NCBI RefSeq assembly: GCF_009914755.1
Contig: NC_060937.1
DNA length: 64,000 nt
Source: the human T2T-CHM13v2.0 reference genome, Homo sapiens
Direction: 5' to 3' (one strand)
The notes beneath the pieces were generated by a model. That model was not told the DNA's origin, searched no databases, and worked only from the letters and a program-made list of their open reading frames with translations. The position numbers were made by a program, and so were the translations under genes. Below are positions 1-64,000 of this stretch, one piece after another; the first letter of the stretch is position 1; every line of letters begins with the position of its first letter.

Positions 1-39
1 CAGGAGGTCACAAACGATGAGGGAGGAAGCTCTGAGGCC

Positions 40-225
40 AGGCCCAGACTTTGCTCACAGTTCCAACCTTACTAACTGTGAGGCCTCAGCCTTACTAAAA
101 TTTTCTGTGCCTCAGTTTCAATTTGTATGCAAGAAGAAATGTATTAGTACCTATGATATGGTTATAATAAAAATTTTATTATTTATTCCTAATAATAAGT
201 AAAAATGTTTAGTATAGTGACTATG
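40..225 (+). mobile_element. MIR SINE remnant, abutted or interrupted by a THE1 LTR
   Basis: Degenerate MIR core: 'actaactgtgaggcctcag...ttctgtgcctcagtttc...tagtaccta'. Boundaries approximate. Confidence 0.55.
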
Positions 226-599
226 TGACATGGTTTGGCTGTGTCTCCACCCAAACCTCATCTTGAATTGTCATTCCCATAATCCCCACGTGTCATGGGA
301 GGGACCAGGTGGAAGTAATTTAATTATGGGGTGGTTACCCTCATGCTGTTCTCCTGATAGTGAGTGAGTTCTCACAAGATCTGACGGTTTTATAAGGGGC
401 CTTTCCCGCCTTTTACTTTCATTCTTCTCCTTGCTGCTGCCTTGTGAAAAGGACGTGTTTGCTTCCTCTTCTGCCATAATTGTAAGTTTCCTGAGGCCTC
501 TCCAGCCCTGCAAAACTGTGAGTCAATTAAATCTCTTTCCTTTATAAATTACCCAGTCTTGAGTATGTCCTTATAGCATCATGTTAACAGACTAAAACA
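226..599 (+). mobile_element. THE1 (THE1C/D-like) ERVL-MaLR solo LTR
   Basis: Begins TGACATGGTTTGGCTGTGTC, contains GTTCTCACAAGATCTGA and GTGAGTCAATTAAA, ends CAGACTAAAACA. 5-bp TSD ctatg (221-225) / ctagg (600-604). Confidence 0.95.
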
Positions 600-2052
600 C
601 TAGGTTTAAAAAAATTAACAGTATATATTTTTATCATTTTAAAAGCATATAGGAAGACATTGATTATGAAAACTAAAATAGTTATTTGAGAAAATAGAAA
701 ACATAATTAGACTTATTGAAAATTGAACTGTTATATTAGAGGAAATATGAGTATTCAATTCTGAAACCAGTAATAAAAATCAGATTATTATTTTTAAGAG
801 TATAATATTATATGATTTGATACTTTTTTAATTCTAAATATCTACCGCAGGACAAATTATGACTTGTCTTAGGTATTAATAACAACAGATTTGTGTTGTG
901 TATACAGATAATATATAATTGATAGTCTGGTAAACATAATATAAACTTCACATTAAATTGCTGGAATATTTATAATTATAAAAATTAGAATTTCACATTT
1001 TCAAAAAATAATTTAACAATAGTAGTAATAATAATATCTAACACATATATAACAATTCTTATATGGCATGGACTCTTTTAAGCACCATATTTATGTCATC
1101 TGAATGACAAAATATTGATTTAATGATCTTTCTACTGAGTTCCACAATTTAGTTCATAGATTGTAATTTAGAATATTCAAAGGCTTCATGCAATTTCAAG
1201 GAAAATTGAACAGAATTACATATGGCTTACAGAAAATGCTCAAATAGGCTTCCGGGTACACATGCATAACAAATGCAAGCCTTATTGGGAATTAATAGTC
1301 TAAAGTAGGTGACATTGCTGTGGATTACATAGCCTTGAGAGCCCAAATAATTTCTTTCAGGTCAAGTCTTGTAGTAATTTGCACGGCTTCCTTCAAAGAC
1401 TAATTATTTCAACACAAAACAAGATAGTTCAGAGCTAAAGTAATAGTTAACATATTGCTTAATTCTGGCTTGGACCCTTCTTAACACTTATGTCTTCTTT
1501 TTTAAAAGATTAGTAGACTGCCTGAAACAAATACATTTTCATGAGTTTTTTTTTCTCCCCAAAACTCTGGATTTTTAGAGTGTCCAAGACTAAAATCAAC
1601 TATTTAGGAGATTTACAATATATAAAATAGCATTGTATAGAGAACTAATTGCCGGTTTTCTTGTAACTATGGTAGTGGGCACTCTGGCTTCAAGCTGTTT
1701 ATCTCTTCCTGAAATAAAATGAAAAGATATAAAATTCCTGCAACTCAGAAAACCTATAGGATTGAATGCCAAATGACTCTTTTGACCCTCACTGGCACAT
1801 ATATTTTCTTCTTTATGTCATCGAACCTGACACATATCAGATTAATCACTCCATTTCTGGGAAACAAAATGCTTCTTATCCTTATTATGACATTTGAAAT
1901 GCGGTAAGAAAAAGCTGAAAAGGTAAAGGAAAAAGAGCTGCTATTAATTTTGAAGGGAAATACATAATCATTACCATCATTTCTTTGGGTAGCATATAGT
2001 TAATAAATGATTTTCAGTACTTCTTGACTACAGGCATTCTCTATGTTAGATT

Positions 2053-2203
2053 AGGAAGAAGAAAAGAGGGAAGGATGGAGGAGGAGTGGGGAGGAAGAGG
2101 AAGTAGGAGTGGTAAAAAAGGGAAATGGTGAGAGAAAGCAGGAGGGAGGGAGAGAAAGAAAGAAAAGAGATAAAGAAAAGAAAGAAACAAGAAAAGAGAA
2201 AAA
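2053..2203. repeat. GA-rich low-complexity purine tract
   Basis: About 150 nt almost entirely A/G (gaagaagaaaagagggaaggatggaggagg...). Confidence 0.85.
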
Positions 2204-3019
2204 ATGACAGGTTAAAGCAAGAATTCACCTAATGTATTTAACAACATATCATAGAACTTCTTTCCAGCCGTTTGCCATATTTTGGGAAACTCATTCTGAA
2301 ATAATTTCAGCGTTTTTTGGTTCTTCCTTTCATTAATTCTTAACCGTCTGTTTCTTTTCTAGCAGTCAGATGTATATACTCAGATGAATGCTTCAGAAAT
2401 TTAAATCATTCTTTGCATTATTTTTATCAGTTGAATTTTGAAGTGGGATTATAATTCTTATCATTTTGCTTCTTTAATCAATGGATTCTCGATTCTAAAG
2501 TTTCGATCCATATACAGAGGAAAACATGATTAAGTTTCTGTGCTGATGAGTTAGCTGTAGGCAGCCTTAAGGGCCTTGGAGAGCTACCTGAGTTCCAATA
2601 AACTGCTGGGTTTATCCTCTCCACTTTGTCCTGTTGTGACAAAGGCTCCTAAACCGGTGGCATTTGCTGTTGTCATCGATTTCTTTTTTGGTGAATTCTG
2701 AGTTTGGGAATAACACTCACCTTCTTCCTTGAAAAGCAATTATTTTATTATTTGGGTAGAAATGTATCTGCATGTAAGTATAGCATTTGTTTAATCAAGT
2801 AAACCTGAAAAGCACCACCTTCTTCAAATATAACCAAAGAGCTAATAAATCACTGCTGTCACCACTTATGAAAATATTAACTTAATAAGGGGCAGAGACC
2901 ATACCCATATACATCTTATCTAATTATAAATACACATTTATGAACAAATATTATATGTGTACTATATTTTATTGATTCCTCAAACAGAAAATTATTTTTT
3001 TTCATAATTAATCACAAGA

Positions 3020-3188
3020 ATCATGCTTTTCAATCTTCTACATGCATATGAATAATGTGGGGATCCGTTTAAAATACAGATGCTGTTTCAGTGGCTTTGG
3101 AGTGGGGCCAGAGAGTCTCTATTTTTAAAAAGCTACTTAGTAATATGGAAGCCACTGGTTTGTAGAACTATTTTTTAAGTAGCAAGGT
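3020..3188. mobile_element. MER5 (MER5A/B) hAT-Charlie MITE
   Basis: 'catgcatatgaataat...aaaatacagatgctgtttcagtggctttggagtggggccagaga...agtagcaagg' fits the MER5 layout. Confidence 0.7.
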
Positions 3189-5070
3189 GATAGAGTGCCC
3201 AAATGCATTGTTAATTGTTTTCCTTTTGAGGCTTCCGTTTTCTACAGTCATCTTTAAATGTATTTAGGCAAAAAGGGATTGCTTGTAGTGAAAGGCATAG
3301 AACTGCCTGGAAATGTGAATTCCTAGGGACCCTTACTTCTGCTTCATTCTGTCGTGTTGTTTTCTCTGAAGGCGACTCCTCCATGGTCCCGTGCCTGACT
3401 TCATGGATGGTTCAATGCTGCAGTTCGTCCAGTTCATGGACACTAGTGCATAGTTCTCTGAGTTTACACTCATGGACTTTCTCCAACGCAAAACATGATT
3501 CAAGGATAAATGAGTGGAGTAGAGCTGTCAGCCTTGGCTAGAGACTGTCCCCAAACTGCCCATACTCCCTCCCCTCCTAACACACAACCTAAAATTCTTA
3601 GTACCTTCTCTGAGCCCAGACCTTCAGTCCAAATAAACAAAATAATAATAACAACAACTTTAAGGGTCACTTAGGTCTCCCTCCTCCAGGAACCAGCTAT
3701 GCTTACCAAGAGATTGAGGCAGGCTGGACTTCCTCAGAAGGAACTGATTGCCCAGGGTTTGTATAAAAAACACCACTCAACTCACCCTTCCACTTCACAG
3801 AAGATGATTTTTTTCCTCAGGTAACAATAAAAAAGAAAAATCCATTTGCGGAGGTTGTACTATCTTTCAGAGCGATTGATTGATTGTTCAAGTTGTATTT
3901 GTGTTACTCCTTACTGCGTAGATATTTATTCTTATTCTGTTCCTTACCAGCTAATACCATGAAAAGCTTACTTTTCTAAATATTTTTCCTGTGGACTATT
4001 AAATCTGGTATTTTATTCGTTTACTTTTTCATTATAAGTTGAGAGTGGCTGTTGAATTACAAGACTCTTTCTCTAATTTAAACCACATGGGAGCACTAAA
4101 TGGGAAACATCCTAACAAACATAACAGCAACAAAACAACATGAGAAAGGCCGTAAAACTTCTCCCTTTGGAAAAACAGGGTTTATTTTTATACAGATCAT
4201 GAGAGTGATTTATAACAAAACACAATGTATCAGTAATTGATAATATATAGAGATAAATTCTCATTGAACAGGAATGTAGACTTCTTGTACCATCTTTAAA
4301 GCATTCAAGCCCCTATTCAAGAGTTAAGAAAAACAAAAGTTGTTAAATGTAATGAAAATGCCTTGTCTGGTAGGCATATTTTTTAGTGTTCTTTCAAAAA
4401 CAAAGCACATGTGAAAAAATGTAGGCAGTCTTTGTTTTATATGCATTGGTCATTAAATTTCTCATGCTGTAAATAGGAACCTGCCAAGGATGTTAGTTGA
4501 GCTGAATGGGTTCCAGATTTTTCTTTTGTTATTATTGCTTACTACTCTTTATCTTTAAAAATTTTTAATAAATCGATTTTTTATATCTGAGTCTATTTAG
4601 CTGTATTCTCGCCATGCAAAACTAGCACACACACAAATGCAGAAATAAAAACTTCATTGAAGTTCATTCTTTTACCTCTATTTTTGAGTCAGAAATGTCC
4701 TAACAATTAATAAAATAAGACTAGGGAAATGTTAGTATTCTAGCTTATGCAATGTTTATAAAAACACTAGTATTAGAATTAGTGACATGATATAGTTTCA
4801 GTGCTGAGAATATTAGACCCCTTTTTTGTTAGATTGAATAAGGGTTAATCATGGGGAGAAAACACACACAAACCCCAGCTGCATCACTAACAGATGAAGC
4901 ATGTGCTTCTGAAGGAAGGTCTACAGCTGTGATCGATTCCAGCCGTTACTGGGATCCATAGGCTTAGGCACATACTAAAGATGGGATAAAAGGATTCCAA
5001 AATGTGTTGCTCCCTCTGATCATTAATCTGCTTGTTTAGTCATGAACATTTTGATATTTTACTATGGTTC

Positions 5071-5097
5071 TTTTTTTTTTTTTTTTTTTTTTTTTTA
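5071..5097. repeat. poly(T) tract
   Basis: About 27 consecutive T with no adjacent recognisable SINE/LINE body. Confidence 0.9.
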
Positions 5098-8000
5098 CAG
5101 AACCTTCTCTTAATTCCTTGCAAACACAGAGGAAAATGTCAAGTGAATACAAAAGGAGTATTTTATTTTTTATATTGTCTGAAAGGAATGTTGCCAAGTT
5201 TGACGATTCAAATTGTTGTTCAAACTCTACTTTGAACAACAATTTACATTTAAACTCAGATTTACTAAGTACTGTCAACTATGGCAAATCTACGTGAATG
5301 GCCCAGTTATATTTCTTTGGAGTTAGATGATTTTCTTCCTAAATAACCTAGAAATATTTATATTTGTATTCTCCACCTCCTTGTTTTTTGGAGAGAGTAC
5401 ATTGAGTCTAGAAGATAAGTGAAGATTCTTTTCATCGACATTACATAGATGTAGTAAGATGTGTCTGACAAAAAGGAGGCAAAATGATATTTTAATTTTA
5501 AAAATGTAAGCATTTCATGGCAAACAAAAATACAAAAATATTCAGAATGCAGAAAGAAGTATAACATTGAATTTGACAATTGATTGTCTGGCAAATTGAA
5601 AATTATAAAAGGAAAAGCAATTAATAGAAAATCATAAAGGTCAAGCTTTATGAATTTTAATTCAATAAGATAAAAATGGAAAGCTCCTGTACAGCCTCAG
5701 TGCATAGTTAAAGGTGGGGGCTGGTCATTACATAAACACCTAGGAGAATTGTTTTGGCTTTGTTTCTAAGAATAAATCATGCAAGAACAAACCAGAAAAC
5801 AGCTGTATCACGTATCACTTATTTAGTTTTATTTCTCTCTTACACTTCTTCCCAAGGGTGTTGTATTCCAAACAAAAACAAAATTGAAAGAGAAAAGTAA
5901 GTATGAAAAAAACGAGGGAAGAAATGTGAAAGAAAAGAAAAATGGTAGTGTGGTGTGAAGACATAAATTACATGAAGACATTCTATAGGTGACCTACAGT
6001 GATGTGGCAGATACTGATGCCTCAGATTAAAAGACATTAAAACTTAGTTTGAAAGGACTGCTGAAAATAAAAAAGTAGGACAAAATTGTGAAGCATGTTT
6101 TCTAACAAATTAGATGGAATTGGTAAAATAATACTGTGCACTAAAAGAGATACACAATTAGGAGGATAATCATATAGAGAGCTTTACTCTGAATGTGTTG
6201 GTTTAAAAAATCTTCCTGTCTTTACTATGATCAGGCATGTTAGATTAGAGCTTAATGCTCTAGGAAAGTATAAAATTAGAACTCAGCCAAATGGAGAAAG
6301 CAGAAGAATATAGAGAAGCTAGATGCTAGGGCAGAATGGAAGACAATACAGGTTCTTAAAAATAAAGTTTTAGAATAATGAAATAAATATTTGAATTATG
6401 TTTAAATTAAATATTAATTGGAAGAGAAACTACCTAGAATTGTAGAAATAAAAGCATAGTAAAGAGTCAAAATTTTAATGTACATGGGACTTAAAATTGG
6501 TTAATACTATTTTCTTTCATAATGGGGAGAAAATGATTTTACCTGCTTTTATATTTAATAATAAAACACTTATTAAAAATTGTATCCGTGATCAATAATT
6601 GGACTCCAAACATAATTGGGAACAAAATTTAAGATGGGACAAAAACCCCACAGTGGTCAAGATAAATAATATTTGATAAATATTTTAAATCTCAAAATTA
6701 GTACAAAATATTCATGGTAAACAGAATATCAACACAGACCAGTGTAAATACGTTATTTCTCCCTGGCTCTCACTTTCTTAAATATCACCTCTTTGAGCTC
6801 TATATAGAAAGTTCAGTTGATCTTTGTTGATTTTTACTGTTTGATTTTGTTTTTTTTTTTAATTTAAAAGCAAACTGAGATTGTTTTCTATGAATAATTT
6901 TGACAGGAAAGACTCTAATATCCTTATATTCAGTTTTTGAAAGCACAGAAAATGTGGAATCTGCTTTTTAACGTGATACCTATGCTGAACAATCTTCAGA
7001 AGACTGTTTTATTATCATGTAGTTGATAACACTCAGTCAGTACTGTATTAAATACATTCTGGAAAGAGGTTAGTGCATGGACATACAGGTGGTACACACA
7101 CATGCACAGGTGGGCATGCATATGTAATTCCATTGTTAGAGTATTGCGTATGGCATTTTTTATAATGAATGTCTACATTTTACCAATAATTAATGTCCCA
7201 GTAATAAATGACATAACCTTGTAATTTTCATCATCAAAGAAATTACCACGTTTTGGTAGTAAGATTGATTAAATTTGGTGTTTCTCACTTTTTGCCCTAG
7301 AGAAATGAAATGAAGATATGATCAGTTCTTAAGTTTTACTATTCCTTATGACAAATATTATTGGAATGATATTATATATGTAAGAAAAAAAAGAAATCTA
7401 TGCACAGCAAAGGCAAAGGAAGAACATGGGAATTTTTTTCAATTACATTCCCCATAGACTTGATTAAAATTGGACATTAAATGTTGGTGAAGGGAGATTT
7501 AATTGCTGTTGCTGTGAGTGTTATTAATCCAATATTATAGCAATGCAAATATTTGTCTATCAACATGAGTTCATTTTAATTGAAAAAGACCATAATGAGG
7601 CAGCAGTTCTTTTCTTCAACTGAAAGAGAAAAAAAACTAAAATTAGTATTGTGATGATAATGGTACTGAAAATACCACTCACTGGGATGACATATTTTCT
7701 TTCAATTATTGTTAGTAAAACTGGAGTAATAGTAAGATCCCTTCGTAAAAACAAACCATGGTTTATGTTTCATGTTAATCACTGAATTAAAGAAGTATTT
7801 GTATTGAAATGTAATGTGACTGTTTTTTCCAAGTTACTATAATTGATTAATGCAAACATATGCAATACCATTTGCCACTTTTATATGGATTACTTGAGAG
7901 TCGAATACAGCTACAATTAAGTTATTGACTGGATGATTAAAGAAAACCTAAACTATCAAGTGGTTTTAGTTGACAAGATAAATCTTCAACTAAGATAAAA

Positions 8001-9130
8001 ATTCCACCACAAGATGAAGAGAGTTAATTCAAAAATTCAAAAGCAATTATTGATTTCCTTTTGATGCTAAGCACTGCAATAAGTCCTGAGTCTGAAAAGA
8101 GCAGTAAGTCTCTGCTTTTAAGGAATTCACAATTTCTCATTTGCTTTGTTACTGTATCCCATATCCCTCTACCAGGTTCTTTACCATCATTATTGCTTTT
8201 AAGGAAACTTTATTTTAGTTACTTTATTGAAGTTTTAAATTCAAGAACCCAGAGTTGGTGGCAAAGTGAAAGAGTATTAAGGGAGAATATTTACTTAATT
8301 AGGAGAAACAGAAATACTTTAGATCTGTTGTAAGAGACTCAGGAGTAGGAAAGAGCTGTATGTTGTGCTTTTCAATTATGTGTTTTAGAATTTTTCATGT
8401 TGCTTTGCATTGAATTGTTTTGATTTGATGCTTTGCAACCCCAGTGTTACTGGGGTACACAATGAATATTGTCTACTAACACATATATATGCAAGTATTC
8501 ACCTCCATTGCTTCATTTTGGAGACTTTTTCAGAAGTAAATAGAATATGGATTCTTTACCCCAAACTAAAACTTACTGAAATAACTTTGAGAGTTGTAAT
8601 AAAATTGGTTTCAGTGTTGACTTTCATCATGCATTATTCTAGCTCTCTCTTTCCTACAGGTAACACTCTGGTTTGAATATTGGAGTTACATTTTTCTAAA
8701 AAATTTTCATGTTCATTGTACTCAGGTAGAAGTTTTCTTGCTATTATAGCCTGAAAATCTATTTGACTTCTGCTTTTCTGGAAAAATGCTTGAAAAAGGT
8801 ACATTCAAAGGTGACAAAGATTGCACAAGCAAGCATGGCTATTTTTTAAAAAGTGACAATTCTATAATATTTGATGAGAAATCAAATTAGGAATTGACTA
8901 GGTGAAATTGAAATAAATATTTGGGTAATATAGGAAAAATCTTCAAATAATGCTGACATTACCTATACTTAATTTCTATAGTTTGCTTCATTCTGTAGGC
9001 AAAGCAAATTATTATATTATTTGGAACACTCTGAGTAAATCTCAGTGACAGAAATCAGAGTATATAGAATAAATTATACTTATATATGTGGGTGTATATA
9101 CATTTATGTATATGTATACACACACACACA

Positions 9131-10315
9131 TAGTCATGCATAAGGACATATTTCAGTTAATGATGGACTGCATATTTAATAGTGGTTGCATACAATTATA
9201 ATGGATCTGAAAAATTCCTGTGGTCTAATGATATAGTCATCATAAGATTATAACACAACACATTATTCATATGTTTGTGGTGATGTTGGTGTAAACAAAC
9301 CTGCACTATCAGTCATATAAAAGTGCAGCATATACATTATATACAGTGCATAATCCTTGATAATGGTAACAAATGACTATATTACTGGTTTGTGTATTTA
9401 CCATACTATATTTTTTACCATTATTTTAAAGTGTACCTTTTCCACTTAGGAGAAAATTGTTAACTGTAAAATAGCCTCGGGCAGGGAAGGGACCCAGAAG
9501 ATAGCATTGCTATAGGAGATGACAGCTTCTTGTGTGCCATTACACCGGAAAACCTTCCAGGGGAACAAGATGTGGAGGCAGAAACAATAATGGTGATAAT
9601 CCTGACCCTGTATAGGCCTAGGGTGGTATGTGTGTTTGTGTCATGGTTTTTAACAAAATTTTAAAAAGTAAAAAATAAAAGTTAAAAATTTAAAGTAGAG
9701 AAAAGCTTATAACATGAGGATATAAAGAAAGAAAATATTTTTGTCCAGGTTACAATGTGTGTTTTAAGCTCAGTGTTATTACAAAATAGTAAAAAAAAGT
9801 TTACAGAATTAAAAAGTGTATAAAGTAAAAAAGTTACAGTAAGTTAAGTGTATGATTGAATAAAAACAATTTTTATAATAAACACGGTATAGCCTGTATG
9901 TACAGTGTTCATAAAGCCGACAGTCATGTCCCAGGCCATCACAACCACTCACCACTCACTCACTGACTCACTGAGAGCAACTTCAGTCCAATTAACTTCA
10001 TACATGCTAAGTTCCTAGACAGGTCTACCATTTTTTAATCTTTTATGCCATGTTTTTACTGTACCTTTTCTATGTTTAAATATGTTTAAGCACATGAATG
10101 CTCACCACTGTGTTACAATTGCCTCCAGTATTCAGTCCAATAACATGCTGTACACGTTTGTAGCCTAGGAGCAGTAGGCTGTATACCACATAGCCTAGGT
10201 GCTAGGCTATCCCATCTAGGTTTATGTAAGTACACTCTTTGATGTTAGCACAAGGACAAAAATCACCTAAGGACACATTTATCAGAACACGTCTCTGTCA
10301 CTAATTGCATGTCTG
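9131..10315 (+). mobile_element. Tigger3b (MER7B-type) TcMar-Tigger non-autonomous DNA transposon, about full length (~1.2 kb)
   Basis: Termini TAGTCATGCA ... TGCATGTCTG (consensus CAGTCATGCG...CGCATGACTG). Internal 'gtttgtggtgatgttggtgtaaacaaacct', 'cactcaccactcactcactgactca' and 'tttgtagcctaggagcagtaggct'. Confidence 0.9.
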
Positions 10316-13300
10316 CACAAGGCTTATTGTCTAAAATTTCCAAAATTTTGACTCAATATATTCAAAAAAGGAGTTATTTGCAGCAATTGCATCCACTTTC
10401 TTTAGTGCCTTTATGTTTACTTCAATGCCAATTGCACAAAATTCTTCCACAAGTCTATATTACTGTTGAAAATGTCTTAAGGAAGCCATATATTTCATTG
10501 TATTGCCCCTGAAAAATGTGGGCTCTTTGAAAGCAAAATTCATGCTTTCACCCTGTATGGAACTCACGGTCTTTCCCAGGGACTGCATAAGCCTCCTCAG
10601 TACCTGATAGGAGTCTAAAGTCTGCCCAAGGAATCAATCAGTCATTTGCTAAGAAGGGGGAATAGAAAGTGAAACAAAAAGAATGAGGCTGGCAATTTTT
10701 TATAAGATTGTGGCATGGATTGATATTTATACGACTTTTTGACAATGCTACACTGTTTTGGGAAAGAATTTTATGTAGCCCAACTGCCTCCACATTTGTA
10801 ATGTTCGGCATCTCTAAGACTGGGCAGGTTACCAGGTCACAGTTCCGTGACATCTGAATAAATTTCATAACCAGCTGGGGAATAGTTCACTCTTGGTTGA
10901 TCCCGTAGTGGACGGTCTCTATTTATGGTTAAAAATGGAGGACAATAAATTATTTTGATTTAGTAGTTATGAGTTTAAAGTGCGCAATTTATTGTATTTT
11001 TTCTAGACCCGTAGAATAACTTCTTTTGATCCTACTAAAATCTCTTCCCTGAGGAAAAGAAATGTAGTAAGAGTTGGAAATGGACATTGGCCTTGGATAG
11101 AGACTTCTGTTTTCTAGGATGTGAGCATTATGCCAAACTTTGCTAACCTGGGTGGTCATTTTCAATGTGGACATTTTTCCAAGGAAGTAGACCGAAACCA
11201 CTAAACATATTTGCTCCATGAGCTAAACCACAATAAAACAGAGGTCTCCTGTGTATAGCTTTCCTCACCCTTTGAATACAGCTCATTCTGACTTTACTTC
11301 CATAAGAAGCAAATTCCCTTTAGAAAGTTTCTCTTTGAAGGTTAAATGTAGTTGTGTAAGTGTGTGAATGCCTGTGTATCCAAATGCAATTACATGCAAG
11401 TACCTGATTAAATGATGAAATGACCATTTCTTCGGGACAGTTAAGTGTCCTCTGAGAGTTGAGGCATGCCAGACCCCCAGACTCCAGCTGGAGGATCAGT
11501 CATCACCTATCTATTGTAAATGTGAATGCATGAAACAGGCAAAATTTTGAAGTGTTATAAACCATTCATAGTAAGATTCCAAAAAATGTAGTGCTGTTGT
11601 TCTAGATGTCTATTTGAAAACAAAGTTTAGTTTTTCTGGCATTCTTACCGTTGTGACTGTCCAACATCATTTCAGACACTATACCTAATGCAGTATTTCC
11701 TTTGTCTTCATTTTTCTTCCTGTATGAAACTAGGGCTCTGTCCTTTAACCAAAGTGAAAAGGACCATGGATTGTTAGGCCAGAGAACCTACGCATCACAC
11801 ACAGTGGAGCGAAGTGAAATAGCTCATGAGAGATCATGATTGGCAGGCAGCAGGCCAGGAGAACCTTGATCTGCTGCTTGGCCTTGGCTGTTAGTAGCAT
11901 GCCCAGCTGACTTCAAGGCAAGAGAGCATCTCATCACCACATTCCCCCTTTCTATTCCATTTGGAGGAGAGTAAAACTTTTTAAAATTTAGCATCCTATT
12001 TACATAGCACCAATGACATGATTTTTCTGCCTAATTCTGAGAAGTCAATAAAATAATCCAAATATCATGTAATTATCTATTTCTTCAGTGTACTTGGGCA
12101 GATATTTCTCCTCTTTTTGGTTCATTTGGTATATTTACATATCTATATCTATCCAGTTAGCCATATATAACCCAAAATGTACAATACTTTTCATTTCTTA
12201 AGACGCAGGTGATATATTTTAGTTTGACATATTCCCCCAAAATGTATGTACTATCTTGGATATGAAAGTTATATAAAATTTGAGTTCAAGGTGAATGTCA
12301 TACTGACTTATTCTGTGAAACTGAAGAACTGCTCTCCCAGCTGCCACATTGTCCTAAATAGAATGAATCTGGTCATGTTCCTAGACGGTGCATAGAGGGG
12401 AAATTGCTCTGAAGCTATGCTGTGATGGGCAGGGCTAGAGAGACGTTCTGCTTGCAGAATTAGATATGTAAATTGACACAACCATAGGTAGTGATGATTT
12501 ATCCCTGGTGATTTTAAAACTTAGATGTAAAACGAATCTACTGCATATTAATAGAAATTATATGTATTGCCTTGTTTAAAACAAAAATTGGTGTTTGTAT
12601 TTTTAGTAAATGCAAATATTTTATACAACTAATTACAATATATGCTCATAATCAGATTTTATAAATGACATTTTATTCAATAGTATATATTGGACAACTG
12701 CACCTTTACAAACCCGTATGCACGTGATGTTAAATACTTAGATATCTTTGTATCATTTTACATTAAAATAAATGTTGAAGAGAAAGCCAATGAACTGAAA
12801 AGTTGAATCAATTTTAAAAGAATTACATGTTCTGCAAAACAGTAAATCAAGTAATAACATTCTAAAATTAGTTTATTTTGTCAGAATAAAAATCACGATT
12901 TTCTTCCTTAGTTTTTACCTACTATGCAAAAAGAGCCAATTTAGATCCTTCCATGATATCAATAACCATGTTGTAATTGGTGATTCTGCATGTAGAAAAA
13001 AACAAAGAGCCAAATCAATACCTGGGCAATAGAAAGTGACTTTGGTGGTGGTGGACATAATTCCCATTCAAATGGGTAAAGCAGCTCAAGGCAAAGACTA
13101 TTTAATTATTGCCAGTGATGACAAATTGACCTGAACTCTACTTGTATCACATCGTCACAGCTCTCAGATTGCTGGACTGTATTGCTTCTTAATCTTTTCC
13201 AGAAATGGCAGAGTGGAATGATTTTAAGTTATTTAAACACAGGTACCTATAATTGTCTTAGAGTTTCTACTGTTCACAGAAGCCTATAGACCAATTATTA

Positions 13301-15043
13301 TATGATCACATGAGCTTTTCTAAAACCATTTGTTTCCTCTTGTGTAATCATTCTGTAAGCATCAAAGCAGCCATAAGTATCAACCAATGATTGCTCCTCC
13401 CATTCACCACGCCCCACCCTGTCTCACATCTCACTGGTTACATCTGCAGTTCAGTGATCCAGGGAAATAAATGTTGGAAAAGAGCAATGAAATAGTCATG
13501 ATAGTTCCACTTATTGAAAATAGTACTACTTCTCTCTAAATTAAGTGTGTAATTGGCAAGACTTATGTATACTCTCATAGGGATTAGTTTTTATTGATCT
13601 AATTAGGATGAAGCTTGGGAATGACTTGCCAGTCACCCTGATAGAGCAGCAGCTGCACATTATTATTTTCTTCAAACAGAAAATGGCATTAGTGGGTGAA
13701 AATAAAGCATGATATTCCAAACTTATGCTCTGTTACTGAAGGAAGAGTTTGTGAAACCAAATATCATGTTCTGATGGAAAGAGCTGTTCAGGATTTAAAT
13801 TTTACCTTCTTATCAATAAGATGGGAAAAGAGGTTTCTGCATTTTATTTTCGATGGCAAGTATCATTGCACTGTTAGTGAAAGCTATATACATTTGCAGG
13901 AGACATTGTAAAATACATATAATTGTAAATCAGCCTTAAATAACTCAATTTTACCTGAAAAGACAGGTTCCTTTGCCTTTGTAGTTGATTTTAATATCTC
14001 TTGATTTTTTTTCTTTCATTCCGATCAAAGGTAGCAGAAAGAATTTCTAACAAATGTTTGCCTTCCCATGTACAAGTCAATGTTGTAGATTATCAGCAGG
14101 AATTATACTCCTAAAACAATTAGAAAGAAATGGGCAAAGATGTTTTTTATCTAATGAAATCACTACGCACAGACAATGGGTCTGAACATATTGACCCAGT
14201 TATTAGGCTAGGCCCTGTGAACACATGTGGCCGCATTCACTGATCAAACTCCATTAAGATAGTCTTACTGATTTATCCCTGGGCAATGATGAACATCCAT
14301 GGACACTGAGTCAATATTTTGAAGAAGATTATAGGATAAAGTACTGGCCTTTCGTTTTTAAGATTGCATCAATTTTGAGCCATGATTCAAAGTCTCTAGC
14401 CCTGAATAAGTAGAGCTGAACTCCAAAGTACATCTTGGTACAGTTAAGATGATGAAATTAATTGGCTGAGGTTAAAGTTGTACTCATTTAAACAGAATGC
14501 AAAGAAAATACTCAGCTTGTGAGATCTTTAATGAGGACTTCTGGCATTTGAAAATGTAAAATCCAATATAAACATACATTTGTTTTTTATTATTTTTCAA
14601 AATATATTTCTGCATTTCTATTTCTGACTGATATGAAATTTATTAGCAGTTAATTTGATTAAATGTGAAAGCTGTTATATAACAATGTGCTGATATTATT
14701 TTTCTCTCCATGAAAGTTTCATTTTAATTTATATGCTCAATAACCTTTTTTTCCTTAGGATTGTTGTAAAATTTCTAATATTTGTATGATTTAGATTAAT
14801 ATAAGATCAAGGAAATTATTTTGTTTGTTCCTACTGTAATAGTATAGCTCAATGTTCTCTCTCTCTCTCTCTGTCTCCACATACACACACACGCATGCCT
14901 AAATATATATTGCTTTCTTTCACTTTTATTTCTCAATGTTATTGTGAAATGTGCAATTGAATTATAGAACTTTTTGTTTGAGTCATTTTGTTTTTCTTTC
15001 TTTATTGAGAAATAGTCTTGTTTGTTTATTGAGAAATAATCTT

Positions 15044-15086
15044 GCAGATCAGGAGGTCAGGAGATCGAGACAATCCTGGCTAACAA
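15044..15086 (+). mobile_element. Isolated 43-nt internal AluY fragment (B-box region)
   Basis: gcagatcaggaggtcaggagatcgagacaatcctggctaacaa. 41/43 identical to 16270-16312. No poly(A) tail and no Alu ends. Confidence 0.9.
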
Positions 15087-16214
15087 TCTTGTTTAATCTA
15101 TTGAGAAATAATCAGAACCTATGGTCTGATAGTTCATAAGAGGAAAATGCAAGTCTAAAAGAATACTTATAGCACATTCTGATAAATGAAAATAGTTTCC
15201 AAGTTTCTTTTTATGCCTATGTAAGTGCAAGTCCCCTTTAGAGGGAAGGGGTAATTGAGCGGTTTAGGGAAGAATCAGTAAGAGTTTGTCAGCCAAGAAG
15301 TAGGGAAGGTGACCCAGGACAGAAAAAGTGCAACATCTGAAGTGGGATCGTACAAGGACATGGCCACATTGTGGCTGGTAGTCGAAAAGGGTGATAACTT
15401 CAGTGAGGTATGTGGGGCCTGATCACAGAGGTCTTTCAATGCCTTATTAAGGTGATTGAATTATACTCAGAAAACAATGCACAATAGCTGAGGTCTTTTA
15501 ATCAATGAAAGGACATATTCAGGTTTATTTTAGGGACAATAAACTTGTCAGCAACATGTGCAGCAGACAAAATCTAGGGAGCCTGGCAGCCTGGAAGACC
15601 GTTGAGGAGGTTGTAAAAATAGTGCAGGCAAGAGATGGGGAAACTACAGTATTTCTCTAGCTTTAAGGAAAGATTATGATGATAAATTGGAGAGATCAAA
15701 TTCGGATACGTGTGTTTGTAATAAATAGATTTTGGTAATAAATCTAAATTTAGAAGGGAGGGAGAATAGCTGGGTGATGAGGACATAAAGTGACAATGGA
15801 AATGTGTGATAAATACCAGGTCTCATGGAGGAGGAAAGGAAAATACAGTGGATTAGTGTAATTACATGAGTGCTGGCTGGGCAGCCAAGGGTCGAGGTCC
15901 AGGACTGGCTCTCAGGAGAGATGCTTCAGGGGGACTAGAACTGAAGGAGGGCAGTCGTCAGAATGTAGAATGGGAGTGGAAATTCTCAGAACAATTGTTA
16001 TCCTGAGACAGTGGTACCACATATGGAAGAGCAGAGCTGAGAACCCGGGTGGGCACACTGTTCAAGGCCAGGGAAAGAAAGCAGACCAACTCAAAAGTCC
16101 GAAGTGTGCTAGAAATGGAACCAAGAGAATGGTGCAGTGTAATCTCCGAACGAAGGAAACTCCAGGGGAACAGAGGCTTTCAGCTTTCAGGAATAATGTA
16201 AAAAATAAAAATTG

Positions 16215-16848
<634 letters not shown>

Positions 16849-17774
16849 CTAATAAAGAATACTCTCTCAAGACCAAGCAAACAACCTAAGAACTAGAAGC
16901 AATTTATGTCTAGGAGCAAACAGTGTATAGGAAAAACCAGAATAATGTACTACAATATTGAAAAACTAAAGCAGAAAATTGCTTATAAAATATTCTTATC
17001 TAAATGGCATTGTCATATGTGGATTTGGGATGAGTAGGACAATAAAAGAACTTATGCTGTAAAGATGAGATATGGGGCAATCTATGCAAGTTCAACATAA
17101 ATCTTCAGCAAAAGAAATACAGATAATATAAACTTGGATTATTAATGGCATCAGAAAAATTATGGCAAAAGGAAGAGATAACTTTCATCAAGAAAGAATA
17201 AAATGCTACCCAAAGTTCAGCCTTTCATAGGTCAGAAATAAAGAATATAGAAGGAGAGTTATAAAGATATAGAAAATAATCCAATCACAGGCAAGATCCA
17301 GACATATGTGGTACCTTGGAGTCAGCTAGGTTTGACACATTAATCTAATAGAGGTAAAGTCATCAGGATCACCCTTCCTTCCAGGATGAGGGATGCCTGG
17401 GTTATGAGATTAGGCAGAGCAATCCAAGTCCCAACACTCCCCAACAATGCAACCTTGGACACATTGCTTACTCTTTTCAAGGGGATCTGGTTTCTCTTTG
17501 GATTTGAAAGGGAAAGTTGCAAAGTTTTACTTAAGCCTTCTCTTTTCCCTCAACTACCCTGAAGACTTATTGCCCTGCTATTGATCTTCCAAGGTCCAAA
17601 ACCAGTGTCTTAAAATGCTTTCTGCTCCCAAATATTACCTAAAGTTCTATTATACCTCATTAAAATTGACATCCCTTGGGTGTTGATCGGCTTGAAATAA
17701 CATTTTATTGTAACTCATCATAAATTATATGATTTCAACGAAGAGATGGAAAATACAGCTAGCCAGAATTGTTC

Positions 17775-21542
<3,768 letters not shown>

Positions 21543-21733
21543 ATTTTTCTCCCAGCACAGTGTATTATTTTTTCCTTCCATCATATTGAAAACCTTTGTA
21601 GGAATGTGTACATACTGTCAAATGCTCCTCAGCCTGATGCGCTTGTTTTTACCTCATACCTAGTTCCAATTTACTCTTTGTATTGCCTGCCTTGTCCCTG
21701 CATGTACTTGAATAATTGATGCATAGCTTAACC

Positions 21734-21900
21734 CAGACCTTCTCAACAGCAAATGTGTATAAGAATCACCTGGAGATCTTGTTAAAATTACATGTTCTTG
21801 TTCTGTAGGTCTGGAGTAGGCTGAGATTCATCATTTTCAGGAGCTCCAGGCAATGGTGATGGTTCTGGACCAATAAATGGCCATTTCTGGAGTAGCAAGC
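21734..21900. mobile_element. MER5 (MER5B/A) hAT-Charlie MITE
   Basis: 'agaatcacctggagatcttgttaaaat...ctgtaggtctggagtaggctgagattc...gagtagcaag'. Confidence 0.8.
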
Positions 21901-21971
21901 ATTTAATGCTTTCAAAGGGCGTGCTGATTCTGCTTGGAATCTGTCACTCAAATACATCAACAATTAGAGGT

Positions 21972-22135
21972 GGCCAGGCGCAGTGGCTCACCCCCGTAAT
22001 CCCAGCACTTTGGGAGGCTGAGGCGGGCGGATCACAGTGTCAAGTGTTCGGGACCAGCCTGGCCAACATGGTGAAACCCATCTCTACTAAAAATACAAAA
22101 ATTCTCCTGCCTCAGCCTCCTGAGTAGCTGTAATC
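21972..22135 (+). mobile_element. Rearranged AluS: left monomer plus 30-nt inverted right-arm piece
   Basis: Sense Alu from 21972 to the A-rich linker at 22103. Then antisense attctcctgcctcagcctcctgagtagctg (22101-22130). No tail. Confidence 0.92.
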
Positions 22136-22204
22136 TGTTTAGTAACCCATTGCTGTAACTTCACCCCAAAATATTCTTTGCTGATTAATGAAAAAAATTT
22201 AGGA

Positions 22205-22620
22205 CAAATTCATTCATGCTTCTAAGCCAATGTTTGTTAAATGTCTACTTTATGTTAGGTACTTTTCTAACTGGTAGAGTGTAGACAGTAAAAAATAAAG
22301 TTTTTTCCTTTATGACTTTTTACGGTAGCTGATTGAAACAGGCCTATATTCTGTCCAATGGTATTGAAGGCTATTAAGAAAAAGAAAACATGAACAGAGC
22401 AGAAGCCAAGGAAAGTCAATCTGAGACCTGTATACAATGAGAAGACAGCAAGCCACATGGCCAGAGGGTGAAAGACCATTCCGTGCACAGGGGAGAGCCA
22501 GTGCAAAGTGCTGAGGTGAAGTGATGCTCTGGGAACACCAGAGTTGCTGAAAGTGTCCAAACAGAAAAGGTCAAGATAGGGAGGGCTCAGAAAACTGGTC
22601 AGAGCTGTCATCTGGAGGGA
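22205..22620 (-). mobile_element. L2 LINE 3' remnant
   Basis: 'ttcattcat...tgtttgttaaatgtctactttatgttaggtac' and 'cattccgtgcacaggggagagccagtgcaaag'. Confidence 0.6.
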
Positions 22621-23899
22621 GTGCAGGGAGAGGAGAAAAGTTGTCTAATAACTGAAGCTAGCAGCCCTCTGCAAAAATATAAAATATACATAAAATACAG
22701 AATATGAATAAAATGTAGAATTTGTTATCTTGAAAGATTTGGGAGGTGTAGGCATTATAATTTGCATAGTAGTATAGATTATGTTATCTCATCACCACAG
22801 TCCTTTGAAATAGGGTATTATCATAATCTTACAGCTGACTGAGCTACAAAAGTTAATGGGTGGCATGTTCCACTATTGACGTCATAACCCACAGTGTCCT
22901 TCCTAACACCAGCTCCCTTAGCTCATTCCTAAGGACTGGCCAGGCAGATGGAACAAGAGAAAGGAACCAATACATTCATTCCTTTTAAATGCATAATTCT
23001 ACATCTAAGAACAATATAGAAAAACTTTCAAAAGACACCCACGGTCCATCTTCTTATTCTGTCTTTTAACGTTCCATAGGTTATGGTAGGTGGAGAGGGA
23101 GAGAGTGAGGCCAATAACAGCCTCCTAGCCAAGTCTGGGCAAAGACCATCTGCCACCAGGGCCAGAAGCCAGGGGAAACCACGTGTTTCCACCTGGAAAC
23201 ACCCAGGCTGAATTCAAATGAGAACTGATGCCCACCTGTGCCTAGCAGACATGTACCACATGTCTGTCTTGTAATTACACACTGGGGATGGACCAGTAAT
23301 ATCAGCCAGCATCCCAGCCAGTCATTATCCTACAAGACTGTCCCTACACACTCTGTACCATAAAGCTTTATTCATCATTTTCCTGAGCCTCAAAGGGTGG
23401 ACTGCTTGCCTTTGAAATCTGGTACAATGGTAAGTCCACAGAACAGAATATTATCGCAGATACCTTGAGGCTTGGTGGTGGAAAGAAAATCCCCAGATTG
23501 GCCAAGTTGTAACAAAATGAAGCCAAGTTGTAACAAAATTCAAGCTTCCCACCTGTGGGGTTGTAGTGAAAGACCTTCCCGCTCCTTTTCCACACTCTAC
23601 TCCCTGCACCTTTGCTATAAAAGTGGCAGACTTGAGGTTTTCACCCAGACTTTCCACACCTTCTGGTTTTTCCTTTGTGCCATCTGACTTCAATGATAAA
23701 TTAATAATTTTAAAAATCATAAAGTGGTAGAATATTTTATCCACAGAAATTATACCATTCTTTAATAAGCCTCATCTTTGTACTACCCTGGCTAATACAT
23801 AGGCTAGTAAAATAAGAATAACAACAATAACAAGCAGCATTTGTTAAGTGCCTGGTGTGTGTGAGTTGAGGTTCTACTCATTTGCCATGAATTCCTCGT

Positions 23900-24290
23900 T
23901 CAATCACGCGTCTTCCCTCCCACTCTCTATGCTTCAGTCACACGAGGCTGCCTTGGGCTCCTTGAAAGTTGCCAAGCTCACTTCTGTCTTAGAGAGTTTA
24001 CACTTGCTCTTCTCCCCTAGTGAAGAAAAATATATTCTGCGTTCTTCACAAGGCTTTTTTTTTCCATCCTTTTTATTTCAACTCAAAGCTCACCTAATCA
24101 AGAGGTTCTTTCTGATGCTTAAAATGATCTCTATTCTGGTCAATTTGTATCACATTACCCTATTTCATATTTTTTCACTGTCCCTCTCTATGAAATTATG
24201 TTTTATTTATTATCTGTCTGTATGTATCATCTATATAAGTAGAGGTAGACGATCTTCATGACAACATAAGTATCTAGACAGCACGGACAA
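23900..24290 (+). mobile_element. L2 LINE remnant
   Basis: 'cactctctatgcttcagtcacac...ctccttgaaagttgccaagctcacttctgtcttagag...tttacacttgct'. Confidence 0.6.
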
Positions 24291-24304
24291 GTCTATGTTG
24301 TAAC

Positions 24305-25045
24305 TATCAGGGAAATGTAATTAAAAACTAGAGAAAATACCATTTTATATCCACTAAGGTGACTAGAATCAGAAGATAGATAATAACAAGTGTTGGTGAA
24401 GATGTGAAAAATTACAACCTTCATGTTGTGCTGAGGGGAAAGTAAAATGGCAACTGTTTTAGATAATAGTCTGGCAGTTCCTCTAAAGTTTAAATATGGA
24501 ATGACCAAGCTACTCTGAAATTTCAGTCCTAGGTACATATACAAGAGGAATGGAAACATACATCCACACAAAGAAAAGTTTCGCATGAATATTCATAGCA
24601 GCATTAGTCATAGCAGCCAACAAGCGAAAATAGCTCAAATGTCCATCAAGTGATGAATGGATAAATAAAATGTGCTATACATGCAATGTTATATTATTTG
24701 ACAATTTAAAAAAAGTATTGTAAATGCTATAGCATGCATAAACCTTGAAAAAATTACACTAAGAGGAAGAAGACAGTCACATACCACCACATATTGTATG
24801 TGTTTATTTGAAATGTACAGAATAAGCAAATTCATAGAGAAAGGCAGAAGATTGGTAGTTGTCCAAGTCTGGGAGTTGGCTGGGAAATGACTGCTCATGA
24901 GAATGGGGTTTCTTTGGAGGATGATAAAATTTTCTAAAATTCATTGTGGTAATGGTTGCACAACCTCTGAATATACTCTAAAGTATACCATAAACGGATG
25001 GGATTTGTTATATGAGTTGCATCTCAATACAGGTAGAATAAAAAT
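24305..25045 (+). mobile_element. L1MB-like LINE-1 3' end
   Basis: 'ataacaagtgttggtgaagatgtg', 'aaatgtccatcaagtgatgaatggataaataaaatgtg', 'ggtaatggttgcacaac'. Confidence 0.85.
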
Positions 25046-28000
25046 AGAGTCACAGTGAATGAGTGGACTTTTATCATCATTCCTTTGCCCAAAGGTAGAA
25101 CCATTTTCCATTTATCTTTTCTATTTCTTGGCTTCTCAATAAGAGTACCTTTCAAGGTGAGTTGTCAGTAAAATCATCTAAAATGTGGTTAGTTGGTAAG
25201 ATTGCAGTTAAAGCCTAACTAACCACTTTCTGATTTAATTTCAAAATGTGAGTTAAAAATAACTTTTTACTGGCAAAACCTACATGATTATTTTGTATCA
25301 TATCTGTATTAATTTTCATATATTTAAATTACTGTGTATCTGATTTTATTTGGGCATGTAATAATCTCTAAGGTTATATGGTATGTATCAGCACAAATTT
25401 GCCTGAATGGAAAATCATCCCTGTTCTGTAGTAAAATACAATCTGAATGATGCGTCCTGTCTGCAGGTTGGTTTTGCTGGACATCTTGAACTGCTTTCAA
25501 GCACTCGAAGTTAAAGCACCGAATGCCCCTTTTGGAATGACTTCTCCCTTGATTTTTACAACCTTGTGTATTTTAATGGAAACTTAATCCATGTGTTTTT
25601 GAATCATTTACACTTAAATCATCAAAACACCCGGTCTTTTAGAGCGATTTGATATCCATGAAGGCTATTGAGACTTTCTGATAATCCTTTAAGGCTCTTT
25701 AAAAAAAAGAAAGAAACCAGGAAGTTGTGCTTTTCTCAGAATAAACTAAAATCCTGGGGAGTTCACTTTCCATGTGTTCTAAATTTGTCCAAACAAGTTC
25801 TCTCATCTGTAGGTAGAGTAACAAGTAAGGTGCTGGCAACATGCTCACCATAAGTAAAAGTGCAGAAGCTTTTGATGAGACACGGAGCGTGTGTAATTCA
25901 GTGTACATTTTACAGCCCTCATGGGCTTTTAGACCTTTTCATCCTAATGAAAAGATCTGAAAATATTAATTTGCATTACTGCAGATGCTGTTACTTGTCT
26001 AGCTTTATTTTTCCATATTTGAATGTGTTACCACTTACTCAATAATATTAGGTACGTTATTGCTCTTTATTTGCAAAGTGCTCAGTAATCCTTTCAAATT
26101 TATTTTTTCACAGGAGGTGTAAATTTTTTTACATGGGGTGTAAAAAAATCACCGTGCATTTTATATATCACTGATTCCATAAAAATGCTTTTTCCACTCA
26201 GTTATATTCATAGGAGATAAAAGTACTGCTAATATTATATGAGAAAACATAGCTTTGATATAAAATACTGTAATTTTTAAAGTTAGTGGTTTCTTTCAGC
26301 CTGTATATTTTCATAGTTAAATTGGTTTTGCTCTTGATTCATCTTATGCATTAAAGATGCATTAATTGATTCTTCATTGCCTTGAATCTTCCTTTTCTCA
26401 CTTTTCCAAAACGAAATACATAATCCTGTACTTACTTATTCAGGTCCATATGGATTGCTTACTATCATTTCATCCCAAGTGTCCATTTGCAGATCAATTT
26501 CCCTTTTTTAGAAGGTTACTTGATCTGACAATGAATAGCTTGGTTTTACATAATTATTACTTTCCTAAGTAGATCATGTAAGAGTGCTCCATGTGATATA
26601 AAGATATTTTTCTAGAATATGTTCTGAAGTCTTTTCCTGTTGAATACCATCCAGAATTTTTAAAGCCTTGAATGTATGTTTACTTTTACATAACTTAAGT
26701 TCAATGTCAAAAAAAAAAACAAATGGATTTTTGTTTTTCTTTAAGTAATTAAAATCTACATTGTATGTTCAAATGGATTAGATAGTCATGAGGTTGAACC
26801 AAATTGAAATCAATCTAATTTTTATGTAGAGCTTTCTTTGAAGTGCTGTTAGACATGTACTCTTCAATGGAAAGGACTTTTACTACTTGAAAATTATCAA
26901 TAAGCTCAACATGCACACCAGTTAACCTTTGCCCTTCTCTTTGTATGACTAGAAAACATCACAATTATTTCTCAAAAATACATGGAAACATTATACTTTG
27001 AAAAACAATCAATATGTTATGATAGTCTAAAGTAAATAACTTCAACCCTAAATTAGGTTGTTTTAATATGTTTTTAAATTGACTAAAATCTATGATTATA
27101 AAAATACATGGAATTTCAGAGCTGTTGTTATTTTTAGTTATCAGATCTCACCAAATATTGCCTTATATACTGGAATGAAGAAGTAAGTTCATTATCTTTA
27201 AACTACTGAGTCCCTGAGATATATTAGTGGAGTTCATTGCAATGACCATTTCCATATATCTAGTTGCAAAAATATAGCTTTGTTTACAATCCTATAGCAT
27301 ACTGATGCAGTAAATATTTATTTGTATTAAATGGTTTTCTATTTTATTTTTATAACATGAGGAGCACGAACTTTTAGTTATATAATGTAGTGAGTGAGTT
27401 CGAATGTCTGGATTATTGGTCACTTTCTCTTCCTCAATAGATTTTACATTGTAAATTCTAAGTTAAGTTGCTTAGATTAAAACCTACTGTTGAGGAGGCA
27501 TGTGACCATGTAGGGATATATCTTTCAATGTGCTACTTATTTAAGTTCAATGGCTAATGATATCCCTGGATGTCTTATAATTGATGAAAAACACTCAGTG
27601 ATACTTGTTTGCTCTAGAGGTTACTTGAATGGACAATTTCTGGTGACTATTTGTCCACATTTGGTAAAAGAAATACTGACATCATTTGTAAAAATATTTA
27701 AAATTTTTACATGGATTTTAATAAATAGATATTTTATTTTAAGGAAAAGAACTTCATCTTTAAGCAAAATAAATATTTATTTTAGCCCCAAGAGTGGTGG
27801 CAGCCATCAGTAACACAAATCTCTCCTTAGGTGCTTGCCAGTTGGTAGGAATTCACAGAGAGAAAGTTGAGGCAATAACTGAAATTATTTTGGCTACAAT
27901 AATTTTTCAGAAGACATGATGCTATTGTGCTTCCATTGTGGTTGGCAATCTCTTTCTCTTTCCCTCTCTATTTTTTTCTCTAAATGCTTATTGGTCATAA

Positions 28001-28231
28001 TGCATGTGTGACTGTCAGTGATGGAGCCCATGCTTATTTCTGAAGCCTCATGGCATTTATTCAAGAAACTTTAGTTTGAAAACTGGCATTTTACTAATTT
28101 GTCTGAACTTAAAATGTGTATAATGAACAAATGATGTTTACTTGCTTTATATAAGTAAGCGTTTATAAATAAAAAGTAGATTTTCTGTCTTGTTATGTCT
28201 CAGAGAAGGATGTTAAGAAGTGCCAGTGTTA

Positions 28232-28303
28232 GATTAGCCAAGATCACGTCATTGCACTCCAGCCTGGGCAACAAGAGCAAAACTCCATCTCAAAACAAAA
28301 CAA
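28232..28303 (+). mobile_element. Severely 5'-truncated Alu (AluSp/Sq-like 3' end)
   Basis: 'agccaagatcacgtcattgcactccagcctgggcaacaagagcaaaactccatctc' plus (CAAAA)n tail. Degenerate TSD aagtgccagtgtta (28218-28231) / aagttcctgtgtta (28304-28317). Confidence 0.9.
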
Positions 28304-30231
28304 AAGTTCCTGTGTTATAACTATTTAAATATTTATAGTCTAAAACATTTTTATATTGGTTTTCTTAGGTCCAGTGTTAAAAGATATTTCTTTGCATTGT
28401 TCTCATGATGGAATATTGAGGGTAAGTTAAAATAATACGTATAGTACTTTCATTTTACCACAACCATTTATGCACATATTTAAGAGCTTATCTAATAATG
28501 AATTCTTAAGCTGTTTTGTAGAAATAAGCTTTTCCATTCTGATAGCTTTTCCTTTTGCTGCCCTGCCTGCACACGCGGATCCATGTTTTCTCCAAGCTAT
28601 TTGCAAATGTGCAAGCCATCTGCAGCTGAGTGATAAGTGGAGTGCAGGAATATGTATCCTGTGTTTGGTCCCCATTGGCCACTTATTACTCTTATATTGT
28701 TTTAATTATAAAGACTGATCTTCATTGTGACTCTTATACGGCATTTGTATGTTGAAATGTAGCCTCAAATATTCATGTACTTTTAAATTGCTCTATAATT
28801 TTTGAGAGATATTAATCTGAGATTAATTTTGGGTATCACTAAGTGTGGTCGGAGTGGGTTTTTGCCGCATAGTGGTACTGAAACTGGAAGTTACATTTCA
28901 ATGTTAACTGACTGTTACTTGACAAGTAAACAAGTTTAATTGTGTTATTCACCTCATTGACTTTAATGAGTCAATAATAGATGTAATAGGCACCTCAGGA
29001 CCAGATGGCATAGGGTAAAAAGTCCCCATGAAATACCATTTTTTCATCTCAAGTATCTGATAAATATGTTAACTTCCTGCATTATGGCAATTGTTGAAAT
29101 TTCTTAGCAGCTGGTCAGTTACTCTACACTGCAGGGGCCATCGGGTGCTGTTTATAGATTACGTTCTCGGTTTTTTATTTGTACAGAGAGTGAGGGTGAA
29201 AAAACACTTTCTTTCTGAAGTGTAATACAATATCATAATTGAATAATTGTATAAAATTTCCTTATTCAATTAAGCAAAATTTTGGGGGAATAACTTTGAA
29301 ATGGATTATGCAATCCGCTATCCTCTAACTTGCATACACATTATGTTGCTGTGAACTGGTAAAGTGACAGTGATGTATATCCTGGAGGGAGCCATCTTCA
29401 ACTGAAGCAGTGGATTGGTCTTTAGTCTTTACATCAGTGGGCTGCTTTGTGAATAGTAATTAGAGTTGTTCCTTTCTTAATAACATTTTTTAAAATAAAA
29501 ATCCGAATATTTACCCTTTGTGTGATCTCTAAAAGCTCATCCTCCAGTTAATGTTAAACTGCTGCCTTAGTAACCAGGGAAATGCTTTTTAAAATTTTGT
29601 ATTTCATTATGTTCCTGGAAGAGCAACCTTGTCAGTTTAATATGACGTCACAATAGAATTCCGATTTCCTCTGATAAGAACTTTACAATGAAGAAATGGC
29701 CCATGCATATTCAAAAGTTTATACCACATTGAATATTATTGAGTTTTATGAGAACAACCTATTAAAGCCTCTCCTCAGCTTATCTTTATCACTAAAATTT
29801 ATGACTTATTCCCACCTACTTAACACTTAAAATCTTATTTGCAGCTTTGTGCTGTTCTATGTAGTACACTGCACAATTGGCATACTGTATTTGACAACAG
29901 AATAGCAAGACCAGATTTACTGCCCGCCTACCAGAGGGCATCTTTGAAGATATTTTGTTTGAGAAGATACCTTCATATTACTTGTTTTCTTTGGTGGCGA
30001 ATGAGACTTTTATTTTCTTGGCTTAGGTAGACTCAAGTTGTTTTCCTAAGTATGTAAAAAACACTATTCTTCATCATAAACGACAACTTAACATTTTGTC
30101 CTGGAGAATTAAATCCAACTCCTGGAAATAGAAAAGTAAGTAATTCAGAAAAGCTCTCCTACTAAGAAAAATTATATTTTAAAAAAACCCTGAAACATCT
30201 TTTTTAAAAAACATCTGTAGAAATGTCTTGA

Positions 30232-30571
<340 letters not shown>

Positions 30572-31003
30572 CTATAACTTAAAGGACGTGCAGCCTTTGA
30601 GTCCTCAGGGGGAAGCTGGTGATTGCAGAGGATAATGCTGAGACACTGGAGTCACAAGCAGAGTTTTCACAGCCCCTGGTCCAGAGACAAAAATATAAGT
30701 TCCAAATGCACTAAAAATTGAGATGCTCTGATAAACTAACCTATATTTAATTTGATATCCTAAAAAAATCTTACAATAAAAATAAATGGAACAAGAAATA
30801 TTGGCAGCTCTGGTGATCATTGGGACCCTACTGTTGCTTGAGATTATTTCACATAAAACTTCCATTGTCCACAGGCCTCTTACCAGAAAAAAAAAAACTT
30901 TCTGAAGGAACATAAAACATTTCCTTATACCTGAAACTATTTCTCAAAATATTTTTAACAATGTACTGCACAAATTAGACAAAGAGACAAAGAACTGTTT
31001 TTT

Positions 31004-31125
31004 ATTTTATTGTATTTATTATTTTTATATACTTTTATTTTTTTTTTGAGTCAGAGTCTCATTCTGTCACCCAGGCTGGAGTGCAGTGGTGCAATCTCGG
31101 CTCACTGCAACTTCCACCACCCGGG
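31004..31125 (-). mobile_element. 5'-truncated AluS 3' fragment
   Basis: T-rich tail then gagtcagagtctcattctgtcacccaggctggagtgcagtgg. Degenerate TSD aaagaactgtttttt (30989-31003) / aaagaaccacttttt (31126-31140). Confidence 0.92.
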
Positions 31126-31747
31126 AAAGAACCACTTTTTTAAAGAGAAAAAAGAGAAAGAGATGAGAGATAATGGACATATCACACACAAATTTTAAAG
31201 TAACTATTTTTAATATTTTCAACAAAATAAAATGGCTGATTAAGAATTTCCACAGATAACTAAAAACTGTAGAAAAATAAATCAAATTTCCATTTGTATA
31301 ACAGAATGATAAAAGTAGATGTAATTAAATACACAAAAATGTATTTAGCAGTGGGGTGGATATGAGTAAACAGAGAATGAGTGAACTAGATGACATAAAG
31401 AATATATACACCTCCCAAAAAACAGAAAAGTTAAAGAATAACAAATATTAAAAGATTGCAGAGGGAGAGGAAATATGGTAAAAAGAGGTTAATTATACAG
31501 ATAATTAGAGCTACGTGATGCAAGAAAATAGAATAAAATAGAAGACATATTTCAAAAGCAATGACAAAATTTGTAAAACCAATGAAAGTTATCAGGAAAG
31601 TTTTAATAGCACTTCATCACTATTATCCATATATATAGTATATATATAGATATACATATCTATCTAACATATACCATCTGTATATCTGTATTGATATCTA
31701 TTTTCTAGATATCTATACATCTAGGTATATAAATATATATGGGTATA

Positions 31748-31757
<10 letters not shown>

Positions 31758-31786
<29 letters not shown>
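31758..31786. repeat. (TA)n microsatellite within AT-rich low complexity
   Basis: About 14 TA units. Confidence 0.9.
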
Positions 31787-31788
<2 letters not shown>

Positions 31789-32346
31789 CTTCACATTATA
31801 TTAAAACTCTTAAGAAGCAGAAAGTATGACAGAAAGATCTTAGAAACATCGAGACATTGTATCCTCAAAGAAACATAGTAAAACTAGATCGCATTTCTCA
31901 ACTAAAACAGTGGAAAGTACATGACAATGCGATTATATTTTAACTGTTCCAAAAAAGAAAGAAAGCAAACAAAACAAAAAATGAGAATCTATCAGCCACA
32001 CCATTTATAATACACTTTAGATATATTTGTACAAGTGAAAATGGAGACTAAGTCCTCACCAGCAGAAAGAATCATACTAAAAGATCTACCAAATAAATTC
32101 TTCAAAATTACCTACGTGGAAACTCAGAGATAAAGAGTAAAGTAAGAAATTCAAAAACTTGTAAACAAGTTGTGTGCATTTACAGAAGAATCTGTAATGG
32201 TTTTCACAAAAGTAAGGATGTGATTCTCAAATTACACATAGTACCAAAATACAGGATAAAACTTTCTGACGCATTTGGGGATGGAAATGTATTTAAATTG
32301 TTTGGAGGCCACGTGGAGTATTTACAAAATTGACCCATTTCTAAAC

Positions 32347-32566
32347 CAGTGCTTGTCTAGCATTGGAAATTTTTCCCACATCAGGAGACATTTAACGAAG
32401 TGTGGAGACATTTTGATTGTCATGACTTGGTAGAGAGGTGTGTGCTACCAGAACTTGATAGGTGAAGCCAGGAAGACCGCTAAACACACTGCAATACACG
32501 ATACCACCCCACAATAAAGAATTATTTTACCCAAAATATTAATAGTGCTATGGTAGAAAATCAGTC
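32347..32566 (+). mobile_element. MER20 MITE nested in the old L1M
   Basis: CAGTG start, 'ggagacattttgattgtcatgactt', 'ccccacaataaagaattattttacccaaaatattaatagtgc'. Degenerate 8-bp hAT TSD ttctaaac / ttctagcc. Confidence 0.85.
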
Positions 32567-33824
32567 TTCTAGCCCATGAATTGAATTGTCATCAAAGTAT
32601 AAAATAATGAAATTATATAAAATACACCCTATTAACAGTATGTAATTAAGCTTAAAAAAGTAACACAAAGGTAACTGTGAAAAATCCCCGTCTGCTTGAA
32701 AATTATATACTGTACTTTTCAATAGTCCATGAAACAAAGAAGAAAAGTTGATAGAAATCAATATATTTAGAATTAAAAATTGTTTAAGATGCAGATTTCC
32801 AAATGTGCAAAATAGAATTAAAGTTGAGTTCGGAGAAAAGAGAAATATAGCTTTTAATGCATCTAATGGGAAAAATACAGAATGAATAAATTAATATTTA
32901 AAAGTTAGAAAAAGTGTAAGGAATTACTTCAAAGAAAACAAAGGAAACCAAACAATAAAGAGAACTGAATAGGACTGAAAAAAGTATGAGTTTTAAACTA
33001 TTTTTGAAAAAAGTATATGAATTTAAAACTATTTATGATTTTAAAAAACAGCAAAAAATGAGAGAATTTTATGTGATAAAGTATCTACAACTGGGGATCA
33101 AAAAGTACTGGAAACATTTAAAATAAGAGAGAAGGCAAAACAAAGCAGTATTAGAAAATAGGACATCATCATAGACTCTGCAGTAATTGAAAAGACAATG
33201 AGAAGACATTGTAGCAAATTTTACATAAATCATGCTGAAAATTGAGGTGAAATGAACAAATTTCTAGAAAGACAATTTACAAAATATGACAGAAGTAGAA
33301 TATTTAATCCTTTATCAAAAATAATGAATAATGAATCTAAAGTTGAAACCTTTTTATTTAGAAAACTGAAGGTATATGACTTTGCTGCTGAAATCCAACA
33401 AATGCTAAGGCAAGATATAATGCCAGTTTTACATAAAATATTGATAGAAAACTCTAATAAGTGATAATACTTCCAGATATATAAGTTCAAAACAACTTTA
33501 CAGTTTAATTACAGGAAAGGTAAATCACTGACAAATATCGGTCATAAATAATAAATTATAAACAAAATTACTTTTGCAGTATATACAAATTATGCTATAT
33601 CATGATCAAGTAGGATTCATTTCAGAAAGGTAATATTATTTAACATCCTAATATCACTCAGTGTAAGTCACTAATGGGAACAAAGCAAAATTTAAAAACT
33701 GTGTGATTATTACCTTAACAGATAAGGAATAAAGTAGTTTAGAAAAAAATGTGTATGTGTATCAATTTATATTAATAGCTTTTAGAAAACTAAGGATAGA
33801 ATGCTGTATCCTTGATCTACCAAA

Positions 33825-34173
33825 GGGTATCTACTAATCACCCAGAGAAAACATTTTACTTAATGCTAAGATGTTAATTGATTTCTCCTTGACATACCAA
33901 TTATATACAATATTGTGCACAATTACATAATACTAGACTGAGACTATACTAGACTGAGACTAGACTGAGACTAGACTAGACTGAGACTGGGTATCTACTA
34001 ATCACCCAGAGAAACATTATACTTAATGATATCATTATCTTAATGATCAAATGTTAATTGATTTCTCCTTGATGTACCAATTATATGCAATATTGTACAC
34101 GACTATATTATACTAGACTGAGACATAGGACAGGAATAGTAGACTGAGAAATACAAGACTGAGACATAGGACA
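33825..34173. repeat. ~120-bp tandem duplication with (CTAGACTGAGA)-type micro-repeats
   Basis: Copies at 33825-33944 and 33989-34124 both begin gggtatctactaatcacccagagaaa and end atactagactgagac. Confidence 0.95.
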
Positions 34174-35232
34174 CAAAAAATAAATGAAATACATAAGACA
34201 TGGTAAGTAAGCAATTTTTTAAAAATTTTTAAATTTTTTAAATTTTTAAATATTTTTAAAATATTGTATTAAATGATTGTGAATTAAAATTCACAAAAAT
34301 CTATACATTTTAGTTAAACCAGTAAGTATATTTAGCAGGGTGGCTGTACCCAATATTAACATAACAGAATCAATTATATTTATAGATATTAACAAGTTGG
34401 AACACAATTTTTTAACATTATAGCATGTATAGTACTATTAATAATTTTTAAATACCCAGGAATAAATATATATTCAGAAATATCTGTTAAAGTAAGCCTT
34501 TTTACAGAAATTCATAAGAGGTATTTCAGATAAAATTTTAAAGACCACTAAAGAGAGAGATCTAACATGTTTGTGGAAGATTAATATTCTAAAGATATTA
34601 TTTTCTTTCAAATTTATGCATAGTTTAAGGTAATGTTATTCAAAAACCAAGAGTATTTTTATGGAAATTGACAAGTTGATTGAAACATTTATATAAAAAT
34701 AGAGATAGCCAAAAACAGCCAAAGAGTCCTAAAAATGAACAATGTGTGAGGACTTACATGGCCAGATGAGCATGAAGCAACACTAAATTGCATCATATTG
34801 GGTTAGTATAGATGGTTATACCAATGGAGCGGAGCAGACCCACATACAGATCATTACTTCATGTACAAAGAAGCTCTCACTGTGTTGAAGTGGCAAGAGA
34901 GTGGCCTTCTCAAAAAGAGTAGACTTTGGCAGTGGCATAATCAGCTTAGTTGGTATTGTGAACACTTCTCTACTGTATAAGACAATTATTTTTGGTAATA
35001 TCGACTAAAATTAATATACTAATGGGTTGAAGTAAATACAGACATCAACATTTTTAAATGGAGTTTTGTCATATACAATTATATACGACCATAGCAAACA
35101 GAAAGTGAGCTATGGGTCAAAAGTGGAATAAAAGCCTGCCTTTCTGTTTTATCAGACACAATGCCAACCCCTGTTTTGAGAAAATTAATTTGTTTATGCA
35201 AATTTAGGAGATCTAATAATATTGATAACTTC

Positions 35233-35518
35233 TTTTTTTTTTTTTTTTTTTTAAGACAGTCTCACCCTGTCACCCAGGCTGGTGTGATCTCAGCTTACTG
35301 CAACCTCTGCCTCTGGGGTTCAAGCAATCTCTGCCTCAGCCTCCCAAGTAGCTGGGATTGCAGGCGCCCGCCACCACGCCAGGTTAATTTTTGTATTTTT
35401 AGTAGAGATGGGGTTTCACCATCTTGACCAGGCAGACCTTGAGCTCCTGAACTCGTGATCCACCTGCTTTGGCCTCCCAAAGTGCTGGGATTACAGGTGT
35501 GAGCCACTGTGCCCAGCC
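35233..35518 (-). mobile_element. AluSx/Sz-like, near full length
   Basis: Poly(T) followed by antisense Alu ending gtgagccactgtgcccagcc. TSD acttctttt (35228-35236 / 35520-35528). ~10-bp internal deletion. Confidence 0.96.
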
Positions 35519-35659
35519 TACTTCTTTTCCTTAATATTGCCAACATTAGTTGAGGACCTACCTTGTGTAGAATGAGAAATTAAATTCTGAGGTTATCTAA
35601 ATCGAGAAAACCATGTCACATAGAGGAGCTCTGTGGAAACTGAATGATTAGGTTAAAAA

Positions 35660-35850
35660 GCAGAGCAATGAGAGTATGACTTTCGGATTTGGCAGATAGG
35701 ATTTCAGATTCTGACAATTTCATTTAGGGGCTGTTAGTATTTAGACAAGTTAGTGAACTGCTTTTTGTCTTAGTTTCCTCATCTGTGAAATGAGGATCAA
35801 CGGCAAGGGATGGAACAGGGGCAGGACTTTTGTAAGGATGTAAAGTTCAG
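35660..35850 (+). mobile_element. MIR SINE
   Basis: 'ttagacaagttagtgaac...tgtcttagtttcctcatctgtgaaatgaggat'. Confidence 0.75.
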
Positions 35851-36648
35851 GAAACTGTAGACAATATCCACAGGTGTTATTTTAATTAAAGTCCCTATTT
35901 CCCATGAATGCGTAGTAAGGAGGCACACACCACTCCATCACTGGACTCCTTTCCTTCCTAAAATATTGGCTTAAAGTTAATGCTGACAAATTCCAGTCAT
36001 ATATAACAAGTGTCTGAAAATGAAACCATCTACTTCTATATACAGTGAGGACACGGAACTCTAAAATTATCTACTCCCCACAGAACTTATTCTATATTTG
36101 GTATGACTTTACCATTCTTACAACTTCTTGTCCAGGCAAATAGCTCGATTGTGCATTAGAAAAACTAACCATCAACTCTTCAGTAGAAAGCATTGGCCAT
36201 TTGTGTCCTGAGATTCTTTGAATCTCCTGCCTGTGAAAGTACTTGCTGCTGTCCTTACCCAATCTTGAGCCCACTGTCCCCACCAAGAGGGTTGCTTGGC
36301 AAGTGTAAGAGATGGAACACCAGCAAAGTTACATGGGATATGTTTGATTGAGGATTCTTTGCTTGAGGGGTATTCATGTAGCTTCAAGAAAGTATAGCAC
36401 AGTTTTCTAGTATTGACATATTTTAAATAAAATGATATTGATTTAGAGCTTTTTAAGTGTTCTGAAATACTTTAAAAAGGCAGGTCTCTTTTTAGGATCA
36501 AGGATAATTTTATATAAAATCAAGTAGTTGATGTTAAAAAATACAAGAGTTGTATTATTGGCCAAAGAAATCAGATAAATATGTATGACTGGGGCCCTTT
36601 GGGTGGGCTTTAGAACTTTGCAGGAAAGATCTACTTTAAAAAGTCTCA

Positions 36649-37056
<408 letters not shown>

Positions 37057-40000
37057 TCAAAGCTGTCTAGAGAGCAATTTTGGTTTGGAGTCAGTCTGCT
37101 CTTCCTGCATGAATCCCATTTCAAAACCAAAACTTTCACACAGGAAACCAAACATTTATATTCTACATTTTTGTTCCTTTTATTGCATTTTGGGGGAGCA
37201 TTACCTCACTTTATGTCAATTTATATAGTACATTAAATGCTGTAAATTACCATAAAATGAAACAACACATCAAACAGTGATATTGGAACAATAAATCATT
37301 ACTATTTCCTACTGCAAACAGATGTTCTTATTTTTAGGCCCATGCCAACATTCATTTTGTTCTTCCAGATTGTAGAGCCAAACTTTAAATTTTCTCGTTA
37401 TCAAAATGAACTATTATATTCACGCTGTCATTTATAAGCTGAGCAAAATGAGTTGCTCAGGCAGTCAAGGTAAATCAAATTGCGTACATCATTCTTCCAC
37501 AATTGGCTTCCAATACGTCAGAATTTAAATCAGCAAAGATGAAACTGCGATAGACTCTAAATGATGATCTTATTTGACATCATTAAGTAAAGATGACATT
37601 TTAACTTCTGTTGAAAGATCGTTATATATGATTTAAGCAGTGATAGTTTTGCCAGAGCATCACAGTTTATGTCTACAAAATCAGGCTTGGTGTCTTTTAG
37701 CCTTTGGGAACGGTGTGTCACTGATCAGAAAAGGAAGCACTAGACAGCAGGCTGTGGGTGTCAATGCTTAATGTTTGTTCCTCAAATTCATCAAGATCTT
37801 TTTCTCACCACCTCTTCCCCTGACTTCTTTTTATAAAATTGGAGCCTTATTTATGTGACTCACCAGGTAGAGCAGCAATAGGCAGACTGACAAACAGATA
37901 AAAGATTTTATGTCTACAGGCAAGGGGTTGGGTAGATGAGAAGGATATATTTGCAAAATGTCAAAGATGTTAGCTTAGAGATCCATCTGAAGAACACAGA
38001 TCAATAGAGTTCACTGGAGGAAAATCAAACAAACAATTGAGACAGGACTATGTGTTGGAAGCATGGAAAACCATACCCAAAAAGGAATTTCACTTGTAAG
38101 GCACGAAACCTCCACTACCAAATATTCCGTATGTAGCTACTTCAGCCCAGAATTTGAGATATTTTCAATTTTTCTTTAGTGTGTTTCTAGGTTGATGAGT
38201 ATGAGATTGAGTGGAGTGTGTTTGAAAGTATTTTAAAAGGTGTAATTCAGGAATCAATTCAATAACATCATAGGATTATTGCTTGTTTTGGTTTATTTTG
38301 TTTTACGTGTTCAGGGTAAGGGCTACTCTGAAATAATTTACACTGGAACTTGTGAGGTATAAAACATGAAAAGGCACATCTTTCCATTGACAAAACTATG
38401 GCCAGAAATTTTGGTTTTAGATGCAAACATTAGTTTCGGAATGCTCTAAAATATTTTGTGAAAGTTTCTCAGTTTTACTCCCCTTTCATTTGTTACATCA
38501 GTTGTATCCTTCCTGTCTACAGGCTCTTCTATTTTCTTGCTTATTTTCTCATCTAATTTTCCCTTTTTCCCTCTCTTCCCAGTCCCCCTTTCTTTCTTCA
38601 TTTTCCTCTACACAAAATAATCTTCTACTGTGCTTTCCAGATAGCAGACTTAAAGACTAATACACCTTCTTCTCCCTAAATAAGGAGAGAAACATCTTCA
38701 GGATAATTGTTAAAATTTATAAACTGGGCAATGAGTGCCAACAATTATCAGTGGGATGCAGGATGAGGGATGGCACAGGTGCACGTCAGACGCCTGTCAG
38801 CAGAGAATTGCATCGTAATTTTTAAAAATTGATAGAAGAGAAGAAAACTTTGAATTTTTAAAGTATTATTTATTACTATTATTATTAACAATCATTGTTC
38901 ATATAAATTATATTTAAGAGAGTAAGCCCTAAAGACAATACGTATGTTACAGAAAAGTTGATATCTTAGAAACGAGGAAATGTCATTATTTAATGTAATT
39001 TATATTCAGTATGGAAATCTATTATCTTGAGATATATTTAACAGGAATTAAAACAGAAGACTTCATCTTCTGAATGCGATTGAGTTTGTTTCTATTGCCA
39101 TTGAAAATTATTTCAAACGGTCTTATAAGAAATATATTCACATCATCTTGAGATAAAATTTGTTTACACATTAAATACATCTAGAATCATTCACTCTTTC
39201 AACTTACCATAATTTCCTAAAATGCATGGAAACAAACAGCTCAGCACAGCAGTTACTGAAAAGAATTGATGTGACTTCCCAATGTAACTAAATTAAAACC
39301 AGAAAGTAATTTATACTCCCTGATTCTATGCTGTGTTTTGTATAGAAAGTGAGACTTTTAAAAAAAATCATTTAGTTTACTTGGAAAAAATGTTCAAGCT
39401 CTGTTATTTTCCATGGAGATTTCAAGAGTGAATCTGTCAGTTCTATAAGCAATTCATAATGTGATCAAATGAAGGATTAAAAAAACCGTGAGTGGGATTT
39501 TCTTCACCTGTAATAAATACCCTGACGCCTCTTCCCCCTGCCACCAGGAAGTGTTGCATTTTCTGACTTGTGTAATTTTTTTCATGGTGTTGTCCTCTTT
39601 TCATAAAACTGACCATCACATCAAGAAACATGCAAATACTCATCTTGGGTCTCATAAAGTTAAGATTAAGTAAACACTCAATTTGATGCAATGAATAATC
39701 TCCAAAACATGTAATGAATATACCTTTGTGTTTTATGAATATTAAGCAATGATAAAACAATAAAACTGGTAATTATAGCCAGAGTACCACCAGTCAGGAA
39801 TTGTCTTCAATTTTCAGGTGGAGGCTCTCTATTTTCTACAATGGAGCATCATTGGCACGAAGGGATTCCTATGGCAAAACACATACTTAAGGAATCTGTA
39901 AATAAGCAAATATTTATCAAATGCTTACTGACATGATTTTTGTCCTGAAGGAGCATAATTTAGTTGGGCTGACAAAAATAACAAGGAACAGAGCACAATG

Positions 40001-41851
40001 AAAAGCACGCTGTGAAATGCTGGCACAACACCTACCATGAAATTTGCAGCTGCTCAAGGGAGAGACGAAGAGGATCAGGTTGTTACAGAAATGAGACTTG
40101 GACTGTCTGTGAAAAGATCTATATGATTCTGGTAAGGAAGACAGGAAAGTAAAATACTTCAAACAAGGGAAATACAGGGCAGAGGAAGCTGAACTGACCA
40201 TGTGTCAGGATTGTATTAGGGAATAATGACTAGATCATAGGACACTGTAACAACCTTTTTAAAATACATTTTAGAAAATGTGTAAGCAACTTAAAAAATT
40301 GTGATAGGATTAATAATATGCTTTTGCCCCCAGACTGAATGGGTGTAAGAACTTTAAATCTTTAGTATAACAGTTTGTAAGAACAACGATGTCAGGAAGT
40401 CATCCAGTATGGAAAGAATTGTAAAATTTCTGTGACTAAGCCATGTTTGGACAGAATATAAAAACCAGATCTTGGATTTCCATAGATCAACGGTGAATGT
40501 ATAAACTATAAATGGGACTAAATAACCTATTTCAGAAGTCATTTTTGTAATTCTAATTTTTCTTGTTTTTTTATATTTTTCAAATAACTTGTATTTTTGT
40601 CTCAGGTTTCAGTCATCACACAACCAATCATTCTGGATGTAAATACGTAAATCATATCTTCAAAAAAAAATCACTTGCATGAGGTATTACAAGAAAGTAT
40701 TTGAAAAAAATTGGTTTGATCTAAGAACAATTTTTGTATTTAAAAAGTAATCTTTAATTTTAGCTTCTACACTCTGAGATTTCTTAGAAATTTTATGAAT
40801 TTAAAATAACAGCAATTAATTGACTAGCTACTGGATTGGGCTCAGACTTAGATATTTTCTCTTAATTTTTTATGTATTTATGTTAATGAATTAATCATAA
40901 TGTTTATTATAGTGATCATTTGAAATAAATAAGGATGTTCTGAATTATGATGATGATATTTTAGTACTTCATTAAAGCAATATAAATAGAATGATATTAT
41001 TTCTTATTATTTTATATTGATTTTAATGAGTTCCTCTTCTTATTCTCTTTGAAACTGGACTGAATGTATACATGCAAACAATCTAAATTCTTATGTTACT
41101 ATTTACACTAGGATGACCCTCATTATGTTTTTTCCTTTTTGCATGCAACCTAAATATCTCCAGTTCTTACCAGATTATGTTACATTTTATTATGTGAACA
41201 TTAACACAGGTTTTCTTTACCTTGTAAACCCTGAACTTGCATAATTGGATTTCTTTTCCTCCCTAAACATTTCTAGTTATTTCTGGGAGTCCACAGGTGT
41301 CTCGTGACCAATTTGTCTCCTGTTTCTCTCATTGCTGTGAATACTAGATATGACAAATTGTGTTAACATTCAGTTCTCGCTGTGACAGATGTGTATCAGA
41401 GTTTATAAAAACCACAAGGCAAATACTTCTTCCTAACACTATGCTTCACTGTGATCTTAGGTTTCTCAGCCCCACTATGTCAATTTTAGTAAATTTATTC
41501 AGTTCTAGTTCATCTTCAATAAAATTGAATAATAATAAAAATAAAGTATATAAATCCAGTGAGCATAACAGGAATGGATATGATGAATTCATCCCTACAT
41601 ACACGTAAGTACAGATGCTTTCCCCTCCTTAACACTAGACACTGCCTCAATATCATCTACAGTCCTATAAACTTTGTTCTTCTTGAAGTCTAAAGCATTT
41701 CTTCAAGCAAAGGCCTTTCAATTAAGTAATTAAGTGGAAATTACCAGACTTAAGGGCCCAAATATTAATTTAAACTCTTCCAGCAATTATACATTTTATC
41801 AATTAAACTAAAATGTCTTGTAGTTGGTTATAGGTTTTTGCATGTGAATTA

Positions 41852-41901
41852 TTATGTTGGTGCAAAAATTTGTGCAGTTTTTGCCATTAAAAGTAATGGC
41901 A
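41852..41901. mobile_element. MADE1 mariner MITE, partial (one TIR plus centre)
   Basis: ttatgttggtgcaaaaatttgtgcagtttttgccattaaaagtaatggca versus consensus TTAGGTTGGTGCAAAAGTAATTGCGGTTTTTGCCATTA...TAATGGCA. Confidence 0.8.
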
Positions 41902-42212
41902 TCTTCTAAATTTAGAACTATCTTAATTTGTCAAGTTAAACGTGTTCTGTATATTTGAGTAAAACCATCTTTGATGACAATTCTGTGACCTGTGTAAGTC
42001 ACCTATTCAGTATTATTTGCTGTATACTCAGCCTAACATGGTAGGCTTTGGCTATGGTCTGTTTGTTTTTACAAACAACCTGAACATACAGGAAGGACTT
42101 CACAACCCACACGGTCTCTCTGTTTGACAATGCTATTCTGAAATAATGTAGTAATTTTTACCTAATGTTTCACTGCATTCATTAAAGATTGATTTACTGA
42201 TCACCTATTATA

Positions 42213-43504
42213 TGAGGAGGCTTCAAAAAGTTCATGAAAAAAATGAATTAAAAGGTAAAATGAAAAGATAAGCTTTATTTCTTCATATTAGATCCATCAA
42301 GTTCAAGACACCTTCTTGAAAGTGCGGATACCGGTCATTTAGTCCATTCCTAAAGAACCGAGGTCCCTGAGAATTTAACCATGTCAATGCAGTCTTTTCT
42401 ACATTATTAACTGGAGACAAATAGTTGTCCCTTAAAGATTTTTCAAGATTAAGAAACATAAAAAAGTCACAAGAAGTCAAATCAAGACTGTAAGATGGAT
42501 GTCTAATGATTGCTCATGGAAACTCTTGCAAGATTGCGCTTGTTTGATAAGATGAATGAGCAGGTGGGGACTCTCTGTTGAAGTTTTCCTGAGCATTTTT
42601 CTGCTAAAGCTTTGGCCAACTTTCTCAAAATGCTCTCATAATCAGAAAATGTTATCATTTTTCAGTCCTTTGGGAAGTCAACAAGCCAAATGCTTTGAGC
42701 ATACCAAAAAACTGTTGCCATAAATTTTGCTCTTGAAGAGTCTGATTTTGGTTTGACTGGCCCATTTCCACCTCTTGGTAGCCATTGCTTTGATTGTGCT
42801 TTGTCTTCGGGATTATACTGGTAAAGCCGTATTTCATCTCCTGTTACAATTATTTGAAGAAATGCTTCAGAATCTTGATCTCACTTATTTAAAATTTCCA
42901 TTGAGAGCTCTGCTTTTGTCTGCAGCTGATCTGAGCACAATTATTTTGGGACCCATGAAGCAGAAAATTTACTCAATTTTATTTTTTTAGTCATAATTGT
43001 GTAAGCTGAAGCAAGTAAGACATCTATGGTATTGGCTTTGTTTCTGCTATTAATCATTCGTCCTATTCAGTTAGGGGACAAACAAGATGATTTTTTTTCT
43101 GGCAAATTGATGTGAATGGTCTGTCACTGTAGACTTCAGGACGTCAGTTTAATTTTGACCCTTCCTATAATGAGTTATCCATTTGTAGATTGCTGATTTC
43201 TTTGGTGGCATGGTCCCCATAAAGTTTTCATAAAGCATTAATGATTTCACTATTCTTCTACCCAATCTTCATCATATATTTGATGTTTATTCTTGCTTCA
43301 ATTTTAGTAGAATTTGTGTTGCTTTCATAGGGACTCTTTGCAAACAGATGTCTCATCCTATTTAGTGCCTCAAACTAGATTCTGTTCAGTCATGTTACAA
43401 GTTAATATGAGTCTATAATGCTACAAGAAAAACATTTAAAGTCATTAAAGGATCATTTTTTCATAGGACACATTTTCCATAAACAACTTTTTGAAGACTG
43501 ATCG
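42213..43504 (-). mobile_element. HSMAR2 mariner transposon, near full length, transposase pseudogene
   Basis: TIRs TGAGGAGGCTTCAAAAAGTTCATG ... AACTTTTTGAAGACTGATCG with TA on both sides (42211-42212, 43505-43506). The minus strand encodes VTGDEIRLYQYNPEDKAQSKQWLPRG and DFFMFLNLEKSL...TALTWLNSQ fragments. Confidence 0.93.
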
Positions 43505-44127
43505 TAGTCCAGGCACTATCCTATTTCAGGTCCAACCATATTCAGGTTGTTCTATGCTTCTCAGGTTTCAATTTAAGCCAAAGCCATGTAGCATCACAAC
43601 GTGATGGGGCAGTAGACTAAAGGCATTCATTCACTCAAGCATCCGTCCCTGCAATGTATACTTGTTGAATAAACAGTTTCATCTGGGAACATTGTAGGTT
43701 TGGGACATGCTTATAGGCATTTACGTATTTTAAGAAAAGAAGAAAGAAGCATGAGAAGAACAATTGGGAGAAACAGAGGATTAATAAGATGAGAAGTAAC
43801 TGAAGCAGTATTTCCCTCAACTTAAGAATGTTGTGTAGGCCTACTGATTCATTCATGAAATCTCACTGATGGAGTGGATGGATGAATCAGGTACAACTTG
43901 TACATTCATTTTACTGGCGAACAAACCAAGGTTTAATGTGTTTAGGTAATTTTTCCAAAGACTAGTATGATAGTGGAGTTCTAATTTGAACCAAGGGTTA
44001 TCTGACACTAGATAATTCTGTATGAAGTAATAAACATGTAAATGAATGACTAAAAAAAATGAATCTCTGCTGAACATATCAGATCATACATTCATTCACC
44101 CTCTTAGCATATAAATATCCTGAAAAA

Positions 44128-44325
44128 GAAGTTAGCAAACTTCTTTTTTTCCGAAGGGCCAGGCAGTAAATATTTTAGGCATTGTGGGCTATATGTCTCT
44201 TGACAACTCTTAATTCTGTCTTTGTAACAGGGAAGCAGACATACACAATACACACACACACACGCACACACACAAGTGTGACTGTGTTTCAGTGAAGCTT
44301 TATTTACCATAACAGGTCCTTGCCA
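44128..44325. mobile_element. MER58A hAT-Charlie MITE with internal (CA)n
   Basis: 'agcaaactt...aagggccaggcagtaaatattttaggcattgtgggc...gtgtgactgtgtttcagtgaagctttatttac'. Confidence 0.85.
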
Positions 44326-47300
44326 AGACAAATTTAAAAAGCACCCAGTCAAGTAAGGAGGAGAACTAATGCTTAGATTCCAGTTAGAAATGTTGCATAT
44401 ACAATGTAGATACAGGTTGCCATGGGAGCCCAAAGCAGGTGCCTTTAAATCACACAGCCTCTCATTTTCAAGACTTCTTTAAAGAGACTTAAAGGGATTC
44501 TATTTTCTTAAGATATGTGATTCAGGTCTTGTGTTCCCCTTTGGGACACAAAGCTTGTACATATTCTTGGAACTCAGTTGTCTAGAATAATGAGAATTTT
44601 TTTATGATGTTGATTTTATTCAGATCAAAAACGTCATTCATGTTGGAAATATTTCTATCTATTCTAATCCAAACATTGAACGAGCATCACTGTCTATAGT
44701 GAATATACTTAATATATAATATTCCACATAGAGAAATTTGATAAAACTCAAACAACTTTGAGACTACCTAAGGATTTACTGTGTTCCAATGTCTGACAAT
44801 ATGTAAACTCACTTTTTGTTCATGAGAAATCTAGTTTACAAATATAGCCGTGGAGTCCTTTAAGATAATGGCCTTAATGACAAGAAAAAAAGTACCTATG
44901 CCATATGAAAAACTCACTTTTGCAGTCCATAAGTTATAAATAGCCCTGTTGCAGTTTCAGTAGCTGGCTGGCAGCCAGGAGAGAGAGGAAAACAGATTGA
45001 GGTTAGCCACAGGGAGAAAATGAAGTTGGGCAGAAGGCTTAAACAATGTGAAAGCTTCAAAGAAACATAAACGTGTATTTTAGCAGGGGAAACAAGAGGA
45101 AAATCACATGTAGTTACTATTGTGTTAGCTTTCTCTGAAGTTCCATTATCTCTTCAACTATCTCTCATACGTATTGAGAAAACTGAAAGGAGGAGTTAGA
45201 GGAAGTAAAATATGAAACATATAATAATCATATAGCATGCTTTGGCAGTACATTCCACTTCCTGTATTTGGAAGAGTAGCCTGGGGATGCAGAAAAGCAG
45301 AGAGGAAACAGAGGGTGCAGTACAGGAAATGCTTGGTCAGTGCACATATGCTGCTGAGTTTATGGAACATCTTTACAAAGTAGCTAAGCCTTCCCCAAGT
45401 GTAATAGTGACAATTTTAATAGAGATATCAGCATACAAGACAATATATAATTGTGCTTCTTGAAAACTACTTTATGAATCTACTTCCTATCTTATCAAAA
45501 ACAATCAATGCAAAATGAATTGCATTACTCTTGAAGACACAAATCTATGTAAATATTAATTGGATGACGTTTTATAGTTTAACCTCTACAACAGGTGAAA
45601 ATTTATTGAGAAATAACATTTGACTTATCTCTACAACTATATGGAAAACAACTTGTAGCTATAGTGTAATTAACATTTCTCCCCTAATTGAATATTTTAA
45701 GAGAAATCAGTTAAGAGCTTTCTTTTTGTACAAATAGTAGATTCTCTCATGATGCATGAAGAAACTTGAAGACACACTTTAGAGAATTTATAATACAGAG
45801 AATCAGGAAACTTACACTCTGAAACAGTAACAAAGTGATCAAATGTCTAGTATGGCTGAAACTCTATTCCATTTGCATATTATGTCCTTTGCCTTTGAGT
45901 GTAAAAATTAACCCAATCGAGTCCAAAGACAGTGCTAAAAATTTAGGTAATACTTCTGGTTCATAGACAATTTTTCAAATCCATAGTGCTTAGCACTTCA
46001 GCAATTGAAATGGTTTCATTTCCAAATCACAAAAATGACAATTTAGAAGTTAATGCTCCTTAGAGACTTATTGCTATTACCCAGAGATTTCCAGGCCAGT
46101 AATAATTTGTTTTCCTCTACTTAGAAAATAATTCATTTTCATGTTCTGTGGTAATATTGAAGCATTAACTTATCTGCTTCAAAATAACACACAGTGTTAT
46201 ATATACAAAATAATTTTTACTTCTGAAGTACTTTCAAATGTATTTGGTCATTTCTAATATGAAACCCTCACTTTTGAGTTTAGAAATAAAGAAACTAATT
46301 GACATACCCATATTTACAGAATAAACTATATACTACAAATAATATACTACATTTATCATTTTCTAATTTCTATTGCAGAACTTCTTCTACCCACTATAGA
46401 AAGCAGCATTTTAGATAATAAGGTGATTTACTATATCCTTTAATAATAATAAATGTTCTAAGTTTTTTAGAAATAAAATATTCTCAAACTATCCTAATTC
46501 TCATGTATGAAGTCATAAAATTGAGTTGCAACCAGTCTACTTAAAATTAATGTGTAGTAGTGGAAAAGACTGCATTTCTGCAGAATTTCAATTCATATAT
46601 ATGACTAGAAAAATATTTGACAATGCTTTAAGCCATTTAGTTTTTATGAATTTATCGCTGTATAGATCCTATGCTTTATTCTTATATATTTACAACCAAC
46701 CAGTGTGACCATTTTCAGTTAATTGAGTGAGTTCAGCTTCATTTAACCACTTAATGAGTTACTAATATCATTTTTTATAAAATGAATTTCTGCAATGGTA
46801 AGCAGGTAGAAATTGGGGAGTACATTAATAATGCAAATGATTTACAGACATTTTCTTTTTTATGTTAGATTTTTTTAAAAAAATAAAAGCTATCTTTTTT
46901 TTAACCCAACTGTAGATTATCTGGGAAATGTAAAAAAAAAAAAAATGGACAAATCAAACTCAAGTAATAATTTTGTAAGGATAGTAAAAGAAATGACAAA
47001 TAACTGTATTTTGTATTAATTCAGGTATTAAATTGTAATAGCAGTGTGGATGCTTGTCTTTGACAAGTTTTCTGGTAGTTCAAGAACAAACTTTCTTCAA
47101 AATACATATTCATATATATGTCTGACTGCAATAACTTTATTCAAAAGTTAATTTTAAAGCCATATTTTCATTATGACTCTGGATTATTTTCATAACAGTA
47201 TATTCATTATTTAGATAGGTAGACAGATGTATAATACATGTGGTAAAGAAAACTGTAAGTTTGAATTCTAGATCCAGATTTGTCCCATACAAGTTCTATA

Positions 47301-47340
47301 TACTTGGACAAATCTCCCAATACCTCGGTTAGCTTTTCTT

Positions 47341-47651
47341 TATTTTTATTTTTTTTTTTTTTGAGACGGAGTCTCACTCTGTCGGCCAGGCTGGAGTGCA
47401 GTAGTAAGATCTCAGCTCACTGCAAGCTCTGCCTTCTTGGTTCACGCCATTCTCCTGCCTCAGCCTCCTGAGTAGCTGGGACTACAGGCGCCCACCACCA
47501 TGCCCGGCTAATTATTATTATCATTATTTTTTTAGTAGAGATGGGGTTTCACCGTGTTAGCCAGGATGGTCTCGATCTCCTAACCTCGTGATCCGCCCGC
47601 CTTAGCCTCCCAAAGTACTGGGATTACAGGCGTGAGCCACCACGCCCGGCC
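47341..47651 (-). mobile_element. AluY, full length, probably inserted in a MIR remnant
   Basis: Antisense AluY diagnostics (ctgcaagctc, ttcacgccattc, gtgttagccaggatggtctcgatc). TSD gcttttctt (47332-47340 / 47653-47661). Linker expanded to (ATT)n. Confidence 0.97.
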
Positions 47652-50553
47652 CGCTTTTCTTATATTTAATATAAATCTGATTTGATCTATAACATTTAGT
47701 AACACACTGGGCTTCTTATGATAAGGTGGCATCATTTAGAAGTAAACCAGAAACAAGGACAAATAGAAAAATGTAGTGTAGAAAATGATGTAACAGTAAT
47801 TTGAATGCCTTTAAAAAAAGATAGCAATGAGAGTTACAACTGGCCACAGTTGTGCAAAAATTAGTGGTGAAATAAAAAGTTCAAAAGCAATAGCAGGGAA
47901 GCATGAACTAAGAGAATTTATATGAGTAAGTAAAAATATTGTTCCATGGGAAATTAATGAGGGTCATGGCGTAGTTCAGGAAATCATCCATAACAGAACA
48001 GTTAAGTAGAGGCAATAACATAAATACTATTTTTGTTATATTTACATTGTTACTATTATATTTTATTGTTAGTTATATATTTTATATATTGCCAGTTTTA
48101 TTGTTAGTAGTATATTTTATTGTTAGAATTAATTTATAATTATTATTGTGTTAACTTAAAGTTGCCTGGAAAAAAGTAATAGAAGTATATTGTAGAAGTA
48201 TATGGTCTTGCTTCCAATTAGTGGGATAAAATGGTGAGTGCATATGAACTAAGATGACATTGCACTGTGTCAGTATTTCCAGCAAATACAGCAGATAGGT
48301 TTGGGATTTGTTCTGGGAAACATAAGTGCGAAACAGAAATGTGGCAAGGATAGGGTGGGATTAGCCATTCACCAGGTGTTTTCCAATAGAAACAAAGAAA
48401 GATTGTTGTTATAAAAGAAGACAATTAAAGCCACGCTTTGTGTAAGGCACTAGAACTCATCTGGGAGAAATGTGCAGTCAGGAAATGTGAGTTTCCTATG
48501 GAGGAAAGTGACAGGGCACATTTTCCCATAAAATGCACGCAATCTTTATTTGCGAAAGAACACCGTATCTATGCAATGCTCAATAGCTGGACCCACTTCA
48601 AGGACCCTATATGAAAGTTAGAAGAAAAGAACAGTTATAGTAACATTCTCCTAAGTTAACACACTATGTTTCTACAGTGGGTAGGAATAGGGCAAGGGAG
48701 GGACTGTCAGAAAGAAATGCAGACAAAAAAGCAAAGACTGATTTCAGGTTGAAATTAGAGTAACAGAGACAAGAAAAACAGAAATCGCAAGGGAATGATA
48801 CGAAGTATGGCAGAAGTTCAGCAGGGAGGAGATGGGTCTTGCCGAGAAAAGGAGACAAAAAAATGTCCGAGGAGACACTTTTGTCTACAGACCTCAGATG
48901 AGGAAGAGATGGGGGCAGGATCAAAGTGAATGAATGGAGAAAAAACCAAAGAAATGAGAATAGCAGGACCATGGTTAAAAGAACCTCATTTCCCAACAGG
49001 CAGAATATAGCAGAAGATAAATCAAAAAGAAATACAGCTTAAAAGGTAAAATAAAATAAGTGTAACTGAAGAAGACAAAGGTTAAAAGAAAGAAGTTTGA
49101 AAGAGAACTTGAAATGTTGAACCAACCACATAAATAGATGGAAAAGGTAATGCAATGTCCTGGAGGAATCATCAGTAAATGTGTGTTACATTCAATTCTC
49201 TTATAATCAGCCTAGGTATTCATGAGAAAGCAAATGAGTTAAAGCAGCAGAAGTCACCCAAATGTTAAGACAAACTGCTGTTAAAAAATGAAACATAATA
49301 AAGGCAGAAGAGTGGAAGGAGGAGGCTGGGCATGGGGACCAGGGTCAAGGAGGAGAAGGAGGAGAAATAGAATGACAGTTTGAGAAAACAGGTGTGTTTT
49401 GTTTTGCTTTAGGTGTTCTGGGCCATAGTTTCCTTTCGTGTTAGGAGAGCAGATGGGACTTCAGGATGGCTAAGGTCTCCCTGTCCTCTAGCCTTCTGGG
49501 GGTTTGCCCTTCCATTCTGGCAATATGGAATACCAAATATAGAGAAGGTCAAAGACACTGTTTTGGAGTCCATGGGCAGACGTAGCCAAGCAGCTCAGAA
49601 GCGTATTTCAGATTGAAACATAGGATTCAAGTACAAATTTGAGAAATTTCTTTAGTCTCAAGATTTAGGACTCTTCCCAGTGAAAATAAGTGAATATAAT
49701 CTGCCCAGGAGTTGTAGTTATGACATATTATAGGTTTTTAAAAGGAAAGGAATCTACATGGAGAATTTTGTGATTTGAGCTAGAAAAAATAACCTGTCTT
49801 AGAAAAAAAAAAAAAAAAAAGCAAGTCTGATTCTAAGCCCAAAGTAATGTCAAATTGTCTGACATCAGCCTGTTAGAATGTACTATAGAAGAATGTATGT
49901 TGAGTTATACATGCTAATCGTCTGAAATAGAAGTATAGTAAGTTGAAGTATACACAAGAATTGATATTGTATATACAGAAATAAGAATTTTGAAATAGAA
50001 AAAAGAGTACATTTTTTCATCATGATATTGCAATAGCTAAAACTAATTTCACACAATCCTGAAAATTTGGAAGTCATATGGAGGATTTAAAAACGTATGT
50101 TACAACAGGAAGAAATTTAAATATTTAAATATAATCAATGGAAGAGAAAGCTTGCTTTAATTTTAAGATGTCACTAATTACATAACCAGGTAAAATATGA
50201 TATTAGATACAGATATAAAAACAGAAACAGACAAGCAAATATTCTGTTTTTGCATTTAGTGACATACATAGGCTTTTTTCAAGCAAAGAGAAGGAAACTG
50301 AAATAGGACTACCAAAGAAACAAAAAGATGGGAAGAGGGCAAATGAGAGAAGACTACAGTGACATAGCCTGCATAATAATACAGGGACAGATTTGTAAGA
50401 ATAGATTCCCTGTTTAGATACATATTGCAAGGCAGGGCACAAAAGGATGATGGTGGTGGGCTTAAGAGATGTAAGTAATAGAGCATAAGAATCTATAGCA
50501 TAAAAGAAAATGATGTGAATTAACACTGCAGCATCGCTCAAAATATTTAAGAG

Positions 50554-50948
50554 TGTTAAGCAAAACTAAAATTGGCCAGAGGCTGCGGCTATACCTTATA
50601 TCCTACATAAAATACTGCTACCTAATTTAGCACATAAACAAACTGAAAGCCTAATTTAGGAGCGTGCCTTTTGTAACAACTCATGGAGTCTCAGCCAATC
50701 ACAGCAGCGGAGCTTCAGCCAATCACATTCTGCCAATTTATCAGACCACGCACATGTGAGGCAAATGCCCGGCTGTAACCAGTCACGCTGTTTCTGCACC
50801 TCACTTCCAATTTCTGTCTATAAATCCTGCCTGCCCACGGGAGCAGAGCTCTCTGAACCTCTGGTTTTGAGGGCTGCTGGACTGGCAGATAGTTATTTGC
50901 TCAATTAGACCTTGTTAAATTTAATGTGTCTGAAGCTTTTTATTTTCA
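50554..50948 (+). mobile_element. MER57-family ERV1 solo LTR
   Basis: TG...CA ends, 'aaacaaactgaaagcctaatttagga', tandem CAGCCAATCACA, 'ggcaaatgcccggctgtaacca', TATA-like ctataaat and 'tttgctcaatta'. Confidence 0.85.
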
Positions 50949-51259
50949 CGTGGATAAGTTAGTGAAGACAGGGAAGTTCTGGTTGATTGTAATGGTCTCA
51001 TTGCAAAGCATTTGAGGATGACCTGAACAAATCAGACTGTTTATAATGACCTATGGGAGAAAGGGCATGATAAAACAAGCATCATGGTGACACAGAAACT
51101 GTTATTAATACAATATCAAAAAGAAGAAGACTAGGAAAATACAAGCTGTGGATCACGAGCCTTCTTAACCCTGAATGTGCTTGGCCCGCGCTCACGTGCA
51201 TCTGTGTAACCTGATGAATTGTGGTGAAATTTGACTCCCCATGGTAACTCACTGGTTTT

Positions 51260-51862
51260 CATAGATCCAATGTCTTTCAATCCATGATACAATTATAGTT
51301 GCTTTGGTGGTTCATGTTAGATGCTCGCATTTTGGCTAATTGGGTTCCCTTCATGATGGCTGCCATGTCCTTTTGACATGACCTGGTGAGACTTTCTGTG
51401 GTCTCTGTTGCTTTCTAGCACAACACTTCCTAGGAGCATCGTGTGTATTTTTCAGCCCCAGACTGGAATCACTCTTCGTTTAAAGTATACTGGTTCTTTT
51501 TGGTGGGGAATCCCAAGTGCACATTTCATCTGAGTTGATGTTGATTCTAGGCTTTAACAATTCACAGAGTTACAATATACATAATATGGGGGGAAAATCA
51601 GTTCTCAGTGATATGTCCAACTGAATGTTGTTAACATTATGTAACTTGACGTGCTGGATTTTATACTTGAAGTAACTTGATGGTATTTGTTTGTATTGTA
51701 AAACAGTTACATGATCCCATTGTCAAAATAATAAAACAAGGTTCTTCAGAGCAGTCTGGCTTTTATCCCGATTAACTCAACCCTCTTCTCTATGTTGTCA
51801 TATATGCGGTCACTTTTTTAATTTTAATTTATCCTTTCAATGTTTCTTTTTGAAACTCTAGC

Positions 51863-51907
<45 letters not shown>

Positions 51908-52450
51908 ACTAATATTTACTCCTGTCTTAAACAAAATTCTGCATACTGTAAATATTGTTCTGCATTTTGCTTTTCATCCAACCACATCTCTTTCAGGTGA
52001 ACCTCTATCAAGGTGTCCATCGTCATATATCACTGCTTGTACTTTCCTTATTTAGATAGCACCCTAATAATAGATGTTTGGCTCCAGTTCCCTAATTCTT
52101 TGACGTTATAATGCCATAATTAGTAGTGTTGCATTTTTACCATAGTATCTGTAGAATGCAATTTTTTAAGGTGGGATTCTGAGTCAAATATTAAATCCAT
52201 ATGCAATTTTGCTGGATATTCTGAAATTCTTTTCCACAAGAATTCTACATTTTTTATTACAACTATCCATGTCAGAGTGCCTGTCTCCTCACTCCCTCAT
52301 CAGCAGAGCACATTATCAATTTCTTAGAATTCTGTCAATCTGTGTGAGAGAAGTAATACATCTTGGAATTTTAAATTTTCATTTCTGTTGTTGTGAGTGA
52401 AATTTAGCATCTCTTTACATTATTATAGGCCACATAAACATTATTTCAAA
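51260..52450 (-). mobile_element. Old L1M (L1MC/ME-like) 3' remnant
   Basis: 'ggctgccatgtccttttgacatgacc', 'cagccccagactggaatca', 'gtgggattctgagtcaaat'. Boundaries approximate. Confidence 0.65.
51866..51905. repeat. (AT)n microsatellite
   Basis: About 20 perfect AT units. Confidence 0.95.
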
Positions 52451-52689
52451 CCTAGATAATATAGTTACCTAGTAAGTGATCAAAATACTTAAAATGGACT
52501 CTATAATGAGGGAGTGGGAAAAGCAAAGGAGAAAGGCAGGTACAGCATCATAGTTGCTGTTAACCAATATGGCAGAGGGAAGCAATGCCAGGTCTATTAC
52601 TCATGAGAAACATGGGACAGATGCTCTCTGAGGTTCTAATAACTCTAAAATTCTTAATGTATGGTTCTCTTTGTGTTGAAAGTTATCCA

Positions 52690-53660
52690 TAGAATATTCT
52701 TCTTCTTTACATAAATGTCTTCTCAATAAGAACTCCAGATTTCTACCTCTGAATTCCCACCTACCTACTACTATTTTTACCCTGACTGCATAGCAATCAC
52801 TTGAAACTGAATATAGCCAGAGGCAAATTTTCTCTCTTCCCCCAAACCAGTCTGTACTCCACATTTGGCTATTTCATTCATAATCATCATTGTCTTTCCA
52901 ATCACGCAGATGAAATCTCTGGAATTGAATTTTATTAACTCTTCTCTCTTGTCCCTCAAACCCAGATAACTAAATTGAATTTGCTTTCTTCTTTGGAAAC
53001 AACTGCGGCTTTGAACCATTGCTGTCTATTTTCTTCAACAGTCTACTCCTATTTTCTAAAACATTACCCCTGCCTCTCAGCTGTTCCCTACATTGGTTTA
53101 TCTTATTAACCTTGAAGAGGCACATCACAGATTTAAATTTTGGAATTTTTTTTTCTTTTTATGTATCTCTCTAAAATAAAAACAAAACCCAAACTAATAA
53201 CTAAATGCAAACAATGAATCTACTCTTCTGCTGTAACAAACTTAAATTTCTGATCTGATCTTTTTGAAAATCATATATTTATTGTGTACTACATGATGTT
53301 TTCAAGTCTATATACATTGCAGGATAGTTTAATCTAGCTAATTCACAAATGCATTAGCTCATGCAGTTATCACTTTTGTTGTGAGAATACTTAACATCCA
53401 CTTATCTTGGCATTCATAGCCAAGTTGGCATCATTGAGCATTCCAAATGTATCGCCTAAAACTCTCTAATTTAAATTCTAGCCAAATTGGTCCATGCATG
53501 CTTCAAACATGCCGTGAATATATCCTGCTTTGTGATGCTTCGTCAGTACTGTTCTCTTTTTCTGAAATGTACTTTCTGCCTCTGTCCATTTAAAAATGTT
53601 TTCCTTCTCTAAAGCCCATGATCCTGAACTCCTTCAAGTCTATTAACATTATTTTAATCA
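52690..53660 (+). mobile_element. L2 LINE remnant (interrupted)
   Basis: 'gaactccagattt...cacctacctact...atcacttgaaactgaatat...cttcccccaaacc'. Boundaries approximate. Confidence 0.6.
53260..53405 (-). mobile_element. L1MA-like 3' terminal fragment
   Basis: 'atatttattgtgtactacatgatgttttcaag...tatacattg...tagctaattcacaaatgcatta...tttgttgtgagaatacttaa'. Confidence 0.8.
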
Positions 53661-53691
53661 CTTTTTAATGAACTTTTAAAAAATGTTGATC

Positions 53692-53852
53692 AGCCAGGCA
53701 TGATAGCGCAAGCCTGCTGTCCCAGCTACTGGAGGCTGAGATGGGAGGATCGTTTGAGCCAGAAGTTCAGAGCTGCAGTGAGCTATGATCTCACCTTTGC
53801 ACTCCAATCTGGGTGACAGAGCAAGACCCCATCTCTAAAACAAAAGAAAGAA
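53692..53852 (+). mobile_element. FRAM/FAM-type monomeric Alu (or AluJ right arm)
   Basis: 'gggaggatcgtttgagcc...gctgcagtgagctatgat...gacagagcaagaccccatctct'. TSD aaaaaatgttga (53678-53689 / 53853-53864). Confidence 0.9.
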
Positions 53853-54278
53853 AAAAAATGTTGAGGAGGTAGCTTATAACAAAGACATAGTGATGTGTAA
53901 TAATATCATGAATAAAAAATAGAGAAAAAACAGAAAGGAGGTAAAAATAATAGAAATATAATATTTTAGCCAGTAAAGAGATGTTTGTATATGCGCTTGT
54001 TCTGTCCTCTCAGGCTACAAGTGCCTGGACTGCAGACTGTGTCCTCGGTATGTGTTTGATTAATAAATAAGTATAAATCTCAGGGTGTATTCCCAGCATC
54101 TCAAGTACCTTGCACATAAGAGCTTCCAAATTAACCTGTTGATGTTCCAGTATCTGAGGAACTAACTGTTAAAGAGTTACAGTATAGGTGACAATTAAGC
54201 TACATTGGAACACGGATGGACAGATTGTGTGCAAAAATATTCTTGAATCACTTTTTACATAACATATCCCCATTGCAA

Positions 54279-54717
54279 TTGTTGTGGTGTTCAAGGCTGA
54301 ATTTCCTAAAGAGAGCCCAAGATGGAGCATAGTGTGCATACGTTTTATTGGGTAATAGTTTTAGGAACTACCCCTGTGAGAGAAAAAGGAAAGCAGGAAT
54401 CCTGAAGGGAGCGGCTGCCACACTGTGTGATTACAGCTGTAGCTCCACCTGATTCTTCAGTGAGCTGTGGCACTGGGATGCAGTTACCAGCAATGCAGAT
54501 AGGTGTACTGGGTGTTTACATTCATATCGGCCAGGCACAGGGTGTGCCTGATCTGAAGAAAGCTTAATCTGCCTCTCAGCAGTTCTCTGCAGCCAAGGGC
54601 AATTACCAGGGAAGTATTCAGCTGTGAGTCCCCAGAACCCCATATTCCAAGTAGATAATTGTTGGATCCATCAGCTCTGAATTGGGCATCTGGGCAAAGC
54701 CCGAAGACTCCACTACA
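54279..54717 (-). mobile_element. LTR16-like ERVL solo LTR
   Basis: TG...CA ends, 'gagagcccaagatggag...gttttattgg...acccctgtgagagaaaaggaaagcagga', ending 'ccactaca'. Confidence 0.6.
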
Positions 54718-57700
54718 TGTAACAACGTTTTACAGTTATGCTGGAGAAACAGTATCATCTCATACAGAAAACATTTAAGTGCAACGTTTAAAGACATATT
54801 TATTGTCCAGGTAATTTGTATGTTAATACTCTTTAGGTTCCCAAATACAGGCATATGAGTGTCTATATTCATGTTAATTATGTATGATTTTTTTAAATTG
54901 GGAAGAAAACAACAAGACAATGAATGACCATCATTATGGTAATATCATCACTATGATTGATATCATTTACTCTTTACTATTTGGAAATAAATATTATAAG
55001 TGGCTGAAAACACACCATTTTAAAAAATCATTGCCTATTAATGGATAAAAATGTCTACCTAAATTTAAATAAAAATGAATTAATTTTATCACAGAAATGT
55101 TGAGATGTAAAGAAGCCAATATCAGAAACACATTATTTTAAAGATTTTTTAATGCACTGAGGGGGAAGCATAAGAAGCTGACTTCAAAACTACTAACATG
55201 AATCTCCTATCCAATTTTTTTTCAAAAAAATGAATTTATTTGCCACACTCTTGCTCCATTGTCTAATTTATCTTCAATTGTCTTCAACTGCATCCTCTGG
55301 TAAATAGAAATATGTGCAGAGACAAGGAAGATAATTGGAGGATCACAAGATTAGATTGAACACTAGAATGGACTTCCCAGACATGGTGTCGAACTTCTCT
55401 CCCTGGTGTTTTAAAAATAGATACCCATCTGTTGAGAACAATTTTAATAAAATTCTGCCAGCTTATAGAATATATTCCTCATGTTTTGAATTCTCTGAAC
55501 TATCCTTTTAGAAAGCAAGCCCATGATAACCAATAGAATTTAAAAAGAAAGAGAGAAAGGAATCCTTAGGCTGTAATTTGTATTTGATTAATTAGCATAC
55601 AAAGAGGTGTTAGTTTGTTGTAAAATGTTTCTAAGTAGATGTTTATAGCCAAAATATATTTCCCACTAGATTACTGCAGTCTTAAGTATCTTAAGTAGGT
55701 TACCTTCTGGTTTAAATTACAGAGGAGGTATCCTTTCATTTTTTTTTTTTTTCAAACTGGGAATTGGGGATTTTAACTGGGCTGTGATTTCTAGGATTAA
55801 GGACATACTAGTTACTCATCAGAAAGGAACACATCATTGGATATCAGAATAATCTGGTAGATGACAACTTAGTTCAAACAGAAACCCCAAAATTAATTTC
55901 TTTGGTTTTTTTTTCCCCTTTAATATTAATACTCTCTCTTCAACCAGTGTGTCTTCTCCATTCTTGAAACCCCATTTCTTATTTTCATGGCTTCTGCTCA
56001 GTGTACCCAAGATAGTCACTGGGAGTCATGAGGAAGGAGGTGCCGGAGTCACTGAAATTGCCATGATGGCATGTCGTGTGGCAGCTGCCATGATATTGGC
56101 ACTTTTTAATTAAACATCAGAATAAATGCACCTCACATAATATTTCAAGTGTGTTTGTGTATATGTGCTTGTGTTTTAACCGAACATTAGGTAAAAATAT
56201 ATTATTTAACAGAAAATATTTTCCACTTTAAAGGAAGATACAAGAAAACTTTATACCCTATAAACTGGGGGAAATGAAAATTTACTCGACTTAGTCAAAT
56301 AACAATTTTGAATTTTAAATGCAAAAAAGTAAGATAGAGATTTTCAGTTTCATAGGTGGCAGAGGTATCTCATTATGACAATCTTGAACATGCTTACTGC
56401 ATTCTACATGTTCCTCTTATGAATATATTCATACTGGTGTAACTACAGATGAATATATAAGGTACAGAATATGAATATTGTAATGCAGAATTTTGAAAAA
56501 CCTGGAACTATATTAAGTCTCAACTGTTGTCTTTTATTAGCAAATGTGTCTATCTAATCACCATACTTATTAGTATACTCGAACAGCATATTGATCCTCA
56601 TTTGATATAAATTACAATATAATCACATAACAGATTTGAGTTTAACTGATTGCAAGCAAATGAGGAGCACATGATGAGACAAAACATGTGGATGTCAGTG
56701 CTCTAACCTTATGAATACTTGCACATGTTCAGGAAAGCCCATTGGATAAAATTTATGTATTGCTAATGATTTTTATTGGCCCCTTGGCCCAAAGTAGTGG
56801 CAAGTTGCCCAGGAATCTGAAGGAATCCTGTTTTCAGTTAGTAGTCAGAATGCAAAGAGTAATAAAATTCAGAAAAGCATGGTGAAAGCTAAAATACATT
56901 TATCCAGGTACAATGAGTCCAGCCAACCTTACGACTGTAATTTCTTTTGACTTTTTTTTTTTTCCTGAGGTTACGGCATTTCGCCTCATCAGGGTACCCT
57001 AGGAGGAGGATTGTTTTCACAAAGTCTAGAAAAGTGCTGCATTATCCATTTGTGCGTGTGTTTGTTTGTATTATGTGCCTGCACAATGTCATAAACTGGC
57101 TAATATGATCCACAGCTTTCTTTTTCTTGCTGAATAAATGATCTCTTATATCCCTGATGGAATTTCAGGCAAACCACTTTGCCCATATTAAAAGCAGGCA
57201 TTTGGATAATCCAAAATTCATATACAATTGTACATATGATCCCTCTCTTTATAAAGGTAAGGGCACATTTCCTGCTGAAGTCTATTCATTCAGTCTGCAA
57301 GAAAGAGATGTTACAGTTAAAGGCAGCACAAGAGCTTTTCTTCTTTTCTTTTTTTCAGTGAGCTTATTTCAGTTCTCATTACTAATTAAAAACTCATGTC
57401 AATTTTGCAAAAATATATTTAGAAAATATATTGAATCAGGACCCTAATTAGCCGTTGTAAGTATGAGAAGCAGCGTACAGGCAGAGAAGATGGAAAAGAA
57501 GGTCATTCTCAGGGGCCTGGAAGGGAGAACTAGATTGTAGTAGAACTTGAGGATAAGCACAAGCTTGGCTTCTACTTAGAGTAAATATAAGACACTCAGA
57601 TATCAAGGCACACACCGGTCATAACAGAGCAAGAGGCCAACCTGGTTGAACAGTTAGACTGGCAAACATGGCCAGTCCTGCAAGCATCCAGGTACTATAT

Positions 57701-57900
57701 TTGGTGACAACACTGCCACCAAAACATTCCAATTCCCTAGCAGTGGAAATCCTCTTTTTAAAATATGATATCAGGTAGAATTCAGATTATCCCAGTGGTT
57801 TTAAGGGGTTGGGTCGGCTGTATGAAATTCTCAATACATATATTTACCTTAATACACGTAAGAATTGGCAGTTCCTGTTCTTCCATGACATTTGTGAAAT

Positions 57901-58200
57901 CATCCTCAATTTGTCCATTACTTCAAGTACCACCCTCTGCAATGGCACGCCCTACATAAGACTCAAATTTCACATGTTTACCTGATGTGTTCATTATTTT
58001 CAACTGAATAACAATTGTTGGAACAAAAATCAGTAACCACAATAAACATATGTGTGCATTGCGGCTACTGATTTTTGTTCCAACAATTAGTATTCAGTTG
58101 AAAATAATGAACACATCAGGTAAACATGTGAAATTTGAGTCTTATGTAGGGCATGCCATTGCAGAGGGTGGTACCTGAAGTAATGGACAAATTGACGATG
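57901..58200. repeat. Long inverted repeat: 143-bp arms, 14-nt spacer
   Basis: 57901-58043 is the reverse complement of 58058-58200 with 7 mismatches and no gaps (manual comparison). Confidence 0.97.
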
Positions 58201-58628
58201 TTGCGGCACTATTCACAATAGCAAAGACTTGGAACCAACCCAAAGAAAATGTGGCACATATACACCATGGAATACTATGCAGTCATAAAAAAGGATGAGT
58301 TCATGTCCTTTGTAGGGACATGGATGAAGCTGGAAACCATCATTCTGAGCAAACTACCGCAAGGACAGAAAACCAAACACCGCATGTTCTCACTCACAGG
58401 TGGAAATTGAACAATGAGAGCACTGGGACACAGGGTGGGGATCATCACACACTGGGGCCTGTCATGGGGTGTGGGGAGGGGGGAGGATAGCATTAGGAGA
58501 TATACCTAATGTAAAGGACGAGTTAACAGGTGCAGCACACCAACATGGCACATGTATACGTATGTAACAAACCTGCACGTTGTGCACATGTACCCTAGAA
58601 CTTAAAGTATAAAAAAAAAAGAGGTAAA
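58039..58628 (+). mobile_element. L1PA5-like 5'-truncated LINE-1 with complex inverted 5' junction
   Basis: Sense L1 3' end at 58201-58610 plus A tail. Antisense L1 piece at ~58036-58059. TSD aaaaatcagta(a/g)cc at 58025-58038 / 58629-58642. Confidence 0.95.
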
Positions 58629-59385
58629 AAAAATCAGTAGCCAAATAATAGTAATAATAATAATAAACCTATGCAGTGGAAATAAGCACAATAGAATCCT
58701 AAATGCTGATTTGCTCAAATAGTCATAGCTCTCTGCATATGCCAAGTGGCAGAGCAAATGCAAAGAGAACCCAAGAGAGAGCCACGGAACATACGGCCGT
58801 TAACATCCCACCTAAGCAGGTAGGAATCAGGTTCACAGGAAATAAAAGCTAGTTTTAAAAAAAAAAGAAGCATGCAAAATAAGGATGATAAAGCAGCAAA
58901 CATGATAGTCATAAATTCCCAGAATTGAGTTGAATGTGCAGAAAATTTAATAAGCACAGCCATTATCAAAAGTGCTGAGAGTAAGCAGAGAGGCAGCTTG
59001 GTAGGCTCAGGTGTAGGGATCCTTGAGGGCAGGTGGGGTGGGGAGAGTTCTGCCAGTTCACAGAAGCAGACAGAGGCTGCGCTGAGAACAATGATCTTTA
59101 AATAGATACAAAGGACCTACTTAGAGAACACTGCAAAGACCCAAGTTTAAAAAGGAGCTAATAGGAAAAGCTCAAATAGCAGGAATGAAAATCCCGAAAT
59201 TATAGATAAAAACCCAGATTTAGGGTAAAAACGTCAACAGATGTAAACACAGGCTCTTGATGTATGAAACAACTGCAAAAGGAAAGGAGGGAAGAAAGAA
59301 GCAAAGAGAGGCAGAGAAGGAATGATCCCAAAAGGTAATGGTTCCAACTGTCTCTCATTAAGAAAACCATAAACCTGAAGATGAG

Positions 59386-59746
59386 TGTATTAATTCATTC
59401 TCACACTGCTAATAAAGACATACTCAAGATTGGGTAATTTATACAGAAAAAGAGGTTGAATAGACTCACATTCCCCGTGGCTGGGGAGACCTCACAATCA
59501 TGGTGGAAGGCAAAGGAGGAGAAAAGGCACGTCTTACATGGGGGCAGGCAAGAGAGCATGTGCAGAGGAATTGCTCTTACAAAACCATCAGATCTCATGA
59601 GACATATTCACTATCACGGGAACAACATGGGAAAACCCACCCCCTTGATTCGATTACCTCCCACCGGGTCTCTCCCATGACATGTGGGGATTATGGGAAC
59701 TAAGTTCGGTATGAGATTTGGGTGGGGACATGGCCAAAACATATCA
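59386..59746 (-). mobile_element. THE1 (THE1B/C-like) solo LTR
   Basis: TGTATTA...GAGATTTGGGTGGGGACA...CATATCA. Perfect 5-bp TSD atgag (59381-59385 / 59747-59751). Confidence 0.96.
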
Positions 59747-60044
59747 ATGAGTTTCTACGAGAAGCAGCAGAGTAGATCAACAAGTTTACTAAAAATGGAG
59801 TTAGAGTAAGATGAATCTTGGCCCTGTCACAAACATTGCAACTTTAAGAAAACTATAGATCCACTGAGAAAGCTTTATTTTGTCATCAGTAAGTATTAAT
59901 AATCATACCTACTGCCTGTCTAGCTTCATGGGCCAATGTAAAAATCATATCAATGAACAGGAACACCATGTAAGAATTTGGTAATATTCCTTTTAGGTAT
60001 TTTGTTTAATGTAAGAATCATTTTAATTTATCCCCCTAAGGAGA

Positions 60045-60478
60045 TATCTATAGGTTTGCTAGGGTTGCTGTATCAAAGTGGCTTAAACAATGAAAATGAA
60101 TTGTCTCACAGTTCAGTTTTGGAGGCAGAGGTCTGAAATCAAAGCGTTGGCAGGGTTGGTTCCTTCTGAGCATAGTGATGCAGAATCTGTGCCTCTCCTC
60201 TAGCTTCTGGTGGCTGTCCACAATCTTAGCGTTACTTCCCTTGTAGATTTCTGCTTTCAACATCACATTTTCTCTTTGAGCATGTCTGTGTCCAATTTTC
60301 CACCTTTTCTAAGGACACCAATTATGTTGAATTAGGGGCCCACCCTATTCCAGCACCCCTTCATCCTAACTAACTACCTCTGCAAATATTCGAATTCCCA
60401 ATAAAGTTGTGTTCTAGATGCTGTGAGTTACAATTTCAACATACAAATTTGAGGGGGGCCATAATTCAACTCACTACA
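60045..60478 (-). mobile_element. MLT1 (MLT1B/C-like) MaLR solo LTR
   Basis: 'tttgctagggttgctgta...tggcttaaacaa...gtctcacagttc...ttggcagggttggttccttctgag...aaggacacca...ttaggggcccacccta...ataattcaac'. Confidence 0.85.
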
Positions 60479-60544
60479 AGTGGTATATATTACAGTTGCC
60501 AGATTGAATATAACACAGGTAAATTTGAAATTCAGAGAAGTAAG

Positions 60545-60800
60545 TGTATGTGTGTGTGTGTTTATATATAAATATATATTTTCATATAATTTCATGTATA
60601 TTAAAAGTATATATGATGTATATATGATGTGTATATACATATATAAAATTATATATGATGATATATGTATTTATATATGTATATAAGCATATACTTCATA
60701 TTAATTATTCTGAATTATTTGGCCAATGATGAAAGACATAGTAATCTGCATTGAATACATATATATAATATATAAAAGTATATATACTTTCTATATATAT
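60545..60800. repeat. (TG)n/(TA)n-rich low complexity
   Basis: Degenerate TATA/TATG repeats. Confidence 0.8.
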
Positions 60801-63800
60801 CCCACGTAAATATTTCTATTTGCTAAATCTTGAAATTTTAATATGTGTACATCATTACTTATCATTTTCAATGTCATGATTTTTAGTGAACACTGAACCA
60901 GACAACTGAAGTTAGGTAATTCCTTTTAGACTAGAAACTCTGAAATGAGGTCACTGCATCACTTTTGCTGGCTGGTGTGTCCACAGCACATGGCAAGGTA
61001 CTTAGCCCACAGTAAGTACTTAACTACTAAAGTAACCTAATTTGTTAAAGAATAATTATCATTACTAAATAGTATTATTTAGTAACTGTTATTACTGTGT
61101 TTCAAAATTGCAGTATATTAGTTAAAATATATGAATAAAATTAGTATGTGTTATGTACCTAATTATTATATGAATATATAGGAATTATATGAATTTAGAC
61201 TCAGCCTAAAGATAATATTTTGCAATTTATGAATTAATAGTTATATAGTATTAATGGGGGTATAAACCCTGTTAACAACTTATGCATTGGGTGAAATTTT
61301 TTGAGTATTGGTTTTGACGGTCGTGAGAATTATTACAAAATTTAAGTCCACAATGGAGGTCACTTTGCCTTTCATCAGGCCAAATAATTAAAAAGATTGA
61401 TACGTTTCTATTTCATAAAGATCTACATTTGTCAAGCAACTACTTCTAAAATATATGCAATTCATAGGAGGAAAAATTATTCATTTTCTCCTTTAAATAA
61501 AATTCAGCTCGGTAGGAAGGTAAGCCTATAATGCAAAAGGACAGAGATCAAAATTATTTAAGAAAGAGAGGATACAAACCATCTATGACCCGCTGTTATA
61601 TTCCGAAATGCCTAATATAAGTTCTCTAACTAAATGGAACATTTAGAATAATATTCAGAATTGAAAGATGATGTAAGATTCACCTGCTGATCCCTCCAAA
61701 ACTTTGATCATTTTCTTGTGCAAGCAACACCCTCCATGCCTCCCACAGTCAGGTGTGTCTCATTTGACACTGGCATTATTTCTTAATCTCCGTGTACTTT
61801 TTAATCTTTATCGCCAACCAAATTGTAACCTTCTGGATGACAATTATAAAGTTGATACTTACTTTGTCTTTTCAATGCTGCTGTCAGGTATTAGGTACTA
61901 AATTTAAAAAAAAAAATAACAAATTGAATGTGAATAAATCCATTAAAGGAAGCAGTAATACACGTATACTGATTCTATATATTGACAACGTAACGGTTAT
62001 AGCAAATATCATTTCTCTGCTGATTGGCCATCATGATATTTTAAAGCATTTTAGAGGCATGCATGTTCATGAAATGACCCCACTGCCTAAAGAGAGCTCG
62101 GTAGCAGTAGCCTAGTCTCTGGCCGATGACAAGGTAACAGTACACATAGACTGTTAGGAAACTCTACTTATAAGTAAATGCTGGGTGTCTCAAGCCTCTC
62201 TGGCCCACTGCTCTTCTCCATATAATGGGTGTAGCAGATCTCTAGTAAAGGAAGGGTAGATGCTGGCTTGGCTGGAGTCACGACTATAGAAACCTCTGAT
62301 GTCTCATATAAGCAAGAGCGATTAGTCTGGTGTTGCTATCTTGGAGATGAGCCAACATTGACACTGGAAAATAACCCAGCCTAGACCAGAATTAACTGGG
62401 GAAATGAAAGTAGTATATCAAGGATGGGAAGGATAAGAAGGAATGAGAAACGAGGGAGTGGCCAGCAGAGCATGAGTAGGTTTGACTTCAGGTTTTCTCT
62501 CCATTTATCAGTGCAGGCAAACAGCATTTATTTATAGCAATTAGAACCAAGGGGAAGACCAATTTAAGGAAAGAATTCAGGGTCAAACAAGCACAGAGGT
62601 TGCTTTCTTGTGTGTATGTTTTCTCCTAAATGAATTATGGTCATTAGTATAATAAAAGGGGAAAAAAGCAACACATACATGGTCTGCCCTAGTTATAGAT
62701 GCCTACATTTATATGTATGTACATATTTAAAAGAAAATATGTGCATTTATAGATACATCTATTTCAGTGTTGTGTTGAGTTTCGTCCTGTGTATTACATG
62801 TCAAGAAGTACATCCCAAAATACTTTTCATAGAAAACTATTTTCTAAGTATACAGAATTTGCTATTTGGTGTGACCTGAGTATCATCAGTCATCATCATC
62901 ATCATCGTCACCTTCATCGGTAATGCGTCATCATTAAACACTTATTGCCTACCTCCAAATATTCTGCAACAAAATGCTATATTGTGGGACAAAGTCACAC
63001 CTCACAACTTATACAGAAAATCAATTACTGCAAAGGAAACACATGTAGAAATTGGTACCCATTCATACTTTGTACAAAATTATTCACTTTCTGTGTGGTC
63101 ACAGTTTCAAGGCCAAGACTAATAACTGACCATTATTATCAGTACATAAAAAGACTCGGGGAATCACTGCAAGGATGCAGCTACAATTATTAAAACAACA
63201 AAGACAATGAAAGACCACTGTTTTAGACAGAAAGTTTCCACCTAGGAGGACTCAACACATTTTCATGGTCTTATATGCTGACCAACAGCAAGCAGGAAAG
63301 GGGAAAGAGGCTAAATAGTGATTTCAGTGTCATTTCACAGATTTTATTGCTTTTCTTAAGGATCATAATGTACTTGACATATTGTAATACTGGAAAGAAT
63401 TTTCATGCAGCTGTGAAACAGGTACAGCTTCACAGACCTTTTCATTTTTGGTGTTGCATCATCAGCAAAACATTATGAAAATTACTATCATATTTCTCCA
63501 TATTCTTTATTAAGCATTCATGACAAATTAAAAAATCATATAATGTTTCATTTGCCATTTTCCTGTAAGGTATATTAATATGACTTTACATATGAGAACA
63601 ATGAGGTACAGGATTACAGCTATTTAGGTTTTAAATCGGCAGAGGCAAAAAGAGTAGAATAGTCCTATTTTCTAAGCCCAGCAACTACAACACATTTCCA
63701 ATAGAAGAATCATTACATTTATAACTGGGTGGTGTGGTGTGCTTATTGTGCTCTGTTTTTTTTCTCTCTTTGAATGAACTAGTCATTCTGACAGGTCAAA

Positions 63801-64000
63801 GAGTTGATCATGTCTAGCAATGACCTCTTGATTTATAGCAGTGACCCGCTTAAAAATTTCTTGTTCATCATACTCACAGGTCACAGATTTTCTGCCAGAT
63901 GTCCATCCTGTGAGTAAATCATACAATTGCACAGATAAAAACATTAAGATGGTGTGAAAGCCACATTCACTTAAAGGGTGGGTGCGGATAAAACACTGAT

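What the first reader, a model, noticed from the sequence alone, without database searches (positions are those of the whole stretch)
15001..15113. 43-nt Alu fragment apparently templated from the AluY 1.2 kb downstream, inside a triplicated motif
Seen: 15044-15086 matches 16270-16312 at 41/43 and shares two non-consensus bases with that copy (GATCAgGAGG rather than GATCACGAGG, and CTAACAa rather than CTAACAC; the second overlaps the junction repeat). The AluY at 30232 has neither base. The fragment is bracketed by aatcttg on both sides and sits among three copies of tattgagaaata(a/g)tc (~15003, ~15027, ~15099). It has no tail and no Alu ends, so it is not a TPRT product. Inference: a templated insertion from iterative microhomology-primed repair synthesis (Pol theta-type end joining or MMBIR), younger than the AluY.
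Basis: partly seen in the sequence, partly recalled or inferred. Interest (0 to 1): 0.7.

Follow-up and report, generated by a model that had tools for sequence, protein, structure and literature searches.

The report
Repair scar copied from neighbouring Alu
On human chromosome 13 a 43-base piece from inside an Alu repeat sits among three copies of a short motif, and it was likely copied from the Alu 1.2 kb away during error-prone DNA repair: a clear but ordinary scar with no known function.

Summary
15044-15086 matches the AluY at 16270-16312 at 41 of 43 bases, between two AATCTTG copies and among three copies of a 15-nt motif. A local donor is well supported. The neighbour's 40-mer has 9 exact copies genome-wide among 27,946 sites within two mismatches. 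The shared G is rare (about 1%); the shared terminal A is a common AluYb-type base and may come from the target. Against this, distant Alus match better (42 of 43), and two differences is many for so young-looking a donor. New here: the whole tract parses into direct copies from its right side with 2-4 nt microhomologies at six of seven priming junctions, possibly including a second priming site in the same Alu. The motif also has an exact 12-nt inverted copy 66 nt upstream. The short AT-rich repeats resemble Pol theta products. The Alu step (43 nt, 1.2 kb away) falls outside published Pol theta ranges and fits long resection or a replication template switch. Ancestral state and polymorphism could not be tested. 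This is a new member of a known kind (templated insertion) in an intron of a predicted lncRNA.

The parts
15044..15086 (+). 43-nt internal AluY left-arm piece (about Alu positions 56-98), no tail, no ends
   Evidence: 41 of 43 to 16270-16312; mismatches at 15046 and 15072
15001..15020 (+). Motif copy 1 (20 nt, G variant at 15015)
   Evidence: period-24 tandem pair 14997-15044, 91% matches
15025..15044 (+). Motif copy 2, ending in the left AATCTTG
15085..15098 (+). Right AATCTTG and a further AATC; its first two A's overlap the end of the Alu match
15099..15113 (+). Motif copy 3 (15 nt, identical to 15027-15041)
16215..16497 (+). Full-length young-looking AluY, the likely donor; A-rich tail to about 16535 and a target-site duplication of about 15 nt
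   Evidence: 3 of 46 CpG positions differ from the sample majority vs 8-19 in most other copies sampled; nearest scored relative 98%
16270..16312 (+). Donor stretch for the fragment, carrying the rare G (16278) and the AluYb-type A (16312)
16432..16438 (+). Possible first priming site in the same Alu: a 7-nt exact match to the left junction 15041-15047, giving a 4-nt microhomology and accounting for the 15046 mismatch
   Evidence: chance 61 of 2,019 flank trinucleotides (3%), found post hoc
14926..14937 (-). Exact 12-nt inverted copy of the motif core, 66 nt upstream of copy 1 (possible fold-back template or pre-existing hairpin arm)
   Evidence: 10 of 633 test tracts have such a match, 2 of them being this one

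Best explanation
The tract 15001-15113 is likely the scar of one germline repair event in which a DNA end was repeatedly primed on short microhomologies, and its 43-nt Alu piece was likely copied from the AluY that lies 1.2 kb downstream in the same orientation. Shown: the matches, the rarity of the neighbour's variant combination, the junction microhomologies under one parse, and the lack of TPRT marks. Inferred: the left 3' end copied short AT-rich pieces from just right of the break, jumped once (perhaps twice) to the Alu, made about 40 nt, released, and re-annealed at AA/AATCTTG to finish. Every template in this parse lies to the right in direct orientation, as expected if the right end was resected for more than 1.3 kb. 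An aborted join at the Alu thus left an insertion instead of a 1.2-kb deletion. Pol theta is the likeliest enzyme for the short repeats (about 0.5); a replication template switch is the main alternative for the long jump.
For: The neighbour's 40-mer has 9 exact sites in 3.12 Gb, 2,966 at up to 1 mismatch and 27,946 at up to 2. The G is kept in 10 of the 91 listed one-mismatch sites, which extrapolates to about 325 sites, about 1.3% of otherwise identical AluY sites. Even with all 2,966 as equally good donors, 0.0025 are expected within 1.3 kb of a given point. A rough likelihood ratio for local over random distant donor is about 130-2,000 with proximity counted, under assumed penalties. The G sits on mixed backgrounds: 4 of the 9 exact copies carry a 7-nt insertion and 5 of 9 have T where the fragment has C. 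The other two AluYs in the window lack both bases. A parse of 15005-15086 into seven direct copies needs only two substitutions, with microhomologies of 2, 2, 2, 2, 4, 4 and 1 nt and a 2-nt final join (4 of 5 nt against the motif). The motif tract is 77% A+T, as for Pol theta insertions (PMC7165422 passages). Multi-piece patchworks are described for Pol theta (PMC12426944 passages).
Against: Distant Alus match better: 4 of the 7 distant loci examined reach 42 of 43, and 3 of 20 further fetched sites reach 41 of 43. Equally good donors probably number in the low hundreds; this is an estimate, not a count. The terminal A is common (about 9% of near-identical sites) and may be target-derived. Both mismatches lie on the fragment's side although the donor shows little CpG decay. 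The explanations offered for them are post hoc: second priming site 3% by chance; 3 of 129 single changes would create AATC. The cheapest parses treat only the Alu piece (plus 7 nt) as new and the motif copies as older, so one event is not shown. Pol theta templates peak within 15-20 nt, primary tracts are rarely over 10 nt, and distal templates are under 0.1% of repair.
Confidence: 0.8

Rival explanations
1. Capture of a distant Alu sequence, as RNA/cDNA or DNA, at a break (non-classical Alu insertion or class 2 templated sequence insertion); the neighbour's shared bases are coincidence.
For: Truncated at both ends, no tail and no L1 endonuclease site, as in non-classical Alu insertions (PMC5402677 passages). 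Distant copies at chr8, chrX, chr15 and chr7 match 42 of 43. Distant donors including Alu are seen at experimental breaks (PMC5110952 part 1; bioRxiv 2022.09.30.509517 passages).
Against: It needs an AluY within 1.3 kb (about 12% at this window's density) that by chance has the G (about 1.3%) and the A. With over a million Alus (PMC3670932 abstract in listing), some better distant match is expected by chance.
Confidence: 0.11
2. L1 ORF2p internal priming on an Alu RNA at a staggered break, with AATCTTG as a 7-nt target-site duplication; the motif copies are older.
For: The 7-nt repeat brackets the piece exactly, and among the cheapest parses is a 7-nt duplication plus the Alu piece. Internal priming gives tailless elements with target-site duplications.
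Against: Only 2 nt of pairing between the target end and the Alu at the 3' junction, and no endonuclease consensus on either strand. It does not explain the match to the neighbour unless the RNA came from that copy.
Confidence: 0.04
3. RNA-templated repair in cis: the nascent minus-strand lncRNA transcript (LOC105370343), which spans both the site and the AluY, served as the template.
For: A minus-strand transcript has the polarity needed to template top-strand extension (annotation given with the finding), and it removes the need for 1.3 kb of resection. Transcription-linked insertions are reported.
Against: The lncRNA is only a predicted model and has no paper (0 hits). A resected DNA strand has the same polarity, so the sequence cannot favour RNA.
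Confidence: 0.03
4. Remnant of a full Alu inserted here and later trimmed by two deletions, or an assembly artefact.
For: The 7-nt flanking repeat could be an old target-site duplication.
Against: It needs two deletions that each stop exactly at the flanking repeats, and it leaves the match to the neighbour and the triplication unexplained. The flanks are single-copy. A second assembly was not available to test for artefact.
Confidence: 0.02

Closest known systems
Pol theta templated insertions (TINS) of theta-mediated end joining (PMC7165422, PMC11541566, PMC12426944; passages read)
   Same: Direct repeats of flanking DNA, AT-rich short tracts, 2-4 nt microhomologies, several rounds giving a patchwork; an inverted (fold-back type) template is also present nearby.
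   Different: One template is 1.2 kb away, about 40 nt long and about half G+C; published templates peak within 15-20 nt and primary tracts are rarely over 10 nt.
Serial replication slippage / FoSTeS / MMBIR templated insertions (PMC12469571, PMC5120786, PMC9675761; passages read)
   Same: Forward and backward jumps at short direct repeats, with copying of a downstream stretch (118 bp in the SPINK1 case; 376 bp from several nearby loci in one complex insertion).
   Different: No large copy-number change is evident here (a deletion at the site cannot be excluded), and most pieces are only 3-13 nt.
Non-classical Alu insertions (Srikanta et al. 2009, not held; seen second-hand in PMC5402677 and PMC8102501 passages)
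   Same: Alu fragment truncated at both ends, no poly-A tail, no endonuclease site, probably with co-inserted non-Alu sequence.
   Different: These are ascribed to Alu transcripts patching breaks and lack target-site duplications. Here rare variants point to the neighbouring copy, and a 7-nt repeat brackets the piece.
Class 2 templated sequence insertion polymorphisms (PMC5110952; first quarter of the text read)
   Same: A short patch of copied sequence at a repair junction.
   Different: Defined by a distant donor and by polymorphism; here the donor is likely local and polymorphism is unknown.

Membership tests
Classical TPRT Alu insertion | Intact 3' end with poly-A tail | tested here: not met
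   The match ends at about Alu position 98, with no tail
Classical TPRT Alu insertion | L1 endonuclease site (TTTT/AA type) at the insertion point | tested here: not met
   Neither strand fits at the 7-nt repeat (consensus)
Non-classical Alu insertion | Truncated at both ends, no tail, no endonuclease site | tested here: met
   definition
Non-classical Alu insertion | No target-site duplication | tested here: inconclusive
   A 7-nt repeat brackets the piece, but it may be a re-copied motif
Non-classical Alu insertion | Deletion at the target site | not testable with these tools
   No outgroup; no paralogue of the flanks found
Non-classical Alu insertion | Alu transcript as the template | tested here: inconclusive
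   Variant counts favour the neighbouring copy; DNA versus RNA of that copy cannot be told from sequence
Pol theta templated insertion (TINS) | Inserted tracts repeat flanking DNA, direct or inverted, and are AT-rich | tested here: met
   Three direct copies, one inverted copy, 77% A+T
Pol theta templated insertion (TINS) | Short microhomologies at priming and resolving junctions | tested here: inconclusive
   2-4 nt at six of seven priming junctions in one parse, but the parse assumes an ancestral site that was not seen
Pol theta templated insertion (TINS) | Template within about 15-20 nt of the end; tract rarely over 10 nt | tested here: not met
   The Alu step is 39-43 nt from 1.2 kb away; roughly met only for the 3-13 nt motif pieces
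Pol theta templated insertion (TINS) | Dependence on POLQ | not testable with these tools
   Needs a knockout assay
Serial replication slippage / MMBIR templated insertion | Serial forward and backward template switches at short direct repeats, up to kb distance | tested here: met
   A jump to 16270 and a return to 15085 with 1-4 nt and 2 nt repeats; description
Serial replication slippage / MMBIR templated insertion | Origin at a replication fork | not testable with these tools
   Cannot be read from one sequence
Class 2 templated sequence insertion polymorphism | Distant donor | tested here: not met
   A local donor is favoured roughly 130-2,000 to 1 under stated assumptions; not excluded outright
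Class 2 templated sequence insertion polymorphism | Polymorphic in humans | not testable with these tools
   No population data at hand

The most novel reading that the evidence does not exclude
A sizeable share of tailless internal Alu fragments, filed as RNA-derived non-classical insertions, are DNA copies of an Alu a few kb away, made when a long-resected end primes far from the break. Rare Alu variants then act as barcodes that name the donor, order the events and measure how far germline end-joining reaches. This locus would be a type example, with two separate primings in one donor.
Probability: 0.25. Interest if true: 0.55.

Novelty: new member of a known kind. Interest (0 to 1): 0.27.

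Why it matters
As one locus it matters little: it lies in an intron of a predicted lncRNA, with no annotated element and no evidence of function. Its value is as a readable record of germline repair. The donor can be named by rare variants, and its distance (1.2 kb) is far beyond the 15-20 nt usual for Pol theta templates, so it bears on how far a broken end searches. It also suggests a cheap genome-wide test of whether tailless Alu fragments come from RNA or from neighbouring DNA.

Tried and rejected
Paralogues of the flanks, to recover the pre-insertion site: none found. 14300-15043 gave itself plus five simple-repeat hits, and 15087-16190 gave only itself; the search skips very common words, so old repeats could be missed. 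Ape data: the held genomes include no relative, and the variant tables of the ape genome paper (PMC12058530) were too large to read, so they may hold the answer unseen. The great-ape SV paper and both Srikanta 2009 papers were not held, nor two Pol theta reviews. The G as a common subfamily base: rejected. It is about 1% and sits on mixed backgrounds, though two close relatives share it with one further change and may be a small subfamily. Fixing the ancestral allele by minimal parsing: not decisive, since the cheapest parses simply treat the motif copies as old. Classical TPRT: rejected. An exact count of sites matching the 43-nt fragment at 41 or better was not made; it is bounded. No paper on this locus or on neighbour-templated Alu fragments surfaced in ten searches; most subscription papers are outside that library.

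Full report
Observation. The stretch 15044-15086 matches 16270-16312 at 41 of 43 bases. The other AluYs in the window match less well: 39 of 43 at 30287 and 38 of 43 at 47596 on the minus strand, and neither has the G or the terminal A. AATCTTG brackets the piece (15038-15044, 15085-15091), and the 15-nt motif starts at 15003, 15027 and 15099. Only 3 of 1,065 overlapping 120-nt windows in the 64 kb hold a triple 14-mer, and the other two belong to one repeat near 34 kb. AATC occurs five times in 15038-15113 against 7 times in 2,022 nt of flank. There is no tail and no Alu end, and no L1 endonuclease site on either strand.

Is the neighbour the donor? A whole-genome pattern count of the neighbour's 40-mer (16273-16312) gave 9 exact sites including itself, 2,966 within one mismatch and 27,946 within two. 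Only the first 100 sites are listed, the one-mismatch ones all from the first 77 Mb of chr1. Of those 91, 81 keep the terminal A and 10 keep the G. Extrapolated, about 2,600 sites carry the A alone and about 325 the G alone. The A is therefore common (the label AluYb is recalled; 4 of the 9 exact copies carry a 7-nt insertion of that type), and it overlaps the junction repeat, so it is weak evidence. The G is rare, about 1.3% of otherwise identical sites, and sits on mixed backgrounds. Five of the 9 exact copies have T where the fragment has C, which leaves the neighbour and three distant copies. Even if all 2,966 near-copies were equally good donors, 0.0025 would be expected within 1.3 kb of a given point. 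A rough likelihood ratio of local over random distant donor is 16-78 on the G alone and about 130-2,000 with proximity, with or without the A, using assumed penalties of 0.2-1 for the two mismatches.

Evidence against the neighbour. BLAST scored 40 of 1,249 candidates. Of the 7 distant loci examined, 4 match at 42 of 43 and 3 at 41. Of 20 one-mismatch sites fetched (all 10 listed G-type, and 10 of the 13 listed with C at the first site; none of the 68 with T), 3 match at 41 of 43. Equally good distant donors probably number in the low hundreds, which is an estimate. The neighbour looks young: 3 of 46 CpG positions differ from the sample majority (4 counting the G, which the biased sample made the majority), against 8-19 in most other copies sampled and 2-4 in three copies with the 7-nt-type insertion. 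Its nearest scored relative is 98% identical (40 of 2,190 candidates scored). Two differences in 43 nt, both on the fragment's side, are more than time alone would readily give.

Junction anatomy. A parser that rebuilds the tract from nearby templates found that the left junction 15041-15047 is an exact 7-nt match to 16432-16438 in the right arm of the same Alu. This would give a 4-nt entry microhomology instead of 1 nt and would account for the mismatch at 15046. Its chance level is 61 of 2,019 (3%), it was found post hoc, and the site is shared by most AluYs, so it does not name the donor. The other mismatch, at 15072, creates one more AATC; 3 of 129 possible single changes would do so. With a break after about 15004 and the right end starting at 15085, the 82 nt between parse into seven direct copies from the right: 15101-15113, 15089-15094, 15091-15095, 15101-15113, 15089-15091, 16436-16438 and 16274-16312. 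The microhomologies are 2, 2, 2, 2, 4, 4 and 1 nt, with two substitutions and a 2-nt final join. This shows compatibility, not history. The cheapest parses take the motif copies as older and only the Alu piece, with or without a 7-nt duplication, as new. The motif core also has an exact 12-nt inverted copy at 14926-14937. Ten of 633 test tracts have such a match, two being this one, and the region folds more stably than all but 3 or 4 of 200 base shuffles. It may be a fold-back template or an older hairpin that made the site fragile.

Mechanism. A left 3' end that copies downstream sequence in direct orientation needs the bottom strand of the right side, which resection exposes (established end-joining geometry; PMC7165422 passages). 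Aborted rounds of synthesis on AT-rich templates with short microhomologies give repeated short copies and multi-piece patchworks (PMC12426944 passages); the motif tract is 77% A+T. The Alu step does not fit the usual range. Primary tracts are rarely over 10 nt and distal templates are under 0.1% of repair, and templates peak within 20 bp of junctions (PMC11541566 passages). Longer copies from nearby loci are described under serial slippage or MMBIR (PMC12469571 passages; PMC5120786 passages; PMC9675761 passages; PMC6258378 passages). Template switching with about 1.2% polymerase error is inferred for human germline insertions at meiotic hotspots (PMC7615360 passages), which could account for a mismatch. 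I commit to iterative microhomology-primed synthesis with the neighbouring AluY as donor (0.8). The enzyme is open: Pol theta about 0.5, a replication switch about 0.3.

Comparison with known kinds. In form it resembles non-classical Alu insertions, which are truncated, tailless and ascribed to Alu RNA patching breaks (PMC5402677 passages; PMC8102501 passages; the primary 2009 paper was not held). It is not filed there because the RNA origin is not shown and a 7-nt repeat brackets it. It is not filed as a canonical Pol theta insertion because the distance and length test fails for the Alu step. Class 2 templated sequence insertions have distant donors (PMC5110952, part 1 of 4). Donors near breaks and RNA-DNA hybrids are reported in cells (bioRxiv 10.1101/2022.09.30.509517, abstract, outline and passages). 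It is a new member of the broad known kind, templated insertion by template switching.

What stays open. The ancestral site, the age relative to the AluY and polymorphism are untested. No paralogue of the flanks was found, no ape genome is held, and the ape paper's tables could not be read. The site lies in an intron of predicted lncRNA LOC105370343, which no searched paper names. From recall, the piece includes the Alu B box, but nothing here shows function. Verdict: real, likely correctly read as locally templated, ordinary in kind; interest 0.27.

Noticed in passing
window 57931-58171: A long, near-perfect inverted repeat (arms of about 100 nt, loop of about 30 nt; 93% identity to its own reverse complement) with no other match found in the genome, so not an evident repeat family. 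It looks like a fold-back inverted duplication.
   Followed up: partly
window 33860-34165: A tandem duplication of about 180 nt, each copy ending in a scrambled run of short AGACT-type units; the only other triple-repeat patchwork in the window.
   Followed up: partly
window 5210-5245: A perfect 15-bp-arm hairpin with a 6-nt loop.
   Followed up: no
window 15026-15039: The triplicated motif is itself a small hairpin (5-bp stem, GAGA loop) in the DNA fold.
   Followed up: partly
window 47367-47651 (-): A third AluY, more diverged, with extra bases in its middle A-rich region; it lacks both shared variants.
   Followed up: partly
L046 and L047 (chr5:87.32 Mb, chr20:35.91 Mb): The two closest relatives of the donor share its rare G plus one further change in the right arm, possibly a small AluY subfamily.
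   Followed up: no
L012 (chr7:68.55 Mb): An Alu with the 7-nt insertion and a 12-nt internal tandem duplication in its left arm.
   Followed up: no
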